Positions 1 through 51,864 of a DNA stretch of 51,864 nt are shown here, piece by piece. The notes beneath the pieces are model-generated. The model was given only the letters and a program-made list of their open reading frames with translations. It did no database searches and was not told where the DNA came from. A program made the position numbers and the translations under genes. The stretch is from Lachnospiraceae bacterium (GTDB lineage: Bacteria > Bacillota > Clostridia > Lachnospirales > Lachnospiraceae): NCBI GenBank assembly GCA_022771765.1, contig JALELN010000043.1, forward strand, positions 1 through 51,864, written 5' to 3'. Every line of letters starts with the position of its first letter. The stretch's first letter is position 1.

Positions 1-404
1 TCCAGATAAACCTGATAACGCCGGTCCTTGTCCGCTTCCGTCGTCGTAAAGCTGCCGTTTAACGCATCATCAATCGTAAAGCCACTCACCGGAAGGCTGT
101 TTGAGCCCAACAGGATCCGCGCATTTGCTTCGTCCTCCGCATTGATCGTAAACACCAGACCATCATTGCTGACCTGATAGGCGATATCATTGTCTGTCAG
201 CAGCTGCTTCACCTCTCCGGCCTGCTTTGTATCCTCGCAGGACGTCAGTTCAATCATCTTCGGGCGTGTCATGATAAACGCTGTCAGTCCGATTGCAATC
301 GCGACGACTGCTACAACACTAACCAGAAGAATCTGCTGTTTTCTGTTGAATTTTTTCCACCAGTCCACGATCCGCTCCCAAAGCTGTCTCAACCGTTCCT
401 GCAT
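1..404 (-). CDS. fliF: Flagellar M-ring protein FliF (N-terminal part, runs off window)
   Basis: Manual translation from ATG at 404: MQERLRQLWERIVDWWKKFNRKQQILLVSVVAVVAIAIGLTAFIM... (N-terminal TM helix); RBS GGGAG; follows fliE. Confidence 0.85.
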   Translation of the reverse strand, partial: MQERLRQLWERIVDWWKKFNRKQQILLVSVVAVVAIAIGLTAFIMTRPKMIELTSCEDTKQAGEVKQLLTDNDIAYQVSNDGLVFTINAEDEANARILLGSNSLPVSGFTIDDALNGSFTTTEADKDRRYQVYL

Positions 405-462
405 GATTTTATCTCCCTTCCAAATGATTCATAAGAGCCCAACTCGATTCCGCTCTGAATGA

Positions 463-768
463 TCACATCTGCATGTTCATGATACTGTTGTATGCTTCCA
501 GTACTTTATCACGCACTGCCACCGTATACGCCAGTGCCGTGTTTGCCTTCTTCTGTGCAATCTGCAGATCATGCGTATTGTCCGCCAGCCCCAGCGCAAA
601 CTGTATTTCCATCGACTCAGCAGTATTCTGCAGCTTGTTTGTCTCATCCAACATACCCAGTGCCGTTGAAAAAATCGAATCAAAGGTACCGTCGCCGTCC
701 ACTTTGTTCTGCTTTGCCGCCTGTGCCACGGCATCAGACTGTATATTGCGAATCGCCGAAATATCCAT
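463..768 (-). CDS. fliE: Flagellar hook-basal body protein FliE
   Basis: C-terminus VRDKVLEAYNSIMNMQM is typical of FliE; lies after flgC. Confidence 0.95.
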   Translation of the reverse strand: MDISAIRNIQSDAVAQAAKQNKVDGDGTFDSIFSTALGMLDETNKLQNTAESMEIQFALGLADNTHDLQIAQKKANTALAYTVAVRDKVLEAYNSIMNMQM

Positions 769-781
769 CTGTTATGCCTCC

Positions 782-1225
782 TTAGCTCTTGCCGATCTGA
801 ATCCCTGCCTGCGCAATGGCCTTGCTTGCCTCAAACGCAGTGGCGTTTGCCTCGTAACCACGGCTGGCATCAATCAGGTTTGTCATCTCTGTCACAATAT
901 TGACATTCGGATATGACACATATCCATTTTCATCCGCATCCGGGTGCGACGGATCATACTCCATAATATAATCACTCGTCGTATCCTCCTTCACAGAGGT
1001 CACCTTCACTCCAGTGCCCTTAAAATTCCTGTACTGCTCCTCAAACATCTCCTGAAACGGCGTGGAACGCTTCTCCGCAAAGGTAACCACCTTCCGGCGA
1101 TAGGGTGTTCCATCCTCCGTGCGGGTTGTATTCACATTCGCAATATTCTGAGCAATAATATCTGTCCGGAAACGCTCTGCGGTCATGCCGGACGCGCTGA
1201 TGTCAAACGACTGAAATAATCCCAT
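782..1225 (-). CDS. flgC: Flagellar basal-body rod protein FlgC
   Basis: ISASGMTAER, NIANVNTT, YDPSHPDADENGYV.YPNVN motifs. Confidence 0.97.
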   Translation of the reverse strand: MGLFQSFDISASGMTAERFRTDIIAQNIANVNTTRTEDGTPYRRKVVTFAEKRSTPFQEMFEEQYRNFKGTGVKVTSVKEDTTSDYIMEYDPSHPDADENGYVSYPNVNIVTEMTNLIDASRGYEANATAFEASKAIAQAGIQIGKS

Positions 1226-1258
1226 ATCCGATACCTCCTGTCTGATTCATCTGATATC

Positions 1259-1657
1259 TTATGAACCGATTGCTGTCTGCAATCTGGTAAACTCCTGTGT
1301 CACGCTGTCTGACAACAGCTCATAACGGATCTGCTCGGAAGCAAGCTCCACGTTCTCCACATCCACATCCACGTTATTGCCATCCAGACGATAATTATAT
1401 CCATAGGCCTGCATGTCAAAATGGACACCCGCATCCAGATGTGACAGATTGACATCATCGATCTTCTCATCCAAAGAATTCCACTTGATTTTGTCCAGTT
1501 CCTGTCGAAGCAGGCTCTCAAAATCTACCTCGCGGCGCTTATATCCGGGGGTGTTTACGTTTGCAAGATTGTTTGTAATGACTGTCTCGCGCAGATTACT
1601 CGCATCTAACGCCTTGTCCAGCACATTAATGTAACTATAAGCATTTGTCTGAATCAT
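1259..1657 (-). CDS. flgB: Flagellar basal-body rod protein FlgB
   Basis: NNLANVNTPGYKR and DGNNVDVD motifs; start moved to MIQTNAY behind an AAGGAG RBS. Confidence 0.95.
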   Translation of the reverse strand: MIQTNAYSYINVLDKALDASNLRETVITNNLANVNTPGYKRREVDFESLLRQELDKIKWNSLDEKIDDVNLSHLDAGVHFDMQAYGYNYRLDGNNVDVDVENVELASEQIRYELLSDSVTQEFTRLQTAIGS

Positions 1658-1757
1658 GAGCCCTGCTCCTTTCATATTGTCAATTTTTTCAATTGTTTGA
1701 TGTAATAAAACAATTTTCGCACGCAAAATACGCGCAGTACACCTACTTACTAGTTCT

Positions 1758-1785
1758 AGTATAAGTTATTTTCCAAAAAACACAA
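1758..1785 (-). promoter_or_regulatory. Putative sigma-A promoter of the flgB operon
   Basis: TTGTGT-16nt-TATACT on the minus strand about 100 nt upstream of flgB. Confidence 0.4.
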
Positions 1786-1862
1786 GACTTTTTTGCGTCT
1801 TTTTACACAATCTTGTACTTTTTGACAGAAGATCTACAAGATGTTGCCACTCTGCTCATCAA

Positions 1863-1892
1863 AAAAGGACTTACTTTACAGTAAATCCTTTT
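1863..1892 (-). terminator. Probable codY terminator
   Basis: Imperfect inverted repeat aaaaggacttact/agtaaatcctttt with A/T tails downstream of codY. Confidence 0.55.
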
Positions 1893-1929
1893 ACTTTCCG
1901 TGCGATTCCCTTCGCCCAGACCACAATAT

Positions 1930-2712
1930 CTAGTTGTTCTGCTGCTCTTTTTTAATCTTGTCCAGTTCATCAAAAACAACATCATTGAGCACCTTGATAT
2001 ACGTTCCGCGCATGCCGGAGGATCTGGATTCGATCACGCCCGCACTCTCAAACTTACGCAGCGCATTGACAATCACCGAGCGGGTGATTCCGACACGATC
2101 TGCGATCTTGCTGGCCACAAGAATCCCCTCTTTGCCGCCAAGCTCATCAAAAATATGTATGATCGCCTCCAGTTCTGAAAAAGACAGTGTCGAAATCGCA
2201 GATTTAACAATCTGTATTTTACGGCTTTCTTCCGCACTCTCCTCATTAACGGACCGCAGCATTTCCAGACCAACAACCGTTGTTCCGTACTCGGTCAGTA
2301 TAATGTCATCAATATCATAATTCTGCTCTGTACGATAAACAAACAGCGTACCAAGACGCTCTCCTGCAATGTCAATAGGGGCAATGATGGCGGAATAATT
2401 CTTGATATCGGTCACAAAACCAAGAGTCTCCAGATTTACATTCTCCTTTGTAGACAATATCCCAAGCAGGCGTTCATTCAGCATCGGATCAATAAAGCCC
2501 CCGACCTCATCCACAATCAGTTCGCTCAGTTCTCTTGTGTCAACAGACTGACTGGCGCCAAGCACCTTTCCCTTTTTGCTGATCACCAGTATATTGGAGT
2601 CAAGAATGTCCGTCAGGACTTCGCAGATATCGTTGAAAACGACCTTGGAAGAGTTATTGTTATGCAGCAGCTTATTGATTTTTCTTGTCTTGTCGAGAAG
2701 CTGTACGCTCAT
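1930..2712 (-). CDS. codY: GTP/BCAA-sensing transcriptional repressor CodY
   Basis: LLDKTRKINKLL N-terminus; ASKIADRVGITRSVIVNALRKFESAGVIESRS HTH. Confidence 0.98.
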   Translation of the reverse strand: MSVQLLDKTRKINKLLHNNNSSKVVFNDICEVLTDILDSNILVISKKGKVLGASQSVDTRELSELIVDEVGGFIDPMLNERLLGILSTKENVNLETLGFVTDIKNYSAIIAPIDIAGERLGTLFVYRTEQNYDIDDIILTEYGTTVVGLEMLRSVNEESAEESRKIQIVKSAISTLSFSELEAIIHIFDELGGKEGILVASKIADRVGITRSVIVNALRKFESAGVIESRSSGMRGTYIKVLNDVVFDELDKIKKEQQNN

Positions 2713-2789
2713 AAATAATTACTCCATTTCCTTATTTCATTTTTTCTGCAGAAATCTGCAAAAAATGGATGTATGGAAATCATACACCC

Positions 2790-2804
2790 ATTTTTCTGAA
2801 AATT
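2790..2804. promoter_or_regulatory. CodY box upstream of codY
   Basis: ATTTTTCTGAAAATT, one mismatch to consensus AATTTTCWGAAAATT. Confidence 0.7.
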
Positions 2805-2825
2805 CAACGAAAAATTCAAATATTT

Positions 2826-4910
2826 TTAGTCTTCTTTTGCTTTTACTTCCACATAGCCACACTGCGCATCGGCACAGACAAGCTTGCTGCCTTTTTCAAC
2901 CATATAACCGCCGCAGTTCGGACACTTCTTTGACACCGGCTTTGCCCATGACATGAAATCACATTCAGGATTGTTCTCACATCCATAATAGCGTCTGCCT
3001 TTTTTTGTCTTGCGAAGCACAATGTCCTTTCCGCAAACCGGACATGCCACACCGATCTTTTCCAGATAAGGCTTTGTGTTACGACACTCTGGAAAGCCCG
3101 GACAAGCGAGGAATTTGCCGTGCGGACCATATTTGATGACCATATTACGTCCGCATTCCTCACAGATGACATCCGTTACCTCATCGGCGATCTCCACCTT
3201 CTCCAGTTTCTTTTCCGCTTCCGCGACAGCCTCTTCCAGATCGGGATAAAAATTGCTGATGATTGTCTTCCACTGTACTTTTCCCTCCTCGACCATATCC
3301 AGCAGGGACTCCATGTTTGCGGTAAAATGCTCATCCACAATTGTTCCGAATGCCTCCACCATGATGGAATTCACCGCTTCGCCAAGCTCCGTCATATATA
3401 GATTTTTCTGTTCTTTTGTCACATAACGACGGGCAAGAAGCGTGGTGATCGTCGGCGCGTAGGTACTTGGACGACCGATGCCGTGTTCTTCCAGCGTTTT
3501 TACTAAAGATGCCTCTGTAAAATGCGGAAGCGGCTGTGTAAAATGCTGCTTTGCGTCAATTTCTTTCAACGAGAGCTTTGTCTGCTCATCGATAGATCCA
3601 AGCAATACATTGCCCTCCTCCTTCTCCTCATCATCTGATGTATATACAGACAGGAAGCCCTCAAAGGCAATCTTGGATGCCGATACATGCAGCTGATAGT
3701 CTCCCGCCGCGATCTTGACGGAAGTAGTCTCATAGCGGGCCGGATTCATACGGCTGGCCACAAAACGGTTCCAGATCAGCTGGTAAAGACGGAACTGATC
3801 TCTGGAGAGAGACTCTTTGATCAGCACCGGCATACGTGTAATATCCGTTGGACGAATCGCCTCATGTGCGTCCTGAATTCTGCCCTTCGTCTGATTCTCT
3901 TTCGGAGCATCTGCAGCATATTTTTCTCCATATTTCTCTGAAATATATGCTCTTGCCGCTGAATCAGCCTCATCAGCCACGCGGACAGAATCGGTACGCA
4001 GATAGGTAATAATACCGACCGTTCCCTGCCCTTTGATATCCACGCCTTCATAGAGCTGCTGTGCCAGACGCATCGTCTTCTGCGTGGAGAAATTCAACCG
4101 CTTGGACGCCTCCTGCTGAAGTGTACTGGTTGTAAACGGATAGGGTGCTTTTTTGATGCGTTCACCCTTTTTGATCTCTTTTACATAAAACTGCTCTGTC
4201 TCCAGTTCCTTTTTGACAGACTCAACCTGATCCTTATTTGTAAGTTCCAGCTTTTTCCCATCCTTGCTGTCCAGCTTGGCACAAATCGGTTTTTTCTCTC
4301 CCTCCACATCAAGGGCCGCATCAACCGTCCAGTACTCTTCGGGAATAAATTCATTAATCTCATTTTCCCGGTCACTGATCAGGCGCAATGCAACAGACTG
4401 CACACGTCCGGCGGACAGACCGCGCTTTACCTTGCTCCAGAGCACCGGACTGATCCGGTACCCCACCATACGGTCCAGCATCCGGCGCGCCTGCTGCGCA
4501 TTGACCAGATTCATATCGATCTCCCGCGGATGCTTGAGCGATGCTTTCACCGCGGATTGCGTAATCTCGTTAAAGGTAATGCGATATACTTTTTTATCTT
4601 TTTGGTCCTGCAGTTTCAGGGCATGGTACAAATGCCATGAAATGGCCTCTCCCTCACGGTCCGGGTCAGTTGCAAGATAGATTTTTTCTGCCTTTTTAAC
4701 TTCCTTGCGCAGATTGGCCAAAATATCACCTTTTCCGCGAATTGTAATATATTTGGGTTCAAAATCATTTTCCGGATTGAAACCAAGCTGGCTCTTGGGC
4801 AAATCTCTCACATGTCCGTTGGAGGCTGCCACCTCATAATTTTTTCCCAGAAACTTTTTGATTGTTTTTACCTTTGCAGGCGACTCCACAATAACCAGAT
4901 ATTTTGCCAT
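2826..4910 (-). CDS. topA: DNA topoisomerase I
   Basis: VIVESPAK, ATDPDREGEAI, SAGRVQS, ITYLRTDS motifs; C-terminal Zn ribbons. Confidence 0.98.
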   Translation of the reverse strand: MAKYLVIVESPAKVKTIKKFLGKNYEVAASNGHVRDLPKSQLGFNPENDFEPKYITIRGKGDILANLRKEVKKAEKIYLATDPDREGEAISWHLYHALKLQDQKDKKVYRITFNEITQSAVKASLKHPREIDMNLVNAQQARRMLDRMVGYRISPVLWSKVKRGLSAGRVQSVALRLISDRENEINEFIPEEYWTVDAALDVEGEKKPICAKLDSKDGKKLELTNKDQVESVKKELETEQFYVKEIKKGERIKKAPYPFTTSTLQQEASKRLNFSTQKTMRLAQQLYEGVDIKGQGTVGIITYLRTDSVRVADEADSAARAYISEKYGEKYAADAPKENQTKGRIQDAHEAIRPTDITRMPVLIKESLSRDQFRLYQLIWNRFVASRMNPARYETTSVKIAAGDYQLHVSASKIAFEGFLSVYTSDDEEKEEGNVLLGSIDEQTKLSLKEIDAKQHFTQPLPHFTEASLVKTLEEHGIGRPSTYAPTITTLLARRYVTKEQKNLYMTELGEAVNSIMVEAFGTIVDEHFTANMESLLDMVEEGKVQWKTIISNFYPDLEEAVAEAEKKLEKVEIADEVTDVICEECGRNMVIKYGPHGKFLACPGFPECRNTKPYLEKIGVACPVCGKDIVLRKTKKGRRYYGCENNPECDFMSWAKPVSKKCPNCGGYMVEKGSKLVCADAQCGYVEVKAKED

Positions 4911-4926
4911 TACCCGTTTGTCTCCT

Positions 4927-6000
4927 CTAATTTACAGAAATATAATGATTCTGCCAGGTCTCCTGCACCAGGCCCTTTTCCTCCAAAGAGAACAGTATCT
5001 CTGCCAGAGTCGCGATATCAAGTGCAGTTTCCTCGCTGATCTTCTCCATTGATTTTGGAAGCAAATCAAGGCAACTATACACCAAGCGTTCCGACTTTTC
5101 AAGTGGCAATTTATTTTTTTCGGGTAAAAGATGCAACTCACACACCAGTTCCTCAGGCGAAAGCAAAATGCCGGCACCTTGTCTGATCAGGCGATTACAG
5201 CCCGCGCTTAATGGATCCGTAATCTGTCCGGGTACCGCATAAATATCCTTTCCCTGCTCCAGAGCACAGTCCGCCGTAATGAGTGATCCGCTCTTTTCCT
5301 TTGCTTCTATAATAAGCAAAAGATCACTGAGTCCCGCAATGATCCGGTTGCGCATCGGAAAGAAACCGGGGCGCGGGGGCATGTCCGGTGGGTACTCGGA
5401 CAGGATACCGCCCTGCGCGACAATACGCTCATAAAGCTCGGCATGCTCCGGTGGATAGACCACATTTACCCCGCAGCCCAGAACCGCATAGGTCTTTCCC
5501 CCACCGTCCAGTGCGCCCTCGTGCCCGAAACCATCAATACCGCGTGCCATTCCGCTGATAATCGACACGCCGTTTCCCGCCAGACATTTTCCGGCACGCT
5601 TTGCGATGTCCTTTCCATAGCTGCTGCATGCCCGCCCGCCGACAATACCGACTGACGGTGCCTCATCCGGCGGCAGCTGCCCGATATAATACAGCCCGTA
5701 CGGAGGATCATAAATTTCCCGCAGTCTGCGGGGGTAACACTGCTGTTCCAATGACACAAAAGAGATGCCCCGTGCCAGCAGCCGGTCCCACTCCTGATCC
5801 AGATCCCAGCCCTCTTTGGAATGACTGATGCGCGCGGCAGACTCCTCTGTAATCCCATAGAGCTTTCTCAGCTCACTGCCCGACAGATACCAGACTGCCT
5901 TTGCACTGCCGCAATATTTATACAGCTGGTGAATCGTCTTTGTTCCGATTCCTTTAATATTGGCCAGCCAGTATGCGTATGTCAGATCCTCCACGCTCAC
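4927..6000 (-). CDS. dprA: DNA-processing protein DprA
   Basis: ISGMARGIDG, FPMRNRIIAGLS, KSGSLITA motifs. Confidence 0.96.
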   Translation of the reverse strand: MSVEDLTYAYWLANIKGIGTKTIHQLYKYCGSAKAVWYLSGSELRKLYGITEESAARISHSKEGWDLDQEWDRLLARGISFVSLEQQCYPRRLREIYDPPYGLYYIGQLPPDEAPSVGIVGGRACSSYGKDIAKRAGKCLAGNGVSIISGMARGIDGFGHEGALDGGGKTYAVLGCGVNVVYPPEHAELYERIVAQGGILSEYPPDMPPRPGFFPMRNRIIAGLSDLLLIIEAKEKSGSLITADCALEQGKDIYAVPGQITDPLSAGCNRLIRQGAGILLSPEELVCELHLLPEKNKLPLEKSERLVYSCLDLLPKSMEKISEETALDIATLAEILFSLEEKGLVQETWQNHYISVN

Positions 6001-7520
6001 ACCTCCCAGTATTTCTTGTCGATGCTACGGTAGCAGACCGCTTCCGTCAGGTGTCTGATGGTGATCTGCTCACTTTGTTCAAGATCCGCAATCGTGCGCG
6101 AGAGCTTGATGAGCTTGTGATAGGCCCGGGCAGAGAGATGAAGCTTTTCATACATCCTTTCCATGTAGGCGGTCTCCTTTTTCCCGAGTACACAGTAGGC
6201 TGACAGCTTTGAAACCGGAATCTGACTGTTAAAATACCAGGATTCCTTCTGATAGCGTGTTCTCTGCATTTCCTGTGCCGCCAGCACCCTCGTGCGGATC
6301 TGAGCAGAAGTTTCCCCCTTCTCCTGTCCGGTCAAATCCCGGTATGTGACCGGCTCTGCCTCTGCGCACAAGTCAATCCGGTCCAGAAGCGGCTGACTGA
6401 TGCGCTCGAGATACCGGCGTATCGATGTATTGGCACACCGGCACCTTGTCCGGTCCGGATAGTAGCCGCACTTGCACGGGTTCATGGCGCAGACCAGCAG
6501 GAAATCCGCCGGATAGGTAAAGCTTCCGTTTACGCGGGAAATCGTGATCTTCTTGTCCTCCATGGGCTGTCGCAAAATTTCCAGCGTGCTTTTCTGAAAT
6601 TCCGGCAATTCATCCAGAAATAAAACGCCCCGGTGTGCCAGCGACACCTCACCGGGCTTTGGAACCATGCCGCCACCAGCCAGTCCCTGCGGACTGATTG
6701 TGTGATGCGGTGCGCGAAAGGGTCGATGCTCCATCAGGCCGTCACTGGCATGCAACATCCCACAGACGCTGTATATTTTTGATACCTCCATCCGTTCAGC
6801 AAGTGCCATCGGCGGAAGGATGCCCGGTATGCGCTTTGCGACCATCGTCTTTCCGGCGCCGGGCGGACCGACCATCAACAGATTATGCATCCCGCTCACC
6901 GCAATCTCGCAGGCGCGGCGTAGCATTCTCTGCCCGTTTACATCCGCAAAATCCAGATACTCAGACACCTTCGGGGCAATCGGAAGGCACAGCTTCTCCC
7001 CAGGGTCTTTCGTACCGGAAAAATAATCCATCACAGATCTGATATGATCCGCCGGAAAAATCGTCAGATCTTCCACCAGCGCAGCTTCCATATGGTTGTC
7101 CTTTGGCACAATACACCGCCGGATTCCCAGTTCCTTTGCCTTTAAGAGAATCGGCAACACACCCTCCACTGCAAGGATCGCTCCATTCAGACCGATCTCT
7201 CCGATCACAAGCGTATCCTTCAATGCATCCTCCGGTACAATGCCCAGCGCCGCAAGAATAGCCACCGTAATTGGCAGGTCAAAACCGTTTCCGCTTTTTT
7301 TAATATTGGACGGGGAAAGATTGATCGTAATGCGCTTGGCGGGAAGCTGATGCCCGCAGTTGCGCAATGCTGTGCGCACCCGTTCTCTGGACTCGCGCAC
7401 CTCAGATGCCAGAAAACCCACCATCTCAAATATCGGAAGGCCGTCACTGACGTCCGCCTCCACCGAGACAGGCAGGCTGTCGATTCCGTGTAGAATCGCA
7501 GTTGTTACGATACTGTACAA
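5997..7520 (-). CDS. comM: YifB/ComM Mg-chelatase-like AAA+ ATPase
   Basis: GPPGAGKT, PFRAPHHT, PGEVSLAHRGVLFLDELPEF; 4-nt overlap with dprA. Confidence 0.93.
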   Translation of the reverse strand: MYSIVTTAILHGIDSLPVSVEADVSDGLPIFEMVGFLASEVRESRERVRTALRNCGHQLPAKRITINLSPSNIKKSGNGFDLPITVAILAALGIVPEDALKDTLVIGEIGLNGAILAVEGVLPILLKAKELGIRRCIVPKDNHMEAALVEDLTIFPADHIRSVMDYFSGTKDPGEKLCLPIAPKVSEYLDFADVNGQRMLRRACEIAVSGMHNLLMVGPPGAGKTMVAKRIPGILPPMALAERMEVSKIYSVCGMLHASDGLMEHRPFRAPHHTISPQGLAGGGMVPKPGEVSLAHRGVLFLDELPEFQKSTLEILRQPMEDKKITISRVNGSFTYPADFLLVCAMNPCKCGYYPDRTRCRCANTSIRRYLERISQPLLDRIDLCAEAEPVTYRDLTGQEKGETSAQIRTRVLAAQEMQRTRYQKESWYFNSQIPVSKLSAYCVLGKKETAYMERMYEKLHLSARAYHKLIKLSRTIADLEQSEQITIRHLTEAVCYRSIDKKYWEV

Positions 7521-7567
7521 ATCGTCTCCTCTCTGCGTGCTACGACGGGAATATAAAATGTATACGA

Positions 7568-7608
7568 AAAAAAGATGAAATCATTGTAGCATGGATTTCA
7601 TCTTTTTT
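7568..7608 (-). terminator. Rho-independent terminator after sigK
   Basis: 15-bp perfect inverted repeat aaaaaagatgaaatc/gatttcatctttttt. Confidence 0.75.
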
Positions 7609-7626
7609 AAAGCCCCAGTCAATATT

Positions 7627-8277
7627 TTATTCTTTTTCTGCGAGCGCTTCCTCTCTCCCGGCAAAGCCTTCCCGCAGCCGCTCCAGCGCCCTTTTTTCAA
7701 TGCGGCTGACATAGGAGCGTGAGATACCGATCTGCTGCGCAATCTCCCTCTGTGTCATAGGTGTCCTTTGATCCAGTCCATAGCGCAGGGTAATAATCTG
7801 TAGTTCGCGACCGTGCAGCAGCTCCGGAATCAGTTCCCGGAGCGTGGCAATCCGCCATTTGAGATCCAGTTCCTCCACCACGTCCGGATCCTCACTCTCA
7901 CAAATATCAAGCAGACGGATCTGGTTGCCCTCCTTATCCGTTCCCACCGGCTCATAGAGCGATACTTCCCTGGAGGTCTTCCGTCTGGATCGCAAATACA
8001 TCAGAAGCTCGTTATCGATACAGCGCGCAGCATAAGTCGCAAGCCGGCTCCCGCGCTCATCATTATATGTGGCTACCGCCTTGATCAGTCCGATCGTTCC
8101 GATGGAGATCAGTTCCTCTGTTTCTTCGTCCACATTCTGATACTTTTTGACGATATGTGCCACCAGACGCATATTGCGCTCAACAAGAATGTGTTTAGCT
8201 TCCATGCTCCCGCACTTCATACGTGCAACATATTCCTTTTCCTCCTGCTGCGTCAGAGGCGGCAAAAATGTTTTCAA
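7627..8277 (-). CDS. sigK: Mother-cell sporulation sigma factor SigK (uninterrupted, no pro-peptide)
   Basis: [61 protein letters not shown]; TTG start after GGAGAG. Confidence 0.9.
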   Translation of the reverse strand: MKTFLPPLTQQEEKEYVARMKCGSMEAKHILVERNMRLVAHIVKKYQNVDEETEELISIGTIGLIKAVATYNDERGSRLATYAARCIDNELLMYLRSRRKTSREVSLYEPVGTDKEGNQIRLLDICESEDPDVVEELDLKWRIATLRELIPELLHGRELQIITLRYGLDQRTPMTQREIAQQIGISRSYVSRIEKRALERLREGFAGREEALAEKE

Positions 8278-8313
8278 TCGCTTCTCTCCGATCTATCAAA
8301 GCGAACTTAATAC

Positions 8314-8340
8314 ATTTTATGTCACGGACAGCTTTCTCGT
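8314..8340 (-). promoter_or_regulatory. Putative SigK/SigE-type promoter of sigK
   Basis: AC-17nt-CATAAAAT on the minus strand. Confidence 0.5.
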
Positions 8341-8367
8341 GCCTTTCCCACTTACGGGAGGACCGTA

Positions 8368-8907
8368 TTATTTTTTTAGCACTTCTTTCCTGATATAGCG
8401 GAAAGTTGCATCCTCTCCCTGTTCTGCAAGCATGTGTAACAGCCTTTCCAAAAGCTCCCTCGTTTGCGGATGAAGAATATGAAAATCCCGCTTGCTCATA
8501 TAGTATTCGAGTGGCGAAGCATCCGTATACTTTTCTTTTTTATAAATCTTTGAAGCAGCCACCCGGTCTGCCACCATTTCTGCCACATATTTTTCCGGCA
8601 TACGCATTCCTGCAATGTGGTGGTCACCACGCATGTCATAATCCATCCAATATTCCAGATGGTGCTTGTTGCGGCCCTTATGGTGCAGCCACGCGGAGGA
8701 ATAACCGTATTCTGCCCGTTCGCCGTTATGCGGGCTCTGATCATCCATATAATATTTTGCACCGATCCGAAACTCTGCCCATGAATATTTGGATAAATCA
8801 TGTGTCAGTCCCTGCCAGTAAAGTCCCATACGAAAACAATTTTTTCGCACCTCACGACGATGCGCATGCACAGTTTCCAAATGTTTACATGCTTTTTTAA
8901 ACGACAT
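8368..8907 (-). CDS. DUF5662-like HD-domain protein
   Basis: H..HR, THDLSK, WLHHKGRNKHH, EMVADR pattern of putative metal-binding His/Asp. Confidence 0.7.
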   Translation of the reverse strand: MSFKKACKHLETVHAHRREVRKNCFRMGLYWQGLTHDLSKYSWAEFRIGAKYYMDDQSPHNGERAEYGYSSAWLHHKGRNKHHLEYWMDYDMRGDHHIAGMRMPEKYVAEMVADRVAASKIYKKEKYTDASPLEYYMSKRDFHILHPQTRELLERLLHMLAEQGEDATFRYIRKEVLKK

Positions 8908-9583
8908 AAATTACATACCTCCGAATCAGATACAGCAAAAACAGATGTATCGGATAAAATGCATAAAAAAAATATTTTGCAGACGGACCCTTCTTTCCAT
9001 TGTAAAACCAGATCGGAATGAGTGCCAGCGCACCTGCCCGCTGAATTTCACCATAATAACAAATGTTAATCGCGGCAACAGACAGAAACTGCTCCATTCT
9101 GCGCATTCGGAACAAATAAAAACAGAGAATCATAACGATCCCACCGATTCCATAATCCGGCTTGATGATATAGTGTGTCAAAGCACCGACAACAACCAGC
9201 ACACCAACTGCCTGCAGGAACTGCTCCCGAAATGTTTGCAGCGCATACATACAAATCAATGCAAGCAACAGCGTAAAAAAAATGTTTTGATGATCCTTGT
9301 ATACCAGCGTATTATAACACACAAGATCATAAGGAACCTCGGAGATCAAAGCAAAGAGCAGTAATCTCCCCATATACTTTGTCATGCTTCTCGTGTGTAA
9401 AAATCCCTCCACAACCAAAAAGCCAAAGATTGGAAACGCCAGTCTTCCCACATAACGCATCCACACCTGCGACGGAAACAGGAATGCTCCGATGTGATCG
9501 ACCAGCATGGAAAACACAGCGATACACTTTAAATCAAAGCCAGACAGCCCCCGTCCTGTCATCACAGATCTGTTTTCATCCAT
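8897..9583 (-). CDS. TraX-family integral membrane protein
   Basis: LKCIAVFSMLVDHIG, GRLAFPIF..VEGFLHT, SEVPYD, NIFFTL, YNGKKG, FFYAFYPIH. Confidence 0.85.
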   Translation of the reverse strand: MDENRSVMTGRGLSGFDLKCIAVFSMLVDHIGAFLFPSQVWMRYVGRLAFPIFGFLVVEGFLHTRSMTKYMGRLLLFALISEVPYDLVCYNTLVYKDHQNIFFTLLLALICMYALQTFREQFLQAVGVLVVVGALTHYIIKPDYGIGGIVMILCFYLFRMRRMEQFLSVAAINICYYGEIQRAGALALIPIWFYNGKKGPSAKYFFYAFYPIHLFLLYLIRRYVIYVV

Positions 9584-11576
9584 GGCGCTGCTCCCGACGT
9601 TTCGCCCTCTTTTGTCCTGTCAGATTCTTTTTCCCGGACGCTTCTGTCTTTACCGGCTCTTCCTTTACCGGCGCTGTCTTTTCTGACACCGCCTTTTTCG
9701 GCTTTCCCGGTACAGTGACAAGCGCCACAACGCTGCAGCCGTCAATCTGAATCCTGTCATGATCTTCACTGACATGCCCTGTGCCAAAGACAATTCGCCA
9801 CTCGTTTCCGGCAGCTACTCTGGGCAATGCGAGCGACATCCCACTCTGCGAAAAATTCCATCCAATGTAAAAGTCTCCCGTTTCCCCTCTGTAGGCACCA
9901 CAGTATGCCTCTCCAACAGCCTGCATGGACGGATAGATTTCACCGCTCCAGGCCTGTGCATTGTGGTAGGACAGATCCGGCATTCCATAGGACTGATAGT
10001 CTGTCATCTGCATCGGCACCCGGCTACGTATGCATGGGTGCAACTTTCGCAATGCCAGAAGCTCTTTCACATATGAAAAATAATCCTGATTTTTCTCCAG
10101 CTGTTTCCAGTTTACCCAACCGGTCCGGTTATCCTGACAATAGGCATTATTATTTCCGCCCTGTGAATTTCCGAATTCATCTCCGGAAAATATGAGCGGC
10201 ACGCCCTGTGCCAGCACCACAGAGGCAATTGCCAGCCGCATCAGCTGACCGCGCTGCTGCATAATCTTTTTCTTTCGTGAAGGTCCCTCCACACCACAGT
10301 TGACGCTGTAATTCCAGTCATTTCCATCTGCGCCATTCTCGCCGTTTGCCTCGTTATGCTTAGTGACATAACGAAACGTGTCCGCAAGGGTAAATCCATT
10401 GTTATTGGCAAAATAATTCACAAACCCAACCAGAGAATGCTGCTTTTTCTGCTGATTCAGATACTCAATCAGATTCGCGTCCTGATGATTGATCAGCTTA
10501 CGCGACGCATACAAAAAGTCATCATTGTAAACGTATAAATGCGGATAGCTGCATGTCTGCTCCCACGCCTCAGACGGAAAACGCATGGCAAAAATCTTTG
10601 TACGGCGTAATAGCACATCACAGATCACGCTCGCCACCGCCGTATCCGAACAGAGCAGATGAAAACCGTCCACATGATATTCCAAAACCCAGTATCGGAG
10701 CACATCCACAATATAATTAGGATTCACCTGCGCGTCAAAGCTCATCTCCATGATACACTCCAGACCTGCCGCATGGAGAGCGCGGATCATTTCCTTCATC
10801 TCCGCAGAGGCAGATCCACCTGCCGCATAGCTTGCCTTCGGCGCAAAATAATTGCCGCTTCCATACCCCCAGTAATTGATCCCCGGCAGTTCCTTTTCTT
10901 TTTCCTCGTATTCCTTTTGCTGCATCATCTGATAACCGGTCACCGCCTGTGGGGCCCAACCCTCAAAGTCCATCAAATGCTCTTCGTGTTTTGGCGGAAC
11001 CAGTTCCTCAAATTCATACGCCGGCATCAGTTCTACCGTTGTAACACCAAGATCTATCAAATACGGTATTTTTTCTGCAATCGCCGCAAATGTTCCCTTA
11101 TTTCTGCCGGTCACACCGCCATCTTTCGTAAAGCCTCTGACATGCAGCTTGTAAAGTACCATATCCTCACCCGGAATCTCCGGACAATGATCATTTTTCC
11201 AGTCAAATTCTGAAAAATCAAAGCCGCTTCGCACCTCATAATGCGTCTCACGCCGACTGTAATCTCCCCACTTCTCCCTTCCGATAATACGCCTCGCATA
11301 GGGATCCACCACAATATTTCCGTCAATCACATAGTTATAGTCATACTGCGCTGCATTCAGCCCGTCAACACAGACAGAGCGAACTGCTCCTATGCAGAAT
11401 TCTTTGGGTATCGGAATATCCCTATATACACCGGACAGATCCGTACCTTTGCGTTTCTCATAGAGCCTGATCGCGCAATCACTGTCCTTTTCCCCCTCAA
11501 ATGTAAAACAGATCCCGTCCGCAAGTCTGCTTGCTCCGAATCTGCTGTAATTTCCTTCTCGTAACTGTTCTGCCAT
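9576..11576 (-). CDS. GlgX/isoamylase-like GH13 protein with degenerate catalytic motifs
   Basis: DPYA, LHVRGFT, LGVTTVELMP, NYWGY, GDEFGNSQGGNNNAYCQDN; start set at MAEQLR. Confidence 0.85.
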   Translation of the reverse strand: MAEQLREGNYSRFGASRLADGICFTFEGEKDSDCAIRLYEKRKGTDLSGVYRDIPIPKEFCIGAVRSVCVDGLNAAQYDYNYVIDGNIVVDPYARRIIGREKWGDYSRRETHYEVRSGFDFSEFDWKNDHCPEIPGEDMVLYKLHVRGFTKDGGVTGRNKGTFAAIAEKIPYLIDLGVTTVELMPAYEFEELVPPKHEEHLMDFEGWAPQAVTGYQMMQQKEYEEKEKELPGINYWGYGSGNYFAPKASYAAGGSASAEMKEMIRALHAAGLECIMEMSFDAQVNPNYIVDVLRYWVLEYHVDGFHLLCSDTAVASVICDVLLRRTKIFAMRFPSEAWEQTCSYPHLYVYNDDFLYASRKLINHQDANLIEYLNQQKKQHSLVGFVNYFANNNGFTLADTFRYVTKHNEANGENGADGNDWNYSVNCGVEGPSRKKKIMQQRGQLMRLAIASVVLAQGVPLIFSGDEFGNSQGGNNNAYCQDNRTGWVNWKQLEKNQDYFSYVKELLALRKLHPCIRSRVPMQMTDYQSYGMPDLSYHNAQAWSGEIYPSMQAVGEAYCGAYRGETGDFYIGWNFSQSGMSLALPRVAAGNEWRIVFGTGHVSEDHDRIQIDGCSVVALVTVPGKPKKAVSEKTAPVKEEPVKTEASGKKNLTGQKRAKRREQRHG

Positions 11577-11696
11577 TATTTCTTTTCCGCCTTTTTTATG
11601 TGTCCACATGGTAAAATACATAGTTATTTTTATTATACCAGTTTCTATATTATTTGCATACTCTTTTTTCACACACATGTGGGTTGTTTGTTTTCC

Positions 11697-11726
11697 TTGA
11701 CACCAAACCCGTATTTCCCATATAAT
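11697..11726 (+). promoter_or_regulatory. Consensus sigma-A promoter for the DUF1292 gene
   Basis: TTGACA-18nt-TATAAT. Confidence 0.7.
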
Positions 11727-11787
11727 AGCCTTAACATTGACCGGCGCAGCAATCTGCAACAGTCACCGGAATTCAGGAGGAAACCAT

Positions 11788-12111
11788 ATGAATGAGAATG
11801 AGAATTTGACAAACGAATTTGACGACGATCCCGATGATTATCGCGTCACACTTGATCTGGACGACGGCACCTCTGTTGAGTGCGCGATCCTGACTATCCT
11901 TGAGGTAGATGATCAGGACTACATTGTTCTGGTTCCTGTGGACGAGAACGATGAGCCGATCGAGGAGGGCGAAGTTTTCATCTATCGTTACTACGAGGAT
12001 GAGGATGGCAATCCCTCATTGGACAATATCGACAATGACGATGAATTCGACCGGGTGTCCGAGTGTTTCGATGAATTTCTTGATGAACAGGAATTTAACG
12101 AATTGCCATAA
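11788..12111 (+). CDS. DUF1292-domain acidic protein
   Basis: Very acidic; VTL.LDDG, QDYIVLVP, LDNIDNDDEFDRV; AGGAGG RBS before ATG 11788. Confidence 0.85.
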   Translation: MNENENLTNEFDDDPDDYRVTLDLDDGTSVECAILTILEVDDQDYIVLVPVDENDEPIEEGEVFIYRYYEDEDGNPSLDNIDNDDEFDRVSECFDEFLDEQEFNELP

Positions 12112-12127
12112 AATCTAATATCCTTAC

Positions 12128-13978
12128 CTATGTTGCCGCTGCAGCCGGAACTTTCAGTTCGCTTAAAAATCCGGAAGCAGTGGCATCTTTATTGTATAGC
12201 GTTCTACTGTGCGTAAGCACAAGCACATTCTTTGCGCGTGTCATTCCGACATAAAATAATCTGCGCTCCTCTTCAATATCTGCATCCAGCACCGCCTTTT
12301 TGTAAGGCAGCAGTCCATCTAACAGCTGCGGTAAAAACACCGTGTCAAATTCCAACCCTTTCGCTCCATGGAGTGTCAGAATCTGTACACCTTCATGCTC
12401 TGCATCTGCTTTCTTTTGTTCTGCCTGCATGCGCGCGCGGTATTCCTCCACATGTGCCTGCCACTGCGCCAAAGACTGAAAACCTGACGCTGACTGCTGC
12501 AACTCATCCAGCACATCGATCAGTTCCTGTTCGCTCTGCCCATGCTCTCTCGCGAAATCAATTACAAACTCCTCGTATCCCATTCCCTTTCGCACATAAT
12601 TCATTGCTGCAAAGGGGCCCATATGTGACATTACCTGCAGATCCTCAGCCAGCTGGGCAATGCGCCTGGCAATCCACGGCTGTTCCTCATAAACCGCTTC
12701 CCAACTATCCAGATCCACCTGCGGCTCATCCAGCACATCCCGGCTAAGATAACGCACCGGACGGTTCATAATCTGCAAAAACAGTCCCCTCTCACGGCTT
12801 CCCGCCGCCAGCTTCAGGTAGCAGAGCATATCCCGTGCAATCCAATGGTCATACACCAGCGGCACGTGCTCTTTTGCATCAAACGGAATTCCTTCCTCCA
12901 TCAGCTTCTCCAGCAGATATCCGGACTGCCGGTTCGTGCGAAACAATACTGCCATATCGGAAAATGGCACACCCGCTGCTTCCCGCTCCCTGATTTTAGC
13001 AATAATGGCCCGGTTTTCTTTCAGCGTTGACGGGTATTCCTGCATAATAACCGTTCCCGTGACGGAGCGGGCCGCAAAAATTTGCTTTTGAAAACGATTT
13101 TTATTATGTGAAATTAAATTTTGTGAAATTCGTACAATATCCGAACCACAGCGATAATTTTCCTCCAGATACAGCTGTCTGACACCCGGATAATCACTTA
13201 CAAATCGGCGCATTAACTCCGGTCTCGCCCCACGAAACTGATAGATGGACTGATCGTCATCTCCTACCAGAAACAGACAGTCCTGCGGTGCCGCCAGCAT
13301 ACGAAGCACCTCGTACTGCAAGCGGTTCATGTCCTGCACCTCATCCACCAGTATATACTGGAATTTTTCCTGCCACGCCCGCAGGTGATCCGGTCTCTGT
13401 GTCAGCAACTCATAGGTAAGCGTCAGCATGTCATCGAAATCAATGAGACGGTTTTCCCGGAGTTTCTTTTCATAGGCATGAAAAATATCCCGGAACTGTG
13501 CGCTCCCACAACATTTCGCATAGTAATGCTCCAGATCCAGTCGCTCGTTTTTGACCGCACTGATCTCACCCAGCAGTTTTTCCATCAATTCCTGCTCCTC
13601 ATCCTCTCGCAGATGATATCCACTTAATATCTCACGCAAAAAAGAATATTTAAATTCAGGGGAAATAATCTGATTGGGACGATAGTGATAAGCATGCTTC
13701 AAGATAGAAAAGAAAATGGCATGAAAGGTACCAAACTGCACCGGCAGCCTGCGCCCTTCCATCATGGCCTGAAAACGCAAACGCATCTCTCCTGCCGCTG
13801 CCTTTGTAAAAGTAATAACAAGAATGTGTTCCGGCGCAATGTGACAGTCCTCTATCAGATACCGGATTCGTCCGGTAATGACGGCGGTTTTCCCTGATCC
13901 CGGTCCCGCCAGCACAAGTGCAGCGCCCTCCGACTGCGTAACCGCGCGGCGCTGAGACTCACTGAACCTGTAAGACAT
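12128..13978 (-). CDS. UvrD/PcrA-family (SF1) DNA helicase
   Basis: AGPGSGKT, DEVQD, VGDDDQSIY, TLHGAKGLEF, EEERRLFYVGMTRA. Confidence 0.92.
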   Translation of the reverse strand: MSYRFSESQRRAVTQSEGAALVLAGPGSGKTAVITGRIRYLIEDCHIAPEHILVITFTKAAAGEMRLRFQAMMEGRRLPVQFGTFHAIFFSILKHAYHYRPNQIISPEFKYSFLREILSGYHLREDEEQELMEKLLGEISAVKNERLDLEHYYAKCCGSAQFRDIFHAYEKKLRENRLIDFDDMLTLTYELLTQRPDHLRAWQEKFQYILVDEVQDMNRLQYEVLRMLAAPQDCLFLVGDDDQSIYQFRGARPELMRRFVSDYPGVRQLYLEENYRCGSDIVRISQNLISHNKNRFQKQIFAARSVTGTVIMQEYPSTLKENRAIIAKIREREAAGVPFSDMAVLFRTNRQSGYLLEKLMEEGIPFDAKEHVPLVYDHWIARDMLCYLKLAAGSRERGLFLQIMNRPVRYLSRDVLDEPQVDLDSWEAVYEEQPWIARRIAQLAEDLQVMSHMGPFAAMNYVRKGMGYEEFVIDFAREHGQSEQELIDVLDELQQSASGFQSLAQWQAHVEEYRARMQAEQKKADAEHEGVQILTLHGAKGLEFDTVFLPQLLDGLLPYKKAVLDADIEEERRLFYVGMTRAKNVLVLTHSRTLYNKDATASGFLSELKVPAAAAT

Positions 13979-14062
13979 ATTTTTACCCTTTCTGTAACTG
14001 TTCAATACCCTGACAGTTACGATTATATTTAACTACACAAAAACGCTGTCACGTCTTAACAG

Positions 14063-15061
14063 TTAACAGATGCGGGGCAAACCCTCTCCGAACAGAACAT
14101 CCAGAACGCGCTTCCCGCCGATTGAAGTATTTACATAGGCTTCTCCAGACTTCTCATCCGTCACCGCTCCAATGATTGTGGCATTGTTTCCATAAGCGCA
14201 GCTGCTGATCAGTTCACATGCACGTACCGCATCCTCCGGTGCCACAAACGCCACCAGCTTACCCTCGTTTCCCATATACATTGGATCTAACCCCATCAAT
14301 CCGCAGAAATCCCGCACCTGAACATCTATCGGAAGACGGGTCTCATCGAGCGCCATCGTCACCTGGGAAGCCTCCGCCAGTTCCTTTAAAACGGTCCCGA
14401 GACCGCCGCGCGTTATATCCCGCAGACAATGCAGCCGGATTCCCGCCTGTAATAAAGCGCCCACCATCTCACCCAGCGGCGCGCAGTCACTTTCAATCGT
14501 ATTGCTGATCCCCATACGCCGGGATAAAATGGCAGCATGGTGGTCACCAAGATTACCGGACACCAGAATCGCATCCCCGACCCGGCAATTTGAGGCACTG
14601 ATACAGACATTTTCCGGAACAAAGCCCACACCTGCAGTATTGATGATCAGACCGCCGTTTCCCTCCACGACCTTTGTATCACCTGCCACAACCTCTACGC
14701 CCGCCTCCCGCGCAGTGGCTGCCAGTGATTTGACAATGCGCTCCAACAACCCGATATCCAGACCCTCCTGCAGCACAAAACCGCAGGTCAGATATTTGGG
14801 TACTGCGCCCCTCATTAAAAGATCATTGACCGTCCCGCAGACAGACAAGCGCCCGATATCTCCACCCGGGAATTCAAGGGGTTCTACTACAAAGCTATCC
14901 GTCGTAAACGCGATCTTTTCATTTCCGGGCACAACTGCCGCGTCCTCCATGGCATCCAGAACCGGATTTGTAAATGCCTGCGCAAAAATCTCCCGGATCA
15001 GATCATTCGTGGCGCGCCCACCACTGCCGTGCGCCATCGTTATTTTCTTTTCCTGACTCAT
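14063..15061 (-). CDS. hypE: Hydrogenase maturation protein HypE
   Basis: MAHGSGG, TTDSFVV.P, GDTKVV, RDITRGG; C-terminal PRIC. Confidence 0.96.
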   Translation of the reverse strand: MSQEKKITMAHGSGGRATNDLIREIFAQAFTNPVLDAMEDAAVVPGNEKIAFTTDSFVVEPLEFPGGDIGRLSVCGTVNDLLMRGAVPKYLTCGFVLQEGLDIGLLERIVKSLAATAREAGVEVVAGDTKVVEGNGGLIINTAGVGFVPENVCISASNCRVGDAILVSGNLGDHHAAILSRRMGISNTIESDCAPLGEMVGALLQAGIRLHCLRDITRGGLGTVLKELAEASQVTMALDETRLPIDVQVRDFCGLMGLDPMYMGNEGKLVAFVAPEDAVRACELISSCAYGNNATIIGAVTDEKSGEAYVNTSIGGKRVLDVLFGEGLPRIC

Positions 15062-15074
15062 TCTCCACTCTCCT

Positions 15075-16148
15075 TTAGCGTTCCCTGTGATACATGAGAT
15101 ACTGGTGACAGCTCCCCTCCTCGGACACCATGCAGGCACCCTGCGGATTCATCGGCGTACACACTGACTCAAACAACGGACATTCTCCGGGCAGCACCCG
15201 TCCCAGCAGCACACGGTCACAGCAGCATGCCGGATTCTTCTTATGATCCTCCATCAGCTGATCACTTCCCGCGTCAAAGCATGCATACTCAGCCCGCAGC
15301 CGCCTTCCGGAGCCCTCGATCACACCGATCCCCCGCCAGAGCGCGTCACAGGGTTCAAAATATTTCTCTACCAGTTCTTTTGCGCGCTGATTTCCCTGTG
15401 CGCATACCACCGACGGGTAATAATTTTTCACGCTGGGAACTACTCCACGGTCACGGTACTGTACCACGGCATAAAAGACACCATAAACCGCCAGCAAAAG
15501 CTCCTCGGCGCCAAATCCCGCAACGCCGAAAGGTACCCGGTATTTTTCTGCCAAAGGTACAAACAAATCTGCCCCCGTCACAGCCGCCACATGCCCCGGC
15601 GCCAAAAATCCATCGATTCCGCTTCCGTGCTCACACAACCAGCTGATCACCGGCGGCATCGTCTTTAACGCCGTCAAAAGCTGTACATTTGACACCTGCT
15701 CCGCCACCAGCTGTTCTAACAACATCGCATACACCGGCGCTGTTGTCTCAAAACCTACCGCCGCAAACACAAAACGACTCTGGGGATGCTCTTTTGCCAG
15801 ACGCACAATATCCGTTGGAGCATAGACCATCTCCACGCTTGCGCCCTCTCCCTTTGCCTCAGCGAGACTTTTCCTTTGCCCCGGCACACGGATCAGATCT
15901 CCGAATGTCACGACTGTCGTATCCTTTTCCAGCGAAAGAGCGATCAGGCGGTCAATATAACCGGTCGGTGTCACGCAAACCGGACAGCCCGGTCCGCTGA
16001 TCAAATGGAGCTTGTCAGACAACAGTCCACTGATCCCATATTTAGAAATAGCAGCGGTATGACTGCCGCATACCTCCATAATGGAAATATCCGGTCCATC
16101 ATACGCTGCCAGCCATGTTTTAATCTTCGTTATCTGATGATCTGTCAT
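15075..16148 (-). CDS. hypD: Hydrogenase maturation protein HypD
   Basis: MEVCGSHT, GPGCPVC, GFETT, PGHV, GACMVSEEGSC. Confidence 0.96.
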   Translation of the reverse strand: MTDHQITKIKTWLAAYDGPDISIMEVCGSHTAAISKYGISGLLSDKLHLISGPGCPVCVTPTGYIDRLIALSLEKDTTVVTFGDLIRVPGQRKSLAEAKGEGASVEMVYAPTDIVRLAKEHPQSRFVFAAVGFETTAPVYAMLLEQLVAEQVSNVQLLTALKTMPPVISWLCEHGSGIDGFLAPGHVAAVTGADLFVPLAEKYRVPFGVAGFGAEELLLAVYGVFYAVVQYRDRGVVPSVKNYYPSVVCAQGNQRAKELVEKYFEPCDALWRGIGVIEGSGRRLRAEYACFDAGSDQLMEDHKKNPACCCDRVLLGRVLPGECPLFESVCTPMNPQGACMVSEEGSCHQYLMYHRER

Positions 16149-16360
16149 GCCTCTTCTTCTATTTCCTCAAACAGCCTGATCATATCCTGTGCTTCACCCA
16201 CAGATAGTTTTTGCAGGATACACCCTGCATGCACCAGCACATAGTCACCGACCGAAACCGGCACCAATCCCGCGATTGCGCGCACGCGGTTTCCGCTGAA
16301 ATCCACCAGTGCATCTTTTTCATATATTTCAATTACTTTTCCGGGTATCGCTACACACAT
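16145..16360 (-). CDS. hypC: Hydrogenase chaperone HypC
   Basis: MCVAIPG N-terminus; VGDYVLVHAG. Confidence 0.96.
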   Translation of the reverse strand: MCVAIPGKVIEIYEKDALVDFSGNRVRAIAGLVPVSVGDYVLVHAGCILQKLSVGEAQDMIRLFEEIEEEA

Positions 16361-16369
16361 GATCCATAC

Positions 16370-16918
16370 CTACTTCATTTCTATACATTTCTTCGGACAG
16401 CTTGCCGCGCAGAGTCCACATCCTACACATTTCTCCGCATCAAGCTCCCACTTCTTTTCCGCACGCACAACAGTAATTGCCTCCTGCGGACATTTCTTTG
16501 CGCAAAGTGTACAAAATACACACTGCTCCATATTTGAAACCGGCTTACCTCCCGCGGGTGCTGCTGCTTTTTCCTCCACCGTTTTTTGATAAACAGCCTC
16601 TTTTTTCTCTGCTCCCGGTGTCTGGTAACCGGGGTTAATCGTCAGACACTTCTTCGGACACACCTCGGTACAATAACCGCATTGCACACAGTCAAACCGA
16701 TTGATCGTCCACGTTCCGGTTGCACGGTCAACCGTGATTGCACGGGGCGGACAGTTGCGGCTGCAAAGACCGCACATGATGCACTGATCAATGGCAATCT
16801 CCACATGTCCGCGACTTCTCTCAGGATAAACCGCAGGCTTTGCCGGATAAGCTGTTGTCACAGGCTTCGAAAAGAGGTTTTTTAACATCGTCCCTGCAAA
16901 GGGCATAAATTTTGGCAT
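16370..16918 (-). CDS. echF: Ech hydrogenase Fe-S subunit EchF (four CxxCxxCxxxCP motifs)
   Basis: LKNLFSKPVTTAYP..RSRGHV; four ferredoxin motifs; follows echE. Confidence 0.85.
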   Translation of the reverse strand: MPKFMPFAGTMLKNLFSKPVTTAYPAKPAVYPERSRGHVEIAIDQCIMCGLCSRNCPPRAITVDRATGTWTINRFDCVQCGYCTEVCPKKCLTINPGYQTPGAEKKEAVYQKTVEEKAAAPAGGKPVSNMEQCVFCTLCAKKCPQEAITVVRAEKKWELDAEKCVGCGLCAASCPKKCIEMK

Positions 16919-16935
16919 TTTCTCTTCCTCCTTTC

Positions 16936-18018
16936 CTAGCGCTCCGTACAACTGATACAGGGATCAATCGTAAGGATGAGAAGCGGCACATCAGAGAGCT
17001 GACAACCCTTCAAGGTCTTTAACAGTGCCGGGATATTTGCAAAGGTAGGTGTGCGGATACGAATCCGCTCCAAAAATTTTGATCCATTACCTTTTGCATA
17101 ATAAATCGCCTCTCCTCTCGGCTGTTCTACCCGCATGAAATATTCTCCATCGGGATTACCCTTAACAGGCACTGCGATATCCCCCTGCGGGATCTTATCC
17201 ACTGCCTGTCTGATGAGCTGAATAGACTGATACATCTCGCGGATGCGGACATCACACCGCGCAAAAGAATCACAGTCATCACTCGTGATAATATCAAAAT
17301 CAAGTTCACCGTATGCGGCATATCCCAGTTTTCTTGTATCTCTGGCAATGCCGCTTGCCCGCATCATCGGACCTGTTGCTCCCAGATCATGAGCCTCCTC
17401 CGGGGTGAGAACTCCCACACCCTTCAAACGGGTCAGTACCGTATAATCAGTTAAAAAGATATCTGCGATCTTGTGCAGTTCTGCCTCAAAACCATCAAGC
17501 TTTTCGACAAATGCATGCAACATATCAGAAGGCATATCTTTGAGTACGCCGCCCGGCGCATTAACCGAAAAGATCACGCGTCCTCCGGTAGACTCCTCAA
17601 ACATGTCTAAAATCTGCTCGCGCATCCTCCAACACTGATAAAACAGACTCTCAAATCCAAACGCGTCAGCCAGAAGCCCCAGCCACAGCATATGTGAATG
17701 CAAACGACTCATCTCACACCAGATGGTTCGAAGAAAACGGCCTCTTATAGGCACCTCCACATCCATCATATGCTCGATCGTCTCACAATAGGTCATACCG
17801 TGCATAAAGCTGCAGATGCCGCAAGTACGCTCCACAACATACTGCATCTCCTTGAAATCTTTCTTTTTTACCAATGATTCCAAACCTCGGTGCACAAAGC
17901 CGATGGAAGGAATTGCCTCTACAACCCGCTCATCATCCAGTACGAGATCCAGATGAATCGGCTCCGGTAAAACAGGGTGCTGCGGTCCAAAGGGAACCAC
18001 ACTTTTTTTGCTTGCCAT
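16936..18018 (-). CDS. echE: Ech [NiFe]-hydrogenase large subunit (group 4)
   Basis: GPQHPVLPEP, ERTCGICS, C-terminal DPCISCTER. Confidence 0.95.
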   Translation of the reverse strand: MASKKSVVPFGPQHPVLPEPIHLDLVLDDERVVEAIPSIGFVHRGLESLVKKKDFKEMQYVVERTCGICSFMHGMTYCETIEHMMDVEVPIRGRFLRTIWCEMSRLHSHMLWLGLLADAFGFESLFYQCWRMREQILDMFEESTGGRVIFSVNAPGGVLKDMPSDMLHAFVEKLDGFEAELHKIADIFLTDYTVLTRLKGVGVLTPEEAHDLGATGPMMRASGIARDTRKLGYAAYGELDFDIITSDDCDSFARCDVRIREMYQSIQLIRQAVDKIPQGDIAVPVKGNPDGEYFMRVEQPRGEAIYYAKGNGSKFLERIRIRTPTFANIPALLKTLKGCQLSDVPLLILTIDPCISCTER

Positions 18019-18033
18019 AATCACTTGAACCTC

Positions 18034-18381
18034 CTACAGTTTTTTCATGGGCGTCGTATCGTTGATCCGGTACAGCTTATCATGATAATCCACGGAAATC
18101 ATCCGAATCTTCACGCCAAACAGCTCTGCCATCTCATTTTCATAGAGAAATGCCGCCTGATAAATATTTGTAATCGTGGGAACCTCTTCTGCCTCATCAA
18201 TGACCAGCCGAAGAGTGATCCACTCATAATCTCTTCCGAAGGTGTAACTCAGCTCATAGCCGTTTTCGATGCTCACGGCATGTGCCTGCATGAGACGGTA
18301 ATTTTCATTTTTGATCTCCATGACCTTCATTAAAAACTCACCGGTTGTAACCGGTATAATCTCACATCCTGTATCTGCCAT
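18034..18381 (-). CDS. echD: Ech hydrogenase subunit D (NuoC-like)
   Basis: ELSYTF, AFLYENEMAELFGV; position in operon. Confidence 0.88.
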   Translation of the reverse strand: MADTGCEIIPVTTGEFLMKVMEIKNENYRLMQAHAVSIENGYELSYTFGRDYEWITLRLVIDEAEEVPTITNIYQAAFLYENEMAELFGVKIRMISVDYHDKLYRINDTTPMKKL

Positions 18382-18395
18382 CCTGCGCCACCTCC

Positions 18396-18833
18396 CTATT
18401 TCTTTTCACTTTTCATTTCCTCGTGCTTTTTCTGGAACAACGCCACTGCCTGTACGATACCATCAATGATAGATTGCGGTCTCGCTGCACAACCCGGAAC
18501 GTAAATATCAACCGGGATGACGGTGTCAGCACCTCCCCTGATATTATAACACTCCTTAAACACGCCTCCGGTACATGCACATGTTCCCACTGCGCACACA
18601 ACCTTTGGATTTGGCATCTGGTTGTAAATCTGCTCGACAACCGATGCATTCTGCGAATTGATACCGCCAGTAATAAGCAGGATATCCGCATGCATGGGAT
18701 TTCCGGTATTTACCACACCAAAGCGCTCTGCATCATAAACAGGTGTCAGACACGCCAGAACTTCTATATCACACCCGTTGCAGCTGCTACCGTCATAATG
18801 AAGCAGCCAGGGTGATCTGGATACATTTGCCAT
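18396..18833 (-). CDS. echC: Ech hydrogenase small subunit
   Basis: SCNGCDIE, GTCACTGG, DIYVPGC. Confidence 0.93.
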   Translation of the reverse strand: MANVSRSPWLLHYDGSSCNGCDIEVLACLTPVYDAERFGVVNTGNPMHADILLITGGINSQNASVVEQIYNQMPNPKVVCAVGTCACTGGVFKECYNIRGGADTVIPVDIYVPGCAARPQSIIDGIVQAVALFQKKHEEMKSEKK

Positions 18834-18844
18834 TGTTTTCCCTC

Positions 18845-19717
18845 CTATCGATGCATCAACACTAAAATGGTCAGATTTATGCCGCCTGCCACAAGTGTCA
18901 CCACCCACGTGCTGACCAGCAGCACTTTCCAGTTCACACGGGCAGACACATTATCAATCAAAATCTCCAGAAAATATGTCAAAAGAACGACAATCAAAGC
19001 TGCCACATAACTAATAGGATGACTGTTGATGAAAAACAGCGCCACAACACCCATCAGAAATACCGTCTCATACCACTCCGCAAGATGGATCAGCGCAAGA
19101 TTGGAGCCTACCATTTCCTGTGTGACACCGCGGACGATCTCCTGATGCGCGTGATGTGCCGTACTTAAATCAAAAGGTGACTTGCGCATTTTGATCGTCA
19201 AAATAAAAAGGAAACCGACGAACACACCAGGCAGATAAAGAATCGCGCTCATATTCATGCCGATAATATCTTTCACATAAAAGGTTCCGGTTGCAACATA
19301 AAATCCCACAGCTGTCAAAAGTACCATCGGCTCATATGCCATCATCTGCACCAACTCACGCTGACATCCCACAGAAGCATACGGAGAATGGGTAAAGGAA
19401 GCCGCCAGCACCAGAAACATTGCACAGGTCGTAAGTGAAAAGAAGCAAAGCAACAGATCCATTCCCGCAAAAAACAGACCTCCCGTAATGACCATGAAAA
19501 GCAGATAGGTCATAACCAAAAATGTCTGGGAGCGCTTTACAACCAACGGCTCCTTCTGAAACAGCTTGATCACATCATAAAATGGCTGAAAAACAGAAGG
19601 TCCCTTTCTTCCCTGCATACGCGCAGAAAGTTTACGGTCCACTCCATCCAGAAACCCGCCGACCAAAGGCGCACACACCAGATAAAGCAGAACAAAAATA
19701 ATTTGTTTCAAATCCAT
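18845..19717 (-). CDS. echB: Ech hydrogenase membrane subunit B (NuoH-like)
   Basis: DRKLSARMQGRKGP..QPFYDV.KL, KSPFD; TAATG coupling to echA. Confidence 0.92.
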   Translation of the reverse strand: MDLKQIIFVLLYLVCAPLVGGFLDGVDRKLSARMQGRKGPSVFQPFYDVIKLFQKEPLVVKRSQTFLVMTYLLFMVITGGLFFAGMDLLLCFFSLTTCAMFLVLAASFTHSPYASVGCQRELVQMMAYEPMVLLTAVGFYVATGTFYVKDIIGMNMSAILYLPGVFVGFLFILTIKMRKSPFDLSTAHHAHQEIVRGVTQEMVGSNLALIHLAEWYETVFLMGVVALFFINSHPISYVAALIVVLLTYFLEILIDNVSARVNWKVLLVSTWVVTLVAGGINLTILVLMHR

Positions 19718-21612
19718 TATACCGCACCTCCTATGATCAGGCACATCATGATGATCAGCACACCTGCACTGACAATGATGCAGGGAGTCAAAAGTTTGTT
19801 TTCTCCCAGATAATCCACCATATACCAATTCGCGGTATAGAGCTGCTTTTCCTCTCCAAAAGAATCAATAAAATTCTTGTTATCTCCTGCGTTTACTCCA
19901 TTCATATAAGAGATCACATGCTTTCTCTTATGTCGCTTTGTACCGAAATAACATGCAACCGGAAGTACCACAATCGCAATCAGCAGAATCACCATAACCA
20001 TGATGTCCGCACTGTCCAGTGTCATCATTGCACTGCCCAGCAGACTTGCCTCAATGGGCAGTACCACATATTTTGACATCGGCACACAGAGCAGGCAGAT
20101 CACCACCATAATAACCGCGTGAATATACAGGGATGCATACTCATTTTTCTTTGTCACATCCCGAATGGGTGTATCAACACGCGGCGGTCCGATGATCTTT
20201 GCCATCCACTTTGTCCAGTAAAACATCGTTGTTGAGCTGCCAAAGGCAATGAAAATAATAAGCAGTGGATTGCTCGCATCCACAAATGCCTTGAACGCTG
20301 CCCATTTTGCGATCAGCATGCCAAACGGAGCCAGATACATGCCCGCTATACCGATCAGCATAATAAATGTGAGACGTGGCAGACGATAGATTAACCCCTG
20401 CATGTTCTCAATATTCCGGCTGTGCAGGGAATTTTCAACTGCTCCGACATCCTGAAACATCATTGCCTTGCTGACTGCATGGAAAATCAGAAGATAAATT
20501 GCCGCCCAGATTGTCTCCGGCATTCCGACACCCGCGCATGCAACGATCAGGCCTAAATTTGAGATCGTCGAATAAGCCAGTACCGCCTTTGCATCTGATT
20601 TGGAGATAGCCAGCAGCGATGCCAGAAGAAAGGTCAAACCTCCGATAAAACTGACCATGGTTCCGGTCATCGTTCCTGCAAGCACCGGTGAAAGACGAAA
20701 CAGCAGATAAACGCCTGCCTTTACCATCGTTGCACTATGTAACAGAGCAGAGGACGGTGTCGGTGCTACCATTGCGCCGAGCAGCCAGCGTGAAAACGGA
20801 AGCTGTGCAGATTTTGTCAACGCTGCAAACACAAAACATACAATCGGAATCGTAAGGCCACCCTCAACAATCGTCTGCAGATCCACCACACCGATCTGAA
20901 AAGCAGAAACCACGATACCGATCGCCAACATCAATCCTCCGAGTAAATTCATCCACAAAGCACGAAACGAATTTTCGATTGCCTCGTCTGTCTTTGTATA
21001 ACCGATCAGCAGGAAAGAACAAATACTTGTTATTTCCCAGAAGAAGTCCATCCAGAGCATACTCTTCGAGAGCACAAGCCCGAACATGGCTCCCAGAAAT
21101 ACAAAGATGAGTGAAAAGAAATAATATCTGCGATCGGGGAACTCCGTGTGATAGTGATGATAGCCGTGCATATAGCCGACAGCGTAGATCGTAATCATAC
21201 CGCCGATAAATGCAACAATAACAATCATCAACAGTGAAAGACGATCTAAAAATATCTGCGGGGTTCCGGAAATCTCCGGTCCGAAATGCTCTACCCAGAT
21301 GATCAAAAGTGTCTGCACAATCGATAACAGACTAATCAGATATTTTCTGTGCACAAAGCACTGGTAAACGACAAGGAACATCAATCCCACCTCTGCGATC
21401 AGGATCACCATGTCGGCCAGCTCACTCTCCACGAGAATGGCTGTTCCCTGTGCGCCATGGGAGATGAAATCCACAAGCAGCCAGACAACCGCCGCCATGA
21501 TCGCGGCAAGCGATGCATATGCCACGCCGTTACGAATTTTGTTATTCCTTATAAGATACATAAAAACAGCCACCACAAACGGGAAGCAGATAAGGAAAGG
21601 GATTAGCTTCAT
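19717..21612 (-). CDS. echA: Ech hydrogenase antiporter-like subunit A (NuoL/MrpA-like)
   Basis: WEITSICSFLLIGY, KSAQLPF..WL.GAMVAPTPSSALLHSATMVKAG. Confidence 0.93.
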   Translation of the reverse strand: MKLIPFLICFPFVVAVFMYLIRNNKIRNGVAYASLAAIMAAVVWLLVDFISHGAQGTAILVESELADMVILIAEVGLMFLVVYQCFVHRKYLISLLSIVQTLLIIWVEHFGPEISGTPQIFLDRLSLLMIVIVAFIGGMITIYAVGYMHGYHHYHTEFPDRRYYFFSLIFVFLGAMFGLVLSKSMLWMDFFWEITSICSFLLIGYTKTDEAIENSFRALWMNLLGGLMLAIGIVVSAFQIGVVDLQTIVEGGLTIPIVCFVFAALTKSAQLPFSRWLLGAMVAPTPSSALLHSATMVKAGVYLLFRLSPVLAGTMTGTMVSFIGGLTFLLASLLAISKSDAKAVLAYSTISNLGLIVACAGVGMPETIWAAIYLLIFHAVSKAMMFQDVGAVENSLHSRNIENMQGLIYRLPRLTFIMLIGIAGMYLAPFGMLIAKWAAFKAFVDASNPLLIIFIAFGSSTTMFYWTKWMAKIIGPPRVDTPIRDVTKKNEYASLYIHAVIMVVICLLCVPMSKYVVLPIEASLLGSAMMTLDSADIMVMVILLIAIVVLPVACYFGTKRHKRKHVISYMNGVNAGDNKNFIDSFGEEKQLYTANWYMVDYLGENKLLTPCIIVSAGVLIIMMCLIIGGAV

Positions 21613-21679
21613 AACTATTGCTCCTTTCGACCATATTTTTGGTCATTGATTTTTTAATTCCGGCACAAAATACCTTTTT

Positions 21680-21708
21680 ATTATAAATCATTTTTTGCCA
21701 GATGTTAA
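21680..21708 (-). promoter_or_regulatory. Putative sigma-A promoter of the ech-hyp operon
   Basis: TTAACA-17nt-TATAAT on the minus strand. Confidence 0.6.
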
Positions 21709-21736
21709 GCAAAAAGGAACGATTCATTGCAAAATA

Positions 21737-22069
21737 TCACAACAATCGGTCGATTGCCTGATTCAGCTTTTCGATAGCTTCATTGTCACCGGTCTCTACC
21801 GCGTCTACAATGCAGTGCGAGATATGCTGTTTTAAAATCAGTTTTCCGGTATTTCCAATTGCGGCCTTCACTGCCGCCAGCTGGATCAGCACTTCTGTAC
21901 AATCTCTTCCTTCCTCCACCATATGCTTGACGGACTCCAGATGCCCGATAGCCTTTGCGAGACGGTTGACAATTGCACGCACCTCCTTCGGATCATGGGT
22001 ATGCCCGTGATCATGACTATGGGTGACCACTGTTCCATCTTCCAGAATATGTGTATGTTCCTCCCTCAT
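21737..22069 (-). CDS. CsoR/RcnR-family metal-sensing repressor with His-rich N-terminus
   Basis: RLAKAIGHL..V..M.E.GRDCTEVLIQLAAV, HISHC; HSHDHGHTH leader. Confidence 0.9.
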   Translation of the reverse strand: MREEHTHILEDGTVVTHSHDHGHTHDPKEVRAIVNRLAKAIGHLESVKHMVEEGRDCTEVLIQLAAVKAAIGNTGKLILKQHISHCIVDAVETGDNEAIEKLNQAIDRLL

Positions 22070-22080
22070 TGTTCACACTC

Positions 22081-23265
22081 CTATATTTCTCCTACCGAAA
22101 GCTTGTCCACCGACTGAATAATTCCACGGATCTCCTCCTCATACTCAGGGTGAAGCGACATCAGATGATCGATTTGCGCGCGCTCCTGTTCCACCACGTT
22201 CGCATTATACTGAATGCGGGCCCGCAGTTTCTGCCTGCGAACAAGCAGATTGTGTTTCATCTCAGACATCTCGCCCGGATGAATCAGCGCCAGCGGCTGA
22301 TCCACCCATGCCTTTGCGTCATAAAGCCGATACTCCTTCAGTAATCTGATCAGCTTTTGGTTGTAATAATCCAGATCATCGTTCGTACGCATATAGCGTT
22401 CTTTCCTTCGCACTTCCTCCAGATACTGCTCCCACTGATACTCCAGTTCTCTGGCGTTTCTCACATGGTATTTCTCGCATGCGTAATCCACAGCGTTAGT
22501 GATATTCACATATTTGATCTTTGTCTTATTCAGAAGCGAAATCGCCCGATTCGCATTTGACTCTGCCCGCGCGATACCCGATACAGCGTTCTGATAGCGC
22601 ACAAAGATAAAAAATCCACCACCTGCAGCCAGCGTTGCCAGCACAATCCACCCCCAAGTAATATCAACTGAGAAGCCGGCCTGCAAAACAACCAACAAAA
22701 TCAAACACAAAAAAAACGCCGAAAATACAATGTATGAAGCAATGCGCAACACATATTTTTCATGTAGCAGCTCACTGCGCAAAAGTGTCCATTGCATCTT
22801 TTCCCCTTCCAGATACGCCATATCATGCTTGATCGTCGTCTGATATGCCTCATTTTCGCGCATCCTGCGCACCGTATCCTGTATATCCGGCTCCATCTGC
22901 TCCAGCATGACATACTGCGCATCTGATATTTTCTTAGACATATTCAGGTACTGATCCCGCTCCTGATGCAGCTTTGAAATATTTTCCGCTACATCCCGGA
23001 TCGGAGCCTTCTGCTCTTCAGGAAGATCTGTCAAAAACTCGATATCCTTCAGATAGCTTGTGACAATATCATACTCTTTTTTTTCCTCACCGAGTTCTCT
23101 CGCGGACTCAATAATCTGCTCACAGTGATCCAGCACATAATGTCCAACCTTGCGATGATCCAGATCATTCTCCTCCGGAAACAAATCATCGGTCATATCC
23201 TGTACATCGTTCTCATGATCCGCATTATTCTTACGTGAAAAAAAACGTTTCAAAAATCCCATCAT
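22081..23265 (-). CDS. Hypothetical membrane protein (two TM helices flanked by coiled coils)
   Basis: Central hydrophobic pair IASYIVFSAFFLCLILLVVL and WGWIVLATLAAGGGFFIFV; charged helical flanks. Confidence 0.75.
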   Translation of the reverse strand: MMGFLKRFFSRKNNADHENDVQDMTDDLFPEENDLDHRKVGHYVLDHCEQIIESARELGEEKKEYDIVTSYLKDIEFLTDLPEEQKAPIRDVAENISKLHQERDQYLNMSKKISDAQYVMLEQMEPDIQDTVRRMRENEAYQTTIKHDMAYLEGEKMQWTLLRSELLHEKYVLRIASYIVFSAFFLCLILLVVLQAGFSVDITWGWIVLATLAAGGGFFIFVRYQNAVSGIARAESNANRAISLLNKTKIKYVNITNAVDYACEKYHVRNARELEYQWEQYLEEVRRKERYMRTNDDLDYYNQKLIRLLKEYRLYDAKAWVDQPLALIHPGEMSEMKHNLLVRRQKLRARIQYNANVVEQERAQIDHLMSLHPEYEEEIRGIIQSVDKLSVGEI

Positions 23266-23267
23266 TT

Positions 23268-24053
23268 TCAATCCTCGCACTGATCCGTGTACGACTCCAA
23301 CCACCGAGCAAGCTGCTGTCCCTCAAAATGAGTTGCATCTGCACCGCTCAATGTCTGTTGCAGCAGTTGTTCCATGTGAGTACGCTCCGCTGCGATCTGT
23401 GAGGCATTTGCCGTAAAACGCATTGCCAGACCGTCCAGCAGTCTTTGTTCCCCGGACAGACATGCCGCATCCACGGCTTCTTGCAATGTTTCTATCCGGT
23501 GATTGAGCACATATCCTCTGGCAAAGCAATCCACAGCTTCCGCAAAATCCTGCAGTTTCGCATACGCACACCCAAGATTACTCCAGATGTCACCTGCCAC
23601 ATGTCCCTGTTCTGAGATCACTGCCTCATCGTTCAAAAGACGCCGGTATGTAGAGATTGCCTGCACATATTTTTCTTGATACATAAACTGATCTGCATAA
23701 AATTTTTTAGCCTCAAGACCACTCATATGATCATACTTTTGCAGCTGCACATTCAAAATCTGCAGTTCACTCGTTGTGAGATAACCATTTGCTGCCTCAA
23801 TCGGCAAAAAGAAATCCTTTAACCCGACCTGCGCCTCAAGCTTCTGTCTCAACATGACCGCAAGTTCTTTCATTCCAATCTCCCGATCAACCCAGTCAAC
23901 AAACTCTGCTTTCATAAAGTCATCCCGAGCCACAAAACGTGCTGACTGCACAAAATACATCAGCTCCTCCAGCGAATAAATATTTACTTTTCCGCTTTCG
24001 ATATAAAAGGGGGTCTTTGCCCTCGGACTTTTACATAAAATTAACTGTCCCAT
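23268..24053 (-). CDS. Hypothetical TPR-containing protein
   Basis: TPR-like DIWSNLGCAYAKLQDFAEAVDCFARG. Confidence 0.75.
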   Translation of the reverse strand: MGQLILCKSPRAKTPFYIESGKVNIYSLEELMYFVQSARFVARDDFMKAEFVDWVDREIGMKELAVMLRQKLEAQVGLKDFFLPIEAANGYLTTSELQILNVQLQKYDHMSGLEAKKFYADQFMYQEKYVQAISTYRRLLNDEAVISEQGHVAGDIWSNLGCAYAKLQDFAEAVDCFARGYVLNHRIETLQEAVDAACLSGEQRLLDGLAMRFTANASQIAAERTHMEQLLQQTLSGADATHFEGQQLARWLESYTDQCED

Positions 24054-24093
24054 CGTCCGCCTCTGTCACTGTTTTCTACTTCATCCATTATAA

Positions 24094-25326
24094 TTATAAT
24101 TGCAGTTCATATTCCCATTTTTTTCCTGTTCCCGGCACCAGTTCGCCAAGGCCAACATCCGTCAATGTCACCAGTACGTCGTGATCGGAGCGCGGAACAG
24201 CGTCTATGATCATGCGCGTTGTACGGTTTTCTCGCTCCGGAAGCGCACTTAACGTCACGGTCTCGATTCGTGCCTCCCGGCTGTTTGGCTGCTGAATCCA
24301 GAAATCAATCGACGGGGTTCCATCAATCACTACCTCACAGTTCCCCTTTGCCTCATACCAAGGTACGCCTGCAGTAACCAGAGTAAAAAATGAAAGATTG
24401 CCCCGCTCATATACCTTTAGACTCACGTTGCACTTCATCTCGTGCTCGCCGATGTACACAAACTGCTGCGGTTTTGTATCATCCATACGCATTGCTGCAA
24501 AGCACGCGCCCTTGGAGAAGAGATTTTTTCCTAAAAACACGCGACGTCCCTGACAGAGCAGCTGGAGCGACTGCTTCATCCATCCGGTTTCAAATCCTTC
24601 TCCCACCAGATAAACAGTCGTGATAATCTGTTTGCCGAACGCCTGCGGAATGATCCGCGAAAATACCTCGTCCTCTGATCCAGCCTCAAATCCATAGCAC
24701 TCCTCCCGCACAGACAGCAGTTGCGGCCTGGAAGCTTTTTCCCTCTCCAGACACCAGAACTGCATCTTTCCGCTCCTATATTCAAACAGGCCCATATCAT
24801 GCGAAGAAAACTCCGGTGGCTGATTGCTCCCATAGTAGAAAAAACTTTCCTTATGATCCATAAAATGCACGGTATGCTCCGGAAGCTGCATAGTTTTCAC
24901 GCACTCCTGCAGCAGCCGGATCATTGGCACATCCAACGTGCGCGTCGTAATAACCAGGCACGCCAGCGTGACCATCGGTCCGAGTCTGCCAGCCATTGTC
25001 ACCATTTTCTTTAAAAACATTGCCAGAAGGTCAGAGAGCGCAAACAGCTTTTCTCCCAGCTGTACCTGCTCTGTGCGCAGTGCCCGTTCCAGCAAATGAT
25101 CCTCACATTGCCCCAGACCTGCTTTTGCAACACGGCGAGCCTCCTCTCCATACGCCCATCCGCCGTCCTTCTTCAGACAGATCGCAATCGGAATCGAAAA
25201 GATTTCGCTGCCCGCCATAGGACTTACTGTCTCCGGTTCGCTGCCCGCATAGGAAAAGCTCACCATCGCCACATCACCGTCCAGATCAATTCCTATATAT
25301 ATTTTTTTCCCGGTATCCTCTGCCAT
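24094..25326 (-). CDS. DUF5716-like protein, degenerate Hsp70/actin-like fold
   Basis: IYIGIDLD N-terminus, YGEEA, VYLVGEGF, SKGAC; C-terminal beta-rich D.GLGEL region. Confidence 0.7.
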   Translation of the reverse strand: MAEDTGKKIYIGIDLDGDVAMVSFSYAGSEPETVSPMAGSEIFSIPIAICLKKDGGWAYGEEARRVAKAGLGQCEDHLLERALRTEQVQLGEKLFALSDLLAMFLKKMVTMAGRLGPMVTLACLVITTRTLDVPMIRLLQECVKTMQLPEHTVHFMDHKESFFYYGSNQPPEFSSHDMGLFEYRSGKMQFWCLEREKASRPQLLSVREECYGFEAGSEDEVFSRIIPQAFGKQIITTVYLVGEGFETGWMKQSLQLLCQGRRVFLGKNLFSKGACFAAMRMDDTKPQQFVYIGEHEMKCNVSLKVYERGNLSFFTLVTAGVPWYEAKGNCEVVIDGTPSIDFWIQQPNSREARIETVTLSALPERENRTTRMIIDAVPRSDHDVLVTLTDVGLGELVPGTGKKWEYELQL

Positions 25327-25379
25327 AACCTACCCTCATATATCCGCATCTATTCTGAAAAAACATGTATCTTCAAATA

Positions 25380-28300
25380 TCAGATCACCCGGAACAGGCG
25401 CGCTGCAAGACTGTCGTACGCCTGATACTGCTTCATCTGTTCCTGCAGCCGCGCCACATCGCCATCCTGCACTGCTTCAACCATCTGTGTCAATCTCTCA
25501 TATCGGTTTAGGGGTATATCCTGATATACCGGAAGCTCCACGAGATGACTCTCCGTTATGTTCTCCATGCGCTCACTTTTCTCAGAAATGTAATATTCCA
25601 TCTGCTGTCCGCCTGCAAGGCGGATGTGCCACAAATAAATTCCCGCAATTACCGGTTCCAGCTCCACCTTCTCAAAGTTACGTTTTCCCCCGCTGATACG
25701 ATAGTTCAGCCATACCTGAGAATCCGGAACAGCCGACCGATATTCCACCACGCACACATCATAGAGATGATGACGGATCAACTGCTTCGCCGGAAGCTGT
25801 AAAAAGCAGGAAAAATATTGCTTTTTCTCTATGAACTCATCCAGAAGCTCATCCACAAACTGCTCCTGCTCGGCAGTCAGCACCTCATAGGACGTGTAAT
25901 GTTTAAACAGAGCAAGCCGCAGATACTTGTTTGCCTTGTGTTTTCCCAAGGTCATCTGCTCCAGATACAGATACAGTTCCGGTTCGACTGCCATCTGATT
26001 CACAAATACCTCATACGAAAAATATGTCAGATATGCCAGACGCACCTGTTCTCTACCCTGTCTTGAACAATAATCGGCAAACACCTTCTGCACATCCGGT
26101 GTAAATGCAGTCGAGAACACCATCTGGATGAGCAGACGCTCCTCCAGTTCTGATACATCCAGCTGTTGTTTCACAGCCTCCCGCCAGATCTCCACCATAC
26201 GGCTTGTGGGTCCCTGATAATAGCTGCACAGATATTCCAGAATCGGTCGTTCCTTACTTCCCCGCAAAAAGCACTGAATTGCAAAAAAGATCAGATGCTC
26301 ATCCTCCTGCATTTCCTGCTCTTTCAACTGTGCCAGCACAATCTGCGACAGCGACTCCGATGACAGCCTGCCAAGCCCGTATTGCTCGAGAAACACCCAT
26401 GCTTCCCTGTACATGTGAAGTTGAATCATTGACTCCAGATAGCGATCCCGGGCACTGCGTTCCAGCCTGCCAAAATCAATCTTTAACACATAATCCCTGA
26501 TATCATCCGCATGCCCTTCACCCCTGCAATATTCCAGAAATCCAGGGCTGATCCGGCTCTTGAATTCATCTGATACTGCATCGGAGCGAACGAGCATCCG
26601 CGCAAAGCCTGCCATACGCGCATCCATATGTAACAACTTTGTCTTTCCGTTCATATGGTGCAGCACATATGGAAGTTCCTCCGGAGCCAGTTCCAGACAT
26701 TTCCGGATATAACGCCCGGGATTCATCAGTCGTTCCATCTGTGCATCGGAGGACAATGCATAGCGCCTGCCATGAATATCCTGAAGCAAAATGACATAAT
26801 TGCCCGGATACACTGGAAAATATGCCTGATGCCCCACAACCGGATACACCTGCGGCAGCTTCAAATTCTCCTGCTGGACGATCACATGCGTGACGGGCTC
26901 CTCCAGACAGGTAAATTTATTCGTATATAAAATCCGCGCCAGCGCGCGTGCAAGCTCCTCTGTCAATGGCATTTGCTCCAGTACATGCGCGTAGACAACA
27001 GCCAGATTATCATCCATGTGTCCTGCCAGTATCTCACTCTCCGCAAAATCCTGCATGATCTGACGGTATCGCTCATAGACCTCTGGCTGATTTTCACGAT
27101 TTGCAATAATATTGACATAAAGTACTGCCTTCTGGCGATAGGTCAGATGATTATTGTACTGAAAATAAAGCTGTACGGACTTGGGAAGCTGTCGAATCTC
27201 TCTCGGATCCAGGGATGCCATAAATGCTTCATAAAGTCCTGTAATCTGCAGGTCATGCTCGATTGCCAGTTCATACCACGGATGCATCGCCGGACCAAAC
27301 TGCTGACCCTTGATCCGATATGCACAAAGCCCCGCCAGCATTTCCTCCTGCGGATATGCCTCGTAACAGGCCTCCAGAATCTCATCCAGCATTCGCGTAT
27401 AGCTGCGGACACCAATCGCGCGGCGAACAATCTGCTCTGTCAGGTCTCTGGTAAGCCTTCTGTTTTTGCATACCCATTTCAACACATGTAATTCAAACCG
27501 CCCCAGTGACAACAGGAGATATGGCTCCCTCTCATAGATATCAGCAGCTCTTGCATAGAGAAAAGGGCTTGCCATTCCCTGCAAAAACCACTGTTCCATA
27601 AGACGAAGCTGCTTGCCGGACATCTCCGGCGAGTGATCCGCAATCTGCATAATGATAAATCTCATCCACACATCATCATGATTTACACGGTAAATTTCAC
27701 GGATCTGACCGTAAAGCTTATCTAAAACTGTCTGTTCTTTCTCTGTGATTGTACACAGATACAGAAAAAATGCCCACTCATGATCCGTACCCGCACTGCG
27801 GCTGTGGCGATACTCATCCAGAATCCATGATGCCTCCTGGTTTTGTCGGTTGAGCAGGTATGTATACGCACACCAGAGCGCATCCATATCCGAGTTTTCT
27901 CCCCGATCACGTCGGTTGCGCAAAAGCCTGGTTGTCCGTTTTGCCCACTCACCCAGAACCATACCTCCCGCAAGAAACTGCTCATAGTCGCGTAGCATGC
28001 TCAGATTCTCCATTGCCAGATTCCTGCGGTCTTCGCGCTCCATATCCCAGACGACCCGTTTGGTCGCCGTAATATCAAATGTCTCCTGTTGCGCAAAATT
28101 GCTAAAGGTCAGCCGCGCAAAATTTCTGCCGGCATGCATCCGGTCCGGATAGATCTGATAGCGAAACTGCAGATGATCCCCATTAAAATCATCGCTTGTC
28201 AGCGTATCTTTTTCCAGCGAAATGAAATCTGCGTCACAGGAAACTGACAGCTGCGTATAGCCCCAGTCGCTCAAACGAATCATCAAGATTTCTTCTACCG

Positions 28301-28916
28301 GCTCAGACAGCTGCAGATGCTCTGCGGAACTCTCTGACAACGAAAAAGAAACCCGTTTTTTTCTGCCGCAGGCAATTAGAAATTCCTCCATATTCGCCCG
28401 CGACACAGGCTTTGATGACAGCAATTTATAATACAGTCCCTCGCTCGGACTTCGTAGCAGCTTTTTAAATCCGGGAGCGGAAAACACGTGCACACTCTCC
28501 CGCCAGTTCACCCGGTACAGCCGGATAAAATCATCCATATTCCTGATCCGTCCGATGGAAGTTTCTGCATAGAGACGTTTGACCGCCACGGACCAAGACA
28601 GATTATACTCTCCACCGTTGCTGATGATAAAAAACTCTCCGGTGGCCACTTCTCCCTCCTGCATGTAATTTCCGTGAAATTCATAGCGAATCTGAACATT
28701 CTCACCCTGAAACTGCGGATTTTTTATTTCCATGCGAAGATCCGTAGAATAGACCACGCCCCTCATCGGAATCTTATTGATACTCGAGATCGTAAAGCTT
28801 CCTGAAGCCATGCTTCCTTCCACCGGTTCTAATCTTACCGTCTCCGGAGAGAAAGAGAGCACCGGCAAAACGGTATGTACTTTTCCCTCTGCCAGTTCTT
28901 CAATTCTTTTGTACAT
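25380..28916 (-). CDS. DUF5717-like large protein (1178 aa)
   Basis: Long ORF with beta-rich N-terminal segments (SNGGEYNL), helical middle and beta C-terminus; adjacent to DUF5716-like gene. Confidence 0.7.
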   Translation of the reverse strand: MYKRIEELAEGKVHTVLPVLSFSPETVRLEPVEGSMASGSFTISSINKIPMRGVVYSTDLRMEIKNPQFQGENVQIRYEFHGNYMQEGEVATGEFFIISNGGEYNLSWSVAVKRLYAETSIGRIRNMDDFIRLYRVNWRESVHVFSAPGFKKLLRSPSEGLYYKLLSSKPVSRANMEEFLIACGRKKRVSFSLSESSAEHLQLSEPVEEILMIRLSDWGYTQLSVSCDADFISLEKDTLTSDDFNGDHLQFRYQIYPDRMHAGRNFARLTFSNFAQQETFDITATKRVVWDMEREDRRNLAMENLSMLRDYEQFLAGGMVLGEWAKRTTRLLRNRRDRGENSDMDALWCAYTYLLNRQNQEASWILDEYRHSRSAGTDHEWAFFLYLCTITEKEQTVLDKLYGQIREIYRVNHDDVWMRFIIMQIADHSPEMSGKQLRLMEQWFLQGMASPFLYARAADIYEREPYLLLSLGRFELHVLKWVCKNRRLTRDLTEQIVRRAIGVRSYTRMLDEILEACYEAYPQEEMLAGLCAYRIKGQQFGPAMHPWYELAIEHDLQITGLYEAFMASLDPREIRQLPKSVQLYFQYNNHLTYRQKAVLYVNIIANRENQPEVYERYRQIMQDFAESEILAGHMDDNLAVVYAHVLEQMPLTEELARALARILYTNKFTCLEEPVTHVIVQQENLKLPQVYPVVGHQAYFPVYPGNYVILLQDIHGRRYALSSDAQMERLMNPGRYIRKCLELAPEELPYVLHHMNGKTKLLHMDARMAGFARMLVRSDAVSDEFKSRISPGFLEYCRGEGHADDIRDYVLKIDFGRLERSARDRYLESMIQLHMYREAWVFLEQYGLGRLSSESLSQIVLAQLKEQEMQEDEHLIFFAIQCFLRGSKERPILEYLCSYYQGPTSRMVEIWREAVKQQLDVSELEERLLIQMVFSTAFTPDVQKVFADYCSRQGREQVRLAYLTYFSYEVFVNQMAVEPELYLYLEQMTLGKHKANKYLRLALFKHYTSYEVLTAEQEQFVDELLDEFIEKKQYFSCFLQLPAKQLIRHHLYDVCVVEYRSAVPDSQVWLNYRISGGKRNFEKVELEPVIAGIYLWHIRLAGGQQMEYYISEKSERMENITESHLVELPVYQDIPLNRYERLTQMVEAVQDGDVARLQEQMKQYQAYDSLAARLFRVI

Positions 28917-29031
28917 ATTCCTACCTGTCAGTCACTTGAATTTATACACAATTATGGTATACTATCGAGTAATATTATACTATATTTAGTAGCTGATAGC
29001 AATTGTTTTCGATTCAGGAGGTAAGTAATTC

Positions 29032-30120
29032 ATGATTGAACAAAAAGAACACTTCCACGGAAGTGATTTAGAAAAAATTGAAAAAATATATGGTATTCAC
29101 AAAGAAGACATCACCAGTTTTTCAGCAAATGTCAATCCCCTTGGCATCTCTCCGAAACTGCGTGAAACGCTGGCAGCACACGTGGATGCCATTACAACCT
29201 ATCCGGACAGGGAATATTCTTCTCTGCGCAGCTGCATTGCCGAATACGTAGGTGCAGACATGAAAAATATCCTCGTGGGCAACGGCTCCACTGAGCTGAT
29301 CTCTCTCATTATCCGGATCGAGCGCCCGAAAAAAGCAATGATAATCGGTCCCACCTACTCCGAATACGAACGCGAGGTCAAGCTGGGCGGCGGCACGACG
29401 ATTTATTACCCTTTGCGCGAAGCAGACGGCTTCCGGATCCAGCCGGACGATTTCATCTCCAAGCTGAATGAATCCATTGATCTGCTCATCATCTGCAACC
29501 CGAACAATCCCACAAGTACATGCATTACCAGCCGACAGATGCGGCGTATTCTCGATGCCTGCAAAGAGCATGGAATTTTTGTCATGATCGACGAAACCTA
29601 TGTAGAATTTGCAGCGGAGGTAGACAAAGTAACTGCTATTCCTCTGACAAAATATTACGACAATCTGATCATCCTTCGCGGTACGAGCAAATTTTTTGCA
29701 GCTCCGGGACTGCGCCTCGGCTACGCCGTGACCGGTAACCGCGACTTATTAAAAAATTTAAGCACACGCCAGAATCCCTGGAGCATCAGTTCCCTGGCCG
29801 CAATTGCCGGAGAAATCATGTTTACTGATCAGGAATATATTGAAAAGACGCGCGCACTCATCTCCTCCGAGCGAACACGCATGTATCACATGCTGTCCGC
29901 GCATCCCGACTACAAGGTGTATGAGCCGTCTGCAAACTTTCTGTTGGTCAAGCTCCTTCGCGAGGATCAGACAAGTGAAACGCTCTTTGACAAGGCAATC
30001 AGACGCTGCATGATGATCCGTGACTGTTCCACCTTCCCGTTCCTCGACGACCGCTACATCCGTTTCTGCATTATGAGTCCTTCGATGAACGACAAACTGA
30101 TGGAATGTATTTTAGAGTAA
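29032..30120 (+). CDS. PLP-dependent threonine-phosphate decarboxylase CobD / HisC-like enzyme
   Basis: HGSD, FSANVNPLG, GNGSTELI, CNPNNPT, DETYVEF, SKFFAAPGLRLGY. Confidence 0.85.
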   Translation: MIEQKEHFHGSDLEKIEKIYGIHKEDITSFSANVNPLGISPKLRETLAAHVDAITTYPDREYSSLRSCIAEYVGADMKNILVGNGSTELISLIIRIERPKKAMIIGPTYSEYEREVKLGGGTTIYYPLREADGFRIQPDDFISKLNESIDLLIICNPNNPTSTCITSRQMRRILDACKEHGIFVMIDETYVEFAAEVDKVTAIPLTKYYDNLIILRGTSKFFAAPGLRLGYAVTGNRDLLKNLSTRQNPWSISSLAAIAGEIMFTDQEYIEKTRALISSERTRMYHMLSAHPDYKVYEPSANFLLVKLLREDQTSETLFDKAIRRCMMIRDCSTFPFLDDRYIRFCIMSPSMNDKLMECILE

Positions 30121-30127
30121 TAAAGGA

Positions 30128-30263
30128 AAAAAGAGATGTGTTCTCTGCGATTTTGCCCGTCCGAGCTTGACGATGGGGGAACGAGGTCTGGGATGACCTC
30201 GGATTTGACCCGACCGAAGCAGAGCGTAGAAAAGGGCAATCGAGCAGAAACACATCTCTTTTT
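30128..30263. repeat. Structured palindromic intergenic element, copy 1
   Basis: 15-bp perfect terminal IR aaaaagagatgtgtt/aacacatctcttttt, inner hairpin cgaggtc/gacctcg; between convergent genes. Confidence 0.75.
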
Positions 30264-30268
30264 ATTTA

Positions 30269-31492
30269 TTAGAATTTAATCTCTTTCCCGTTCAGTCTCC
30301 ACTGGCGCATCTCAGCCGCCGCGGAAAGCAACAGATCAGAGGAGGAATTCAGTGCTGTCTCGACAGAATCCTGTACAACACCAATGATAAATCCGACTGC
30401 AACCACCTGATATGCAACCGTATCGGGAATACCGAACAGTGAGCACGCAAGCGGAATTAAAAGCAGTGAACCACCGGCAACACCGGAAGCGCCACATGCG
30501 GATAATGCAGCCAGAATACTGAGGATGATTGCAGAAGGGATATCCACACCGATTCCCAGAGTCGCCGCAGTAGCCATTGTCATGACTGTAATGGTGATGG
30601 CTGCTCCGTCCATGTTGATCGTCGCGCCCAGCGGAATCGTCACGGAATAGGTATCTTTATCCAGTCCGAACTCCTCACACGCCTTCATATTGACAGGAAT
30701 GTTTGCAGCAGAGCTGCGCGTAAAGAATGCGGTAATCGCGCTCTTTTTTAAGCACTTGAGAATCAATGGATACGGATTCTTTCGAATACACCAGTATACG
30801 AGGATCGGGTTGGTAACAAAATAGATGAACAGCATACATCCCACCAGCAACAATAGCAGTTTTCCGTAGGATGTAAAGATATCCATACCATTTTCAGAAA
30901 CAGTCGTAAATACCAGACCGAGAATTCCAAAGGGTGCCAGATTGATAATCCATGTAACAACCTGTGACAGTGCGGCAGAAATATCGCTCAGCACCTTCTT
31001 TGTTCCGTCACCCGCCGCTTTAAACGCCATTCCGATCAATACTGCCCATGCGAGAATTCCCACATAGTTGGCATTTGAAATAGATGCTACAGGGTTAGAA
31101 ACAACATTCATCAACAGATTTTTTAATACATCCACAACCCCCTGCGGCGCAGCGGTATCAGTCACCGCATCCACCAGCACCATCTGAATCGGAAACAGCC
31201 TGCTGGCAATGACGGCGATAAACGCCGCCAGAAATGTGCTGAACATATACAGAATAATCACTGTACGGATCACACCGCCATGACTGCCTGTCGCATTACT
31301 AAGCGAACTGATAACCAGAAAGAATACCAGAAGTGGTGCAATTGCCTTTAATGCACCAACAAAAATATCACCCAGAATACCGATCGCTGTGGCCTGCGGC
31401 ACAACCAGTCCCAAAACTGCGCCAATAATCAGACCGATCAGAATACGGATCACAAGACTGATATTCGTCCATGATTCCCATACTTTCTTCAT
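30269..31492 (-). CDS. sstT: Serine/threonine:Na+ symporter SstT
   Basis: FVGALKAIAP, AFFTRSSAANIPVNM, IPLGATINMDGAA, CGASGVAGGSLLLIP, QDSVETALNSS. Confidence 0.93.
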   Translation of the reverse strand: MKKVWESWTNISLVIRILIGLIIGAVLGLVVPQATAIGILGDIFVGALKAIAPLLVFFLVISSLSNATGSHGGVIRTVIILYMFSTFLAAFIAVIASRLFPIQMVLVDAVTDTAAPQGVVDVLKNLLMNVVSNPVASISNANYVGILAWAVLIGMAFKAAGDGTKKVLSDISAALSQVVTWIINLAPFGILGLVFTTVSENGMDIFTSYGKLLLLLVGCMLFIYFVTNPILVYWCIRKNPYPLILKCLKKSAITAFFTRSSAANIPVNMKACEEFGLDKDTYSVTIPLGATINMDGAAITITVMTMATAATLGIGVDIPSAIILSILAALSACGASGVAGGSLLLIPLACSLFGIPDTVAYQVVAVGFIIGVVQDSVETALNSSSDLLLSAAAEMRQWRLNGKEIKF

Positions 31493-31506
31493 TTCTCATT
31501 TCCCCT

Positions 31507-32892
31507 TTATTTTGCAGATAAATACTCATCAATTCCCTTTGCAGCAGCCTTTCCCGCACCCATTGCAAGAATAACGGTTGCTGCTCCGGTCACTGCATCA
31601 CCACCGGCATACACGCCCGCTTTTGAGGTAGCCCCGGTGTCCTCAGCAGCCACAATACATTTTCTCCGGTTAATCTCCAGACCCTTTGTCGTAGAAGAGA
31701 TCAACGGGTTCGGCGAAGTACCGAGAGACATGATCACCGTGTCTGCCTCAATCTCATACTCTGATCCCGGAATTTCAACCGGACTTCTTCTTCCGGACTC
31801 ATCCGGCTCACCAAGCTCCATCTTGATAATCTTAATACCCTTGACCCAGCCGTTCTCATCCACAAGAATCTCAGTCGGATTCTGGAGCAGATCAAAAATA
31901 ATGCCCTCCTCCTTTGCGTGATGAACTTCCTCCACACGGGCGGGAAGCTCTGCCTCACCACGACGGTAAACAACATGTACTTCCGCCCCGAGACGAAGCG
32001 CGGTTCTTGCCGCATCCATAGCAACATTACCGCCACCGACAACAACGACCTTCTTGCCGCGGCTGATCGGCGTATCATAATCATCCTTAAACGCCTTCAT
32101 CAGATTATTTCTGGTTAAAAACTCATTGGCAGAGAACACGCCATTTGCCTGCTCGCCGGGAATGCCCATAAATCTGGGAAGTCCTGCACCGGATCCGATA
32201 AAGACAGCCTCAAAACCTTCCTTCTCGATCAACTCATCAATCGTTGTGGACTTTCCGATGACAACATTTGTCTCGATCTTAACACCCAATGATTTTACGT
32301 TTTCCACCTCTGCAGCTACGACCTTTGTCTTCGGTAAACGGAATTCCGGAATACCATAGCTGAGCACACCGCCGGCCTCATGCAGTGCCTCAAAGATGGT
32401 CACTTCATAACCGAGCTTTGCCAAATCTCCGGCGCAGGTCAGTCCTGCCGGGCCGGAACCGATGACAGCAACCTTATGTCCATTCATCTTTTCGGCCTTT
32501 TTCGGTTTAATTCCGTTCTCCCTTGCCCAGTCAGCCACAAAACGCTCCAGCTTTCCGATGGATACCGGATCACCCTTAATACCACGGACACACCTGCCCT
32601 CACACTGACTCTCCTGCGGACATACACGACCACAGACTGCCGGAAGTGCCGAGGACTCGCTGATAATCTGATATGCCTCCTCAAACTGACGCTCTTTCAC
32701 TTTCTGAATAAATGCGGGAATATTGATTGAAACCGGACATCCCTGCACACATAAAGGATTCTTACAGTTCAGGCAGCGCTTTGCCTCCTCAACTGCTTCC
32801 TCCTCATTATATCCTAAACATACTTCCTCAAAATTCGTAGCACGTACCTTCGGGTCCTGCTCACGAACGGGTACTCTTGTCATTCCTTCCAT
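31507..32892 (-). CDS. nfnB: NfnB / glutamate synthase small-subunit-like flavoprotein
   Basis: RCLNC..P.C.QGCP, CGRVCPQE.QC, GSGPAG, GGGNVAMD; paired with NfnA-like gene; no gltB nearby. Confidence 0.85.
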   Translation of the reverse strand: MEGMTRVPVREQDPKVRATNFEEVCLGYNEEEAVEEAKRCLNCKNPLCVQGCPVSINIPAFIQKVKERQFEEAYQIISESSALPAVCGRVCPQESQCEGRCVRGIKGDPVSIGKLERFVADWARENGIKPKKAEKMNGHKVAVIGSGPAGLTCAGDLAKLGYEVTIFEALHEAGGVLSYGIPEFRLPKTKVVAAEVENVKSLGVKIETNVVIGKSTTIDELIEKEGFEAVFIGSGAGLPRFMGIPGEQANGVFSANEFLTRNNLMKAFKDDYDTPISRGKKVVVVGGGNVAMDAARTALRLGAEVHVVYRRGEAELPARVEEVHHAKEEGIIFDLLQNPTEILVDENGWVKGIKIIKMELGEPDESGRRSPVEIPGSEYEIEADTVIMSLGTSPNPLISSTTKGLEINRRKCIVAAEDTGATSKAGVYAGGDAVTGAATVILAMGAGKAAAKGIDEYLSAK

Positions 32893-33785
32893 TACTTGTC
32901 ACCTCCACAATGTCCGCAACCGCCGTGATGGGTATCGCCCTCCTCTAAAGCAAGCTTTGCTCTGCCCTCTTCGGTCTTGTACTGCTGCATTCTCTTCATT
33001 GCCTGATCAAAATCAACCAGATGTCCGTCAAATTCCGGTCCGTCCACACATGCAAACTTCACCTGATCTCCCACAACCAGACGACAGGCACCGCACATAC
33101 CGGTTCCGTCTACCATGATCGGGTTCATGGAAACAATCGTCGGAAGATTCAGCTTCTTTGTCAGGATGCAAACGAATTTCATCATGATCATCGGTCCGAT
33201 TGCCACGCAGTGATCATAAGTTACACCCTCATCATACAGTGCCTGAAGCTGTGCCGTTCCGACACCGTGGAAACCAAAGCTTCCATCATCGGTACACACA
33301 TAGCAGTTCTTTGATACTGCCTTCATCTCATCCATGTAGAACAACAGATCTTTCGTACGGGAGCCCATGATCACATCTGCTTCCACACCATGCTCATGCA
33401 GCCATTTTACCTGCGGATATACAGGGGCGGTTCCGAGACCACCGGCAATAAATACAATTTTTTTCTTTCTGGTCTCCTCCAGATTTTCCTCCAGACAAAG
33501 CTCGGAGGGGCAGCCCAAAGGACCTACGAAATCCTGAAATGCTTCCATTGTGTCGATGTCTCTGAGCATGCGCTCTGTAGACGCACCAACAGCCTGAACA
33601 ACAATTGTCACTGTTCCGGCTTCTCTGTCATAGTCGCAGATCGTCAGAGGGATACGCTCTCCCTTTTCATCTGTCTTTACAATTACAAACTGACCCGGCA
33701 GGCAGGACTTCGCACAGCGCTCTGCCTTCACTTCCATCAGGAAGATCTTTTCAGCCAAAATCTCTTTCTTCACGATCGGGTACAT
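32892..33785 (-). CDS. nfnA: NfnA / PyrK-like FAD and [2Fe-2S] subunit
   Basis: PGQFVI, ERIPLT, GGLGTAP, MVDGTGMCGACR...CVDGPEFD. Confidence 0.85.
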   Translation of the reverse strand: MYPIVKKEILAEKIFLMEVKAERCAKSCLPGQFVIVKTDEKGERIPLTICDYDREAGTVTIVVQAVGASTERMLRDIDTMEAFQDFVGPLGCPSELCLEENLEETRKKKIVFIAGGLGTAPVYPQVKWLHEHGVEADVIMGSRTKDLLFYMDEMKAVSKNCYVCTDDGSFGFHGVGTAQLQALYDEGVTYDHCVAIGPMIMMKFVCILTKKLNLPTIVSMNPIMVDGTGMCGACRLVVGDQVKFACVDGPEFDGHLVDFDQAMKRMQQYKTEEGRAKLALEEGDTHHGGCGHCGGDK

Positions 33786-33938
33786 ACTTTTTCCTCCATT
33801 CATCTAATCCACTTATCGCGAGATCGGTTTCTATTTATGCCGCGCGACGGCATATTACTACTATAATAAAATAATGTGACATTTTTTTCAATCCAAATTG
33901 TAAGATTCATCGAAAAAAATGCCACATATTTAAAAAAT

Positions 33939-34529
33939 TTAAAATTCAAACTCATATTTTTCATACGCATTGATAATCGTTGTCGAACCATAGGAATTAA
34001 TCCTCTCATGGTTGACTCCATAATTCATATGCACATGACCGTGAACCATATATTTCGGCTGATAATCATCCAGCAGCTTTTTCAGGCATTCAAATCCCAC
34101 ATGTGTAGGATCCTCCGCGTCTCCCAGACCTCTGGCCGGTGAATGTGTCAGAAGAATGTCAAAGCCACCATTCTTTTTCAACTGTCTCCGCAGTTTTTTG
34201 ATGCGCCGCTCCATCTCCTGTTCCGTGTACTGATCCGGCCCCGGCTTGTATCGAATACTTCCGCCCAGGCCGAGTACGCGTATGCCCTTATAGTTGTAGA
34301 TCATATCCTCCACACATACACATCCACCGGGACTGCGCTTCCCGTGTGTGCGGTCGTGATTACCGTATACGTGCAGAATCTCTGCCGGCGAATACATGCT
34401 TAAAAACTCCAGATAGTCCGGCTTTAGATCACCTGCCGCCAGTATCAGATCGATACTGCACAGATAATCCCTATCCAGATACTCCCATAGAGCTTTGGAT
34501 TCCACATCCGCCAATGTCAATATTTTCAT
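33939..34529 (-). CDS. Calcineurin-like metallophosphoesterase
   Basis: LADVE, AGDL, GNHD, THSP, HGHVH motifs. Confidence 0.9.
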   Translation of the reverse strand: MKILTLADVESKALWEYLDRDYLCSIDLILAAGDLKPDYLEFLSMYSPAEILHVYGNHDRTHGKRSPGGCVCVEDMIYNYKGIRVLGLGGSIRYKPGPDQYTEQEMERRIKKLRRQLKKNGGFDILLTHSPARGLGDAEDPTHVGFECLKKLLDDYQPKYMVHGHVHMNYGVNHERINSYGSTTIINAYEKYEFEF

Positions 34530-34553
34530 AACAGTCCTCTCCCCATGAAACGG

Positions 34554-36485
34554 TTACGATTCTTCATTCTGGGCAACATCCCCTTGCAGCAGTACAAGCG
34601 GTAATGCCTCATCCTTAAGTTCGCTGAAAGAAGGAACCTTTCCCTCCACGTTATCAAGCAGCCAGTCCATCTTCACGATCTCCTTGTGACTCATGTGCGC
34701 ACCGTTCTCCTGCCGAAGCGTTCCTTCATTGTCAATCAATTCTGTATCAAATGGTTTAAACTGTCCCTTTTTGATCAATTCCGTCATCAGTGATACAAGA
34801 CGTCTTGTCTCTGCCGGAAGTTTTCCGGAGCAGATCAACTCAGTCACTCCCGCCGACATTCCCCACCAATAATTGATGGCTCGGTTTTTGTTTGCATTCG
34901 TATCTGTCTTCCATGTATCATTTCTGATACCCTGTATAATCTGTTCATAAAATTTGCCCCAGTGGCAGACAGTCGTCGCGATACTTGTCAGCTTTTCTCC
35001 GTCACGCTCATACAGACCAAAGCGCCGGCTCGGATGCTCCGGAACGATAAAATCCTTATCTGAAATGTAACGGATACCTGCATCCAGACGCTCCACCGGT
35101 TGCACATCACCTTTGAGCGATGACCAGGTCAGCTGAATTTTCGCTCTTGTATTTACCATTTTTGCTCCCAGCGCAAAGGCGTTGATATTGGAGATTGTAC
35201 TGAATATGGGATAATCCGCAATGTAGCCGATTCGCTCCTCCCCTGCCAGTGACCCCGCAATCAGACCAAGCAAAAACTTAGTCTCATACATCCGACAGTA
35301 GTATGTGCGGATACTGTTGTAGGTTGAGTTCGTGGAGCAGTTTAATATCTTGACCTCAGGATGTGCCACAGCGGCCTTCAGGCTGGCGGCGCTTAAATAA
35401 GGGATCGTTGTAAAAATAATCTGGTTACCGTCACTGATGGCCTGCTCCAGTACGTCCATCGGCGAAAACTGATACTCTGCATGATAGTATGACTTCGTCT
35501 GAATCTGGTCACCAAATACTTCTTCCAGATACAATCTGCCCAGCTCGTGGGCATAAGTCCATGCCGATGTTTTCGGAGTCTTTCCGTAGATAAATCCCAC
35601 CTTCAATGTACGGTTTGATGTCCCGTTCAAAAATGAAATACGCTTAATCAACGGAACGCTCGGCTGCTCTGTCGGCTCCAGCAAAAGCTTCACGGATTGA
35701 TCCTGGACCTGTGTCATAAACTCACGCCAGATACGATCAATCTCATTTTTCAGATCATCATTTGAGCGGAATGGAAGTTCCTTGCGCCCATAAACACGCA
35801 AATAAACGAGAAAGGCATCCCCGGCAGTCACCTTCAGATGCTCTCCTCCCTTCTCTGAAAACAGCTGTTCAAAACGCGAAAAATCACTGCGCAGCTGTTG
35901 CCTTTCATCCTCCTCCCACGGCTGTTTCCACGCTTTTCCGTAAAAGCTGCAAAGCTCCTCGTACGCTCCCTCTGTAGAGAAATCGATCATACAGATCTTG
36001 GATGCCTCATAGAAATCCATATACTCGTAATAGATACGATTCTCAAGATCATCTGTTTTTTTAGGGAGAAGACGGATCACGTTCGCCGTAATGCTGGCAG
36101 CCTTCACATATTTCAGGACGCTGACACGCTTGTTGCCTTCCTGAACATAATAGCGTGTCATATATTCATACGCCAAAATCGGGTCACGAATACCCTCATT
36201 CATCTGTGCCTCATAGAGATTACTCCACTTGACCGCAAACTCAGTATCCTCATCCAAAAGCGGCATAAAATTATTTGCAAAAGAATTCTTTCTTGCCGAA
36301 GTCTTTGTACCTGCAACCATATCCAACGGAATATCCACGATACCCAGCGGCTGCTCACCGCAGATTTCATCTCTTGGAACGAACTCATCAAGTGCCGGCA
36401 GATACGGGTACGAACCGTTCGATACTGCCGACCGTGCTGCTTTCTGCGCCATTCTTTTTGCAATACTATAATCTTCTATCGCCAT
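34554..36485 (-). CDS. Fusion of an N-terminal ParB/Srx-like domain and a C-terminal Bmp/PnrA-type binding domain, no signal peptide
   Basis: N-terminal IPLD.V.GT...PI.AY..YYVQEGNKRVSV; C-terminal KVGFIY..AWTYAHELGR, INAFALGA; RBS GAAGGAG before ATG 36485. Confidence 0.75.
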   Translation of the reverse strand: MAIEDYSIAKRMAQKAARSAVSNGSYPYLPALDEFVPRDEICGEQPLGIVDIPLDMVAGTKTSARKNSFANNFMPLLDEDTEFAVKWSNLYEAQMNEGIRDPILAYEYMTRYYVQEGNKRVSVLKYVKAASITANVIRLLPKKTDDLENRIYYEYMDFYEASKICMIDFSTEGAYEELCSFYGKAWKQPWEEDERQQLRSDFSRFEQLFSEKGGEHLKVTAGDAFLVYLRVYGRKELPFRSNDDLKNEIDRIWREFMTQVQDQSVKLLLEPTEQPSVPLIKRISFLNGTSNRTLKVGFIYGKTPKTSAWTYAHELGRLYLEEVFGDQIQTKSYYHAEYQFSPMDVLEQAISDGNQIIFTTIPYLSAASLKAAVAHPEVKILNCSTNSTYNSIRTYYCRMYETKFLLGLIAGSLAGEERIGYIADYPIFSTISNINAFALGAKMVNTRAKIQLTWSSLKGDVQPVERLDAGIRYISDKDFIVPEHPSRRFGLYERDGEKLTSIATTVCHWGKFYEQIIQGIRNDTWKTDTNANKNRAINYWWGMSAGVTELICSGKLPAETRRLVSLMTELIKKGQFKPFDTELIDNEGTLRQENGAHMSHKEIVKMDWLLDNVEGKVPSFSELKDEALPLVLLQGDVAQNEES

Positions 36486-36538
36486 ATGCTCTCCTTCTGT
36501 TACATAACCATGCATTTGTGAGCTTTTGAATCTTACAA

Positions 36539-37486
36539 CTATGAGAAATAGACCAGCTCATCCTCAGGTTTCTCGGCCGGCTTTACCTCAATCGCGTGCA
36601 ACACCGGCCCCTTTCCCTTATACTCCATTGCAAATTCATAAGCAATCTCCGCGGTCACCCACACCCATGAACGGTGTGCAATGCGATCTGCTTCCTCATA
36701 CTTGCATTTGATACCTATAAACTGAATATCTTCCACACAGCAGGTCATCGCAAAACGACCTGCCACAAATACATCACTTTTCAGTTTGCCCTTTGGATTA
36801 TAGACAAGCGCAAGATATTTCACCTTCTTGCCAGCATATTTTTTCGGATTGTCCATGATATCCATGTAAAAGATTCCGTAATCGGCATCTGAGATATCCA
36901 GAAAATCCGCATTAATATCATATGGCAGTTCCTCGTCATAATTCTCATCAATGGATCCGTCCGCCCGCTCATAGACAATCTGTGCCTTACGATTCTTCGC
37001 CTTGACACTACGACGGAATTTTGCTTTCGGTGTATCATCATCACAGCGATTGAAAATCACCACATCCGAAATAAAAAACTGCTCCAGCATCATCATCCGC
37101 ATATTATTCAGATACATCTCATAGGTCGTCGCATCCACAGTCGTGAGTGTCTGCACGATCGTCCATCCATCCGGTGCGTCCAGATCCAAAAGCGGAGCCA
37201 GTTCCCATGTTCCGTTATACTCGATAAACACCTGATCCGGATGATACTGCTTATGAAGCTCATGAAATTTTTCTCTTGTGATCTGGCTCACATCATCGAT
37301 CATAACCAGACTCGCACCAATCGTTGCCAGTCTGGCTTCGTCCAGTTCCACATCACCGTCCTCGCAAAGAATAATCAAAGTCTTTGCATCCTTGCCGAAC
37401 TCATTTTCAAACAGTGTCTCGGAAATGAGCGAGGTCTTTCCGCTGTCCATAAAGCCGGTAAATAAATATACAGGTATCTCTTCCAT
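36539..37486 (-). CDS. Divergent CobW-like P-loop domain fused to a DUF1980/YcgQ-like C-terminal domain
   Basis: TGFMDSGKT, IEYNG, IFNRCD; C-terminal GRFAMTCCVEDI. Confidence 0.75.
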   Translation of the reverse strand: MEEIPVYLFTGFMDSGKTSLISETLFENEFGKDAKTLIILCEDGDVELDEARLATIGASLVMIDDVSQITREKFHELHKQYHPDQVFIEYNGTWELAPLLDLDAPDGWTIVQTLTTVDATTYEMYLNNMRMMMLEQFFISDVVIFNRCDDDTPKAKFRRSVKAKNRKAQIVYERADGSIDENYDEELPYDINADFLDISDADYGIFYMDIMDNPKKYAGKKVKYLALVYNPKGKLKSDVFVAGRFAMTCCVEDIQFIGIKCKYEEADRIAHRSWVWVTAEIAYEFAMEYKGKGPVLHAIEVKPAEKPEDELVYFS

Positions 37487-37512
37487 GTCTTTCACATCTC
37501 CTCACGCCATTG

Positions 37513-38628
37513 CTACGAAAGTAAAAACAGACGCTCTAACTCATCCTCTTTTAAATCACAGCCAATCACACACAATCTGCCGGTATAGTCCGGCTCACCC
37601 TCGCGTAGTTCATATTCACCGGGAACCATATCAAAATAAATCCATCCGCTATCCACGTTCTCGACCATACCTTTTGCACGCAGAATTGTTCCGTAAAACT
37701 CATCGTCGCTCAGCGTTTTTAAGATGCTTTCAATCTCTGTCTTTGTATACTTACGCGGAGTCTCACGGCCCCAGCTTGTAAACACATCATCCGCATGATG
37801 GTGATGTCCATCGTGATCGTGATGATGTCCGCAGGAGCACACACCATTTTCATCATAGTGATGTTCGTGATGCTCATGGTCGTGGTCATGGTGATCATGT
37901 TTCTCGTGATCATCCTCGTGATGGTCATGATGCTCATGGCCGTGGTCATGGTGATCATGCTCCTCGTGATCATGATGATGGTGATGCTCATGCTTTGCAT
38001 GTTCCTCTGCCATCAGCTTCATTTCCAGCGAATCCTGTCCCTCAATCACCTTTAACATTGCCTCACCGGAGATCTGATTCCAGGGAGTCGTGATAATGGC
38101 TGCCTTGCTGTTTAATGCCTGCATCTGTTTCACGCAAAGCTCCAGCTGCTGAGGTGTCGCATTCTGGCTGCGGCTTAAGATGATGGTCGTCGCATACTCA
38201 ATCTGATTGTTGAAAAACTCACCGAACGCCTTCATCTGCTTGCTCGCCTTCGTCGCATTGACCACCGTAATCAATCCGTTTAACGCTACATCCTGTGTCT
38301 TTTCCACATCAATGACAGACTTCATGACATCGGACAATTTACCTACTCCTGAAGGCTCGATTAAAATGCGGTCGGGATGAAATTTTTCGATGACTTCATT
38401 CAGGTTTTTACCAAAATCTCCCACAAGCGAACAGCAGATACAGCCGGAATTCATCTCCGTAATTTCAATACCGGAATCCTTTAAAAATCCTCCGTCGATG
38501 CCAACCTCCCCAAACTCATTCTCGATCAATACCACCTTCTGTCCCTTAAATACTTCTTCGAGCATTTTTTTTATAAAGGTTGTCTTTCCGGCTCCTAAAA
38601 AGCCTGATACAATGTCAATTTTTGTCAT
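37513..38628 (-). CDS. COG0523/CobW-family metallochaperone GTPase with His-rich insert
   Basis: SGFLGAGKTT, ENEFG, GCICC, EPSGV, LRAKG; long His/Asp/Glu tract. Confidence 0.93.
   Translation of the reverse strand: MTKIDIVSGFLGAGKTTFIKKMLEEVFKGQKVVLIENEFGEVGIDGGFLKDSGIEITEMNSGCICCSLVGDFGKNLNEVIEKFHPDRILIEPSGVGKLSDVMKSVIDVEKTQDVALNGLITVVNATKASKQMKAFGEFFNNQIEYATTIILSRSQNATPQQLELCVKQMQALNSKAAIITTPWNQISGEAMLKVIEGQDSLEMKLMAEEHAKHEHHHHHDHEEHDHHDHGHEHHDHHEDDHEKHDHHDHDHEHHEHHYDENGVCSCGHHHDHDGHHHHADDVFTSWGRETPRKYTKTEIESILKTLSDDEFYGTILRAKGMVENVDSGWIYFDMVPGEYELREGEPDYTGRLCVIGCDLKEDELERLFLLS
37861..37980. repeat. Imperfect 60-bp tandem duplication in the His-rich coding tract
   Basis: 37861-37913 matches 37921-37973 with 5 mismatches. 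Confidence 0.8.
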
Positions 38629-38665
38629 TTTTATTCCTTCTTTCTAAAATTATTACCTCATATCA

Positions 38666-40459
38666 TTACATGCGATCCGGTGCAGAGAATCCCAGAATAT
38701 CAATGCACACCTCCAGCACCCCACGTGTCAGATTCAAAAGCGCAATATACGATTTCTGTAAAGACTCATCTGTCTCTGCAAGAATCTTTGTCTCATGGTA
38801 AAAATGGTTTAGCGCATTTGCCAGATCATAAATATATGCACAGATCCTATGCGGTGCCAGCTCTGCAAACGCTGACTCAACCACACCGTTAAACTTGGCA
38901 ACCTCCAGTTGCAGAGCCTTCTCACTCTCAGAGTGTGCCTCCCCCACATAAGTTCCATTCAAATCATTTCCTGCCTGAACATACTTATTCAGAATCGACT
39001 TGATACGGACGATCGTATACAGAATATATGGTCCAGTATTTCCCTCAAATGAAGTAAAACGATCCACATCAAAAATGTAATCTTTCGATGCCTGATTGGA
39101 CAAATCTCCGTATTTTACCGCAGACAATGCGATCTGCGCCGCAATCGTATGTGCTTCCTCATCGTCCATCTTCTTATCCTCATCCTGATTAGAGATGATC
39201 TTTTCATACATTTTATCTTCAATATCCGTAAGCAGTGTCTCCAGACGCATCACACCGCCTTCACGTGTTTTAAAGGGTTTTCCGTCCTTGCCGTTCATCG
39301 TACCAAAGCCGAGAAAACACAGCTTTGTGTCTTCTCCGACAATGCCGGTTTTTTTCGCACAGCGGAACACCTGCGTAAAATACAACTCCTGACGCTTGTC
39401 CACCACGTAAATGATCTCTTTCGGATTATAGGACTCCATGCGCTGTACAATGGTGGCGAGATCCGTTGTATTATAAAGAGAAGCGCCGTCTGATTTGAGA
39501 ATCATGCAGGGAGGAATCTCTTTGGTATCGGTTTCCTCCTTGACATCCACCACCAGCGCACCCTCGCTGATATATGCGTAACCGCCATCCTTCATGCGAC
39601 GTACCATCTCAGGAATATAGGGCTGCGCGTCACTCTCTCCCTTCCAGAGCTCGAAAGAAACATTTAACCGCTTGTAATTCTTTTTCAGATCGTCTACAGA
39701 AACCTTGATAATGTGCTGCCACAGAGCCTGATACCCCCGGTTTCCATGCTGAAGATCATAGGTTGCCTGCATTGCTTTTTCTTTATAGTGCTCGTCCGTC
39801 TTGGACTTATTGCTGGCTGTCGGGTATATTTCCTCCAACTCTGAAATCGTAAAGGGCGGCTCCTTCGGATACGCTCCACCATAGGCGTTGTCAAAATAAG
39901 GCAAATCGGGCTTGCGCTGCTTTAACTCTGTAATAATCAGCCCCATCTGAAGACCCCAGTCACCCATATGCACATCACCAATCATTGTATTTCCGAGAAA
40001 AATTCCCATTCGTTTGATGCTCTCACCAATCACGGCAGAACGAAGATGTCCGACATGAAGAGGCTTTGCCACATTCGGTCCGCCGTAGTCAATCATGATC
40101 GTCTGCGGCTTTTCCACGCGCTCACAGCCAAAACGTTTACTCTCCGCGTCCTGCGCCATTTCCTTCAGATAATCTGCCAAATATTTCTTTGACAGTTTCA
40201 GATTCAGGAAACCGGGCTTTACAGCACTGACTTCCTCAAACAGTGCATTGTCTCCAAGCTTTCCCGCGATCTGCTCCGCAATCTCAAGCGGAGCCTTCTT
40301 TGCCTGCTTTGCAAGAGCCATCGCGCCATTGCACTGAAATTCACACAGATCCGGTCGATTTGACACTGTCACGCGCGCGTAGCTTTTTTCATATCCGAGA
40401 TCGTCAAAGGCATCCTCCATCGTCCGGGTAATCAGGTCTAATAACTTCTTCATTTCCAT
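38666..40459 (-). CDS. argS: Arginine--tRNA ligase
   Basis: GPNVAKPLHVGHLRS (HIGH), GDWG, KSDG..LY.TTDLA, GNTGPYILY. Confidence 0.97.
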   Translation of the reverse strand: MEMKKLLDLITRTMEDAFDDLGYEKSYARVTVSNRPDLCEFQCNGAMALAKQAKKAPLEIAEQIAGKLGDNALFEEVSAVKPGFLNLKLSKKYLADYLKEMAQDAESKRFGCERVEKPQTIMIDYGGPNVAKPLHVGHLRSAVIGESIKRMGIFLGNTMIGDVHMGDWGLQMGLIITELKQRKPDLPYFDNAYGGAYPKEPPFTISELEEIYPTASNKSKTDEHYKEKAMQATYDLQHGNRGYQALWQHIIKVSVDDLKKNYKRLNVSFELWKGESDAQPYIPEMVRRMKDGGYAYISEGALVVDVKEETDTKEIPPCMILKSDGASLYNTTDLATIVQRMESYNPKEIIYVVDKRQELYFTQVFRCAKKTGIVGEDTKLCFLGFGTMNGKDGKPFKTREGGVMRLETLLTDIEDKMYEKIISNQDEDKKMDDEEAHTIAAQIALSAVKYGDLSNQASKDYIFDVDRFTSFEGNTGPYILYTIVRIKSILNKYVQAGNDLNGTYVGEAHSESEKALQLEVAKFNGVVESAFAELAPHRICAYIYDLANALNHFYHETKILAETDESLQKSYIALLNLTRGVLEVCIDILGFSAPDRM

Positions 40460-40576
40460 TTCCTTTCCTAATTGTTAGTTTCTTCTCTCAAAAAGACCCG
40501 TCAGATCTTTTTATTGTATGCTTTGTAACACCTACAGAACCTGCCACCGGCAGCTTCTTACGGATGCATTGCAACA

Positions 40577-40599
40577 AAAAAAACGCATAGCGTTTTTTT
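40577..40599 (-). terminator. Terminator after the hypothetical gene
   Basis: aaaaaaacgc-ata-gcgttttttt hairpin with T tail. Confidence 0.6.
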
Positions 40600-40610
40600 G
40601 TCAAACATCT

Positions 40611-41066
40611 CTATTGTCCTCCACTGTGCTCGATCAGATCACGCATCGCATCATCCTTCTCTGCAAGAATCGCATCAATCTGTGCCCTGTGTACCTCATC
40701 CGCGCCATCCGCTCCATACGAGCCGGAAAAAGAACCTGTTGTCTCATTAAAGTTGGCCTGTGCGGCAAGCCTTGCCTGCTCAATCTCCTGCTGCTTGCGC
40801 GCTTCATCCTCCGCAGCCTCCCGGTTTAACCGGTCAATAATCTCCTGTGCGATCTCCATTTCATGCGACTCAGATGTCGCGGTTGCTATCTCATCCACCG
40901 GCTGTACTGGAACAGCACCACCCGTCATCTGAGCTGAAGCAGATGACGCTTCCCTTACCTGCTCCTCCGTCAGTTCTTCCGGCGTCATATAATGCACATT
41001 CCACCACTTTACAATGCTGTGCTTCATTTTTTCTTTTTTGTCACGTTCTGCTATTAAGTCTTTCAT
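40611..41066 (-). CDS. Hypothetical acidic helical protein
   Basis: 151-aa ORF with its own promoter and terminator; no recognisable motif. Confidence 0.7.
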   Translation of the reverse strand: MKDLIAERDKKEKMKHSIVKWWNVHYMTPEELTEEQVREASSASAQMTGGAVPVQPVDEIATATSESHEMEIAQEIIDRLNREAAEDEARKQQEIEQARLAAQANFNETTGSFSGSYGADGADEVHRAQIDAILAEKDDAMRDLIEHSGGQ

Positions 41067-41072
41067 AATCCT

Positions 41073-41101
41073 ATTATAAATGATTCGTCAAAAGAATTCA
41101 A
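41073..41101 (-). promoter_or_regulatory. Sigma-A promoter with a Spo0A box in the spacer
   Basis: TTGAAT-17nt-TATAAT; TGACGAA (TGNCGAA) at 41084-41090. Confidence 0.55.
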
Positions 41102-41105
41102 CCGT

Positions 41106-41135
41106 GTATATTTCTACTTTTTTCTGTACAAACTT
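41106..41135 (+). promoter_or_regulatory. SigF/SigG-type promoter of sigG
   Basis: GTATA-18nt-CAAACTT upstream of a GGAGG RBS. Confidence 0.55.
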
Positions 41136-41165
41136 TGAGTAGCATTTTTTCGGAGGTTCACATTC

Positions 41166-41942
41166 ATGTCCGCATACAAAGTCGAAATCTGCGGTGTCAA
41201 CACCGCCAAACTCCCCGTACTCAAAGAAGAAGAAAAGGATGCCCTGTTTGCCCGCATCAAACAGGGTGATGCCGCCGCCAGAGAAGAATACATTAAGGGA
41301 AATCTGCGTCTCGTACTCTCCATCATCAGACGTTTTTCCGGTCACACAGACAACATTGATGACCTGTTTCAGATCGGGTGTATCGGTCTCATGAAATCCA
41401 TTGACAATTTTGATCCAACCATGGGAGTAAAATTTTCCACTTATGCCGTTCCGATGATTATTGGCGAAGTGCGCCGCTACCTGCGCGACAACAACAGCAT
41501 CCGTGTCTCACGTTCTCTCCGGGACACCGCCTACAAAGCAATTCACGCCAAAGAAACACTCATGAGCCGCACACAGGAGGAACCGACAATCGAACAGATC
41601 GCAGAGGAATCCGGTCTGACAAAGGAAGAGATCGTCTATGCCCTCGATGCCATCCAAAGCCCTGTCAGTCTCTACGATCCGGTGTATACAGACGGTGGCG
41701 ACACGCTTTACGTCATGGATCAGATCGCAGATAAGAAAAATAAAGAATCCCGCTGGATCGAGTCGCTATCCTTAAGCGATGCCATGGAACGACTCGGCGA
41801 GCGGGAAAATTATATCATCAAACTACGTTTTTTTGAGGGCAAGACACAGATGGAAGTCGCACAGGAGATCCACATCTCACAGGCGCAGGTGTCACGTCTG
41901 GAAAAGTCCGCCCTCAATCACATGAAAAATTACCTGAAATAA
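41166..41942 (+). CDS. sigG: Forespore sigma factor SigG
   Basis: KVEICGVNTAKLPVL N-terminus, DDLFQIGCIGL, RDNNSIRVSRSLRD, ISQAQVSRLEK. Confidence 0.97.
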   Translation: MSAYKVEICGVNTAKLPVLKEEEKDALFARIKQGDAAAREEYIKGNLRLVLSIIRRFSGHTDNIDDLFQIGCIGLMKSIDNFDPTMGVKFSTYAVPMIIGEVRRYLRDNNSIRVSRSLRDTAYKAIHAKETLMSRTQEEPTIEQIAEESGLTKEEIVYALDAIQSPVSLYDPVYTDGGDTLYVMDQIADKKNKESRWIESLSLSDAMERLGERENYIIKLRFFEGKTQMEVAQEIHISQAQVSRLEKSALNHMKNYLK

Positions 41943-41952
41943 TCTATTCCGC

Positions 41953-42072
41953 CGGATAATGACAATCCTTCTCCGTTGTGCTTCCCTCGTCACGGCCGAT
42001 AAAATATCAGTCCACGGAAACCACCCATGCCTTGCTCGGTCGCGCAAAAGTCGAAGGGATTGCCATTATCCG
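41953..42072. repeat. Structured palindromic intergenic element, copy 2
   Basis: Terminal IR cggataatgacaatccttc/gaagggattgccattatccg; core resembles 30128-30263 on the opposite strand. Confidence 0.75.
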
Positions 42073-42129
42073 ACCCACAACATTATTTCCCATATCTCAT
42101 GAATTGTTTATAGCAGACGTGCCTCTGTA

Positions 42130-43737
42130 TCATCTCTCCCACTTGTCACATAAAGAGTTAATTTGGTCGGCGAAGCGCGCCAGCTCCTTGTTGGGAAGTC
42201 CTTCATTCTTGTTGATGACTGCCAGCAGGCGCTGTCCGGCAGCCAAAAGACGGGCGAATACATTGCTGGATGCCTTACTTCCGCCCTTTGTTTTATTCGG
42301 AATGATCATGCGGCTGCCCTGTTTGATGCAGGCATTCGTAAACAGATCGTAAATGTCTCCGCTAAAGGGCGCGACCGCCTCATAACCAAGCTCCTGATGC
42401 AGATGCGCTGCAAAATTTTCCGTCACCTTATCATCCCCATGTACCACAAAGACACGCTTCGGAGGATTCTTTTTGAATGAAGCAGCCCACTCTGTCAGTT
42501 TCGTACGATCTGCGTGGCCGCTGATGCCGGGCAGGTTGACGATCTCTGCCCGCACCTCAATTATTTCTCCGAAAAGCTTTACCTCCTTCGCTCCGTTAAG
42601 AAGCGCATAGCCAAGCGTTCCCGGCACCTGATAGCCCACAAACAGGATCGTAGAATCATCCCGCCACAGATTATGCTTCAAGTGATGCCTGATACGACCC
42701 GCCTCACACATACCGGAGGCAGAAATAATAACAACCGGCTTCTTTAAAAAGTTGATCTGTTTGGATGCATTGCTGTCTACTGCGGTTTTCAGTCCCGGAA
42801 ACTGGATTGGATTGATGCCGCTTTCAACCAGATTCATTGCTTCCTCGCTGAAACACTCCCGCACATTTTTGTGGAATACATTCGTTGCCTCAATTGCCAG
42901 CGGACTGTCGATATAGACTTCAAAATCTTCAAACTCCGGCAGCAGATGCTCCGTTTTGATCCGACGCAGGAAATAGAGCATTTCCTGCGTACGACCAACT
43001 GAAAATGCCGGGATGACGAGATTGCCGCCGCGAATGAATGTCCGCTTAATCACCTCTGCGAGCTCTGTCGCATAGTCTACGGGCAGATTGTGCTCCCTGT
43101 CTCCGTAGGTAGACTCCATGATCACATAGTCCGCATCCTCCAGATAAGTGGGAGATTTGATGAGGGGCTTGTTGCCCTGCCCGATATCCCCGGAAAAAAC
43201 CAGCTTGACTTCCTTTTCTTTTTCCGTTACCCACAATTCTATAGACGAAGATCCCAGAAGATGCCCAGCGTCCACAAAACGGATCTTTAATGCATCATCC
43301 ACCTGTACCGTCTCGCCGTAAACGCACGGAGTAAAATGATTCAGCACACCCTGCACATCCTCCATCGTGTAGAGCGGCTCTATCTGTCCGCCGCCGGAAC
43401 GCTTTGCCTTGCGATTGCGCCACTCTGCCTCAAATTCCTGAATATGCGCGGAATCCTTGAGCATAATCATACACAGCTCATAAGTTGCCTGCGTACAGTA
43501 GATTCTTCCCCGAAAACCGTGCGCATACAAAAGCGGCAATAAACCGGAATGATCAATATGTGCATGTGTCACAAGTACAGTATCAATTGCTGCGGCATTG
43601 ACCGGAATCTCCTGATTCACATACAAATCCGGTCCTTGCTCCATACCACAGTCAACAAGCAAATGCTTATCCCCATACTGTAAAAAATGACAACTTCCCG
43701 TCACCTCATGGGCAGCACCTAAAAATTCCAATAACAT
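42130..43737 (-). CDS. MBL-fold beta-CASP ribonuclease
   Basis: GAAHEVTGS, THAHIDH, DAGHLLGS, FSGD, MESTYG, ASGMCEAGR, SGHAD, VHGD. Confidence 0.92.
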   Translation of the reverse strand: MLLEFLGAAHEVTGSCHFLQYGDKHLLVDCGMEQGPDLYVNQEIPVNAAAIDTVLVTHAHIDHSGLLPLLYAHGFRGRIYCTQATYELCMIMLKDSAHIQEFEAEWRNRKAKRSGGGQIEPLYTMEDVQGVLNHFTPCVYGETVQVDDALKIRFVDAGHLLGSSSIELWVTEKEKEVKLVFSGDIGQGNKPLIKSPTYLEDADYVIMESTYGDREHNLPVDYATELAEVIKRTFIRGGNLVIPAFSVGRTQEMLYFLRRIKTEHLLPEFEDFEVYIDSPLAIEATNVFHKNVRECFSEEAMNLVESGINPIQFPGLKTAVDSNASKQINFLKKPVVIISASGMCEAGRIRHHLKHNLWRDDSTILFVGYQVPGTLGYALLNGAKEVKLFGEIIEVRAEIVNLPGISGHADRTKLTEWAASFKKNPPKRVFVVHGDDKVTENFAAHLHQELGYEAVAPFSGDIYDLFTNACIKQGSRMIIPNKTKGGSKASSNVFARLLAAGQRLLAVINKNEGLPNKELARFADQINSLCDKWER

Positions 43738-43770
43738 AAATACCCATCTCCTTTTTATAATTTCCTGTAA

Positions 43771-43814
43771 AAAATAGAACTATAAAAACACCCCTGCTTT
43801 TATAGTTCTATTTT
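43771..43814 (-). terminator. Hairpin after sigE
   Basis: 17-bp perfect AT-rich IR aaaatagaactataaaa/ttttatagttctatttt. Confidence 0.65.
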
Positions 43815-43829
43815 AACACTTTTCAGTTA

Positions 43830-44567
43830 TTATTCAAAGCGTACAATTTCTTTTTTCAGCCGTTTCATAATTTTTTTTTCCAAGCGGGAAATATAAGACT
43901 GGGAGATACCTAAAGAGTCTGCGACCTCTTTTTGCGTCAGTTCCTTTCCGTCCGGGCTGTGAAGCCCGAACCGCAGCTCCACAATCTGGCGTTCGCGTTC
44001 TGACAGATGATCGATTGCATTGACAAGAAGTTTCTTTTCCACCTCAGATTCGAGATCCTTTGAGATCACATCCTCATCTGTACCCAGAATATCTGATAAC
44101 AACAGCTCATTTCCATCCCAGTCCACATTCAGTGGCTCGTCAATCGACACTTCCATGCGCGTCTTGCTGTTCCGCCGAAGATACATCAAAATTTCATTTT
44201 CGATGCACCGTGAGGCATAGGTAGCGAGTTTGATCTTTTTTTCCGGATTAAAGGTATTGATCGCCTTGATCAGTCCAATTGTTCCGATGGAGATGAGATC
44301 CTCCACACCCACTCCTGTATTGTCAAATTTTTTTGCGATATAAACAACCAGACGCAGATTGTGCTCAATAAGCTCCTTGCGCGCCTCCGCACAGTTATCC
44401 CCCATGAGAAGAATACACTCCCGCTCCCGGTCTGCTTCCAGCGGCGGCGGCAGAACCTCCGCTCCGCCAATATAATGAATCTCCCGCTCCCTATGGAACA
44501 ACATCGTATATAGTGTTGGTATCATCTTTAGTTGAAAACGATTCGGTACGTTGATTTTTATGTACAT
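43830..44567 (-). CDS. sigE: Pro-SigE sporulation sigma factor
   Basis: Pro-peptide then [12 protein letters not shown]; [27 protein letters not shown]; GGAGG RBS. Confidence 0.97.
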
Positions 44568-44587
44568 GCGATCATCCTCCTTTTCGA

Positions 44588-45352
44588 TTAACCTCTCCAG
44601 CCGGCCTGAAGAATCAGCCGGTAGTCTTTTCCTTTGAACAGTGTATCTTCCGCAACGCCGATCACAGCATGCTCTGTCCTTCCGCCCTCCCATTCTACTG
44701 CATCAATCGTCCACACCTCCATCAATCCCTCCGGTGCCCCCACAGTAGAAAAAGGGACCAGACGCATGCATTCTGGCTGTAACCCGAGTTCCCCTGCCCT
44801 GGATTTTGCAAGAATATGCACTGGTGCATGCACATAAGGATCAGACAGACGGTTTCCTGTGTCATGCAGTCCGAGTACCTCCACCACATGTTCCCGATTC
44901 CTCAGCTTCACCTGATACAGGTTTTTGTCATGCTGCATCCGGCGTTCCTCCAGAATCAGCGAGAGCATTACACCCAGCGCGCATAACATACTTCCGGCCC
45001 CAAACCAGCACTCTCCCGGCAAATGCTCCTGACAGGCAGAAAGGATCCCGCCGGCAGCTGCCGTTGCTGCCAGACACCATAAAAAAAGCCGCAGAAATAT
45101 CCCTACGCTCCTTGGACGGAACAATACTTTTAGCAATAATACGCGAAGCACCAGACTTCCTGATGCAAATACAGCCCCATACCCGGCCACCGCAAACAGT
45201 AGTACCTCCAGACTTACAGCAAGCGCATTCATCCACAAAATTCGAATAGTTGGGCGCTCCTGTTTCATCCATAAATTGACAAAAATGCACACAGATACTT
45301 CCATAAAAAATGTGCGCAGCCATAGTACATCTATGTAAATAGTTACCTCCAC
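44588..45352 (-). CDS. spoIIGA: Pro-SigE processing aspartic protease SpoIIGA
   Basis: IYIDV N-terminus (GTG start), TM helices, DTGNRL.DP motif; upstream of sigE. Confidence 0.88.
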
Positions 45353-45415
45353 ATATGCAATCCCTCCTACACCCTTCGAGCCGTCCGGTTGTTGCACTGC
45401 TCTTGTGATAGACTG

Positions 45416-45460
45416 ATTATACGCCTGATAGAGCGCGGATTTTGTCAAAGCAACGACGAA
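45416..45460 (-). promoter_or_regulatory. Spo0A-dependent spoIIG promoter
   Basis: TTGACA-21nt-TATAAT; 0A-like boxes TTTGACA (45443-45449) and TTCGTCG (45454-45460). Confidence 0.7.
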
Positions 45461-45474
45461 AAGGTAAGAAAAAA

Positions 45475-45517
45475 ACAAGGATGAAAGATTTCGTTGAATG
45501 GAATCTTTCATCCTTGT
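45475..45517 (-). terminator. ftsZ terminator
   Basis: 16-bp perfect IR acaaggatgaaagatt/aatctttcatccttgt followed by a T run on the minus strand. Confidence 0.8.
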
Positions 45518-45537
45518 CTGGCATCATTCTATCTGTT

Positions 45538-46791
45538 TTATCTTCTCGTATTCTTTAAGAATGTAGGTATCTGAATATCCTTCTCAGGCACACTGCTCTC
45601 CGGCCGCTTTGGCTTCTGAATACCGCTAAATGTAGGGTTAGCAGGAGAAGATGTTGTACCTGCAGCACTTCCCGCTGCTCCGGTTCCAAGGCTCCGTGTA
45701 TAACCGGTTCCTGCTGAACCGGTCAGTCCGCTCCGACTCGTCAGTCCGGAACTCATCGATCTTGTGGCTGTTCCCGCTGCGGCTCCGGTGGTGGAAGTAT
45801 ACTTCATGCCACTCATTAGCGGAGTTACGGAAGGCTTTTTGTTTGCCTCCAAACCTGTCGCAATGACAGTAATCTTTGCCGTATCCGTCATTGTCTCATC
45901 ATACTTGGCACCGAAGATAATGTTTGCCTCATCGCCCGCCAGATCCTGCACATAGCTTGCAGCATCATTGGCATCCATAAGAGAAATATCTCCGGAAATA
46001 TTAATAATCACATGAGAAGCTCCGTTAATCGTTGTCTCCAGCAGCGGGCTCGCAACTGCCAGCTTCACTGCGTCGAGTGCCTTCTCATCGCCATGTGCCT
46101 CTCCGATACCGATATGTGCCAGACCCTTGTCTTTCATGACAGTCTGAACATCAGCGAAATCGAGATTGATCAGCGCAGGCAGGTTGATCAGATCCGTGAT
46201 ACCCTGTACAGACTGCTGCAATACCTCATCTGCCTTCTTGAGCGCATCCGGCATTGTGGTCCGGCGGTCTACAATCTCCAAAAGCTTATCGTTGGGAATC
46301 ACAATCAGCGTATCCACACTCTCTTTCAGACGGTCGATACCCGAAATTGCATTTACCATGCGCTGTTTTGCCTCAAATTTGAAAGGCTTTGTCACAACAC
46401 CAACTGTGAGAATCCCCATATCCTTCGCGATCTTGGCAACGACAGGAGCAGCTCCGGTTCCGGTTCCGCCTCCCATACCACATGTAACAAACACCATATC
46501 CGCGCCCTGAATCGCGTTTGTGAGATCATCCACACTCTCTTCAGCGGCCTTCATACCGATCTCCGGCTGTGCGCCGGCTCCCAGACCCTTTGTCAGCTTC
46601 TCACCGATCTGTATGAGTGTCGGAGCCTTGCAGAGCGCCAACGCCTGCTTATCCGTATTCACACCGACGAACTCAACACCCCCGATATTCTCGTCAATCA
46701 TTCTATTTACAGCATTGTTTCCGGCACCTCCGACACCGATCACAATGATTTTCGCGTTATTATCTGCACCTGTGGTTGTAATCTCTAACAA
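45538..46791 (-). CDS. ftsZ: Cell division protein FtsZ
   Basis: [28 protein letters not shown]-terminal IPTFLK; TTG start after GAGGAGG. Confidence 0.98.
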
Positions 46792-46930
46792 GAGCTTGTC
46801 CTCCTCTATCCTCAAATCTGTGTAACTGTTGTTCCATACCCGCACAGTTACATATAAAATCCATATGAAATCGTCGCAAACGACCCCTAATCATATTTAT
46901 AATAGTATTTCTTCAAAAATTTATCAACTA

Positions 46931-47716
46931 TTATTTTGATTTTTTACTTTTTTTCGGATCAAAAATAATATCTGTTGTCTCACTCGTCCAGTTCTCCAGA
47001 TGCAACGTGCCCTTTTTCCCCTCAAGCTGCGGAAGAATATACTGCAGACGCATAATCTTCTGCGCAAGGTTGTCCGCGGTTCCCACAAGGATGGTAATCT
47101 TTCCGCTGTAGACGGTCATCGTTCCGGCTACTTCCTCATACTTGATGCGCTTTGCAGGAATTTCGTATTTTTGCAGAAGCTGGGTCAGAGACAGCAAATT
47201 TTTCAGTGCTGTATCGTTGGAAAACGGAAGTTTCTCATAGAGAACGACCGAATCACAGGTCAGGCCCTCGATCTTGGGCACATCCCCCATGACTTCCTGG
47301 GATGTCTCAACAACAAAGCCATCTCTGTCAAAATAGGCATTCTGATCAATTGAACTGATATACAGATAGCCAAGAATCCCTTTCTCATACACCTCGACCG
47401 TCAGTTCATGGGGACTTGTCGGCTGCAGACTAACCTCCAGCGTATCCACAAACGGCAGTTTCTCCGCGTGAATAAAACGATATTTCAAATAAACATATAG
47501 TGTACTCCAGGAATATTCGTCGCTCAGCACGATCTGTTCGATCTGCTCATCCGAATACAGCTCGTTTCCAACCACATGAACTTTTTTGACAGTAAATACC
47601 TGCGTCACAAGCAGGGTCCCGATCGCGGCCAGCAAAACAATCAGTGCCAGCACAATCAGAATATTCCTTCTTCTCTTTTTCTTGCGCAAAATCTCTTTTC
47701 GTTGTTCCTTAATCAT
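46931..47716 (-). CDS. ftsQ: Cell division protein FtsQ/DivIB
   Basis: Basic N-terminus, single TM, POTRA-like V.GN...S.EQI; between ftsW and ftsZ. Confidence 0.85.
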   Translation of the reverse strand: MIKEQRKEILRKKKRRRNILIVLALIVLLAAIGTLLVTQVFTVKKVHVVGNELYSDEQIEQIVLSDEYSWSTLYVYLKYRFIHAEKLPFVDTLEVSLQPTSPHELTVEVYEKGILGYLYISSIDQNAYFDRDGFVVETSQEVMGDVPKIEGLTCDSVVLYEKLPFSNDTALKNLLSLTQLLQKYEIPAKRIKYEEVAGTMTVYSGKITILVGTADNLAQKIMRLQYILPQLEGKKGTLHLENWTSETTDIIFDPKKSKKSK

Positions 47717-48857
47717 ACTCTATCTCCGATGCATCCGGTTCAAACTGTATTCCGCGCGATACCGATAGCGCAAGCCCCATCTCTGCCATGAGGAACACGA
47801 CCGATGTTCCGCCGTAACTGATAAACGGCAGCGTCACACCGGTATTCGGAATGGAATTCGTAACAACCGCAATATTTAAAATAACCTGGATCGCGATGTG
47901 TGCCATAATTCCCGTCACAAGCAACGCGCCATAAAGATCTCTGGAATTGTTCGCAATTACCATAAAGCGCCAGATCAAAAGTAAAAACAGCAGAATGACA
48001 CAGATCGCACCAAACAGTCCAAGCTCCTCACAGATGATGGAAAAGATCATATCGTTTGGTGCCTCGGGAACAAAACCGAGCTTTTGCATGCTGTTGCCAA
48101 GCCCTTTGCCAAACAGACCGCCGGAGCCGATCGCATACAGTCCCTGAAGTGTCTGATAACCCTTTGCATAGTTTTCCGGGTGAAGCCACATTTCCACACG
48201 CTCTCCGCGATAGCCTGCCGAAGGCAGAACCAAAAACAGCACGATGCCAAACACGCCAACCGCGCCGACAATCACAAACTGCAGATATTTCGGGCTTGCC
48301 ACAAAAATCATCGCAACACCGATACCCATGACAATAATTGCAGTACTCAGGTTGTTGTAGGCGATCAGCGCAAACAACGGCAGAATAAAAATCATTACCT
48401 TCACCACTGTAGAAAACTTTGCCATTTTTTTTGGAAATCTGCAGATCATGCTGGCAAGAAACATGATGACCGCCAGCTTAGCAAATTCTGAGGGCTGAAA
48501 CTCCAGACTGGAATTGGGAATACCAAGCCACCTTCTGGAATAATTGTGCTCAATACCGATGCCCGGTATCAGTACAAGCGTACAGAGCACGATGGCAAAC
48601 AGATAAGCCACTCCACCCAGCTTTTTCCAATAACGATAATCAATCCGGGAGATGATAAACATACCGATCAATCCCAGAACAAATGCCATACCCTGCCTTT
48701 TCAGATAATGAGTCGGATCCTTAAAGGTAAGCTGCGCATCATAAGCACTCGTGCTGTATAGCATCACCAGACCAAAGCAGATCAGAAAAACAATGATAAA
48801 CAGCAGGCTGTAATCAAAATATTTAATTTGCCGCTTTTTCTTCTGACGTTGCGCCAT
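47709..48857 (-). CDS. ftsW: SEDS protein FtsW/SpoVE
   Basis: GLVMLYS, FQPSEFAK, GSGGLFGKGLGNS.QK, TGVTLPFISYGG. Confidence 0.92.
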   Translation of the reverse strand: MAQRQKKKRQIKYFDYSLLFIIVFLICFGLVMLYSTSAYDAQLTFKDPTHYLKRQGMAFVLGLIGMFIISRIDYRYWKKLGGVAYLFAIVLCTLVLIPGIGIEHNYSRRWLGIPNSSLEFQPSEFAKLAVIMFLASMICRFPKKMAKFSTVVKVMIFILPLFALIAYNNLSTAIIVMGIGVAMIFVASPKYLQFVIVGAVGVFGIVLFLVLPSAGYRGERVEMWLHPENYAKGYQTLQGLYAIGSGGLFGKGLGNSMQKLGFVPEAPNDMIFSIICEELGLFGAICVILLFLLLIWRFMVIANNSRDLYGALLVTGIMAHIAIQVILNIAVVTNSIPNTGVTLPFISYGGTSVVFLMAEMGLALSVSRGIQFEPDASEIEYD

Positions 48858-48875
48858 ATATCTGCTCCTTTACAG

Positions 48876-50255
48876 TTACCTTTTCAACTTTCTTACCATG
48901 TCCTTGAACATCCGTCCACGCTGCTCATAGCTTTCAAACATATCCCAGCTCGCGCATGCCGGTGACAACAGCACGGCATCACCGCTGACTGCCGTAGCAT
49001 GACAGATATCCACTGCCTCCTGAAGCGAATCCGCAAACACATAATCCTTAAATCCCAAGCGCTCACAGGTCTCTGCGATCTTCTTTGCCGTCACTCCGAT
49101 GAGAACCAGCTTCTTCACTTTTCCGTCAAAGGCGCCGATCCACTCGTCATACTCTGACTGTTTGTCGTAGCCACCGCCGATCAGGCAGGTAGGACGGTTC
49201 ATCGCACGAATGCCCTGTATCGCAGCATCCGGATTCGTACCCTTGGAATCATTATAGTATTTAACACCATCAATCTCCGTGACATACTCTATTCTATGCT
49301 CAACTGCTGTAAATCTGACCAGCACCTCCCGGATCTTCTCCAGAGGAACGCCGTAGCTGAGGGCGATTCCTGTCGCAGCCATCACATTTTCATAATTATG
49401 CTTTCCAAGCAGATTCAGCTCATTCACATTGCAGACAAGCTGCACTTTCCCTTCAGAAGCGGTGTAGATTTCCTCACCCTTCAGGTATAAACCATTTGAA
49501 AGTTCTCTGGCGCTGCTGAAATACAGCACTTTCATCTTCTTTTTCAGTTCTTCACCAAATGCCCGTAGCACTGCATCCTCATAATTGAGTACACAAACCT
49601 GATCCGCATGCTGCCCCTCTGTGATACGCTCCTTTGCTGCAATATAATTTTCCATCGTATGATGCCGGTTCAGATGATCGGGCGTGATATTCAGAATTGC
49701 AGAAACCTTCGGCGCAAAGTGCTCCACAGTCTCCAGCTGGAAGCTGGAAATCTCCGCCACAGTAACCGTTTCATCCGTCATCGTCCCGGCCAGACTCGTA
49801 TATGGAATACCGATATTTCCAACAACCCGCACATCATCCACATAATTTTTTAATATTTCTCCGGTCAATGCTGTCGTCGTTGTCTTGCCGTTTGTACCGG
49901 TGATTGCCAGCACATCCCCTTTTGAGAACGCATAGGCAAGCTCAATCTCTCCCCATATTTTTGCACCGTGGGCACGCAGCGCATCGACCATTGGAAGATC
50001 GGTAGGTACACCGGGACTTAAAATCACATATGAGTAGTCATCCAGCACATCCTCCGGCAACGTTCCGAGAATGACCGCACAGTCCTTTAGTGCCCCGGAT
50101 TTTGCACGCACGTCTGCCTCTGTTAATTTTTCATTGCCATCATAAATCTCAAAATCAATACCGTTCGCAGCCAGCAGTTCTGCCGCTGCAATGCCGCTGA
50201 TACCGGTGCCGACAACCAACACCTTTTTATCCTGCAAATCCATTTGTATTCTCAT
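48876..50255 (-). CDS. murD: UDP-MurNAc-L-Ala--D-Glu ligase
   Basis: SPGVP, ITGTNGKTTT, EISSFQL, NITPDHLNRH, NDSKGTN, LLSPACASWD. Confidence 0.97.
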   Translation of the reverse strand: MRIQMDLQDKKVLVVGTGISGIAAAELLAANGIDFEIYDGNEKLTEADVRAKSGALKDCAVILGTLPEDVLDDYSYVILSPGVPTDLPMVDALRAHGAKIWGEIELAYAFSKGDVLAITGTNGKTTTTALTGEILKNYVDDVRVVGNIGIPYTSLAGTMTDETVTVAEISSFQLETVEHFAPKVSAILNITPDHLNRHHTMENYIAAKERITEGQHADQVCVLNYEDAVLRAFGEELKKKMKVLYFSSARELSNGLYLKGEEIYTASEGKVQLVCNVNELNLLGKHNYENVMAATGIALSYGVPLEKIREVLVRFTAVEHRIEYVTEIDGVKYYNDSKGTNPDAAIQGIRAMNRPTCLIGGGYDKQSEYDEWIGAFDGKVKKLVLIGVTAKKIAETCERLGFKDYVFADSLQEAVDICHATAVSGDAVLLSPACASWDMFESYEQRGRMFKDMVRKLKR

Positions 50256-50267
50256 TCTTTTTCTCCT

Positions 50268-51236
50268 TTACAGCGCTACATACGCCAGCAGACACAACAA
50301 CGTCGTCACAATGGAAAAGACTGCAACAACCCGTGTCTCCGACCACCCACACAGTTCAAAATGATGATGGATGGGTGCCATTTTAAAAATACGTTTGCCA
50401 TGCGTCAGCTTGAAATAGCCCACCTGCAGCATAACAGAGAGAATCTCGATCCAGTAAATCATTCCCACGATCAAAATGAAGATCGGCATCTGCAGCATAT
50501 AAGCGGTTGCTGCCACAAAACCGCCCAGTGCCAGCGAACCGGTATCTCCCATAAACACCCGTGCCGGATAAACATTAAACAACAGGAAGCCAAGCAGTGC
50601 ACCGACAACTGCACAGGTAATCGGTGCCACACCGCTGGCACTTCCGATTGCCACAACCGCAAAAAAGGTGGCAACAAGAATCGTCACACTACTCGCCAGA
50701 CCGTCCAGTCCGTCTGTAAAATTGACACCGTTTACCGTTCCGATCACTGCCAGAAACATGACCGGAAATGCCAGCCAGCCGAGGTTCAAATATTTCCCGC
50801 CGCTAAAAGGTATCAGCATCGTCATCGGCACCTTAGCCCAAACCATATAGGCCGCAAATACACCTGTCACCACAATCTCGCAAAGCATCTTCTGCCATGC
50901 CAGAAGCCCGTCAGAACGCTTCAGCACAACCTTTAAATAATCATCCAGAAATCCGATAATGCCAAAGCCAAGCGTTACAAACAGAATCGGCATAACCTGC
51001 GGATAATTTTTCATAAAAATCAGACTCGTGACGGTAATCGCCACCAGAATCATCAGTCCTCCCATTGTCGGGGTTCCGTTTTTCACCTGATGAGACTCCA
51101 GCTCCTCCCTCTCCGTATTTCCGATTTTCAGCCTGCGCAAAAACGGAATGAGCACAGGGCCCAGCACAGCACTGATTGCAAAGGCAATGAGCACCGCAAA
51201 AATACATGTACTTGTCATATCGATTGCTTTTTCCAT
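50268..51236 (-). CDS. mraY: Phospho-MurNAc-pentapeptide transferase
   Basis: GTPTMGG, GFLDDY, NFTDGLDGL, FMGDTGS, MAPIHHHFE. Confidence 0.97.
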   Translation of the reverse strand: MEKAIDMTSTCIFAVLIAFAISAVLGPVLIPFLRRLKIGNTEREELESHQVKNGTPTMGGLMILVAITVTSLIFMKNYPQVMPILFVTLGFGIIGFLDDYLKVVLKRSDGLLAWQKMLCEIVVTGVFAAYMVWAKVPMTMLIPFSGGKYLNLGWLAFPVMFLAVIGTVNGVNFTDGLDGLASSVTILVATFFAVVAIGSASGVAPITCAVVGALLGFLLFNVYPARVFMGDTGSLALGGFVAATAYMLQMPIFILIVGMIYWIEILSVMLQVGYFKLTHGKRIFKMAPIHHHFELCGWSETRVVAVFSIVTTLLCLLAYVAL

Positions 51237-51285
51237 AGCGATCCCTCTTTCATTTGTCGTTTTTGAAACATAGTTTCCAACTTAT

Positions 51286-51864
51286 CTAGTATACGTTATT
51301 TTCCGTCTCAGTGCAAGGCGCGATATCCAAATAAGGGAGAATATCCGCAAAAATATCCCGTGCCACCGGTGCCGCAATCGTTCCGCCGTAGTAAACACCC
51401 TTGGGATTGTGGATGACAACCAGCACGAGCACCTGCGGATCATCCGCCGGTGCAAAGCCGAGAAATGATGAAATATACTTATGGGCGCTTCTGGGCAGCG
51501 TCTGGGAGGTTGCTGTCTTTCCTCCGATCGAATACCCTTCTATATACGCCCGCTTTCCGCCTCCCTCCGTGACCACGCTCTCCAGCAGCTTCTGCATCAG
51601 CTTAGAGGTATCCTCGGATAAAATCCGGTCATCCTCATCGGGTGTATAATCTTCTCTGAAATCTTTGACAACCGTCCCATCCGGATCCTTTGCCTCCAAT
51701 GCCAGATGCGGCGTAACCAAAAGCCCGCCGTTTACAATGGAACCGGCTGTCGTCGCCAGCTTGATCGGCGTGATCTGAAAGCTCTGACCAAAAGAAATAG
51801 TTGCCAGCTCCACCGGTCCTACATTTTCCTTGTCGTGCATAATCGTTCCCGCCTCGCCGGGCAG
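51286..51864 (-). CDS. Class B penicillin-binding protein (SpoVD/FtsI-like), C-terminal part
   Basis: LPGEA, SFGQ, GGKTATSQ, SSFLGFAPADDP, YYGGTIAAP; open to the window edge. Confidence 0.88.
   Translation of the reverse strand: MPGEAGTIMHDKENVGPVELATISFGQSFQITPIKLATTAGSIVNGGLLVTPHLALEAKDPDGTVVKDFREDYTPDEDDRILSEDTSKLMQKLLESVVTEGGGKRAYIEGYSIGGKTATSQTLPRSAHKYISSFLGFAPADDPQVLVLVVIHNPKGVYYGGTIAAPVARDIFADILPYLDIAPCTETENNVY

Follow-up and report, generated by a model that had tools for sequence, protein, structure and literature searches.

The gene for a 643-aa soluble fusion protein and the phosphoesterase gene that follows it are inherited together, and sequence comparison indicates that they are likely to encode a hitherto undescribed pair of enzymes, one writing and the other erasing under the control of a signal, present in several bacterial phyla. 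They lie in a window (i.e. the whole stretch of DNA analysed, 51,864 nucleotides) from a Lachnospiraceae bacterium. The conserved unit is the ParB/sulfiredoxin (Srx) core of the fusion together with one subfamily of phosphoesterase. By analogy with ParB-fold enzymes, we put the probability at about 0.5 that the fusion is a sensor-gated phosphoryl- or nucleotidyl-transferase with the phosphoesterase as its dedicated eraser.

Table 1. Positions in the window of the two genes and of the elements discussed in the text.
Feature	Position	Strand	Evidence
Gene, 643-aa soluble fusion (ParB/Srx core, helical domain, Bmp-derived domain)	34554..36485	-	sequence; AlphaFold
AGGAG, ribosome-binding-site-like, 5 nt before ATG at 36485	36491..36495	-	sequence
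Predicted ParB/sulfiredoxin-fold core, residues 45-142	36060..36353	-	homolog alignment, VIA, Foldseek
EGNKR, GxxR (Box II) motif for phosphate binding; in distant relatives DGNHR or DGHHR	36126..36140	-	alignment
Helical domain (residues 143-265), a shorter form of the region that matches DUF4032 in distant relatives	35691..36059	-	sequence and structure searches
Bmp/PnrA-type receptor domain, residues 291-620; remodelled pocket	34626..35615	-	Pfam, PDB search, AlphaFold, pocket alignment
GGAGAGG, ribosome-binding-site-like, in 24-nt gap before phosphoesterase	34536..34542	-	sequence
Gene, 196-aa calcineurin-like metallophosphoesterase, dedicated subfamily	33939..34529	-	ORF, Pfam, alignment

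The 643-aa open reading frame named in the original prediction was recovered. Its start methionine is common to 95 of 97 aligned homologs; a mechanical ORF finder places the start 10 codons earlier, at 36515. The full-length AlphaFold model (pLDDT 94.6, pTM 0.90) suggests that the receptor domain packs on the ParB/Srx core. A promoter scan gave chance level (17 vs 12.9 ± 3.6). Four metatranscriptome assemblies carry pieces of both genes and one assembly spans all 30 bins, mostly at 85-95% identity; these are contigs and cannot show transcription.

The predicted mis-annotation is real. NCBI calls homologs 'BMP family ABC transporter substrate-binding protein', while some relatives are named 'transcriptional regulator' in databases. 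Among 7,998 scored candidates 7,613 matched, and plain Bmp proteins may be among these. Absence of a signal peptide and lipobox, another element of the prediction, was borne out for the 643-aa protein and 97 homologs, using hydropathy and a lipobox pattern in place of SignalP. The best 11-residue Kyte-Doolittle mean within the first 45 aa is 0.33, and none of the 97 homologs has either a 19-residue hydropathy window above 1.8 or a lipobox. True lipoprotein paralogs, by contrast, have a lipobox and adjacent ATPase/permease genes in five out of five cases. ABC ATPase and permease families were also absent, as had been claimed, from the seven neighbours scanned, the other ORFs in the 26-44 kb region being judged by eye. 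The gene directly upstream of the fusion encodes a CobW GTPase with a sub-cutoff match to the TIGR03943 'putative permease subunit' (67 of 88.8 bits); a CobW GTPase lies beside the fusion in only 11 of 80 loci.

The 643-aa protein is predicted to carry a ParB/Srx (ParB-CTPase) core. The N-terminal domain went unrecognized in sequence searches of Pfam, NCBIfam and the PDB; Pfam ParB_N has no match to the protein, and a PDB search with its profile returned for this domain only sulfiredoxin, at E 0.4. ParB_N is found in atlas neighbours at 12-13% of members and is also matched on homologs. The fold that had been proposed was upheld by two structure searches with an AlphaFold model of residues 1-270 (pLDDT 89). 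In VIA, the top seven of the eight chains at Z≥5 are Srx, PadC, SerK, KorB, SbnI and pNOB8 ParB, the best having Z 8.7 and rmsd 2.5 over 81 residues; the Z-scores are middling, only one exceeding 8. Foldseek gave five matches at E≤0.001, every one of them to Noc, Srx, ParB or PadC.

The N-terminal motifs that had been described are present, as IPLDMVAGT at residues 52-60 and YYVQEGNKRVSV at residues 112-123, except that the AY-to-YY spacing is five residues and not two. Fourteen of the 15 columns invariant in the 97 homologs fall within the core (G59, R65, F69, P75, E82, F83, K86, G98, E107, E116, G117, K119, R120 and S122). EGNKR is almost invariant across these homologs, and G117 and R120 are fully so, both there (97/97) and in the cores compared across lineages (19/19). 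The invariant R65, E82, K86, E107, E116, G117, K119 and R120 form a putative active-site pattern. The helical domain that follows (residues 143-265) has no structural match above Z 4.5 in VIA, which does not show that the fold is new.

The C-terminal part is of Bmp/PnrA type as proposed; Pfam matches Bmp at residues 295-455 (E 8e-13), and the PDB sequence matches agree, with AtzT (6PI5) and a Brucella protein (3S99) spanning residues 291-618 at E ~1e-30. Sequence similarity traces residues 291-620 to the lipoproteins of purine ABC importers. The pocket has been remodelled. The AtzT positions Tyr45, Ser97, Phe98 NH, Glu165, Trp194 and Asn218/220 read W, I, P, S, K, D and D in the 643-aa protein, where W309 and D478 are kept and S429, K458 and P362 replace Glu, Trp and Phe respectively. 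The equivalents of Glu165 and Trp194 are gone in all 91 proteins of its branch; they are both missing in 79 of 79 complete loci and kept in all five lipoproteins, and the purine pocket survives only in early-branching Bmp fusions, such as L209, L246 and L254. The suggestion that the domain senses purine nucleosides is not supported here: with the key Glu and Trp lost, nucleoside sensing by this protein is doubtful. In this lineage the domain has probably ceased to bind plain purine bases or nucleosides, and a pocket lacking both residues may be ligand-free. This would be a case of an exported receptor captured as a cytoplasmic domain, the pocket being changed afterwards.

The phosphoesterase begins 24 nt past the stop codon of the fusion, as predicted, and matches Pfam Metallophos above the cut-off (E 9e-10), with motifs GD, GNH, H and GHxH present; it falls below NCBIfam cut-offs. 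D8, D34, N57, H58, H129, H143 and H165 are invariant in 176 sequences and H167 is conserved in 175. Motif I is D-x-E, not D-x-H; D8 is invariant and position 10 is E, V or I, being E in 98 of 101 loci of the Bmp group and V or I in the Lrp/AsnC group. One metal site is probably atypical because the motif I histidine is missing. Relative to small calcineurin-like enzymes, the subfamily has Y39 and H143 as additional invariant residues, with D140 and R176 near-invariant. It is distinct; members, recognized at profile E≤1e-75, are found almost only with the ParB core.

The partnership is conserved well beyond this contig, in line with the original prediction. The phosphoesterase lies directly downstream of the fusion in 79 of 80 related loci whose flanks are unrelated. 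Among 301 genomes of the phylum, core and phosphoesterase occur in the same 18. Of 250 genomes of the class, all 21 that bear the core also carry the phosphoesterase; the genes are adjacent in 19 and convergent in nine. In genomes G041 and G043 the pair is unlinked. Two further class genomes have a phosphoesterase match without a core (G495, E 5e-53; G413, E 2e-21), and at two loci (L146 and L174) the core has no adjacent phosphoesterase. No third conserved gene was found beside the pair in 80 + 80 loci. Convergent or unlinked pairs with no conserved third gene fit a diffusible product. Pairwise identities of core and phosphoesterase are correlated (Spearman 0.88, 63 pairs), which is accounted for by shared ancestry. 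Our literature search found no paper on such a module, and the partner terms are absent from PMC10853773.

While the phosphoesterase is constant, the domain on the C-terminal side of the core varies by lineage; it may be Bmp, 4Fe-4S, Lrp/AsnC, USP, a hydrolase or none. The first four of these are modules that sense ligands or redox state. The hydrolase is of the alpha/beta type, an enzyme rather than a sensor; it occurs in nine of 38 long relatives, and some cores lack any extra domain. With a cysteine-rich or 4Fe-4S domain at the C-terminal end of the core the phosphoesterase is upstream in 12 of 12 loci, and with Lrp/AsnC-fused cores in 61 of the 63 loci that have room upstream; the partnership is also kept in Cetobacterium and Tsukamurella. 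Four proteins join the phosphoesterase subfamily and the core in a single chain (P0413, P0414, P0419, which also has USP, and P0422). Another five (P0420, P0423, P0424, P0425 and P0426) look like frameshift joins with low-complexity linkers and were left uncounted.

We propose that the core uses an NTP (or NDP) as donor of a phosphoryl or nucleotidyl group, which it passes to an acceptor, that the co-inherited phosphoesterase would take the same group off again, and that the C-terminal domain would control the core. The acceptor or product would be a small diffusible metabolite or nucleotide, not a protein. That the core is catalytic we infer by analogy with SerK, SbnI and Srx, which are ParB-fold proteins without DNA-binding domains. 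Genome co-occurrence, the partner fusions and the swapping of C-terminal domains support a writer and eraser; on the other side, kinase or NTPase activity remains something that we infer, and a probable relative seems not to bind NTPs in vitro (see below). The original prediction is thus supported in part; the modelled fold is of ParB/Srx type, no export signal was detected and the pairing holds across loci. A more ambitious form of the proposal, to which we attach rather low confidence, is that the ParB/Srx-DUF4032 core synthesizes an undescribed nucleotide-derived second messenger or alarmone, taking its input by lineage (purine, redox, amino-acid or adenine-nucleotide status), with the partner as dedicated hydrolase. 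This would be a signalling system of Bacillota, Actinomycetota, Chloroflexota, Fusobacteriota and Deltaproteobacteria that is common in gut Lachnospiraceae.

It is unlikely, on balance, that the core makes no product and acts as a nucleotide-gated switch, binding and slowly hydrolysing NTP like ParB, Noc and PadC, while the phosphoesterase makes or destroys the ligand read by the switch or the sensor. PadC, KorB, Noc and ParB do score about like SerK and SbnI in the structure searches, some relatives bear the regulator name, and the partnership data fit equally well. However, neither an HTH nor a dimerisation domain was found, the helical region having no match above the Z given earlier. Moreover, cores whose sensors have nothing chemically in common are all partnered by one phosphoesterase subfamily, which makes a substrate linked to the core more likely than one linked to the sensor.

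Somewhat harder to sustain is the view that the two proteins perform consecutive metabolic or repair steps (e.g. a nucleoside, sugar or damaged metabolite is activated first and hydrolysed next) under feedback control by the C-terminal domain, with no signalling cycle. SerK is a metabolic kinase formerly annotated as ParB (PMC5120207), hydrolase fusions exist, and carbohydrate genes neighbour the pair in Cetobacterium and Tsukamurella. Against this, the 80 + 80 loci contain no conserved pathway gene beside the pair, and the added domains imply different inputs (purine, redox, amino acid and adenine nucleotide).

We consider it improbable that the pair is a protein kinase and phosphatase (or nucleotidyl-transferase and hydrolase) acting on a protein such as a MalK/MsiK-type sugar-importer ATPase. 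Srx acts on a protein; the Tsukamurella pair directly follows ugpC on the same strand, and P0424, although probably a frameshift, still shows adjacency of a MalK ATPase and the core. Yet a MalK/PotA-type ATPase match at E≤1e-40 occurs in only nine of roughly 275 loci, in varied orientation, and among solved structures the phosphoesterase comes nearest to MPPED2 and, without significance, to Dbr1, rather than to protein phosphatases. Finally, two further identities, the annotated one of an exported ABC substrate-binding lipoprotein and that of a mobile phage-defence module, are largely refuted and very improbable: the former has Pfam and NCBI names and a Collinsella ABC permease and ATPase about 1.2 kb upstream, past a mechanosensitive-channel gene, on its side but runs against the missing export signals, and the latter accords with the frequency of ParB folds on mobile elements but not with a gene at one copy per genome in 21 of 22 same-genus genomes, with P0329 having no match in 50,697 phage records and IMG/VR giving only weak partial ParB matches.

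Under the writer and eraser reading, thousands of proteins of gut anaerobes now mis-annotated as 'BMP ABC substrate-binding proteins' would gain a candidate role open to test, as would the DUF4032 region. Compared with the Bmp/PnrA lipoproteins AtzT, Brucella 3S99, PnrA and BmpD, the receptor domain has the same fold (TM 0.80 over target, 25-30% identity) and keeps the pocket aromatic (Tyr45 becoming W309). By contrast, the fusion has no export signal or transporter genes and is joined to a predicted enzyme core, and its branch has lost Glu165, Trp194 and the Phe98 backbone NH. DUF4032 (PF13224) matches the helical region of distant relatives, above the cut-off in L112, L115, P0368 and P0391, but not the 643-aa protein, where the region is shorter by about 31 residues. 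Searches of the source genome and of three plasmid records found no DUF4032; of 14 control genomes, those of Thermus thermophilus and Corynebacterium glutamicum gave a match above the cut-off. DUF4032 may occur with a kinase-like domain near msiK, and no paper containing the term was found in our literature search. The phosphoesterase shares the GD, GNHD, H and GHxH motifs with small calcineurin-like enzymes (MPPED2, the YfcE/MJ0936 class and Dbr1), although its sequence match to MPPED2 is weak (E 0.0055) and that to Dbr1 non-significant; the subfamily differs in replacing the motif I histidine by E, V or I.

The N-terminal ParB-CTPase fold is common to the ParB/Spo0J, Noc, KorB and PadC CTP switches. 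ParB and Noc match the 643-aa protein over this fold only, full alignments in Foldseek having rmsd 13-19. Unlike the canonical ParB, Noc and KorB clamps it has no detectable HTH or C-terminal dimerisation domain, ending instead in Bmp; by inspection its N-terminus lacks the ParA-binding motif (L/F/I)G(K/R)G(L/F/I), and the same genome encodes a separate canonical ParB. The orphan ParB fusions of Kaljevic et al. 2025 (PMC12704722) are also joined to lineage-specific domains; the paper's main text and six datasets mention neither Bmp, DUF4032 nor a phosphoesterase partner. The ParB-USP fusion that these authors purified (DIDP01000038.1-61), encoded in an Anaerolineales genome, probably belongs to the family of the present core. 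It is not named among the 11 binders and has no R-to-A control, and for these reasons it seems to belong with the 17 non-binders, with no NTP bound. The authors also state that nucleotide specificity cannot be predicted from sequence.

SerK (PDB 5X0B), SbnI (5UJD) and sulfiredoxin (6KY4, 1YZS) share with the fusion a common core fold of ~80 residues (Z 6.4-8.7) and the GxxR motif, and have neither HTH nor dimerisation domain. Identity is 14-25%; SerK and SbnI have no PDB sequence match with the 643-aa protein or its profile, the structural overlap being confined to the core, and the fusion has an extra N-terminal helix and the DUF4032-like helical domain. The catalytic-cysteine motif of Srx is GCHR, and this cysteine is not in the motif of the 643-aa protein. 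To our knowledge neither fused sensor-type domains nor a dedicated phosphoesterase are known for SerK, SbnI or Srx. The ParB fold has so far been a DNA-clamp switch and a few metabolic kinases; if the proposal is correct, a version with its own phosphoesterase and exchangeable sensor-type domains extends the fold to signalling.

The two genes are as the original prediction described them, separated by 24 nt (table), and the two-gene module that they form is real, widespread and mis-annotated. Of 596 confirmed genome matches we compared the best 80: the phosphoesterase gene is directly downstream on the same strand in 79 of them, so the pair is conserved; in the exception (L018) it is on the opposite strand, 3.6 kb upstream. 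Using profiles built partly from loci of the same phylum sample, 18 of its 301 genomes match the core at E ≤ 1e-28 (the next best being 8e-12), and those 18 match the phosphoesterase at E ≤ 1e-76, no other genome of the sample doing so at 1e-15. A class sample of 250 scored genomes has three genomes in common with the first, and kin within the counts are not independent; here the core is present in 21 and the phosphoesterase in all 21 (10 in tandem, 9 convergent and 2 with the partners on separate contigs), and two further genomes have a weaker phosphoesterase match without the core. In Cetobacterium and Tsukamurella the phosphoesterase precedes the core, and a Rubrobacter plasmid carries a short core without an adjoining phosphoesterase. 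Two genomes (G041:C59, locus L242, and G043:C71, locus L241) have minimal ParB/Srx cores of 125-146 aa, which lack helical and sensor domains and are not linked to the phosphoesterase gene that each genome also carries.

Features of the window and of two related loci
Sequence	Feature	Positions	Strand	Remarks
Window	Fusion protein ORF	34554-36485	minus	643 aa; ribosome-binding-site-like motif in front
Window	Phosphoesterase ORF	33939-34529	minus	196 aa; ribosome-binding-site-like motif in front
Window	Tandem CobW-type GTPases	36539-38628	minus	
Window	Two oxidoreductase genes	31507-33803	minus	303 and 461 aa
Tsukamurella L197	Region with MalK/MsiK-type ABC ATPase	2971-5690		ATPase directly upstream of pair
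Cetobacterium L196	Relative with apparently longer helical region	4911-6599		by ~300 aa, without Pfam match

In the window argS and two CobW GTPases are upstream of the pair and an Fe-S/NAD oxidoreductase subunit is downstream, a setting shared by no more than 7-11 of the 80 related loci. One CobW-type GTPase has a long His-rich stretch and the second a fused DUF1980 C-terminal domain; they are likely to be a zinc metallochaperone pair, and are joined to the module in close relatives only (11/80 loci). The two oxidoreductase genes adjoin it in about 10 of 80 loci, and presumably resemble NfnAB/SudAB, only the 303-aa product having been scanned. The labels on close relatives, which share 71-92% identity, read Lachnospiraceae, Eubacterium or 'bacterium'.

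Pfam matches Bmp at residues 295-455 of the fusion protein and Metallophos in its partner, with no match above cut-off in residues 1-290. AlphaFold models of the full-length protein (97 sequences; pLDDT 94.6, pTM 0.90) and of residues 1-270 separately (pLDDT 89.1) predict a ParB/sulfiredoxin fold for the N-terminal part, as had been proposed. A structure search against 48,161 chains returned eight at Z ≥ 5, all over residues ~42-142: Arabidopsis Srx (Z 8.7, rmsd 2.5, 81 residues aligned), PadC (7.2), human Srx (7.1), SerK (6.9), KorB (6.8), SbnI (6.4), pNOB8 ParB (6.0) and Atu1540 (5.5), which we take to be ParB-like. These scores are middling, yet higher than those of unrelated rows (≤4.5). 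Foldseek with residues 1-270 gave five matches at E ≤ 0.001, to Noc, Srx, ParB and PadC. Across 97 full-length homologs 15 alignment columns are invariant, 14 of them within residues 46-142, and distant homologs have a DGNHR/DGHHR motif and Pfam ParB_N matches. Residues 143-265 are helical with no clear structural match; their counterpart in distant relatives matches DUF4032, and in one protein (P0368) seems repeated, with two such matches. Identity as a DNA-clamp ParB was rejected, as the fusion protein has no HTH match and a canonical ParB is encoded elsewhere in the same genome.

The Bmp domain is nearest to AtzT and 3S99. AtzT contacts guanine, according to the accessible text of PMC6834077, through Tyr45, Ser97, the backbone N of Phe98, Glu165, Trp194, Asn218 and Asn220. 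Five stand-alone Bmp paralogs of related genomes have a lipobox and adjoining ABC ATPase and permease genes, and all five keep the pocket Ser, Glu and Trp. A tree rooted on these paralogs shows an acid at 165 in all 12 of the fusions that branch first, and Trp in 9/12; the remaining 91, the window protein among them, lack the Trp and carry Gly or Ser at 165; the node uniting the 91 has a support of only 0.58, and the Trp column adjoins an alignment gap. On this comparison the Bmp domain was evidently captured from a purine importer. Purine binding is plausible in the early-branching fusions, because an acid at 165 and, mostly, the Trp are kept there, and doubtful in the window protein, because both are lost in the 91. 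The pocket of the window protein comprises W309, I361, P362, S429, K458, D476 and D478; with Glu replaced by S429 and Trp by K458, binding of purine nucleosides is not supported here. Lys or Arg replaces the Trp in 77/79 loci of the best genome matches, Lys in only 38/97 of the wider alignment, and the domain may bind an anionic ligand or none.

Early fusions that keep the pocket (L209, L210, L244, L246, L250-L258) mostly have a convergent phosphoesterase, and the derived branch a tandem one. In G020:C103 (L208) the fusion gene occurs a second time, broken into pieces near IS-like ORFs; the genome has an intact copy too. A large sensor-like membrane protein in L205 and L206 is preceded by Bmp-like genes in tandem, whose products have membrane segments at the N-terminus; this is another non-transport use of Bmp domains.

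The C-terminal domain of core-bearing proteins is evidently exchangeable between relatives. In twelve distant loci the core terminates in a cysteine-rich domain, which gave 4Fe-4S Pfam matches in 4/6 scanned, and the phosphoesterase gene lies immediately upstream in 12/12. Other cores, one labelled Deltaproteobacteria, end in an Lrp/AsnC ligand-binding domain; in metagenome loci of this type the phosphoesterase is present in 71/80, and in 61/63 where there are at least 600 nt upstream. Among 38 longer relatives USP domains occur in 17 (one additional match being labelled Anaerolineae) and alpha/beta hydrolase in 9, and in four (P0413, P0414, P0419 and P0422) the phosphoesterase is in the same chain as the core, each scoring on both profiles. 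In one family (L110, L112-L115 and L225) the phosphoesterase and a 4Fe-4S-fused core lie between sugar-binding-protein-like and sirtuin-like genes, as named by eye.

We aligned 176 near-full-length phosphoesterases (101 Bmp-linked with duplicate loci included, 12 cysteine-rich, 61 Lrp/AsnC, one other and that of the window), leaving out partial matches. D8, D34, N57, H58, H129, H143, H163 and H165 are invariant, and H167 and R176 are each found in 175/176. The enzyme looks active; its substrate is not readable from the sequence.

We give a probability of about 0.5 to a regulated write/erase enzyme pair, whose layout is the one seen here: a conserved core that resembles an active site, sensor-type domains that can be exchanged, and a hydrolase as obligate partner. 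The ParB/Srx core would be the writer, each chemical step being putative, the sensor-type C-terminal domain would regulate it and the phosphoesterase would erase its product. We favour a small, diffusible product, since conservation does not extend to a third gene and the two partners may also be convergent or unlinked. Of the ligand-gated writer and eraser originally predicted, the pairing stands, and purine-nucleoside sensing in this protein is doubtful. In the accessible text of PMC12704722 and PMC5120207, studied ParB-fold proteins without DNA-binding domains (SerK, SbnI and Srx) are phosphotransferases. Among the purified proteins in Dataset S5 of Kaljevic et al. (PMC12704722) is 'ParB-CTPase-bactUSP', which comes from an Anaerolineales genome and which we infer from its architecture and taxon to belong to the core family. 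Because no R-to-A control strain accompanies it and the accessible text (PMC12704722) does not name it among the binders, it was probably a non-binder, and this counts against the write/erase reading; sensor gating or a non-NTP ligand could explain it.

The core might instead be a nucleotide switch, which we think unlikely, or the pair a metabolic route, which is less likely again. Modification of a protein such as MalK/MsiK is improbable; an ATPase of that type adjoins the Tsukamurella pair (table), but does so in few other loci (P0424 and L261 among them). An exported receptor or a defence module is very improbable, since neither hydropathy nor lipobox pattern reveals an export signal in the fusion protein or 96 aligned homologs, in line with the prediction, and no phage record gave a match. 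The suspected mis-annotation is seen in Collinsella, where a gene annotated as Bmp precedes the phosphoesterase.

In the literature searched, which omits most subscription papers, we found no paper naming DUF4032 and no description of a ParB/Srx core paired with a calcineurin-like phosphoesterase. If the module made a new second messenger, a tentative and rather unlikely suggestion, it would be categorically new. As it stands, it comprises known folds in a combination undescribed in that literature. Among solved proteins its phosphoesterase comes closest to MPPED2 (E 0.0055), and the phosphoesterase subfamily has E, V or I in motif I where His is usual.
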